This document shows, piece by piece, positions 1-5,665 of a DNA stretch of 5,665 bases. The notes under the pieces are model-generated. The model did not search any database. It saw only the letters and a program-made list of their open reading frames with translations, and had not been told where the DNA came from. The stretch covers positions 1-5,665 of the IMG/VR virus record IMGVR_UViG_3300045988_004551, one strand, 5' to 3'. Origin of the DNA: a virus. Every line of letters begins with the position of its first letter. Within the stretch, counting starts at the first letter, position 1. A program made the position numbers and the translations under genes.

Positions 1-99
1 AAGTAACTTCAGGGAAACCGCAACAGCAAAGGCCACCGAAGCCGGAGAGACCGTGAGGCGCACATACCTCTGGGAACTCAACGAGAAAGGCGAAAAGGT
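1..99. repeat. Terminal redundancy, left copy, identical to 5567-5665. Signature of a circular genome linearised with an assembly overlap.
   Basis: Base-by-base comparison shows 1-99 identical to 5567-5665 (99/99). This implies a 5,566-nt circle. Confidence 0.95.
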
Positions 100-463
100 G
101 CTGACGCTTGAACAGGTCATCGACCAGCAGGCGGAAATCGACAGCTATATGGAAGAGACCAAGCTGGAAAACATCATCCGGAGGGCATCCATCGACCCTG
201 ACCTTGCGGCCAGACTGATGCCGGACATGGGTGGCGGACTTCAGGATGCAACCAATATGCCGGAGAATCTGATGGAGCTTCAGAACATCATGCTGCAGGC
301 CGAGCAAATCTGGAATAAAATCCCAAAAGAAATAAAGCTCAAGTTTGACAATGACGTCGATAAATTCGTGGCAAGCTTCGGAACTATCGACTGGGCAAAA
401 AATCTGGGCATTTATCAAGAAAATCCGCCTGAAGAGCCTAAAAAGGAGGAAGCCACTGAATGA
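1..463 (+). CDS. VP3: Internal scaffolding protein VP3, 3' portion. The gene crosses the window break: true start ATG 5550, and the full gene on the circle is 5550..5566 plus 1..463 (159 aa).
   Basis: The frame is open from base 2 to TGA 461-463. On the circle the same frame starts at ATG 5550, preceded by AAGGAGA (5534-5540). The C-terminal half reads ...QAEQIWNKIPKEIKLKFDNDVDKFVASF..., matching the remembered gokushovirus VP3 pattern F..LP..IR..F.NDP..F. The N-terminus MAYRS... and the ...KLENIIRRA... segment also look VP3-like. The stop overlaps the VP1 start (ATGA at 460-463). An alternative start, GTG 53 with GGAGA at 44-48, would give 136 aa. Confidence 0.8.
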   Translation, partial: SNFRETATAKATEAGETVRRTYLWELNEKGEKVLTLEQVIDQQAEIDSYMEETKLENIIRRASIDPDLAARLMPDMGGGLQDATNMPENLMELQNIMLQAEQIWNKIPKEIKLKFDNDVDKFVASFGTIDWAKNLGIYQENPPEEPKKEEATE

Positions 464-2124
464 ACAGAAACAAAGACGCAGGGTTTAACCAGGTCCCGAG
501 ACTGGACATTACAAGAAGTCGCTTCAAACGACCACAGGACGTCAAGCTAACAATGAACGCGGGCCAACTCATTCCGTTCTATGTGGACGAAGTGCTCCCG
601 GGCGACACCTTCAGCATCGACCAAGCAGCAATTATCCGTATGACAACGCCTATCTTCCCGGTTATGGACAACTGCCACATGGATATTTACTACTTCAACG
701 TACCGTGCCGTATCATCTGGGACCATTTCAAACGATTTATGGGCGAAAACGATGCCGGGCCGTGGGCGCAGACTCAGGAATACACCATCCCACAGATCAA
801 AGTAACTGGCACAGCTGACAAACCAGCACCGTACGAAGGAAGCATCATGGACTACATGGGCATTCCTACCAAGGTGAGCAAAGGAGCTGATAGTGAATTC
901 AGCATTAATGCGCTGCCATTCAGAGCCTACGCTATGATTTGGCAGGAGTGGTTCCGAGACCAAAACGTGGACAATCCGGCCATCAACAGCACCGCAGACG
1001 CAACCGTAAACTATACGGACGATGAAACCAAGGGCATGGACGCGGAAACGCCGGATTTAGAGTACATTCTTCAAAACGCATACACCGGAGGCAGACCGCT
1101 GCCGGTGAATAAGTACCACGACTACTTCACATCGGCTTTGCCGAATCCTCAGAAAGCGGGAGAACCGGTAAAAGTCCCACTGAGCGGTACAGCCGACATA
1201 TCAGTATACGAAGACAGAGATTTAACGAAACTGGCAAACCTGAATGGAAACTACAGCTGGCCAGGCCCAATGTCGTACCAATACGACAGCAAATACAATG
1301 GAAGATCTATAAGCATGGCATCGGGAGATAACATGCACTTCCTGGGCGCAAACCTGGGAGAAGCATCGGCAACAACCATCAATCAGCTGCGGCAGGCATT
1401 CCAGGTACAGAAGTACTATGAACAGCTGTCACGAGGCGGCAGCCGCTACCGCGAGATGATTTATTCGCTATTTCACACCAGAATCAGCGATAAGACAGTA
1501 CAAATTCCCGAGTATCTGGGTGGCAAGCGCATTACAATCAACATGAGTCAGGTTATCCAGACCAGTGGAACGACACAGGAAAGTCCGCAGGGCAACGCAG
1601 CGGCAATAAGCGTTACGCCATTCAATGGCAGCATGTTCACGAAAAGCTTCGAAGAGCACGGCTATGTTATCGGCGTGTGCTGCATCCGGCATGACCATAC
1701 CTACCAGCAGGGCTTGGAGCGCATGTGGAGCCGCAAGACTAATCTGGACTTCTATTATCCTGTCTTCGCAAATCTGGGCGAGCAGGCAGTTCTGAAGAAG
1801 GAGCTGTATCTCACTGGCACGGAAACTGATGAGCAGGCATTCGGCTATCAGGAAGCATGGGCAGAGTACAGAATGAAGCCAAACCGTATCAGCGGCAAGT
1901 TCCGTTCGAATGCAACGGGGACGTTGGACAGCTGGCACTACGGCGACAACTACAAGGAAACTCCCAGCTTAAGCCAGGCATGGATGAAGGAAGGAGACTC
2001 CGAAATCCAGAGGACTCTGGCCGTGGACAACGAGCCTCAGTTTATCATGGATACCGTCATCTACAATACATCTGTGAGACCTATGCCTATGTACAGCATT
2101 CCGGGCCTCGTAGACCATCACTAA
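460..2124 (+). CDS. VP1: Major capsid protein VP1 (Microviridae F/VP1 jelly-roll capsid family), 554 aa
   Basis: This is the longest ORF. AGGAGG at 444-449 lies 10 nt upstream of ATG 460. The ATGA overlap with the VP3 stop suggests translational coupling. The N-terminal region [14 protein letters not shown]..(8)..[23 protein letters not shown] is the characteristic Microviridae major capsid N-terminal signature. Size is typical of gokushovirus VP1. Confidence 0.95.
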
Positions 2125-2134
2125 GAAAGGGGGA

Positions 2135-2165
2135 AGCCCGGGGCAAAACCCCGGGCTATTTTATT
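2135..2165 (+). terminator. Intergenic GC hairpin plus U-rich tail between VP1 and VP2. Candidate partial intrinsic terminator/attenuator.
   Basis: AGCCCGGGG (2135-2143) pairs perfectly with CCCCGGGCT (2149-2157) around loop CAAAA. It is followed by ATTTTATT. It sits directly after the VP1 stop (2122-2124). Confidence 0.6.
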
Positions 2166-2972
2166 ATGGCGTTAGCAGCAATCGGCAGCGCACTACTCGG
2201 AATCGGCAAACAACTACTCCCAACAATCGCCGGAGGACTCATAAACAAGTTCCTGGGTGGAAACCTAATGGAAAGCAATGGAGGGAGCAGTCAGCACAAC
2301 GAAAGCTCGAGCCAAGGAGGCGGATACAGCAGCGCCGCCAGCGGCGTAAACCGAGAACAGAACCTGCAAGACTGGAACAGTATGCTAGGGGCAATTCAAA
2401 GCAATATGCAAAGCCAGCAGAAGTTTAACCGTAAAAGCATGTTCGAGCAAATGGGCTATAACACCATGGCGGCAATCACTCAGGGTGTGTATAACCAGAT
2501 AAGCAACAACGCAGCAATGGCCTACAACAGCGCAGAAGCAGCCAAAAACAGAGCTTGGCAAGAACAAATGAGCAGCACAGCTTATCAGCGAGCCGTGGAA
2601 GATATGCGAAAAGCAGGCATCAACCCTATCTTAGCATACCAACAGGGCGGAGCAAGCACTCCAGGAGGCGCACAAGCCACTATCAGCGGAGCAAGCATGG
2701 GACTCGCAAGCAGCAGTGCGGCGACAGCAAGCGCTCTCGGAGTAAGCCAGAACCACAACAACACATGGAGCAAAAGCGAAAGCAACTGGTACAACGCAGC
2801 ACAAGCAGTTGGAGACGCCACAAGCTGGTCACACACAAGCGCAGACAAAGCGTTAAAGGCGTTCGAAAACGTTCTGGGCCAGCTGGGAAACCTCACAAAC
2901 GACAATCCCAAAGGCAGTTCAACGAAAGACAAAGACGGCTTTGGAGGAAGCAAAGGAGGCAAATTCAAATAA
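2166..2972 (+). CDS. VP2: DNA pilot / minor capsid protein VP2, 268 aa
   Basis: ATG 2166 is the first start codon in frame after the VP1 stop; the track ORF 1857-2972 is an upstream open extension. The N-terminus is Gly/Ala/Leu-rich ([25 protein letters not shown]). A conserved pilot-protein block [21 protein letters not shown] is at 2577-2639. The C-terminal half is low-complexity and Ser/Ala/Gly/Asn-rich. An alternative internal start is ATG 2268, with GGTGGA at 2256-2261. Confidence 0.85.
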
Positions 2973-3992
2973 ATGGGATGCAATAAACCGCTAATCCGGT
3001 TTTATGTACCTCATGACAGAGAAGCGAGTGGGCGAGTGTACTCACTCGCTTCTTTTAACGAGATACACAAGACCAAAATGACATACGAAGACCTGATGTA
3101 TCGCAAAGATGTAATGATGATACCATGCGGACAATGCACAGGATGCAAACTACGCAAACGCAAAGACTGGGCCACACGAATGGAGCTGGAAGCATACAGC
3201 CACGAAAAGGAAAGCATCTGGTTTATCACACTAACCTATGATGACGACCATGTACCAACACAAGACACAGAAACAGGGGAAATCTTCAAGGGAGGCATAA
3301 ACGTCTGGAAAGGCACCTCAGAGCGTCCCAGAACGGTGCAAACTTTAAGCGTGGAGGATGTCCAACTATTCATGAAAAGGCTTAGAAAGGCCGTCAGCGG
3401 GCCTCTCAGGTACTTTCTAGCCGGAGAGTATGGAGACAACACCTCAAGACCGCACTATCACATGATACTATACGGATGGAATCCAGACGACTTAAAACCA
3501 ATTCACAAACTGTCAAGATTTGGACACTACACGAGCAATAAGCTGGTCAGAATCTGGGGACAAGGCACGGTCGATATAGCTCAAGCAACACCAGAAACAT
3601 ATAACTATGTAGCTGGATACGTGACCAAGAAACTATACGGAAACGACAAGGACAGGTATAAAAAAATGGGACTCATACCTCCATTCTGCGTGATGAGCCG
3701 AAAGCCAGGACTCGGGGACGAATGGTTTCAAAAGAATCAAGAAAGGCTATGGCAGCTTGGATACATCCAGCTGACAAACGGCAAGAGAGCAGCCATTCCA
3801 GAATATTATTGGCGAAAGCTGGAAGCTGAAAATCCTGAAAAAGCGTGGAGAATCAAGCGGTATCGACAAGAAAAAGCCATTGCGTCCCTAATCGAAAGAA
3901 ACATGGAAACTGACAAACAGTATGCCGAACAACTGGCCGATAAAGAAGCAGTCATGAAGAAGAAGATGTCCAAAGCAAAGGGCGTTTTTTAG
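2973..3992 (+). CDS. VP4: Replication initiation protein VP4 (HUH rolling-circle endonuclease, phiX174 gpA-like), 339 aa
   Basis: ATG 2973 abuts the VP2 stop (TAAATG), with AGGAGG at 2954-2959. RCR motifs are readable in the translation: motif 1 FITLTY (3222-3239), HUH motif 2 HYHMILY (3453-3473), and two-tyrosine motif 3 YVAGYVTKK (3606-3632). A Cys cluster PCGQCTGC lies at 3123-3146. Confidence 0.93.
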   Translation: MGCNKPLIRFYVPHDREASGRVYSLASFNEIHKTKMTYEDLMYRKDVMMIPCGQCTGCKLRKRKDWATRMELEAYSHEKESIWFITLTYDDDHVPTQDTETGEIFKGGINVWKGTSERPRTVQTLSVEDVQLFMKRLRKAVSGPLRYFLAGEYGDNTSRPHYHMILYGWNPDDLKPIHKLSRFGHYTSNKLVRIWGQGTVDIAQATPETYNYVAGYVTKKLYGNDKDRYKKMGLIPPFCVMSRKPGLGDEWFQKNQERLWQLGYIQLTNGKRAAIPEYYWRKLEAENPEKAWRIKRYRQEKAIASLIERNMETDKQYAEQLADKEAVMKKKMSKAKGVF

Positions 3993-4001
3993 CTCTGGTG
4001 T

Positions 4002-4059
4002 CACTCAGCCAAGTAACTATCAAGTATATATACTTGGCTGAGTGTTTTTTAGTTTTTTT
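4002..4059 (+). terminator. Strong stem-loop followed by T runs, immediately after VP4. Rho-independent terminator of the main transcription unit; a possible additional origin role is hypothetical.
   Basis: CACTCAGCCAAGTA (4002-4015) pairs perfectly (14 bp) with TACTTGGCTGAGTG (4031-4044). The loop is 15 nt (ACTATCAAGTATATA). It is followed by T6 (4045-4050) and T7 (4053-4059). Confidence 0.8.
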
Positions 4060-4063
4060 ATCA

Positions 4064-4104
4064 GCGCGCGCGCACGCGCACGTAATCGCGCACGTACACG
4101 CACG
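4064..4104. repeat. Alternating purine-pyrimidine CG/CA tract (Z-DNA-prone) containing a direct repeat of CGCGCACGTA
   Basis: GCGCGCGCGCACGCGCACGTA (4064-4084) is 21 nt of perfect Pu/Py alternation. CGCGCACGTACACGCACG (4087-4104) is 18 nt more. CGCGCACGTA occurs at 4075-4084 and 4087-4096. The tract is flanked by T-rich and AT-rich DNA. Confidence 0.85.
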
Positions 4105-4150
4105 ATTTTTATTATATTATTATTTACTTGTTGTAGTCGTAGTAGTAGGG
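4105..4150. repeat. Near-pure AT tract with TTA microrepeats, followed by GTA trinucleotide repeats. Candidate easily melted element.
   Basis: 4105-4132 (ATTTTTATTATATTATTATTTACTTGTT) has only 2 G/C in 28 nt. 4133-4147 reads GTA GTC GTA GTA GTA. Confidence 0.7.
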
Positions 4151-4199
4151 AGTGTTGAAATGTTGAATACTATGAATTTTTATCCGTGGAACGATATTT

Positions 4200-4208
4200 T
4201 GTGGTTAA
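4200..4208 (-). promoter_or_regulatory. DnaA-box-like 9-mer (TTAACCACA on the - strand, 1 mismatch to TTATCCACA)
   Basis: The + strand reads TGTGGTTAA, preceded by TTT. It is part of a repeated TTTTGTGG-WWAA unit. Confidence 0.45.
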
Positions 4209-4226
4209 TTTTGATGTTGATACTTT

Positions 4227-4235
4227 TGTGGATAA
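4227..4235 (-). promoter_or_regulatory. Perfect consensus DnaA box (TTATCCACA on the - strand)
   Basis: The + strand reads TGTGGATAA, the exact reverse complement of TTATCCACA. Confidence 0.6.
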
Positions 4236-4261
4236 CTTGTTGAATTGTTGAAAGTGTAGCA

Positions 4262-4270
4262 ATATGCACA
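4262..4270 (+). promoter_or_regulatory. DnaA-box-like 9-mer (ATATGCACA, 1 mismatch to TTATNCACA) overlapping the left arm of a hairpin
   Basis: Read directly. Its orientation is opposite to the other three boxes. Positions 4265-4270 lie in the hairpin stem 4265-4284. Confidence 0.35.
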
Positions 4271-4284
4271 AAACCATTTGTGCA
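4265..4284. other. Perfect 8-bp hairpin TGCACAAA-ACCA-TTTGTGCA
   Basis: 4265-4272 is the exact reverse complement of 4277-4284, with a 4-nt loop ACCA. Confidence 0.8.
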
Positions 4285-4290
4285 ACTTTT

Positions 4291-4299
4291 TGTGGAAAA
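4291..4299 (-). promoter_or_regulatory. DnaA-box-like 9-mer (TTTTCCACA on the - strand; fits the relaxed TTWTNCACA)
   Basis: The + strand reads TGTGGAAAA, preceded by TTTT, and lies immediately upstream of the triple TGTTGAAAG repeat. Confidence 0.45.
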
Positions 4300-4337
4300 C
4301 CTGTTGAAAGTGTTGAAAGTGTTGAAAATGTAATTAG

Positions 4338-4410
4338 AGGCAGCTCGGCAGCTGGCCGAAAGGTTACGTCATGCTCTTCGTACGGCGCACCGCGCCTAGC
4401 GCATGACCTT
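4338..4410. other. GC-rich multi-hairpin island in an otherwise AT-rich spacer. Candidate ssDNA structural element (complementary-strand origin?) or small structured RNA.
   Basis: Hairpin 1 is CAGCT-CGGC-AGCTG (4341-4354). A GAAA tetraloop mini-stem is GCC-GAAA-GGT (4355-4364). An outer 7-bp stem GTCATGC (4368-4374) / GCATGAC (4401-4407) encloses the inner hairpin GGCGC-ACC-GCGCC (4384-4396) and the CGTACG palindrome (4379-4384). Confidence 0.6.
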
Positions 4411-4430
4411 CAATGCAAAATTCTTCTAAC

Positions 4431-4475
4431 TTTTTTTAAAAAAATCTTGACTTTTTTCTAAAAATATGGTACAAT
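4431..4475 (+). promoter_or_regulatory. Promoter P1: T7A7 UP-like tract, -35 TTGACT, 17-nt spacer, extended -10 TGgTACAAT
   Basis: TTGACT is at 4447-4452 and TACAAT at 4470-4475, with an exact 17-nt spacer. TG lies at 4467-4468. TTTTTTTAAAAAAA is at 4431-4444. The first downstream gene starts at 4504. Confidence 0.75.
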
Positions 4476-4503
4476 AAAATCACAGAAAGGAAAGGTGAAC
4501 ACC

Positions 4504-4689
4504 ATGCTGCACTTCTATGAAATCCGAAAACTTGACAAGAACGGTGAACCACACATCGTCCGAAAGCTCACAACAGAGCCAAAGATAGCAAAACAGGAGT
4601 TAAAAAAATACGCAGAAGAGAATCCGGGAGTTTATTCACTGTATCAAATTCACCAAGTAGCAGCATATTTTACGATAAAGGAGGATTGA
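4504..4689 (+). CDS. Hypothetical small protein, 61 aa (orphan; first gene after promoter P1)
   Basis: ATG 4504 is preceded by AAAGGTGA (4491-4498) at good spacing; the track's GTG 4495 lies inside the SD and is unlikely. The product is MLHFYEIRKLDKNGEPHIVRKLTTEPKIAKQELKKYAEENPGVYSLYQIHQVAAYFTIKED. I recognise no family. Confidence 0.6.
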   Translation: MLHFYEIRKLDKNGEPHIVRKLTTEPKIAKQELKKYAEENPGVYSLYQIHQVAAYFTIKED

Positions 4690-4714
4690 AAAAAAACCTC
4701 TTTTTTGATATAAT
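4686..4714 (+). promoter_or_regulatory. Promoter P2: -35 TTGAAA, 17-nt spacer, extended -10 TGaTATAAT
   Basis: TTGAAA is at 4686-4691 and overlaps the TGA stop (4687-4689) of the 61-aa ORF. TATAAT is at 4709-4714, TG at 4706-4707, and the spacer is exactly 17 nt. Confidence 0.7.
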
Positions 4715-4814
4715 GAAAATAATCAAACAGCACGAAAGTGTTCTTCTCAAATCCATTTATACAAAAATAACTTTACGAAAGAGGTGAATTGCCCTGACTC
4801 TCCAAGAAATCAAA

Positions 4815-4898
4815 ATGCTGTTTGAAAACATCCAAAAAATCCTGGCAATGCTGGACAAAATTTACCATGCAGTGACAGGCAACGAACCGGAGGCTTAA
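4815..4898 (+). CDS. Possible micro-ORF, 27 aa from ATG 4815 (34 aa if initiated at CTG 4794)
   Basis: The frame is open from 4788 to TAA 4896-4898, which ends 1 nt before the next gene's ATG 4900. A strong SD, AGAGGTGA (4780-4787), sits ~9 nt upstream of CTG 4794, whereas ATG 4815 has no clear SD. The product is (LTLQEIK)MLFENIQKILAMLDKIYHAVTGNEPEA. Confidence 0.3.
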   Translation: MLFENIQKILAMLDKIYHAVTGNEPEA

Positions 4899-4899
4899 C

Positions 4900-5127
4900 A
4901 TGGAGAAAAAACTGTGGAATGCAAGAGACCAGACCGACGAGAACCTTATGCGGGAACTGACAAAGACCTACAAGGCAATAGATGCCGCGTACAAAATGGT
5001 GCGACAGGCCGCAAACATCGAAGACGCAAAGTATTATATTGACATTGCGTTTAAGAAAAAAGCATTCGCCAGTAACATTGAGGTGGAAATCCTCAGAAGG
5101 GACATCAACCATGGCAAAGAGGAGTAA
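4900..5127 (+). CDS. Hypothetical protein, 75 aa, predicted mostly helical and charged (orphan)
   Basis: ATG 4900 is preceded by GGAGG (4889-4893) at 6-nt spacing. Its 3' end overlaps the next gene by 17 nt. I recognise no family. Confidence 0.65.
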   Translation: MEKKLWNARDQTDENLMRELTKTYKAIDAAYKMVRQAANIEDAKYYIDIAFKKKAFASNIEVEILRRDINHGKEE

Positions 5128-5230
5128 AGTTCGCAAATCCAAAGACGCGAAAATCTATAACAAGACCGCTCGAAAGACAAAGGCTATCAATCTGGGAAGC
5201 GGAGCGATGAGAGGAGGAATCCGGCTATGA
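5111..5230 (+). CDS. Small highly basic protein, 39 aa. Likely the DNA-binding/packaging protein (phiX174 J / chlamydiaphage ORF8 analogue).
   Basis: The product is MAKRSKVRKSKDAKIYNKTARKTKAINLGSGAMRGGIRL, with 13 of 39 residues K/R. The C-terminal MRGGIRL and internal TKAIN match my recollection of gokushovirus small basic proteins. ATG 5111 lies inside the track ORF 4982-5230. The stop overlaps the next ATG (ATGA at 5227-5230). Confidence 0.65.
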   Translation: MAKRSKVRKSKDAKIYNKTARKTKAINLGSGAMRGGIRL

Positions 5231-5325
5231 GCGCAGTATACACAGGAGTAACAGTGGCATGCCTCGCAGCAGGCCTTGTCTTCATCGTATTCGCAATCGA
5301 CATCATCAAAGAATGGTTCAAATAA
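5227..5325 (+). CDS. Unlisted 32-aa single-pass transmembrane peptide. Function unknown; candidate lysis or membrane-targeting factor.
   Basis: It is not in the ORF track because it is too short. ATG 5227 overlaps the upstream stop (ATGA). A strong SD, GAGGAGG, lies at 5211-5217 with 9-nt spacing. The product is MSAVYTGVTVACLAAGLVFIVFAIDIIKEWFK, a ~20-residue hydrophobic core with a charged/aromatic C-tail. TAA is at 5323-5325, and the next gene's SD starts right after it. Confidence 0.5.
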   Translation: MSAVYTGVTVACLAAGLVFIVFAIDIIKEWFK

Positions 5326-5335
5326 GGAGAGCAGC

Positions 5336-5572
5336 ATGAACGTATACGGAATTTTCGACAACTGCGTGATGGGCTATATCACCATCTTTACCGAACGTGA
5401 CGACAAAGTGGCCGAACGCAATTTCAAAATCGCACTGACCGATGAACGAAACATCATGAGCAAGACACCGAGTGATTATCGGCTGGTACGACTGGCAAAG
5501 TTTGACGAGAAAACGGGCCTGTTTAAGAACGAAAAGGAGAACATCTTCGATGGCGTATCGCTCAGTAAGTAA
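5336..5572 (+). CDS. Conserved gokushovirus-type small nonstructural protein (ORF5/VP5-like), 78 aa
   Basis: ATG 5336 is preceded by AAGGAGA (5324-5330); the track's earlier start at 5276 is an upstream extension. The product MNVYGIFDN..Y...F..R.D..AERNF........(N).....PSDYRLVRLAKFDEKTGLF fits the remembered pattern (Y.I.D....F..PF....D..A.R.F ... P.DY.L..LG.FD..TG) of the small ORF5/VP5 family of Microviridae. The last 6 nt (AAGTAA) lie in the terminal repeat. The 3' end overlaps the VP3 start (5550) by 23 nt. Confidence 0.7.
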   Translation: MNVYGIFDNCVMGYITIFTERDDKVAERNFKIALTDERNIMSKTPSDYRLVRLAKFDEKTGLFKNEKENIFDGVSLSK

Positions 5573-5665
5573 CTTCAGGGAAACCGCAACAGCAAAGGCC
5601 ACCGAAGCCGGAGAGACCGTGAGGCGCACATACCTCTGGGAACTCAACGAGAAAGGCGAAAAGGT
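5550..5665 (+). CDS. VP3: Internal scaffolding protein VP3, 5' portion (the same gene as 1..463; continues past the window end / around the circle)
   Basis: ATG 5550 has AAGGAGA at 5534-5540. The in-frame stop TGA at 5457-5459 bounds the frame upstream. The reading MAYRSVSNFRETATAKATEAGETVRRTYLWELNEKGEKV joins seamlessly to the ORF at the window start. Confidence 0.75.
   Translation, partial: MAYRSVSNFRETATAKATEAGETVRRTYLWELNEKGEK
5567..5665. repeat. Terminal redundancy, right copy (identical to 1-99)
   Basis: 99/99 identity with the window start. Confidence 0.95.

Follow-up and report, generated by a model that had tools for sequence, protein, structure and literature searches.

The window, that is, the whole 5,665-nt stretch of DNA that was analysed, represents one circular microvirus genome of 5,566 nt plus a 99-nt terminal redundancy, and its coding content is limited to VP1-VP5-type proteins and small open reading frames (ORFs). 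A region at 3993-4503, bounded by the VP4 stop codon (3990-3992) and the ATG of the first small gene (4504), makes up 9.2% of the 5,566-nt circular unit. The original prediction had described a non-coding control region of ~9% of the genome between VP4 and the small-gene block, composed of six sub-elements in order (terminator hairpin, CG/CA tract, AT tract, DnaA-like boxes with iterons, GC-rich island, and T7A7 tract with promoter); size and placement are borne out, and each sub-element is present where it had been put. The region gave no match to any Rfam family on either strand at E-values up to 1.

The core of the region is ordered. Read along the + strand, it consists of an AT tract, the run TTG TTG TAG TCG TAG TAG TAG (4128-4148), GGAG, the 9-mers TGTTGAAAT and TGTTGAATA, and then box arrays. 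The AT-rich tract (4105-4127) is a candidate DNA unwinding element (DUE), and no other 25-bp duplex of the genome is as unstable as 4105-4129 (-21.5 kcal/mol; genome mean -33.4, s.d. 3.1). Between the tract and the repeats that follow lies a junction motif, ACTTGTTG (WACTTGTTG; 4126-4133, +), which is nearly invariant and occurs in nearly all of 114 unique copies of this cassette among related phages. The repeats themselves, TAG TCG TAG TAG TAG (4134-4148, +), form an array of DnaA-trios (3'-GAT-5' repeats). The 'TTA/GTA microrepeats' noted earlier are thus real as repeats, with their identity corrected to TAG trios. On the opposite strand the trios read as CTA repeats, forming the TnnT pattern of the DnaD recognition element; TnnT is the element bound by DnaD (PMC10201434), and the C. 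difficile trio has been published as CACCTACTACTATTACTACTATGA (PMC7561715). A G-rich spacer, GGAG (4149-4152, +), equivalent to a 'GC cluster', separates trios from boxes.

The boxes begin with a trio-proximal tandem pair, TGTTGAAAT and TGTTGAATA (4153-4169, +), set 8 nt apart from start to start, which we regard as putative host-type DnaA boxes; in relatives this position is taken interchangeably by TGTGGAAAA, AGTGGAAAA, TGTTGAAAA or TGTTGAAAT. By direct reading, a DnaA-like box in the opposite orientation with two mismatches, TTATCCGTG, follows at 4180-4188 (+); its counterpart in close relatives is TTATCCTTG. The first array (4200-4254, +) holds TGTGGTTAA at 4200, TGTTGATAC at 4215, the consensus TGTGGATAA at 4227, TGTTGAATT at 4238 and TGTTGAAAG at 4246, and the second (4291-4328, +) holds TGTGGAAAA at 4291 and then TGTTGAAAG, TGTTGAAAG and TGTTGAAAA at 9-nt spacing. 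Between the arrays is a perfect 8-bp hairpin or palindrome, TGCACAAA-ACCA-TTTGTGCA (4265-4284; -8.1 kcal/mol, z = -4.2), at whose place other lineages have a different short hairpin, CGTCA-nnn-TGACG. A further hairpin formed by a DnaA box (4224-4234/4263-4273) is restricted to close relatives.

Two 9-mer types are mixed in the core, TGTTGAAA(n) and TGTGGA(A/T)AA, with box spacings of 8, 9, 11 and 12 nt. There are seven exact copies of the heptamer TGTTGAA, every one of them on the + strand between 4153 and 4326 (1.1 expected by chance; seven were reached in 0 of 200 shuffles). A search with TTATCCACA gave 5 hits in the window against 0.9 expected, including an exact copy at 4227-4235 (-) and copies with one mismatch at 4200-4208 (-) and 4291-4299 (-). 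The interleaving of DnaA-like boxes with TGTTGAA that had been proposed therefore holds for the box matches as well as for the seven heptamers. Among relatives, TGTGGAAAA and TGTTGAAAn swap at homologous positions.

Alignment with related microviruses showed the cassette to be conserved in more than 130 gokushovirus genomes (at least 134), whose VP4 proteins are 33-94% identical to that of the window. It is better conserved than coding DNA: 4214-4328 is the most widely conserved stretch and aligns even where coding DNA no longer does, and the second box array was matched by 117 of 141 fetched sequences. The cassette always adjoins VP4 (downstream in 89 genomes, upstream in 31), has the opposite orientation to the genes in 40 of 134 genomes, has also been moved to between VP2 and VP4, and recombines between lineages; relatives of KX513876 and MT121961 exemplify the inverted lineages. 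Both orientations, represented by 83 direct and 37 inverted genomes, occur with unchanged flanks, which fits an element that acts at the level of the duplex and independently of orientation. Some gokushoviruses lack it, MG945385 being one without any cassette. In large IMG/VR contigs (L054, L077, L097, L109, L125 and L137), iteron-pair matches proved to be chance matches in unrelated sequence, with neither trios nor arrays. Similar modules with canonical boxes do occur in large phage contigs, so the phenomenon may be broader.

We also considered whether the packaged strand is set by the cassette. Direct and inverted clades agree in the sign of their four-fold-site skew, and the ratio of singleton C>T to G>A changes on the coding strand (2.1 in the inverted clade, 0.4-1.1 in direct clades; small counts) runs in the direction opposite to that predicted by antisense packaging. 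Neither measure supports the idea, with the caveat that counts are small and codon usage may dominate.

The terminator, GC island and promoter are separate modules, each with its own distribution among relatives. The intrinsic terminator (4002-4059, +), at the end of the VP1-VP2-VP4 transcript, has a stem of 14-19 bp (arms 4002-4020 and 4026-4044) followed by T6AGT7 (4045-4059); its RNA fold (-23.2 kcal/mol, z = -5.2) was equalled by 0 of 200 shuffles, and it is kept in 34 of 141 fetched sequences. Bordering the AT tract is an alternating purine/pyrimidine CG/CA tract (4064-4104), prone to form Z-DNA. It folds worse than its own shuffles (z = +1.8), so its special trait is the alternation and not a hairpin; comparable tracts are located no more than 400 nt from the trios in 67 of the 83 direct genomes and in 12 of the 37 inverted ones. 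On the other side of the arrays, the T7A7 tract (4431-4444, +), an A/T run, lies 5' of a sigma-70-type promoter, TTGACT-17-TACAAT with a TG extended -10 (4447-4475, +; 10 of 12 hexamer matches), which is predicted to drive the small-gene block (ribosome-binding site 4485-4500, ATG 4504, +). This module is kept in 28 of 141 fetched sequences.

The GC-rich island (4338-4410, +) occurs in 44 of the 83 direct genomes and in none of the 37 inverted ones, and lies on the gene-sense strand in 44 of 44. Its stems pair GTCATGC (4368-4374) with GCATGAC (4401-4407) and GGCGC (4384-4388) with GCGCC (4392-4396), and a 45-nt core is nearly invariant across 49 unique sequences (CATGCTCTTCGyACGGCGCACCGCGCCTAsCGCATGAC). 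As a structured RNA or DNA we rejected it: the stems are real, but the sequence hardly varies, the 49 sequences contain a single compensatory double change, and the fold energy is ordinary (z = -1.4 to -1.5). We leave the island as a candidate sequence-specific site.

The arrangement of the core recalls bacterial basal unwinding systems, reportedly the subject of work by Richardson in 2016 and 2019. Such a system comprises a DnaA-box pair, a GC cluster, DnaA-trios and an AT-rich DUE, with B. subtilis incC and C. difficile oriC2 as examples (Pelliciari 2021, PMC8287927; PMC7561715). We applied the published search rules for trios, boxes and spacer, under which a box with at most two mismatches to the species' motif (default TTATCCACA) adjoins the trios, the spacer from box to first trio measures 0-16 nt and is GC-rich, with ~4 bp if a second box is absent, and the trios are placed on the 5' tail (PMC8287927). 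Three consecutive trios of the form NAN are the minimum; the window has TAG TAG TAG at 4140-4148, preceded by TCG and TAG, and at least three NAN trios adjoin the spacer in 115 of 120 unique cassettes. The 4-nt GGAG at 4149-4152 falls within the spacer rule, and 4 nt is the commonest spacer (76 of 120 cassettes have their best consensus-like box at offset 4). The adjacent, easily melted AT-rich element corresponds to 4105-4129, the genome minimum at 3.8 s.d. under the mean, and the mean A+T content of the 25 nt on the 5' side of the trios is 73% across the 120 unique cassettes. Polarity likewise agrees: on the TGTGGATAA-reading strand the order from 5' to 3' is AT-rich DUE, trios, boxes, as in the four host-type origins described below and at the E. 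coli DUE-R1 (R1 sequence verified).

The box rule depends on the motif chosen. The proximal box TGTTGAAAT has three mismatches to the E. coli consensus and one to the host-type TGTTGAAAA, so it fits the formal rule only when the host-type box is used. Within 16 nt of the trios, 117 of 120 unique cassettes have a 9-mer at most one base from TGTTGAAAA, and 81 of 120 have one at most two bases from the universal consensus TGTGGATAA.

Bacterial chromosomes contain the same layout. In a pattern scan of bacterial genomes, the matches listed include at least four metagenome-assembled genomes from Oscillospiraceae/Ruminococcus/Clostridiales (L165, L182, L187 and L214) with (TAG)4-5, a G-rich spacer, TGTTGAAAC TGTTGAAAAC and a box array, and all four of these cassettes lie between dnaA and dnaN (Pfam; tblastn). 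The (TAG)4-5 run occupies the matching place, the spacer position reads GGGG, GGTA or GG, the trio-proximal pair is TGTTGAAAC TGTTGAAAAC or TGTTGAAAC TGTGGAAAA, and an AT-rich tract is likewise placed. In the four dnaA-dnaN intergenic regions TTTCAACA is present 4-23 times, TTATCCACA at most once. Their DnaA proteins have RDHSTIVY at the recognition helix, where the B. subtilis, Aquifex and E. coli DnaA structures have RDHTTV(I/L)H. Given this shared grammar, the TGTTGAAA boxes in four origins and the variant DnaA helix, the TGTTGAA 'iterons', originally set apart from DnaA boxes as a separate class of site, are most likely a variant DnaA box of host-type origins, not sites for a plasmid-type Rep. 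On the same four origins and variant helix, we infer that TGTTGAAAA is the host DnaA box. TGTTGAAAn is the type of box in Oscillospiraceae/Ruminococcus origins.

Oscillospiraceae/Ruminococcus are the likely hosts, on the strength of four metagenome-assembled genomes among the matches listed. BLAST matches to the host-type origins reached 83% over 96 nt and were confined to the repeated box arrays, and the likeness may reflect capture of host DNA or convergence. The bacterial matches listed for the iteron pattern contain no VP1 or VP4, hence no sign of integration. None of 72,556 plasmids searched with BLAST matched the region. Of the proposed likeness to a plasmid or chromosomal origin, then, the chromosomal half is backed by four dnaA-dnaN regions and the plasmid half is unsupported; the reading of the ordered layout as a replication-origin or regulatory module draws support from both the chromosomal origins and the gokushovirus genomes. 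WACTTGTTG has no counterpart in the four host-type origins compared, which suggests that the cassette does something beyond copying oriC.

We consider it probable that the core, 4105-4330, is an oriC-type DnaA-binding and unwinding module that copies the layout of the host dnaA-dnaN origin. Under this proposal, host DnaA would bind the same-oriented 9-mer arrays (TGTTGAAAn plus TGTGGA(A/T)AA) on the double-stranded replicative form (RF), and an ATP-DnaA oligomer would grow from the box pair at 4153-4169 across the 4-nt spacer onto the TAG trios at 4134-4148. DnaA on the trios would melt the AT tract at 4105-4127, and the opened DNA, whose other strand offers CTA/TnnT to DnaD, would load the host replicative helicase and primase. 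The phage would thereby gain an entry for DNA synthesis that depends on the host initiator; as a side effect, the multicopy RF would soak up DnaA. Flanked by the VP4 terminator (4002-4059), which may shield it from upstream transcription, and by the promoter at 4447-4475, the cassette would see little transcription. Its role could be RF replication, priming, VP4 licensing or DnaA titration. Counting against the proposal, microviruses replicate by VP4-driven rolling circle and none is known to depend on DnaA. The anatomy of the cassette suggests that a single-stranded DNA phage recruits host origin machinery. More tentatively, the cassette might be a working DnaA-dependent origin, with the RF behaving like an oriC minichromosome in step with DnaA-ATP, a plasmid-like, non-integrated carrier state in Oscillospiraceae/Ruminococcus hosts, and WACTTGTTG, at the border of the melted stretch, allowing DnaA to license VP4 nicking.

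Comparison with known systems places the cassette closest to, yet apart from, the bacterial basal unwinding system. Order, polarity and spacing are alike, with TAG/CTA trios 4 nt from a tandem pair, the most meltable AT tract beside them and arrays beyond, and the layout is matched directly in the four Oscillospirales dnaA-dnaN regions. In contrast to the bacterial system, the cassette belongs to a 5.6-kb single-stranded DNA rolling-circle phage, is not beside dnaA, is compressed to ~225 nt, has boxes nearly all pointing one way, is invertible and recombining, and carries the extra invariant WACTTGTTG; its paired boxes, 8 nt apart and overlapping by one base, are also tighter than those of B. 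subtilis. Located between VP4 and the small genes of a microvirus genome, it would act like or imitate such a system and is not a chromosomal oriC. The iteron origins of pSC101, F, R6K and P1 oriR share direct repeats at about one helical turn, DnaA boxes, an AT-rich tract and a compact non-coding form, but their iterons bind plasmid-encoded RepA/pi-type Rep proteins, whereas those of the cassette are host-type origin boxes; the genome has no RepA/pi-type gene, and its sole replication protein is the HUH nuclease VP4. With the phiX174 (+) origin and PAS, G4 oric, the M13 minus origin and the R6K A site, the cassette has in common that all are non-coding replication signals, in a small single-stranded replicon. 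At the R6K A site a DnaA-box hairpin assembles the ABC primosome, and DnaA can prime single-stranded DNA replication. Such signals are strand-specific structures in single-stranded DNA, whereas the cassette is found in either orientation and its boxes, being direct repeats, form no duplex stems on a single strand; the GC island does have the strand specificity, though not an exceptional fold. The Spo0A boxes of phi29, datA and B. subtilis inc are, similarly, clusters of host-regulator sites that couple DNA to the cell-cycle or developmental state of the host, but the titrating loci datA and inc are without the trios-plus-AT-tract arrangement. We found no description of such a cassette in the searchable literature.

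Titration alone is an unlikely explanation. The arrays would then be a sink that removes DnaA (and DnaD) on the multicopy RF, blocking host initiation or resetting DnaA-controlled transcription much as the B. subtilis inc regions or E. coli datA do, with no start at the cassette itself. About a dozen boxes of the same type per genome, multiplied by RF copy number, and the orientation-independence of the cassette would suit this role, and extra copies of DnaA-box regions reportedly inhibit initiation in B. subtilis, as described by Moriya in 1988. A sink needs boxes alone, however, and what is most strictly conserved is the trios, the spacer, the fixed polarity and the AT tract, all of them features that define unwinding, not binding.

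Similarly improbable is a rolling-circle (+) origin nicked by VP4 at ACTTG/TTG (4126-4133), with the repeats as VP4-binding iterons. WACTTGTTG, nearly invariant and phage-specific, resembles the phiX174 origin nick motif CAACTTG/ATA and has an analogue in the pC194 nick motif CTTG/ATA; the cassette is always beside the VP4 gene, and HUH nucleases cut single-stranded DNA. Against this, matching repeats fill host chromosomal origins, where VP4 is absent, and remain TGTTGAA while VP4 drops to 33% identity. ACTTG is replaced by ATTTG or AATTG in three close relatives, and inversion (40 of 134) would flip the packaged strand, yet the skew and singleton tests, with small counts, see no flip in strand asymmetry. 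A hybrid, in which melting of the AT tract by DnaA exposes the nick site to VP4 as single-stranded DNA, is compatible with the unwinding-module reading.

We give little credence to transcriptional control, in which the arrays would be operators for DnaA or another regulator tuning the promoter at 4447-4475. They do lie 120-300 nt upstream of that strong promoter, between it and the terminator, but the cassette is also found inverted or relocated between VP2 and VP4, the promoter module is kept in 28 of 141 fetched sequences against 117 of 141 for the box arrays, and an operator needs neither trios nor an AT tract. Spo0A sites that arrest the phage cycle in sporulating cells, for which phi29 is said to provide the precedent (Meijer in 2005, Castilla-Llorente in 2006), are extremely unlikely: TGTTGAA is one base from the 0A box TGTCGAA (phi29-type clusters have TGTCGAA / TGNCGAA) and the likely hosts are Clostridia, but of ~960 boxes counted over 121 cassettes, 863 read TGTTGAA, 96 TGTGGAA and 0 TGTCGAA, the fourth base, where it varies, being always T or G. 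Next to no weight attaches to encoded small proteins, despite open frames at 3998-4243 (81 aa, hydrophobic) and 4264-4461 (65 aa) and a 'similar to hypothetical protein' annotation at this position in MG945391 and MG945136, since neither ORF matches a PHROG family, most box spacings are not divisible by three, in 40 genomes all the genes are on the other strand from the cassette, and, as the prediction of no convincing gene would have it, no conserved coding signal emerged across 120 unique relatives, no frame staying open through the core (in every frame, median 24-50 codons and minimum 4-16).

Microviruses serve as the textbook example of a minimal rolling-circle phage, thought to need a phage nuclease and host elongation factors alone. 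If the unwinding-module reading is right, gut gokushoviruses that carry the cassette would also engage the host initiator DnaA, and the cassette offers a testable handle on the replication of abundant uncultured gut phages in Gram-positive anaerobes. It predicts Oscillospiraceae/Ruminococcus hosts with an unusual TGTTGAAA box and a variant DnaA recognition helix, indicates that an origin module can be passed between phages, and inverted, as a cassette, and may serve as a compact natural substrate for studies of DnaA-trio unwinding. Were the cassette a working origin, microvirus replication would be gated by a host initiation signal, and the hosts of uncultured phages could be predicted from the box dialect (TGTTGAAA versus TGTGGATAA).

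The window holds one gokushovirus genome, circular and 5566 nt long, plus a terminal redundancy of 99 nt. All genes lie on the + strand: VP3-like (53–463), VP1 (460–2124), VP2 (2166–2972), VP4 (2973–3992) and a small-gene block from 4504. The region between VP4 and this block (3993–4503) occupies 9.2% of the genome. The original prediction found no convincing gene there, and we agree: no reading frame is open across the core (4105–4330) in relatives and neither of two local ORFs matches a phage protein family, which excludes a coding reading. An Rfam search of the region returned no match.

Each element that had been predicted in the region was recovered in place. The terminator, a hairpin (4002–4044) with a T-run that extends to 4059, has a folding energy of -23.2 kcal/mol (z = -5.2) and is followed by the CG/CA tract (4064–4104), 41 nt of alternating purine/pyrimidine that is Z-DNA-prone, abuts the AT tract and is not a hairpin, because it folds worse than its shuffles. 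The AT tract (4105–4129) is the least stable 25-bp duplex genome-wide (-21.5 vs -33.4 ± 3.1 kcal/mol). TGTTGAA occurs seven times exactly, always on the + strand within 4153–4326 (1.1 expected by chance), and the consensus DnaA box TTATCCACA is exact at 4227–4235 and has one mismatch at 4200–4208 and 4291–4299, in a single orientation. A GC island (4338–4410) and a promoter, TTGACT-17-TACAAT with TG (4447–4475), are present as well, and the cassette formed by the core is bracketed by terminator and promoter. Just past the first small gene lies a second promoter even nearer consensus (TTGAAA-17-TATAAT with TG, 4686–4714); the ~100 nt after it (4690–4795) hold no convincing ORF.

BLAST against deposited phage genomes recovered the region, in part or whole, from 48 faecal gokushovirus records (human, pig, monkey, dog, mink and raccoon), in several of which 4214–4328 was the sole DNA still alignable to the window. 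A conserved 18-mer retrieved at least 119 IMG/VR contigs, nearly all of them microviruses of 5.2–6.2 kb; the few long contigs were chance matches. Identity to the window across cassette carriers ranges from 33 to 94% for VP4 and from 38 to 94% for VP1. Among 141 fetched sequences, the AT/trio/box part was matched in 119, the second box array in 117, the GC island in 50, the terminator in 34, the promoter in 28 and the CG/CA tract in 24, and these differing distributions mark the region as a mosaic in which various modules surround a single universal core. Alignment to related genomes, a check named in the original prediction, bore out conservation for the core, kept across gokushoviruses, and showed a narrower spread for the terminator, promoter, GC island and CG/CA tract. 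Some gokushoviruses, such as MG945385, lack the cassette.

The core has the same order in more than 110 unique sequences: an AT-rich tract, WAC TTG TTG, TAG NNG TAG TAG TAG, a G-rich spacer (mostly 4 nt), a pair of 9-mers at 8–9 nt spacing and, ~45–60 nt further on, 9-mer arrays spaced 8, 9, 11 or 12 nt and often broken by a short hairpin. The commonest 9-mer is TGTTGAAAn (863 TGTTGAA vs 96 TGTGGAA in 121 cassettes), whose place at homologous positions can be taken by TGTGGAAAA or TGTGGATAA. The basal unwinding system of bacterial origins comprises a DnaA box or pair, a short GC-rich spacer, at least three DnaA-trios (3'-GAT-5', or 5'-TAG-3' on the strand reading TGTGGATAA) and an AT-rich unwinding element (PMC8287927); the Clostridioides difficile trio is CACCTACTACTATTACTACTATGA (PMC7561715), and the DnaD recognition element is formed by TnnT on the complementary strand (PMC10201434). 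At the level of sequence, the layout of the cassette core is this published grammar. At least three NAN trios stand beside the spacer in 115 of 120 unique cassettes, with a box at most two mismatches from the universal consensus in 81/120 and at most one mismatch from TGTTGAAAA in 117/120. The polarity of the cassette, with AT tract and trios 5' of TGTGG... boxes, agrees with that of Escherichia coli DUE-R1, whose sequence was verified against 5425 genomes.

We scanned bacteria, one genome per species, for three closely spaced TGTTGAA copies; among the matches listed, most were unrelated tandem repeats, none contained VP1 or VP4, and four loci carried the full phage-like grammar. A Stappiaceae MAG (L224, L233, L235, L242) whose long tandem arrays contain 170–240 copies of TGTTGAA per 8 kb was picked up by the pattern scan and is unrelated to the phage element. 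The four loci belong to two Oscillospiraceae MAGs, one Ruminococcus MAG and one 'Clostridiales' rumen MAG, and one of them reads tatatatgtt-TAGTAGTAGTAGTAG-GGGG-TGTTGAAAC-TGTTGAAAAC, then TGTTGAAAA arrays mixed with TGTGGAAAA. Pfam and tblastn place the element immediately downstream of dnaA in all four and between dnaA and dnaN in the three with complete flanks; in the fourth, dnaN is matched in part, where the locus ends. The dnaA–dnaN interval is the classical site of the unwinding half of the Firmicute origin. The shared grammar and this dnaA-adjacent setting support the proposed reading of the region as an origin or regulatory module.

The four intergenic regions contain 4–23 copies of TTTCAACA and 0–1 copy of TTATCCACA, and the boxes in the dnaA–dnaN regions of these MAGs are almost exclusively TTTTCAACA. 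All four MAG DnaA proteins (L165 2330–3712; L214 272–1633; L187 3487–4824; L182 5092–6477) have RDHSTIVY in the recognition helix, at the site where DnaA of Bacillus subtilis (8BTG), Aquifex (2HCB) and E. coli (1J1V) has RDHTTV(I/L)H. This helix together with TTTTCAACA boxes looks like a lineage-specific DnaA-box dialect, and the simplest reading of TGTTGAAA is as the DnaA-box dialect of these bacteria.

The cassette adjoins the VP4 gene in every carrier, with varying place and orientation: downstream of VP4 in gene sense in 83 genomes, downstream and inverted in six, and inverted between VP2 and VP4 in 31, the last placement being that of one clade. It runs opposite to gene sense in 40 of 134 genomes (L010, L011, L012, L018–L021 and 33 IMG/VR loci), and in MG945447 it is flipped between flanks that have not changed from those of direct relatives. 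In L022, L032 and L033, with VP4 only 44% identical, the box array is 100% and the variable middle 92% identical to the window (the former over 93 nt); such near-identical cassettes despite the VP4 divergence indicate that recombination transfers the cassette between lineages. An element able to work either way round argues for action on duplex DNA. Two weak tests addressed the alternative that the cassette sets which strand is packaged: four-fold sites of VP1 show an A/T skew whose sign does not differ between direct and inverted clades, and the rates of singleton C>T and G>A changes do not indicate antisense packaging in the inverted clade. The skew itself, on the coding strand of the window (460–2124) and 118 relatives, is strongly towards A over T (+0.36 to +0.62 in all clades), unlike phiX174, whose third positions are T-rich.

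Of the flanking modules, CG/CA-like tracts lie at most 400 nt from the trios in 67/83 direct and 12/37 inverted genomes. The GC island occurs in 44/83 direct and no inverted genomes and only on the gene-sense strand, and as a strand-specific single-strand signal it may be the stronger candidate; its fold energy is unexceptional, and its nearly invariant 45-nt core (CATGCTCTTCGyACGGCGCACCGCGCCTAsCGCATGAC) forms two nested stems, with double compensation in one case.

We consider it probable, from these sequence comparisons, that the core is a binding site for host DnaA and serves as an unwinding and helicase-loading module. On the replicative form (RF), host DnaA would fill the box arrays, an oligomer from the proximal pair (4153–4169) would cross the spacer onto the trios (4134–4148), and the AT tract (4105–4127) would open to receive DnaD, helicase loader and helicase, then primase and polymerase, starting or assisting double-strand replication. 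We are less confident of the precise role in the phage cycle; stages that might benefit are RF amplification, complementary-strand priming and a single-stranded nick site for VP4. At the AT tract/trio junction (4126–4133), WACTTGTTG hardly varies among more than 110 unique phage cassettes and does not occur in the four host origins; it resembles CTTG/ATA, the nick motif of phiX174/pC194.

DnaA sequestration would be an inevitable by-product of such a module, and titration as the sole purpose leaves unexplained why trios, spacer, polarity and AT tract are so strictly conserved. The reading of the repeats as VP4 iterons is contradicted by their presence in cellular origins, their invariance though VP4 proteins are highly divergent, and the inversion of the cassette. 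Relocation of the cassette and the far narrower distribution of the downstream promoter likewise contradict a role as operator of that promoter, and Spo0A boxes are rejected (TGTCGAA in 0 of ~960 boxes).

Elements built of DnaA boxes, trios and an unwinding element are well known. Full-text searches found nothing for Microviridae with 'DnaA box', only unrelated work, judged by titles and abstracts, for Gokushovirinae/microvirus with DnaA and Microviridae with oriC, and, for DnaA-trio with phage, bacterial origins or general replication and no phage element. What appears new is such an element in a rolling-circle ssDNA phage, the behaviour of the cassette, the TGTTGAAA dialect common to phage and Oscillospirales origins, and the added junction motif.

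Similar grammar also occurs elsewhere. In a Mesoaciditoga MAG of a Thermotogota bin (WGFY01000063; L256 2351–2901), (TAG)4 / GTAC / TGTTGAAAG TGTTGAAAAC with box arrays adjoins groES/groEL, not dnaA. An IMG/VR microvirus of 5955 nt with VP1 41% identical (L295) contains TTACCCACA-gggc-TAGTAGTAG-acatgccc-TGTGGATAA, which may represent either a minimal trio/box element of another microvirus lineage, built on canonical boxes, or chance. Large phage-like IMG/VR contigs of 16–162 kb (L262, L273, L291, L272, L298, L281, L287, L288, L297) carry (TAG)n / GGGG / TGTGGATAA TGTGGATAA modules with more canonical box arrays; no dnaA match was found in their fetched loci, and the genes checked beside the modules of L298 and L262 encode a cell-wall hydrolase, an ExoX-like protein and products of unknown function. 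These canonical modules suggest that origin mimicry may be wider among phages. For the gokushoviruses studied here, the sequence evidence points to relatives of Oscillospiraceae/Ruminococcus as hosts and, if TGTTGAAA is the host dialect, the phage cassette would be a 225-nt miniature of the host origin.

Follow-up and report, generated by a model that had tools for sequence, protein, structure and literature searches.

A portable origin-like module with atypical DnaA-type repeats in the genomes of gut gokushoviruses

The basal unwinding system of bacterial chromosome origins is built from a DnaA box, a GC-rich spacer of 4-5 bp, about five DnaA-trios and an AT-rich region. The trio consensus, 3'-GAT-5', corresponds to 5'-CTA-3' on the strand that has the box in the forward orientation (polarity as given in PMC8235120 and PMC7561715). 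The central A of the trio is critical, C being its best-tolerated substitute in vivo, and the trio run of C. difficile is CTACTACTATTACTACTA, i.e. CAC-CTA-CTA-CTA-TTA-CTA-CTA. A published search rule asks for a box with at most two mismatches to TTATCCACA, at 0-16 bp from the trios and forward on the CTA strand (PMC8287927). This layout of box, spacer, trios and AT-rich DNA is documented in Firmicutes. In the oriC of E. coli, the 13-mers are followed by GC-rich DNA and then by TGTGGATAA on one strand, a polarity that is also the one of the viral module described here. The affinity of DnaA for its box is affected by the loss of C6. This base is specified in the DnaA-box consensus of Schaper and Messer, TTWTNCACA.

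DnaA boxes are also carried by mobile replicons. The origins of the plasmids P1, F, pSC101 and R6K combine DnaA boxes with an AT-rich region and iterons. For the injection-stop region of T5-like phages, a conserved set of eight boxes has been proposed; it mixes TTATCCACA with TTATCAACA, and an origin function has been argued against. A trio run has been described in none of these systems. For microviruses, the replication model is that of phiX174, in which Rep nicking and the action of a host helicase are followed by complementary-strand priming. In the literature we found neither a mapped gokushovirus origin nor a mapped nick site in any gokushovirus, and nothing on DnaA boxes or DnaA-trios at the origin of a microvirus; the impression of the sequence-only reading that no DnaA-box cluster had been described in Microviridae agrees with this search. 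What we describe here resembles an oriC-type opening module in a new carrier, a microvirus, and its box is atypical.

The whole stretch of 5,665 nt that was analysed, called the window here, covers one complete gokushovirus genome, which is circular and measures about 5,566 nt; bases 1-99 recur at 5567-5665. The + strand carries every gene of this genome: VP3 (53-463), VP1 (460-2124), VP2 (2166-2972), VP4, which is the Rep protein (2973-3992), several small ORFs and a VP5-like DNA-binding protein (5336-5572). The sole long non-coding stretch extends from 3993 to about 4500 and contains the box cluster. The relatives of the window genome are gokushoviruses from faeces of humans, pigs, monkeys and others. 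CRISPR-based host assignments have been published for gut microviruses and, together with the strong ribosome-binding sites and the sigma-70-type promoters, they suggest that the host of this phage belongs to the Firmicutes.

Four DnaA-type 9-mers had been noticed in the non-coding stretch, and a check of the sequence found each of them in its place. TGTGGTTAA (4200-4208) and TGTGGAAAA (4291-4299) have at most one mismatch to TTATCCACA, and TGTGGATAA (4227-4235) is its exact complement; these three are read on the − strand. The fourth, ATATGCACA (4262-4270), is read on the + strand, in the opposite orientation to the other three. The single mismatch ascribed to it is correct relative to TTATNCACA, but relative to TTATCCACA it has two, and it is absent from the scan at one mismatch or less. 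Boxes were scored throughout by their mismatches to TTATCCACA, a consensus that may not be the one of the host. With at most one mismatch, five matches were found in the whole window against 0.90 expected, and none of 200 shuffles reached five; three of the five lie at 4200, 4227 and 4291, in a single orientation. Because the region is AT-rich, 3993-4500 was shuffled separately. Its dinucleotide shuffles contained 0.14 matches on average, with P(>=3) = 0.0006, and three matches within 100 nt were seen in none of 5000. The excess expected by the sequence-only reading was therefore obtained against both whole-window and local dinucleotide shuffles. Moreover, TGTGNAWAA is about 70 times denser in the homologous module of 55 related genomes (3.68 per kb) than in the rest of their sequence (0.05 per kb), and 46 of the 55 modules contain at least one TTWTNCACA match. 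According to the two kinds of shuffles and to this density contrast, the box cluster is neither a chance nor a composition effect.

The 9-mers and their enrichment are thus real, but they do not form a discrete DnaA-box cluster, since the three boxes of the same orientation are three of 11 iterons. This array, read from the sequence and from repeat searches, occupies 4153-4328 on the + strand, all copies being in the same orientation. They start at 4153 (TGTTGAAAT), 4161 (TGTTGAATA), 4200 (TGTGGTTAA), 4215 (TGTTGATAC), 4227 (TGTGGATAA), 4238 (TGTTGAATT), 4291 (TGTGGAAAA) and 4320 (TGTTGAAAA), with TGTTGAAAG at 4246, 4302 and 4311. The consensus is TGT(T>>G)GAAA(A/G), with TGTTGAAA(A/G) as its conserved form. 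In the 55 modules, which together hold 559 sites, the first three positions are T, G and T, the fourth is T in 467, G in 82, C in 10 and A in none, and G, A, A, A and A/G follow; each genome has about ten copies in one orientation, at spacings of 8, 9, 11 and 12 nt. At given slots, T and G are exchanged between close relatives. What had been called DnaA boxes is the G-variant subset of a larger TGTTGAAA repeat family.

How far this repeat departs from a DnaA box can be stated position by position. Compared with the relaxed DnaA consensus (TGTGNAWAA on this strand), TGTTGAAAA differs at one specified position, where the main base other than T is the DnaA-type G (82 of the 92 non-T sites). The T of the iteron sits at C6 of TTATCCACA, the base required by TTWTNCACA. 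At position 5, where DnaA tolerates any base, the iteron has G in 531 of 559 sites, and it varies at a base that is fixed for DnaA; compared with canonical DnaA, its information profile is displaced by one position. Many iterons abut at 8-9 bp, a tighter packing than that of published DnaA-box pairs, whose gaps are 0-3 bp. With respect to conservation, boxes are enriched in the modules of relatives as had been anticipated, but the perfect box is lineage-specific: TGTGGATAA occurs 14 times in the 55 scanned modules, only in the closest relatives of the window, and in more distant ones its slot is occupied by TGTTGAAAA, which breaks a key position of the DnaA box.

The iterons are one part of a non-coding module of about 225 nt (4105-4328) that comprises an AT tract, triplets, a spacer and the repeats. 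The 28-nt AT tract noted earlier near the boxes is present at 4105-4132 (26 of 28 bases are A or T). No other 28-mer of the genome is as AT-rich. The tract is a candidate DNA-unwinding element, and most aligned relatives have AT-rich DNA at the corresponding place. An alternating purine-pyrimidine (CG/CA)n tract (4064-4104) adjoins it, and similar tracts are found beside the AT tract in several clades as well. Between the AT tract and the repeats, the + strand carries seven in-frame triplets, TTG TTG TAG TCG TAG TAG TAG (4128-4148), the first two of which are overlapped by the right end of the AT tract. Five of them (TAG TCG TAG TAG TAG, 4134-4148) are DnaA-trio-like, 5'-TAG-3' being the same as 3'-GAT-5'. 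A G-rich spacer of 4 nt, GGAG (4149-4152, + strand), separates the triplets from the first repeat. A promoter array was considered and rejected, since we found no promoter-like site within the module, although the TTGAAA of the repeats resembles a −35 hexamer; a sigma-70-type promoter-like site, TTGACT-17-TACAAT, is located 3' of the module on the + strand (4447-4475), about 120 nt past the array.

Module versions were gathered from GenBank and IMG/VR microvirus genomes, 55 initially and later 95 distinct ones, all from gut gokushoviruses, and 94 of these were parsed. Their general layout is an AT-rich tract, TTG TTG TAG NNG TAG TAG TAG, a short spacer and repeats. No block of the module is better conserved than the triplets. 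Each of the three closest to the box reads TAG in 86-92 of the 94 versions, and the fourth is N(A/C)G, with a free first base, a third base that is always G, and a centre that is A in 48 versions, C in 46 and G or T in none. The spacer, mostly G/C-rich, is exactly 4 nt long in 77 of the 94.

When the module is compared with the basal unwinding systems of B. subtilis incC, C. difficile oriC2 and H. pylori oriC2, its elements have the same order and polarity on one strand, the − strand of the window reading TTTCAACA-CTCC-CTA-CTA-CTA-CGA-CTA-(CAA CAA)-AT tract. The bacterial systems have at least three, and typically about five, consecutive trios, and the module has five triplets of this kind; GGAG takes the place of their GC-rich spacer of 4-5 bp, and 4105-4132 that of the AT-rich unwinding element beyond the trios. 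Like trios, the triplets are strictest next to the box, and their central A is replaceable only by C; the fourth triplet, restricted to A or C, matches the trio rule because C is the best substitute for the central A. A further array of boxes in the same orientation lies behind the proximal one, as in the bacterial origins, and the orientation of the box relative to the trios is correct in all module versions. The oriC-like arrangement proposed by the sequence-only reading is borne out in a stronger form than it had claimed, with trio-like triplets and a spacer between the AT tract and the repeats.

The differences from these systems concern the carrier and the box. The module is located on the genome of a 5.6-kb single-stranded DNA phage instead of beside dnaA/dnaN, many of its boxes abut, and its conserved box is TGTTGAAA, in which T takes the place of the G opposite C6. 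The two repeats next to the triplets in the window, TGTTGAAAT and TGTTGAATA, differ from TTATCCACA at three positions each, over the limit of two set by the search rule, and the nearest box with at most one mismatch is 52 nt away. The proximal box has two mismatches or fewer in 50 of the 94 module versions and is TGTGGAAAA, with one mismatch, in 27 of them; the box adjacent to the spacer is TGTGGAAAA or AGTGGAAAA (one and two mismatches, respectively) in 40. In a scan of 185,579 genomes for the host or its origin, made with the loose pattern TTGTTGTAGNNGTAGNNNTAG, the repeats were absent among the matches listed, of which there were at least 120.

The distribution of the module is informative as to its partner. 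Genomes whose VP1 and VP4 proteins share only 33-57% identity with those of the window have 70-77% identity in the module DNA. The orientation of the module relative to the genes has been reversed in at least three independent lineages: in L015 and L146 compared with their own clade, in L261 compared with L260, and in one whole clade, where it is located in the VP2-VP4 gap. Strand composition, assessed at third codon positions and as genome-wide skew, is alike in genomes with co-oriented and inverted modules. We also considered that the orientation of the module might set the packaged strand and dropped this idea; the equal skew is uninformative or mildly against it. About ten of 80 genomes selected by VP4 are without the module and form a separate clade with about 35% VP4 identity, and no near-identical pairs of genomes with and without it were found. 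We looked for a protein family shared by all four module-bearing clades and missing from the module-less one, and found none; no plasmid homologue of the module was found either. In the module-less clade, phiMH2K and Chp2, we detected neither a cluster of boxes with at most one mismatch nor a trio run. Chp2 has two tandem boxes of the relaxed consensus. The P1, F, pSC101 and R6K plasmids encode their own iteron-binding initiator, whereas no gene tracks the module, and an initiator encoded by the element does not co-occur with it. Since the module is conserved beyond the proteins, has been flipped and moved, and is accompanied by no tracking protein family, we favour the view that it works with a host partner on double-stranded DNA.

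The same non-coding stretch contains a second element, next to VP4. It consists of GGTGTCA and a hairpin (3997-4044, + strand; stem 4004-4015/4031-4042) with the loop TATCAAG (4018-4024), which does not vary and is the reverse complement of CTTGATA; on the − strand, the loop region reads TACTTGATAG (4017-4026). The hairpin is found 25-45 nt past the VP4 stop in 47 genomes, and 8 of its 11 stem pairs show compensatory changes between clades. CTTGATA is contained in the phiX174 nick site, CAACTTG/ATA. It is contained in the pC194/pUB110 origin too, so that the loop of this hairpin carries, on the − strand, the motif of origins served by the phiX174 A/pC194 group of Rep proteins (nick CTTG/ATA). 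Comparable hairpins, their loops containing ACTTG(A/T)T, occur in Chp2 and phiMH2K. The GTGTCA-hairpin-ATCAAG element is present in the module-less genomes L317-L320, the motif scan also listing L315, L316 and L322, and its orientation remains constant when the module flips. The module, for its part, is neither present with every homologous Rep nor in a fixed relation to it, and it differs from rolling-circle origins and from the bind loci of pMV158 in being absent from hairpin-bearing relatives and in flipping independently. Given that the hairpin persists without the module and does not turn round with it, the rolling-circle origin of VP4 is probably to be sought outside the module, the covarying hairpin at 3997-4044 being the likely candidate. 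As module-less relatives keep this hairpin, the module appears as an add-on and not as the essential rolling-circle origin. One feature of the module nevertheless recalls a nick site: its left edge on the + strand, AACTTGTTGTAG, shares 10 of 10 nt with the hairpin loop of phiMH2K and resembles CTTGATA, and in the form ACTTGTTGTA this edge is identical to the phiMH2K loop and resembles the ACTTG/AT nick motif. Because of this match, the triplets could belong to a Rep recognition site.

We tentatively propose that 4105-4328 is a portable, non-coding duplex-opening module that acts on the double-stranded replicative form and is operated by host DnaA. In the window, the ATP form of host DnaA would bind the consensus-grade boxes TGTGGATAA, TGTGGAAAA and TGTGGTTAA; in many relatives, it would bind TGTGGAAAA beside the triplets. 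It would then occupy the weaker TGTTGAAA sites cooperatively, and a DnaA filament starting at the repeat that adjoins the 4-nt spacer would grow along one strand over the TAG triplets and melt the adjoining AT-rich tract. The opened DNA might allow loading of the host helicase and, as a consequence, theta-type copying or episomal maintenance of the replicative form; alternatively, nearby single-stranded DNA might be exposed to the VP4 Rep. The trios, the spacer, the unwinding element, the polarity, the consensus-grade boxes and the likely host partner argue for DnaA, and the T at the C6 position, the shifted profile, the packing at 8-9 bp and the poor proximal boxes of the window argue against it. 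The stronger claim that the module is a working miniature bacterial origin, at which DnaA opens the replicative form either for a theta-type or DnaA-gated mode of replication or for Rep nicking at AACTTG/TTGTAG, seems rather unlikely to us. If true, the second replication mode could support plasmid-like carriage, and the variant with Rep would amount to a hybrid of chromosomal and rolling-circle initiation.

The DnaA-operated module must be weighed against several other explanations. One of them, doubtful in our opinion but to be taken seriously, accepts the origin-like module and assigns the TGTTGAAA repeats to a protein other than DnaA, either a core phage protein such as VP4, for which they would be a bind locus or enhancer of rolling-circle initiation, or a host DNA-binding protein, with a possible nick at AACTTG/TTGTAG; the likeness to DnaA boxes would then be a by-product of a position that tolerates T or G. 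It accounts well for the repeat itself: TGTTGAAA is the conserved form, only 82 of 559 sites have G at position 4, where it swaps with T between close relatives, the information profile is unlike that of canonical DnaA, and the spacing is tight. The left edge ACTTGTTGTA, shared with the phiMH2K loop and similar to a nick motif, points the same way, as do the TGTGCAAAAA repeats that Chp2, a phage of a very different host, has near its own ACTTGAT hairpin. In pMV158 and other rolling-circle plasmids, Rep binds direct repeats, the bind loci, near the nick sites. A VP4 partner, however, is difficult to reconcile with three facts: clades with a common repeat have VP4 proteins of only 33-57% identity, VP4 of the module-less relatives being equally distant; no phage protein family tracks the module; and the module flips relative to the covarying CTTGATA hairpin. 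Moreover, the trio-like rules, i.e. the 4-nt spacer, the central position limited to A or C and the five triplets, are left unexplained. Spo0A, whose box is TGNCGAA, was considered as a binder and rejected, position 4 of the iteron being C in only 10 of 559 copies. Still less probable is a DnaA sink or sensor comparable to datA or to the T5 boxes, which would halt host initiation, tune phage transcription or tether the DNA. With about 11 sites in each genome, a multicopy replicative form would be expected to titrate DnaA, and a promoter-like site stands about 120 nt downstream of the array. The eight-box set of the T5-like phages, with its mixture of TTATCCACA and TTATCAACA and the argument that it is not an origin, offers a parallel, all the more so as TTATCAACA has the same C6-to-A change as the module repeat; this precedent is also computational only, and the T5 boxes are paired in inverted repeats whereas those of the module are direct. 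Yet a sink needs no trio run, no fixed 4-nt spacer and no AT tract, and these are the most conserved elements; the position of the module relative to promoters and genes varies between clades.

The remaining explanations have a much lower probability. According to the sequence-only reading, the cluster might recruit the host machinery for priming, and we give very little credence to the resulting scheme, in which it is a complementary-strand origin on virion DNA and DnaA bound to the hairpin box assembles a DnaA-DnaB-DnaC (ABC) primosome. ABC primosomes form on DnaA-box hairpins at the single-strand initiation sites of plasmids. The trait shared with these sites is a DnaA-type 9-mer that overlaps a hairpin (4262-4284), and the perfect 8-bp hairpin TGCACAAA/TTTGTGCA (4265-4284, + strand) is indeed present as had been reported, overlapping ATATGCACA. 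A complete box in a conserved hairpin of the packaged strand is not what we find, however. Only six of the nine box bases, the TGCACA of ATATGCACA, are within the stem, and hairpin and ATATGCACA occur together in only about 30 of 95 module versions, where the stem is invariant and shows no covariation or compensatory change; the right arm TTTGTGCA is kept more widely than the whole hairpin. The other repeats are direct, and because of this they cannot pair in the virion strand and stay single-stranded. Finally, in contrast to the ABC sites, the module is strand-independent: it has been inverted at least three times with strand composition unchanged, which a single-strand-specific element would not tolerate, and its hairpin is lineage-specific. 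The primosome idea is therefore not sustained. As for the view that there is no functional element at all and that composition, a simple tandem repeat, a hidden coding region or an RNA gene underlies the pattern, we regard it as hardly credible. The region is AT-rich and repetitive, and two ORFs overlap it (3998-4243 and 4264-4461), but local shuffles rule out composition, and 95 distinct versions display position-specific conservation. A coding region was rejected: the 8-, 9-, 11- and 12-nt spacings and TAG/TGA stops break the frames in relatives, 4264-4461 has no PHROG match, and the tblastn matches of both ORFs merely mirror the conservation of the DNA. No Rfam family was found for the module.

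We consider finally what the DnaA-operated module would mean. If DnaA does operate it, abundant gut phages would tie the replication of their double-stranded form to the initiation state of the host. The second idea of the sequence-only reading, a coupling to the DnaA status of the host, may hold. To our knowledge, there is no earlier case of DnaA-trios outside a chromosome, and these would be the first. The presence of TTTTCAACA-type boxes in the dnaA-dnaN origin of the host, or altered base-contacting residues in domain IV of its DnaA, would fit this reading. Long-term carriage of circular phage DNA without integration has been described for a cultured gokushovirus, and DnaA action on the module would supply a mechanism for this non-integrated state. 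Even without DnaA, the module and the covarying hairpin next to VP4 are concrete candidates for the missing origins of gokushoviruses.

Adjoining VP4, the Rep gene, the window carries the sequence GGTGTCA followed by a hairpin (3997-4044), and the same arrangement was found at 2903-2945 in Chlamydia phage 2 (L265), at 3296-3340 in L264 and at about 4594-4640 in L317, the last being one of the relatives selected by VP4 that do not contain the module. Covariation was observed at 8 of the 11 stem pairs, and the loop sequence TATCAAG is invariant; read on the opposite strand, it gives CTTGATA, the nick motif of rolling-circle replication. For the Rep origin of gokushoviruses, so far unmapped, this element is a strong candidate.

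The AT-rich tract, the triplets and the repeats of the neighbouring module have been inverted as one unit at least three times, as seen when L260 is compared with L261, when L015 and L146 are compared with L215, and in the clade formed by L016, L017, L160, L222 and L257. The module has also been relocated once, into the gap between VP2 and VP4, where its AT end abuts the hairpin. In the window, an alternating purine-pyrimidine tract of 40 nt, CGCGCGCGCACGCGCACGTAATCGCGCACGTACACGCACG (4064-4104), which is Z-DNA-prone, directly abuts the AT-rich tract. Comparable (CG/CA)n tracts border the module in several clades, and they keep their place despite the inversion that distinguishes L260 from L261. 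The tract might delimit unwinding, or it might favour inversion of the module.

Between the repeat array and the promoter-like site at 4447-4475 lies a GC-rich stretch (4338-4410) with inverted repeats (GTCATGC...GCATGAC, with TAGCGCA inside); it is weakly conserved beyond the closest relatives of the window and may function as an origin of complementary-strand synthesis or as a terminator. Further downstream, a 75-aa ORF (4900-5127), present in 38 of the 55 relatives, is overlapped at its end by the gene for a highly basic protein of 39 aa, MAKRSKVRKSK... (5111-5230). The latter is kept in 52 of these genomes and resembles phiX174 J and Chlamydia phage 2 ORF8.

In Chlamydia phage 2, the sole two matches to the relaxed DnaA-box consensus TGTGNAWAA are tandem TGTGCAAAAA repeats (2820-2875), which are followed by phased A-tracts and precede the ACTTGAT hairpin by about 80 nt. 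This pair may represent a distant counterpart of the window's repeat array, in a phage whose host is very different.

In the clades of the window, CTTGATA is read in the hairpin loop on the non-coding strand; Chp2, phiMH2K, L315 and L322 carry the equivalent motif on the coding strand. We compared T-A skew over a small sample of whole genomes (the window, L160, L179 and L316-L320 versus L265, L315, L322 and L264). When ATCAAG is on the coding strand, this strand is strongly A-rich (skew of -0.28 to -0.38); when CTTGAT is on the coding strand, as in Chp2, L315 and L322, T equals or exceeds A (+0.03 to +0.18). However, phiMH2K breaks this pattern, with a skew of -0.29. This small sample hints that the strand packaged by the gut clades may be the one antisense to their genes.

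Follow-up and report, generated by a model that had tools for sequence, protein, structure and literature searches.

The window investigated in this study, a stretch of 5,665 nucleotides from a gokushovirus, contains a dense array of the short repeat TGTTGAA, which raises the question of which protein would recognize these sites and what purpose they might serve. Microviruses are textbook rolling-circle replicons relying on their own HUH Rep. A sequence-only reading of the locus had described the repeats as iterons that form composites with DnaA-like boxes in a module upstream of a promoter P1 and it had named VP4, a small phage protein or a host regulator as candidate binders. In the interpretation presented here, to which we assign a probability of roughly 0.68, the array is part of a cassette that mimics a host oriC and that would recruit DnaA to the duplex replicative form (RF) of the phage, with the TGTTGAA repeats constituting predicted variant DnaA boxes (TTTTCAACA) as in the origins of Ruminococcus/Oscillospiraceae-type Clostridia.

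One class of site in ten slots

The array contains seven exact copies of TGTTGAA on the plus strand (starting at 4153, 4161, 4238, 4246, 4302, 4311 and 4320 and spanning 4153-4326) and a single TGTTGAT (starting at 4215), which confirms the previous count, as it does the described spacing in pairs with an 8-nt step (4153/4161 and 4238/4246) and in a triple with a 9-nt period (4302/4311/4320). No further TGTTGAA is found on either strand of the window. The earlier statement that a given 7-mer would be expected well under once was slightly generous, since shuffled sequences contain on average 1.10 copies with a maximum of 4, but seven copies were reached in none of 200 shuffles. The DnaA-like boxes are equally real, with TGTGGATAA at 4227 being a perfect match to the consensus TTATCCACA and both TGTGGAAAA (4291) and TGTGGTTAA (4200) deviating from it by one mismatch. 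If the two canonical boxes (4227 and 4291) are counted in, the array consists of ten sites in the same orientation, grouped into a proximal pair (A) and the distal clusters B and C, with steps between neighbouring boxes of 8 nt in A, of 12, 11 and 8 nt in B and of 11, 9 and 9 nt in C. Two larger near-duplicate units (4224-4256 and 4288-4321) had been quoted exactly as they appear and have 21 nt in common at 90% identity. Their origin by a recent duplication of a box-plus-iteron unit was rejected, because B and C are distinct and separately conserved clusters in 96 relatives and because their internal steps differ (12-11-8 vs 11-9-9).

In these 96 related gokushovirus cassettes, the sites fill ten fixed slots (A1-A2, B1-B4 and C1-C4) and belong to the class TGTKGAWA, with 659 copies of TGTTGAA residing on one strand and none on the other. 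Position 8 of the box is exclusively A or T. At position 4, T is fixed at 95/96 in five slots and is present in at least 95 of the 96 cassettes in B1, B3 and B4, and a replacement by G is mainly found in A1 (61/96), B2 (28/96), C1 and C2 (15/96), with C4 contributing 6/96. The 61 A1 boxes with G at position 4 include 28 with the sequence TGTGGAAAA and 13 with AGTGGAAAA, B2 reads TGTTGAAAA in 55/96 and TGTGGAWAA in 27/96 and C1 reads TGTGGAAAA in 33/96 and TGTTGAAAA in 36/96. Since TGTGGAWAA and TGTTGAAAA interchange at the slots A1, B2, C1 and C2, iterons and DnaA-like boxes form a single class; they had thus rightly been grouped, although not as two elements of a composite. The conservation of box columns amounts to 0.91 compared to 0.65-0.68 in spacer columns and the former are, as judged from this difference, under selective constraint relative to the latter, which supports the proposal that the repeats are functional and conserved protein-binding sites.

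The cassette and its counterpart in bacterial origins

A range starting at 4153, as chosen in the previous reading, omits an AT-rich tract and a TAG run at 4105-4152, which are the most informative neighbours of the array. The parts of the cassette, whose boundaries (the AT-rich tract on the outer side and C4 on the inner side) are placed on the basis of the inversion between the relatives L012 and L013, are the following:

4105-4127, no strand: AT-rich tract with 96% A+T, located where a DNA-unwinding element would be; outer end of the invertible cassette
4128-4148, plus strand: trinucleotide run TTG TTG TAG TCG TAG TAG TAG, DnaA-trio-like (5'-TAG-3' equals 3'-GAT-5')
4149-4152, no strand: G-rich spacer GGAG of 4 nt that separates the trios from A1
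4153-4169, plus strand: proximal pair with A1 TGTTGAAAT (4153-4161) and A2 TGTTGAATA (4161-4169) at an 8-nt step; counterpart of DnaA-box#7/#6
4200-4208, plus strand: extra one-mismatch DnaA box TGTGGTTAA in the A-B spacer, peculiar to this window
4215-4254, plus strand: cluster B with B1 TGTTGATAC (4215), B2 TGTGGATAA (4227), B3 TGTTGAATT (4238) and B4 TGTTGAAAG (4246)
4265-4284, no strand: 8-bp palindrome TGCACAAA-ACCA-TTTGTGCA in the B-C spacer (z = -2.6)
4291-4328, plus strand: cluster C with C1 TGTGGAAAA (4291), C2 and C3 (both TGTTGAAAG, 4302 and 4311) and C4 TGTTGAAAA (4320); inner cassette end

At the position of the extra box at 4200-4208, relatives contain no box, so it does not define a conserved slot. 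The terminator-like match at 4265-4284 was dismissed as a small palindrome inside the B-C spacer without sequence conservation; relatives carry other small palindromes in this spacer. An Rfam scan of 3950-4800 gave nothing but two microRNA matches at chance level (E about 0.8). A conserved hairpin is located at 4368-4407.

The described anatomy resembles the basal unwinding system (BUS) of bacterial origins, which is defined by at least three consecutive NAN trios on one strand with a preference for 3'-GAT-5', by a box with at most two mismatches to TTATCCACA or to a species-specific box at 0-16 bp from the trios (second box <=4) and by a GC-rich gap of about 4 bp (PMC8287927). In the window, three box-proximal TAG trios (4140-4148), which are preceded by TCG, TAG, TTG and TTG, are followed after a gap of 4 bp by A1. 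Both A1 and A2 carry three mismatches to the E. coli consensus TTATCCACA, by which the window exceeds the limit by one, and a single mismatch to the lineage box TTTTCAACA, so that it complies with the rule only if the latter is accepted as reference. The A1 versions TGTGGAAAA and AGTGGAAAA of relatives, with one and two mismatches to TTATCCACA, are within the limit of two. The AT-rich tract is located on the far side of the trios. The orientation, with 5'-TAG trios ... TGTGGATAA-3' on one strand, is shared by at least 51 bacterial dnaN-oriC-dnaA loci and agrees with the description of the C. difficile trio 5'-CACCTACTACTATTACTACTATGA (PMC7561715). Since its pair A lies 4 bp from TAG trios and an AT-rich tract, the entire cassette (4105-4328, about 220 bp) appears to copy the BUS of a host oriC. 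The order, strand and orientation of its parts are shared with the BUS of B. subtilis incC and its homologues (Richardson 2016/2019; Pelliciari 2021; PMC8287927, PMC6669920), and its proximal pair and distal clusters mirror the two functional DnaA-box subregions of incC, which is inactivated upon reversal of box#6/7 (PMC6669920). In contrast to the bacterial systems, the phage copy resides on a 5.6-kb ssDNA genome with its own rolling-circle Rep instead of between dnaA and dnaN, its boxes are mostly TGTTGAA rather than TGTGGA and all point in one direction, a phage-specific (A)CTTGTTG block precedes its trios and the entire unit can move and be inverted in the genome of the phage.

Among contigs drawn by a box pattern that ignores trios (n=112), the strict trio pattern was found in 90 and trios in combination with a degenerate A1 in about 13 more; the sample also contained eight chance matches without an array and one array (L272) with disrupted trios. 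About 103 of 104 of these arrays are accompanied by trios, a 4-nt spacer and an AT-rich tract, and the spacer has a length of 4 nt in 68 of the 88 cassettes scored.

The same module is found in bacterial chromosomes. A scan with the pattern GTAGTAGTAG-N3-6-TGTKGAA-N1-3-GTTGAA of one genome per species, covering 185,579 bacterial and archaeal species, matched 104 stretches compared to about 0.4 expected by chance according to our own estimate, with L191 as sole microvirus contig. At least 51 of the matches are located between dnaN and dnaA, with a DnaA ORF on one side and an ORF of about 375 residues on the other; Pfam assigns DNA_pol3_beta to L155 and L146 and Bac_DnaA together with Bac_DnaA_C to L146. 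In the bacterial oriC, the same trio run and a spacer reading GGGC or GGGG at the position of GGAG are followed by the pair TGTKGAAaTGTTGAA, and an AT-rich tract is found beside the trios, as it is at the same position in the phage relatives. The core of the cassette shows up to 91% identity to dnaA-dnaN spacers over 34-43 nt. Long-range homology to one host origin was rejected, as all matches are at motif scale (19-43 nt) and the donor can therefore not be named. The same boxes fill bacterial dnaA-dnaN spacers. Of the previously listed candidates, the host regulator is supported. With the 8-nt step, adjoining 9-mers have one base in common; this is an uncommon arrangement for a pair of DnaA domain IV modules, but bacterial origins show it too.

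The type of box in these bacteria is associated with residues in the recognition helix of DnaA. The loci were chosen by a pattern requiring GTTGAA in box A2. Counted in the remainder of the dnaA-dnaN spacer, excluding the matched stretch, 37 loci with S435/Y439 contain 472 TGTTGAW vs 66 TGTGGAW, whereas nine loci with T435/H439 contain 0 vs 17. The density of TGTTGAW reaches 28 per kb in S435/Y439 spacers, whereas T435/H439 hosts have none and coding DNA contains about 0.5 per kb. The box adjoining the trios is TGTTGAA in 28 of the 37 S435/Y439 hosts. With 1117 T-type vs 191 G-type boxes, the phage cassettes show a ratio like that in S435/Y439 hosts. None of 140 cassettes contains a G-type majority, and a search for an all-canonical (TGTGGATAA) microvirus version with the pattern TAGTAGTAG-N3-6-TGTGGATAA found nothing beyond large contigs or isolated chance boxes. 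P423 is replaced by alanine in the single host DnaA that was aligned (L146). The DnaA of M. tuberculosis also contains Y439 yet this organism uses TTGTCCACA as DnaA box, and Y439 alone can therefore not explain the switch. P423, T435 and H439 are among six listed base-contact residues (PMC7561715). The relation between box and residues is an association that may reflect a single event in one clade, and the sites appear to behave as a class of DnaA box in clustering at oriC next to dnaA and, by association, in being tied to residues of domain IV. The same data imply a recoded DnaA box TTTTCAACA in these bacteria, which would be read by a P423A/T435S/H439Y DnaA.

Mobility of the cassette and competing interpretations

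In 76 of the 96 genomes, VP4 is directly followed by the cassette. It is inverted or relocated in 19 genomes (about 20%), 15 of which carry it between VP2 and VP4; as a consequence, the array is not tied to P1 and its assignment as a module upstream of this promoter could not be maintained. The comparison of L012 and L013 shows a core of 207 bp that flips as one unit with unmoved flanks, illustrating that the cassette is independent of orientation. L270, with a VP1 that is 48% identical, contains VP4 but neither cassette nor repeats, and the cassette is therefore dispensable for the family. A search of PLSDB plasmids for the cassette gave no match. As single strand, the cassette is unstructured with a folding energy of -12.5 kcal/mol compared to a shuffle mean of -11.2 (z = -0.53), which together with the inversion of the core as a unit suggests a function at the level of the duplex. 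Among the proteins of the window, Pfam assigns VP4 to REP_ORF2-G2P, 5336-5572 to Phage_ORF5 and 53-463 to Chlamy_scaf, and it detects no DNA-binding family among the small ORFs.

As short direct repeats of one orientation in the main non-coding region, right after VP4 in most genomes, the sites could be taken for iterons that are bound by VP4 or a small phage protein. Rep iterons are found next to the origins of rolling-circle replicons such as geminiviruses, circoviruses and pT181/pC194-type plasmids, likewise as short repeats of uniform orientation in the non-coding part of small circular genomes that encode a Rep. However, such iterons normally co-vary with their Rep, whereas the phage boxes are invariant at VP4 identities to the protein of the window of 33-95% and are common to bacterial chromosomes, where the same boxes in the same arrangement occupy dnaA-dnaN spacers without phage genes. 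With small ORFs that lack a DNA-binding family match and with L270, where VP4 is present and repeats are missing, a phage protein is thus a very unlikely binder. The suggested link to Spo0A and the Bacillus oriC was a good lead. As degenerate 0A boxes (TGTCGAA), the repeats would allow Spo0A~P of a sporulating host to silence the phage as in phi29 and Nf, which would suit the predicted clostridial hosts. In phage Nf, two TGTtGAA boxes with 3 bp between them, hence the same 7-mer, are footprinted by the Spo0A of B. subtilis, in a case where a phage exploits a host master regulator acting at oriC (PMC2731898), and 0A boxes are also known from replication origins, where initiation is blocked by Spo0A~P (cited in PMC2731898). 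Still, TGTCGAA is absent from the window and from the 96 cassettes, with all phage copies lacking the consensus C, and the steps (8, 12, 11, 8, 11, 9, 9) never show the 10-bp step of the tandem boxes of Nf and phi29. Moreover, the box abutting the trios, which is TGTTGAA in most S435/Y439 hosts, occupies the place of DnaA in the BUS model, and the box type follows the recognition-helix residues of this protein. Silencing by Spo0A is thus highly improbable as an explanation of the array, although its boxes may have a dual use. Hardly credible is a role in the priming of minus-strand synthesis by a DnaA-dependent primosome site on the viral strand, similar to the A site of the ABC-primosome. In the latter, a DnaA box in a hairpin stem can prime the conversion from single strand to duplex, and inverted pairs TGTGGAAAA...TTTTCCACA exist in few relatives (L010, L011). 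In the window, all ten boxes point in one direction and therefore cannot pair with each other, the single strand folds no better than its shuffles and the inversion in 19/96 would place the complement on the coding-sense strand.

Closer to the oriC mimic is the idea of a DnaA sponge, where about ten boxes on each RF, present in high copy number, would titrate DnaA and halt host initiation with neither an opening nor an origin role on the phage. It would suit the ten same-orientation boxes per genome, the occurrence of the cassette in both orientations and at two places in the genome and the existence of L270 without it, as for an accessory host-takeover device. The incA/B/C regions of B. subtilis owe their name to the inhibition of the host by extra plasmid copies of these DnaA-box regions, and E. 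coli datA, the B. subtilis inc regions and DnaA-box clusters titrate DnaA, likewise by dense boxes whose extra copies can lower its free concentration. However, titration relies on boxes only and needs neither trios nor an unwinding element, whereas the phage cassette keeps both, along with the 4-nt spacer, in nearly all arrays drawn irrespective of trios, and its proximal pair retains the orientation required by B. subtilis incC (PMC6669920). We thus consider a sponge alone to be rather unlikely. Less probable still is a DnaA-assisted rolling circle, where the opening would provide the HUH endonuclease VP4 with a single-stranded nick site in or beside the conserved block (A)CTTGTTG at 4126-4133. 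HUH enzymes cut single strands, the block (A)ACTTGTTGTAG is phage-specific and absent beside host trios and the origin of phiX174 is cut within CAACTTG^ATA. By this analogy, (A)ACTTG had been a candidate for the nick site of VP4, but it was downgraded: the six-base likeness to phiX174 is weak, the window reads TACTTG instead of AACTTG, L270 contains VP4 but nowhere CTTGTTGTAG, and the site is inside the invertible core, whose inversion in about 20% of genomes with fixed strand-specific flanks would switch the packaged strand. A final comparison concerns P1 oriR, F, pSC101, RK2 and R6K, replicons that use DnaA as helper and that are likewise mobile with host DnaA boxes beside an AT-rich region. 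These encode their own initiator and contain their own iterons with DnaA as accessory, whereas the phage has only the HUH-type VP4 and the boxes as sole repeats; to our knowledge, such replicons have not been described with a BUS-type trio run abutting a box.

Proposed mechanism and predicted hosts

Returning to the cassette as a mimic of a host oriC, we infer the binding of DnaA, the unwinding of the duplex and the purpose of its opening from the features described above. Once the incoming single strand has been converted into the RF, the boxes would be filled by host DnaA-ATP and an oligomer of the protein would extend from A1 over GGAG onto the TAG strand, thereby opening the duplex at 4105-4148. 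This opening would most likely admit the loading of the host helicase, leading to theta-type replication or to maintenance of the RF, and at high RF copy number the titration of DnaA off the host origin might ensue as by-product. It is not evident why a microvirus, which can already replicate through its VP4-driven rolling circle, would need to initiate in a second way. In a more far-reaching version, which is tentative and rather doubtful, a large clade of gut gokushoviruses would have captured a mini-origin of the Ruminococcus/Oscillospiraceae type and, with the help of host DnaA, would open its duplex and replicate it as a DnaA-controlled mini-chromosome. If true, a ssDNA rolling-circle phage would gain a second, theta-type mode that is coupled to the cell cycle, and a plasmid-like carrier state.

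To find an unwinding module of a host origin in complete form is unexpected in a microvirus, and no paper in the literature searched connects DnaA boxes with Microviridae or gokushoviruses. A duplex form under the control of DnaA might contribute to an explanation for the long persistence of gut microviruses. On the side of the bacteria, the apparent lineage-specific DnaA-box code, with TGTTGAA replacing TGTGGA in association with changes in three base-contact residues, defines sites that would be missed by origin-prediction tools built on TTATCCACA. The cassette also offers a sequence-based prediction of hosts for abundant gut phages whose hosts are otherwise essentially unknown. A connection to Gram-positive bacteria has been made for very few microviruses (PMC9239249); for the phages described here, the predicted hosts are Clostridia of the Ruminococcus/Oscillospiraceae type with a S435/Y439 DnaA. 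The strong Shine-Dalgarno sites and TTGACT-17-TGgTACAAT promoters that are present fit a host among the Firmicutes.

The repeat array of a gokushovirus genome

Since the first 99 nt of the window (1-99) recur at its end (5567-5665) as a terminal redundancy, it represents a circular gokushovirus genome with a unit length of 5566 nt and an assembly overlap. All genes are carried by the + strand. A Firmicutes host is suggested by strong Shine-Dalgarno sites together with promoters of the sigma-A type. The repeats reside in a non-coding stretch of about 500 nt, with VP4 on one side and a strong promoter on the other.

Features of the window
53-463, + strand, scaffold protein (Chlamy_scaf)
460-2124, + strand, VP1
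about 2166-2972, + strand, VP2
2973-3992, + strand, VP4/Rep (REP_ORF2-G2P)
after VP4, + strand, small ORFs, among them a Phage_ORF5 homologue
4105-4127, AT-rich tract (96% A+T)
4128-4148, TTG TTG TAG TCG TAG TAG TAG
4149-4152, GGAG gap
4153 and 4161, proximal pair A (A1, A2), from the slot alignment
4215, 4227, 4238 and 4246, cluster B, steps 12-11-8
4291, 4302, 4311 and 4320, cluster C, steps 11-9-9
4447-4475, strong promoter TTGACT-17-TGgTACAAT

The repeats described in the sequence-only reading, an observation that we rate as important, were recovered as seven exact copies of TGTTGAA on the + strand (4153, 4161, 4238, 4246, 4302, 4311 and 4320), with no further copy on either strand of the window, compared to 1.10 expected by chance and none of 200 shuffles attaining seven. 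Likewise confirmed were the spacings (8 nt within the pairs, 9 nt within the triple) and the TGTTGAT reported at 4215, as well as the DnaA-like boxes, which are perfect at 4227 (TGTGGATAA) and deviate by one mismatch at 4291 (TGTGGAAAA) and 4200 (TGTGGTTAA). Whereas the observation was correct, its interpretation as iterons and DnaA-like boxes is replaced by a different view, in which the phage appears to carry, at 4105-4328 as a whole, an imitation of the module that unwinds oriC in Ruminococcus/Oscillospiraceae-type Clostridia, assembled from what is probably the variant DnaA box of this lineage. We put the probability that the repeats represent host-type DnaA boxes at about 0.85.

Two other elements of the window concern transcription. 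A 17-bp hairpin (CACTCAGCCAAGTA...ACTTGGCTGAGTG) followed by TTTTTT at 4002-4050, directly 3' of the VP4 stop codon (z = -7.9), looks like an intrinsic terminator and was not picked up by the automatic terminator scan. A second near-consensus promoter (TTGAAA-17-TGATATAAT, 4686-4714), located 3' of a 64-aa ORF, would have the remaining small genes as its targets.

A single class of sites next to a trio run

No other DNA of the genome is conserved as widely among relatives as the non-coding region; for some gokushoviruses in GenBank (sampled from faeces of humans, pigs, monkeys and dogs), alignment to the window is limited to 4214-4328, at about 86% identity. Between four and nine TGTTGAA in a single orientation are kept in all 16 relatives fetched first. 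An IMG/VR scan that used the neighbouring trinucleotide block enlarged this set to 96 distinct cassettes, whose 659 TGTTGAA all share one strand, with A or T at box position 8 in every case. Their alignment defines ten fixed slots, where canonical TGTGGAWAA and TGTTGAAAA interchange at identical positions: position 4 is G in 61/96 at A1, 28/96 at B2, 15/96 at C2 and 6/96 at C4, C1 holds TGTGGAAAA in 33 and TGTTGAAAA in 36 relatives, and the remaining five slots show T in at least 95/96. Because both forms swap at the same slots, the supposed composite of iterons with DnaA-like boxes consists of a single kind of site, and its two long units, previously taken for a duplicated module, are the distinct clusters B and C, with no recent duplication. 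Column conservation is 0.91 in boxes versus 0.65-0.68 in spacers.

The AT-rich tract, the trinucleotide run and GGAG are all found directly upstream of A1. In the basal unwinding system of bacterial oriC, an AT-rich region is followed by DnaA-trios with the consensus 3'-GAT-5' (equivalent to 5'-TAG-3'), a GC gap of roughly 4 bp and tandem DnaA boxes (PMC8287927, PMC6669920), and the trio of C. difficile reads TAG TAG TAA TAG TAG TAG GTG on the opposite strand (PMC7561715). The order of elements is the same in the phage block 4105-4169. The association of trios and boxes is independent of sampling: among 112 microvirus-size contigs drawn with a box-only pattern, 90 contain the strict trio pattern, in about 13 more the trio run precedes a degenerate A1, eight lack an array and matched by chance, and contig L272 is the sole array with boxes kept and the trio run broken by unrelated sequence. 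The gap between trios and A1 spans 4 nt in 68 of 88 scored cases. In L306, the trio run and proximal pair are tandemly duplicated; both L306 and L272 offer naturally occurring variants on which the model could be tested.

Related modules at bacterial origins

A scan of 185,579 bacterial and archaeal species (one genome each) with the pattern GTAGTAGTAG-N3-6-TGTKGAA-N1-3-GTTGAA returned 104 stretches, compared to about 0.4 expected by chance according to our own estimate. Only L191 is a microvirus contig; the others are chromosomal contigs, mainly from Ruminococcus, Oscillospiraceae, Acutalibacteraceae and unclassified Clostridia MAGs, with matches also in Selenomonas, Limosilactobacillus, Prochlorococcus and others. 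Since at least 51 loci carry a DnaA ORF at one flank and an ORF of about 375 aa at the other, with Pfam detecting DNA_pol3_beta in loci L155 and L146 and Bac_DnaA and Bac_DnaA_C in L146, the pattern occupies the dnaA-dnaN origin region in its published orientation. Outside the matched stretch, the spacers of Ruminococcus/Oscillospiraceae-type loci are crowded with TGTTGAA in steps of 8-12 nt, similar to the phage array.

Bases are contacted by six residues of DnaA domain IV, R399, P423, D433, H434, T435 and H439 (PMC7561715, citing Fujikawa 2003), two of which distinguish the DnaA types compared here.

Boxes in the rest of the dnaA-dnaN spacer, matched pair left out, by DnaA type
GGRDH-S-TIV-Y (S435, Y439), 37 loci: TGTTGAW 472, TGTGGAW 66
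GGRDH-T-TV(L/I/M)-H (T435, H439), 9 loci: TGTTGAW 0, TGTGGAW 17
S435/H439, 4 loci: TGTTGAW 5, TGTGGAW 7

The same trend is found upstream of dnaA, with a coding background of about 0.5 per kb. Phage cassettes, with 1117 T-type and 191 G-type boxes (T or G at position 4) and no G-majority cassette among those counted, show a ratio of the same kind as the S435/Y439 hosts (472:66). All host loci were chosen by a pattern with GTTGAA in box A2, and the S435/Y439 hosts may form one clade, so that the association between residues and boxes may go back to a single evolutionary event. Y439 is also found in DnaA of M. tuberculosis.

Among the bacterial loci L136-L239, spacers of Ruminococcus/Oscillospiraceae-type genomes (e.g. 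L146, L155 and L170) are full of TGTTGAA (TTTTCAACA) rather than canonical boxes, and their DnaA carries T435S and H439Y, with P423A in L146, the sole sequence aligned. These genomes seem to follow a DnaA-box code particular to their lineage and hitherto undescribed, which origin finders built on TTATCCACA would overlook; in the literature searched, no paper treats TGTTGAA or TTTCAACA as a DnaA box.

Cassette behaviour and proposed mechanism

In 76 of 96 genomes, the cassette comes after VP4 and points the same way as the genes; it is inverted in 19, 15 of which belong to a lineage with 33-40% identical VP4, where it resides between VP2 and VP4. Between the relatives L012 and L013, a 207-bp core (approximately window 4113-4328) is cleanly inverted with unchanged flanks. 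Its absence, along with that of any trio or TAG run, in the gokushovirus L270 (MG945385.1; identity to the window 48% for VP1 and 35% for VP4) and its presence in more distant lineages (L014, VP1 41%) reflect a patchy distribution; the cassette is thus an accessory that lineages can acquire or lose. As a single strand it is unstructured (folding z = -0.53), and PLSDB plasmids contain no match to it. Collectively, inversion and relocation, the absence in L270, the lacking single-strand structure and the missing plasmid match indicate a self-contained accessory element that would act as duplex DNA and be read by a conserved host factor. The same properties argue against a single-strand signal and against VP4-specific iterons, VP4 being one of the candidate binders put forward earlier, as well as against an operator of promoter P1.

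As a mechanism, we propose that once the duplex replicative form has been made, DnaA-ATP would fill pair A as well as the distal clusters B and C, and that a DnaA oligomer growing from A1 over GGAG onto the TAG strand would open the duplex at 4105-4148. In incC of B. subtilis, a proximal pair of fixed orientation and a distal subregion are both needed (PMC6669920), and the proposed opening follows the mechanism described there. It might permit theta-type replication or maintenance of the replicative form by loading of the host helicase, to which we attribute slightly less than even odds. Titration of DnaA would inevitably accompany a high copy number, but is unlikely to be the sole function, and we consider it highly improbable that the opening would serve nicking by VP4. 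Since TGTtGAA pairs in phage Nf were footprinted by Spo0A (PMC2731898), the repeats may have a dual use that involves this regulator; spacing, position and DnaA association all favour DnaA. In the literature searched, no paper ties Microviridae or gokushoviruses to DnaA boxes or trios.

Further elements were observed in the vicinity of the cassette and in other viruses. Many relatives retain an alternating purine/pyrimidine tract of the CGCGCAC type located at 4064-4104, which in L004 forms a perfect GC palindrome and in L013 keeps gene orientation despite the inverted core; it could be prone to Z-DNA or cruciform formation or act as a strand-specific signal. Outside the invertible core, a conserved hairpin at 4366-4408 (GTCATGC...GCATGAC around CGTACGGCGCACCGCG), which relatives either retain or replace by another hairpin also containing CGCACGGC, could have a strand-specific role, for example as VP4 nick site or minus-strand origin. 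Finally, larger IMG/VR contigs of 9-30 kb (L264, L258, L253, L248, L259 and L256), presumably of double-stranded DNA viruses, combine TAG trios with a G-rich gap and canonical TGTGGATAA boxes in arrays, and origin-type unwinding modules may be more common on phages than recognised.

Follow-up and report, generated by a model that had tools for sequence, protein, structure and literature searches.

The window analysed here, the whole 5,665-nucleotide stretch of IMG/VR record IMGVR_UViG_3300045988_004551, begins with 99 bases that are repeated at its end, and therefore represents a complete circular genome of 5566 nt. It is the genome of a gokushovirus from a gut lineage, and its closest GenBank records are faecal gokushoviruses from human, monkey and pig with 75-85% nucleotide identity. 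Profile searches located the major capsid protein VP1 (460-2124; match to PF02305), the pilot protein VP2 (2166-2972), the replication initiator VP4 (2973-3992), VP5 of the Phage_ORF5 type (5336-5572, plus strand; PF20577, E = 1e-17; phrog_1670) and a scaffold protein VP3 of the Chlamydia-phage type, which starts at 5550 and wraps around to 463. A basic ORF8-like protein of 39 amino acids (5111-5230, plus strand; phrog_10695, E = 6e-9) is presumed to be the DNA-binding analogue of J/ORF8. Apart from VP1-VP5 and the ORF8-like gene, the scan of open reading frames yielded only two unassigned soluble small ORFs. Among all scanned ORFs there was no peptidase, lysozyme or endolysin domain (Pfam, PHROGs, NCBIfam), and no homologue of protein E of phiX174 (Pfam, PHROGs).

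Strong Shine-Dalgarno sites precede every gene of the genome, and the late genes follow each other in the order ORF8, TM32, VP5, VP3 and VP1, where TM32 is the short ORF with which this study is concerned. Two promoter-like sites on the plus strand, both recognised as consensus matches only, lie upstream of this block. The first (4447-4475, TTGACT-17-TACAAT with an extended -10 TG, 10/12 positions) heads the small ORFs and the late genes, and the second (4686-4714, TTGAAA-17-TATAAT with TG, 11/12 positions) is located upstream of orf75, ORF8, TM32, VP5, VP3 and VP1. A terminator-like hairpin 3' of VP1 (2135-2157, plus strand), with a 9-bp stem that includes 8 G-C pairs and is followed by a T-run, probably terminates the transcript on which TM32 lies.

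TM32 is a 32-codon ORF on the plus strand (5227-5325) with an ATG at 5227 and a TAA that ends at 5325, and its predicted product is MSAVYTGVTVACLAAGLVFIVFAIDIIKEWFK. The original prediction had singled it out for its gene signals, and these are present as described. The Shine-Dalgarno sequence GAGGAGG (5211-5217, plus strand) lies 9 nt 5' of the ATG, inside the R-G-G codons of ORF8; the TGA of the upstream ORF8-like gene (5228-5230) shares an ATGA with the start codon of TM32; and the VP5 ribosome-binding site GGAGAG (5326-5331, plus strand) directly abuts the TAA, ahead of the VP5 ATG at 5336. That the gene is unlisted is correct in so far as TM32 is not annotated in any of the GenBank relatives, and we found no published description of it, but gene callers have nevertheless deposited identical or related peptides (DAW87971.1, DAL26840.1) under the label 'hypothetical protein [Microviridae sp.]'.

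Hydropathy and structure prediction are in agreement with the earlier description of the product as one hydrophobic helix with a short amphipathic charged tail. The Kyte-Doolittle maximum over a 17-residue window is 2.8, residues 8-24 have a summed Hessa dG of -2.6 kcal/mol, and AlphaFold2 models a single unbroken helix from residue 2 to 31 (mean pLDDT 90.6). The hydrophobic core extends approximately over residues 3-24 and is followed by the conserved tail (A/G)I(D/N)IIK(E/D/N)W. A ladder of small residues spaced by three others (A3-G7-A11-A15) is found in the 32-aa form as well as in a 38-aa form of relatives described below. In the latter the C-terminal flank carries a charge of +2 to +3, which favours an orientation with the N-terminus outside and the C-terminus inside.

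A lipoprotein or signal peptide was considered and rejected, as TM32 has neither an N-terminal charge nor a mature part after the helix. A lipobox is likewise discarded because the cysteine is not conserved and is replaced by F or A in many variants of the 32-aa form.

Relatives were collected with VP5 as bait from GenBank (8 records) and IMG/VR (62 contigs), and the interval between the end of ORF8 (...MRGGIRL and stop) and the start of VP5 (...NVYGI[FY]D) was typed in 71 genomes. The original prediction had suggested looking for a syntenic short hydrophobic ORF in related microviruses, and 42 of the 71 genomes carry one in this slot, with 36 distinct peptides among them. The ORF is intact in 41 of these 42 carriers. 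Its length in the relatives varies between 28 and 42 codons, and it mostly starts with GTG: all 42 start codons are placed at the NTGA overlap (40 GTG, one TTG, one ATG), the single ATG being that of the window itself. The upstream Shine-Dalgarno sequence, GAGGGGG or GAGGAGG, is conserved in all relatives including every carrier, and an alignment of the 42 syntenic homologues shows M1, I26, K28 and W30 to be invariant.

Two homologous forms of the peptide can be distinguished. Class A, the 32-aa form, reads MSAV...(A/T)I(D/N)IIK(E/D/N)WFK and is followed by TAA or TGA, a GGAG site and the ATG of VP5. Class B has 38 aa, MNI...GIDIIKNW(R/K).K, and its stop codon overlaps the VP5 start as ATGA. 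This second ATGA overlap means that three genes are chained by overlaps in class B, and a separate ribosome-binding site for VP5 after the stop is peculiar to the 32-aa form. Length variation is otherwise restricted to one in-frame deletion of 10 codons, one extension of 4 codons and one frameshift (L012/L081).

Nucleotide variation in the slot ORF, measured as entropy, decreases in the order of codon positions 3 > 1 > 2. Pooled pN/pS is 0.41 in class A and 0.46 in class B at a pS of approximately 0.35-0.40, while the neighbouring genes have lower ratios (0.04-0.06 for ORF8, which is almost unchanged across the 71 genomes, and 0.10 for VP5). We interpret the codon-position pattern together with a pN/pS below 0.5 as an indication that the slot is coding, and the purifying selection that the earlier note had proposed to look for is consequently present, in moderate strength, and acts on the hydrophobic helix as well as on the specific tail. 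In simulations, 300 random genomes generated with a first-order Markov model at the same composition yielded no ORF of 25-60 amino acids with a KD17 of at least 2.3. This result and the open frame in 41 of 42 carriers together exclude chance.

These data bear directly on the reading of TM32 as a spurious ORF or one without function, which would be a neutral insertion left open by chance. Such a reading could draw on the dispensability of TM32, on the one frameshifted copy and on a constraint weaker than that of the neighbours. It conflicts with the preservation of the frame at the divergence given above, with the coding pattern, with the conserved start and stop architecture and with the failure of random genomes to produce a comparable ORF, and we regard it as next to negligible. 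The claim of very good gene signals and of a real gene has been borne out by the open frames and by the NTGA start throughout, and TM32 is very probably a genuine gene for a membrane micro-protein.

The gene is nevertheless not universal. TM32 is cleanly missing from 29 of the 71 genomes (41%), in which the ORF8 stop overlaps the VP5 start instead (GTGA or ATGA). Interruption or lack of conservation in close relatives had been named beforehand as evidence against the gene; the ORF proves to be conserved and almost always open where it is present, but its clean absence elsewhere agrees with the second part of that expectation. TM32 is therefore dispensable and an accessory gene, and its absence from so many close relatives implies that it is not the sole essential lysis gene of the lineage. 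In trees of the short genes class A forms approximately one clade, while class B is interleaved with genomes lacking the gene, a pattern that implies either repeated loss or recombinational transfer.

The genomes without TM32 also change how its translation signals are to be understood. The Shine-Dalgarno sequence shows that any gene occupying the slot is translated, but relatives without TM32 use it for VP5. Since it is embedded in the R-G-G codons of ORF8 and serves VP5 elsewhere, it did not evolve for TM32. Shine-Dalgarno sequence and overlap are the ancestral coupling signals of VP5; TM32 now holds the slot, and VP5 has gained a new start.

This arrangement raises the alternative that TM32 is a non-essential tuning protein comparable to K of phiX174, which would adjust burst size or timing without lysis, or that it is mainly a translational device whose translation sets the amount of VP5. 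TM32 is positioned exactly between the coupled starts of ORF8 and VP5, and its insertion changed the initiation of VP5: class A genomes have gained a Shine-Dalgarno site and ATG for it, and class B genomes start it at a second ATGA overlap. K is itself a dispensable small hydrophobic protein, and orfN of phiMH2K is labelled 'similar to phiX174 E and K proteins'. However, a purely translational role does not account for selection on amino-acid features rather than on length, as hydrophobicity is maintained through 36 sequences, three tail residues (I26, K28, W30) never change and codon position 2 varies least. Homology to K is also lacking, and we consider this alternative unlikely.

The main rival to the lysis reading discussed below is that TM32 acts in superinfection exclusion or elsewhere at the host interface, as an accessory protein in the membrane of the infected cell, which would block DNA delivery by related phages or modulate a host membrane protein and, being only conditionally useful, would often be lost. 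Clean loss in very close relatives is the classic pattern of a non-essential, niche-dependent gene, and a pN/pS of 0.41-0.46 compared with 0.04-0.10 in the neighbours indicates moderate, not strong, constraint. Superinfection immunity has been reported in cells that carry gokushoviruses (PMC7062461, Figure 5 legend). On the other hand, TM32 matches no PADLOC model (E <= 1) or other family, exclusion leaves the decay of a second hydrophobic peptide in the 32-aa clade (see below) unexplained, and a lytic phage whose only operon is constitutive would presumably gain little from it late in infection. It is possible, but on balance we find it rather improbable.

The same pattern of absence speaks against a virion component, that is, a membrane-active peptide packaged with the ORF8-like protein and the DNA that would aid the VP2 pilot protein at entry. 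Translation of TM32 is stoichiometrically coupled to that of the presumed packaged DNA-binding protein, and small internal lytic peptides are present in non-enveloped eukaryotic viruses. Yet TM32 is missing in 41% of relatives whose capsid genes are near-identical, solved gokushovirus capsids are not known to contain such a component, and so hydrophobic a helix would hardly be soluble within a T=1 capsid. We judge this explanation very improbable.

With regard to the wider distribution of TM32, neither the two forms nor the second peptide, p27, gave a match in Pfam, PHROGs and NCBIfam (E <= 0.01-1) or in PADLOC (E <= 1). When 1.84 billion representatives were searched with phmmer, the 32-aa peptide recovered only itself and one sibling cluster, and the family alignment, used as a pattern against IMG/VR, retrieved no contigs beyond those already collected. 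The TM32 family thus looks confined to this clade, with the reservation that such searches are poorly sensitive at 32 amino acids. GTDB genomes scanned with VP1 contained no prophage. Loci of 35 distant gokushoviruses, surveyed for analogous small transmembrane ORFs, gave a noisy picture, as the coding strand is rich in hydrophobic ORFs that are off-frame.

The source of the insertion was sought within the genomes. The first codons of TM32 resemble those of VP5 (MS.VY and MN..), and between the junctions 7-9 of 14 bases agree. A duplication of the 5' region of VP5 is not supported statistically, because the local alignment of the whole ORF to VP5 is no better than those of shuffled sequences (z of -1 to 2.5), and such an origin is only a lead. 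No paralogous source elsewhere in the genomes was detected by blastn.

A search of whole genomes for a compensating small hydrophobic ORF in phages without TM32 gave a single result, which we call p27 (MLNTMNFYPWNDILWLILMLILLWITC). In the window it is located after VP4 on the plus strand (4160-4243), has a GGGAG 8 nt upstream and overlaps an element resembling a chromosomal origin. Its state was scored across 67 whole contigs. It is intact in 23-24 of the 28 genomes without TM32 and in 9 of the 14 class B genomes, the remainder of the latter being mostly incomplete contigs. The 24 class A genomes are divided into 11 with an intact and 13 with a disrupted p27. The disruptions comprise at least six different nonsense and start-loss mutations, chiefly TGG to TAG or TGA, in DNA that is still approximately 90-95% identical. 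The association between class A and disruption gives a Fisher p of 0.003, a value that ignores phylogeny, as the 32-aa form is essentially one clade.

The substitution pattern follows the same division. In genomes without TM32 and in class B, p27 has a pN/pS of 0.20 and its variable sites are distributed 2/7/13 by codon position (p = 0.016), while in class A the ratio rises to 0.42-0.51 and the codon periodicity is lost. The genome with the frameshifted TM32 retains an intact p27. Overlap with a conserved DNA element means that part of the conservation of p27, including its 'Shine-Dalgarno' site and ATG, is non-coding. These patterns suggest that p27 is probably a real micro-gene on which constraint was relaxed in the lineage that fixed the 32-aa form of TM32. 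Relaxation in that clade is what functional redundancy would predict, and this suggests that TM32 and p27 may be partly redundant membrane peptides. Four genomes (MG945423, L102, L122 and L137) lack both peptides in intact form and contain no other small hydrophobic ORF; unless their assemblies are defective or incomplete, lysis is apparently possible without either.

The noncoding region around p27 has a further property: it matches the dnaA-dnaN origin region of Clostridia genomes. A 20-mer over the ribosome-binding site and start of p27 occurs exactly in three GTDB genomes, all of them metagenome-assembled genomes (MAGs) of uncultured Clostridia or Clostridiales, and in all three it is situated in the dnaA-dnaN intergenic region. 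In Firmicutes this intergenic region contains the unwinding part of oriC. The stretch shared by phage and MAGs is 54-63 nt long with 81-85% identity, and consists of an AT-rich run, TAG/TAA trinucleotide repeats (GTAGTCGTAGTAGTAG in the phage), GGGAG and a tandem TGTTGAAATGTTGAA. Positions 4227-4235 of the phage form a perfect DnaA box, TGTGGATAA, and more TGTTGAA repeats are present. The TAG/TAA repeats fit the DnaA-trio consensus 3'-GAT-5' (PMC10201434).

A random 20-mer should turn up about once in 596 Gb, and the exact match by itself is therefore weak evidence. With an E of about 1e-2 to 1e-3, itself an inferred estimate, we consider the similarity to the origin region a credible lead, on account of the extended match, of a context that is the same in two species far apart, and of parts that make functional sense together. 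Taken as such, the similarity suggests that the host is probably a Clostridia bacterium, with which the strong Shine-Dalgarno sites on all genes are in accordance, and that the phage may recruit the DnaA of its host.

The original prediction also held that gokushoviruses have no homologue of protein E and no established way to lyse their hosts, and the literature concurs (PMC7062461, PMC3394797, PMC12596118). Protein E is limited to Alphatrevirus (PMC12596118), and no mechanism of gokushovirus lysis is known except for occasionally acquired M15 peptidases (PMC3394797, PMC7062461, PMC9239249, PMC12596118). The search for single-gene lysis (sgl) genes in RNA phages considered ORFs of at least 25 codons starting with ATG, GTG or TTG, preceded by a Shine-Dalgarno sequence and encoding a transmembrane domain (PMC7693330, Chamakura et al. 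2020). TM32 has 32 codons and an ATG, GAGGAGG at a distance of 9 nt in addition to the stop/start overlap, and a transmembrane domain by prediction (KD17 of 2.8, Hessa dG of -2.6 kcal/mol, AlphaFold helix). In that screen, conducted in E. coli, 178 of 293 candidates with a transmembrane domain had no phenotype (PMC7693330), which makes a transmembrane domain alone weak evidence.

We nevertheless rank first the reading of TM32 as an effector of lysis or envelope damage, either of the single-gene lysis type or membrane-depolarising. The reasons are the lack of a muralytic enzyme and of an E homologue in the genome, the possession of the sgl features just listed, a size and architecture like those of LysM of levivirus M, the small-residue ladders of both forms, and the signs of redundancy with p27. 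We give this reading a substantial chance, though somewhat short of an even one. TM32 is the best candidate, if a putative one, for a gokushovirus lysis factor, and it would probably share this role with p27. Ribosomes that end on ORF8 would re-initiate at TM32, so that the peptide would be made alongside the structural proteins. It would insert into the cytoplasmic membrane of the host, probably with the N-terminus outside and the lysine- and arginine-rich C-terminus inside, and would compromise the cell envelope late in infection. It might do so by binding an integral-membrane step in the supply of cell-wall precursors, in the manner of phiX174 E at MraY and of LysM at MurJ, or by oligomerising along its small-residue face, whereupon the membrane potential would collapse and autolysis would follow. 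TM32 would be partly redundant with p27 in this function. Several single-gene lysis genes can occur in one RNA-phage genome, the redundant ones decaying (PMC7693330), and redundancy between TM32 and p27 would fit this rapid birth, turnover and decay.

A role in lysis is weakened by the dispensability of TM32, by the four genomes with neither peptide intact, by the competing candidate p27 and by the many inactive transmembrane candidates of the RNA-phage screen. Coupling to the abundant ORF8 product predicts a probably fairly high expression of TM32, which would be odd for a lysis timer, and protein E of phiX174 is poorly expressed. Furthermore, the origin-like element hints at a Clostridia host, while the characterised Sgl proteins are, so far as is known, all from phages of Gram-negative hosts (PMC10707117).

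A more far-reaching scenario would regard TM32 with its 38-aa counterpart (TM38) on the one side and p27 on the other as two peptides for single-gene lysis that were born independently and can replace each other, in a gokushovirus lineage infecting Clostridia. The insertion of TM32 would have captured the coupled start of VP5, and p27 would have arisen inside a replication element resembling the host oriC, with a GC cluster as its ribosome-binding site. As a whole we consider this scenario speculative and doubtful. If it is true, these would be the first lysis genes of Gokushovirinae and the first Sgl-type effectors on a Gram-positive host, and, if they are 'protein antibiotics', the peptides would mark weak spots in the envelope of gut Firmicutes.

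Gokushoviruses are among the most abundant ssDNA phages of guts and oceans, and the only microvirus lysis protein that is understood, E of phiX174, is limited to one genus. The present analysis provides two peptides short enough for synthesis, one of 32-38 aa and the other of 27 aa, with natural knock-outs and presence/absence variants in the databases. Even if TM32 is an exclusion or tuning factor, it would still be a selected micro-gene that current annotation of microviruses misses.

Among the known systems the closest in dimensions is LysM/SglM of levivirus M, a single-pass inhibitor of MurJ with 37 aa (PMC12506998), to which the 32-38 aa of the TM32 forms compare well. In both cases the protein is little more than one transmembrane helix, and in both the minimal phage genome encodes no endolysin. 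The TM32 family further parallels the Sgls in being restricted to one lineage and patchy among close relatives, with a second candidate, p27, in decay. It differs from them in the lack of sequence similarity, in standing alone rather than being embedded or overprinted, in its coupling to an abundant structural gene and in its dispensability in many relatives. Moreover, the Sgls act on Gram-negative hosts, while the probable host of TM32 is a member of the Clostridia and its lytic role is that of a candidate only.

Protein E of phiX174, an inhibitor of MraY, comes from the same virus family and likewise combines an N-terminal transmembrane helix with a basic or charged cytoplasmic part. As in phiX174, the genome lacks muralytic enzymes, and TM32 is its only envelope-directed candidate. 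E is in contrast 91 aa long, overprinted in gene D and found in Alphatrevirus only (PMC12596118), while TM32 has 32 aa and is not overlapped in this manner. Membership of TM32 in the E family (Microvir_lysis) is rejected for want of a Pfam, PHROG or NCBIfam match at E <= 0.01-1. A holin of a holin-endolysin system is rejected as well, since the genome has no muralytic gene and TM32 no holin match in Pfam or PHROGs.

The resemblance to the S21 pinholin, TisB and Fst is compositional only. TM32 shares with these pinholins and toxins a short helix, a face of A/G/S residues at i, i+4, i+8 and i+12 and a charged C-terminal end, and such a face and end are compatible with an oligomeric pore or leak. 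Unlike them it occurs in a genome without endolysin or SAR-endolysin and lacks a dual-start motif, a second transmembrane domain and an antisense RNA context.

K of phiX174 and orfN of phiMH2K are, like TM32, small hydrophobic membrane proteins that are non-essential or uncharacterised, and orfN has one transmembrane segment and is annotated as E/K-like. Both are overprinted in a replication gene, have 56-109 aa and no sequence similarity to TM32, which by contrast occupies its own slot in the late operon. The phiMH2K record also lists a protein of 38 aa as 'putative DNA binding protein, similar to phiX174 J', comparable to the ORF8-like protein, and between Vp5 and this J-like gene phiMH2K has an unannotated hydrophobic ORF of 26 aa with a strong Shine-Dalgarno sequence, a loose parallel only. 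In kind, and by analogy with these systems, TM32 would belong to the small single-pass membrane proteins of minimal phages, such as E, K, LysM and the other Sgls.

The direct repeat of 99 nt at the ends of the window (positions 1-99 are identical to 5567-5665) shows that the window is the assembly of a 5566-nt circular genome. The junction of this circular genome is spanned by the scaffold gene VP3 (5550-...-463). Two further small ORFs on the plus strand, of 64 aa (4495-4689) and 75 aa (4900-5127), have no family match in Pfam, PHROG or NCBIfam. The 75-aa ORF is kept in all close relatives; the region of the 64-aa ORF is variable, and unrelated ORFs take its place in some relatives.

A GC-rich, terminator-like hairpin (2135-2157) is located between the genes for the major capsid protein VP1 and the pilot protein VP2. 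The VP2 gene, which encodes a hydrophobic segment at the N-terminus of its product, starts at 2166, just 9 nt past this hairpin, so that read-through or another promoter would be needed for the expression of VP2 and the replication initiator VP4. A second, strong hairpin (4002-4044, plus strand) directly follows the VP4 stop codon and is itself followed by a T-run. Its 17-pair fold contains a perfect outer stem of 14 bp (-15.9 kcal/mol, z = -6.5), and it may act as a terminator or as a replication or packaging signal. An alternating purine/pyrimidine tract of about 40 nt (GCGCGCGCGCACGCGCACGTAATCGCGCACGTACACGCACG; 4064-4103, plus strand) lies between this hairpin and an AT-rich, oriC-like module.

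This module comprises 54-63 nt of the phage noncoding region that are common to the dnaA-dnaN intergenic (oriC) regions of three uncultured Clostridia MAGs (L159, 6027-6080; L161, 3872-3926; L160, 653-713), with 81-85% identity including an exact 20-mer. It consists of an AT-rich run, DnaA-trio-like TAG repeats, GGGAG and a tandem TGTTGAA; the oriC-like stretches of the window are found at 4108-4170, 4227-4235, 4238-4258 and 4300-4330. The phage noncoding region additionally carries further TGTTGAA repeats and a perfect DnaA box (TGTGGATAA). Judged from these sequence elements, the combination of module, box and repeats suggests a Clostridia host and a possible recruitment of the host DnaA by the phage.

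The supposedly noncoding region also holds p27, an unannotated hydrophobic ORF of 27 codons (4160-4243, plus strand; MLNTMNFYPWNDILWLILMLILLWITC) with GGGAG 8 nt upstream of its start. In relatives without the 32-aa form of the membrane micro-gene TM32, p27 is intact and displays a pN/pS of 0.20, which indicates purifying selection. Among the 24 genomes possessing the 32-aa form, p27 is broken in 13, by at least six different nonsense or start-loss mutations.

In a distant gokushovirus clade, a conserved ORF that encodes about 65 aa and two TM segments recurs (plus strand; L164, 1935-2132; L166 and L167, 2096-2293; L170 and L171, 2095-2295). It has an SD, starts with GTG, lies downstream of the VP5 start at a distance of about 400-600 nt, and is probably overprinted on a structural gene. 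The cultured Bdellovibrio gokushovirus phiMH2K (AF306496) contains an unannotated hydrophobic ORF of 26 codons (3392-3472, plus strand; MEIPVLDPTTLILALTLLILKSYPLF) with a strong SD (AAGGAG). It is flanked by Vp5 and the J-like DNA-binding gene, the same neighbourhood as that of TM32.
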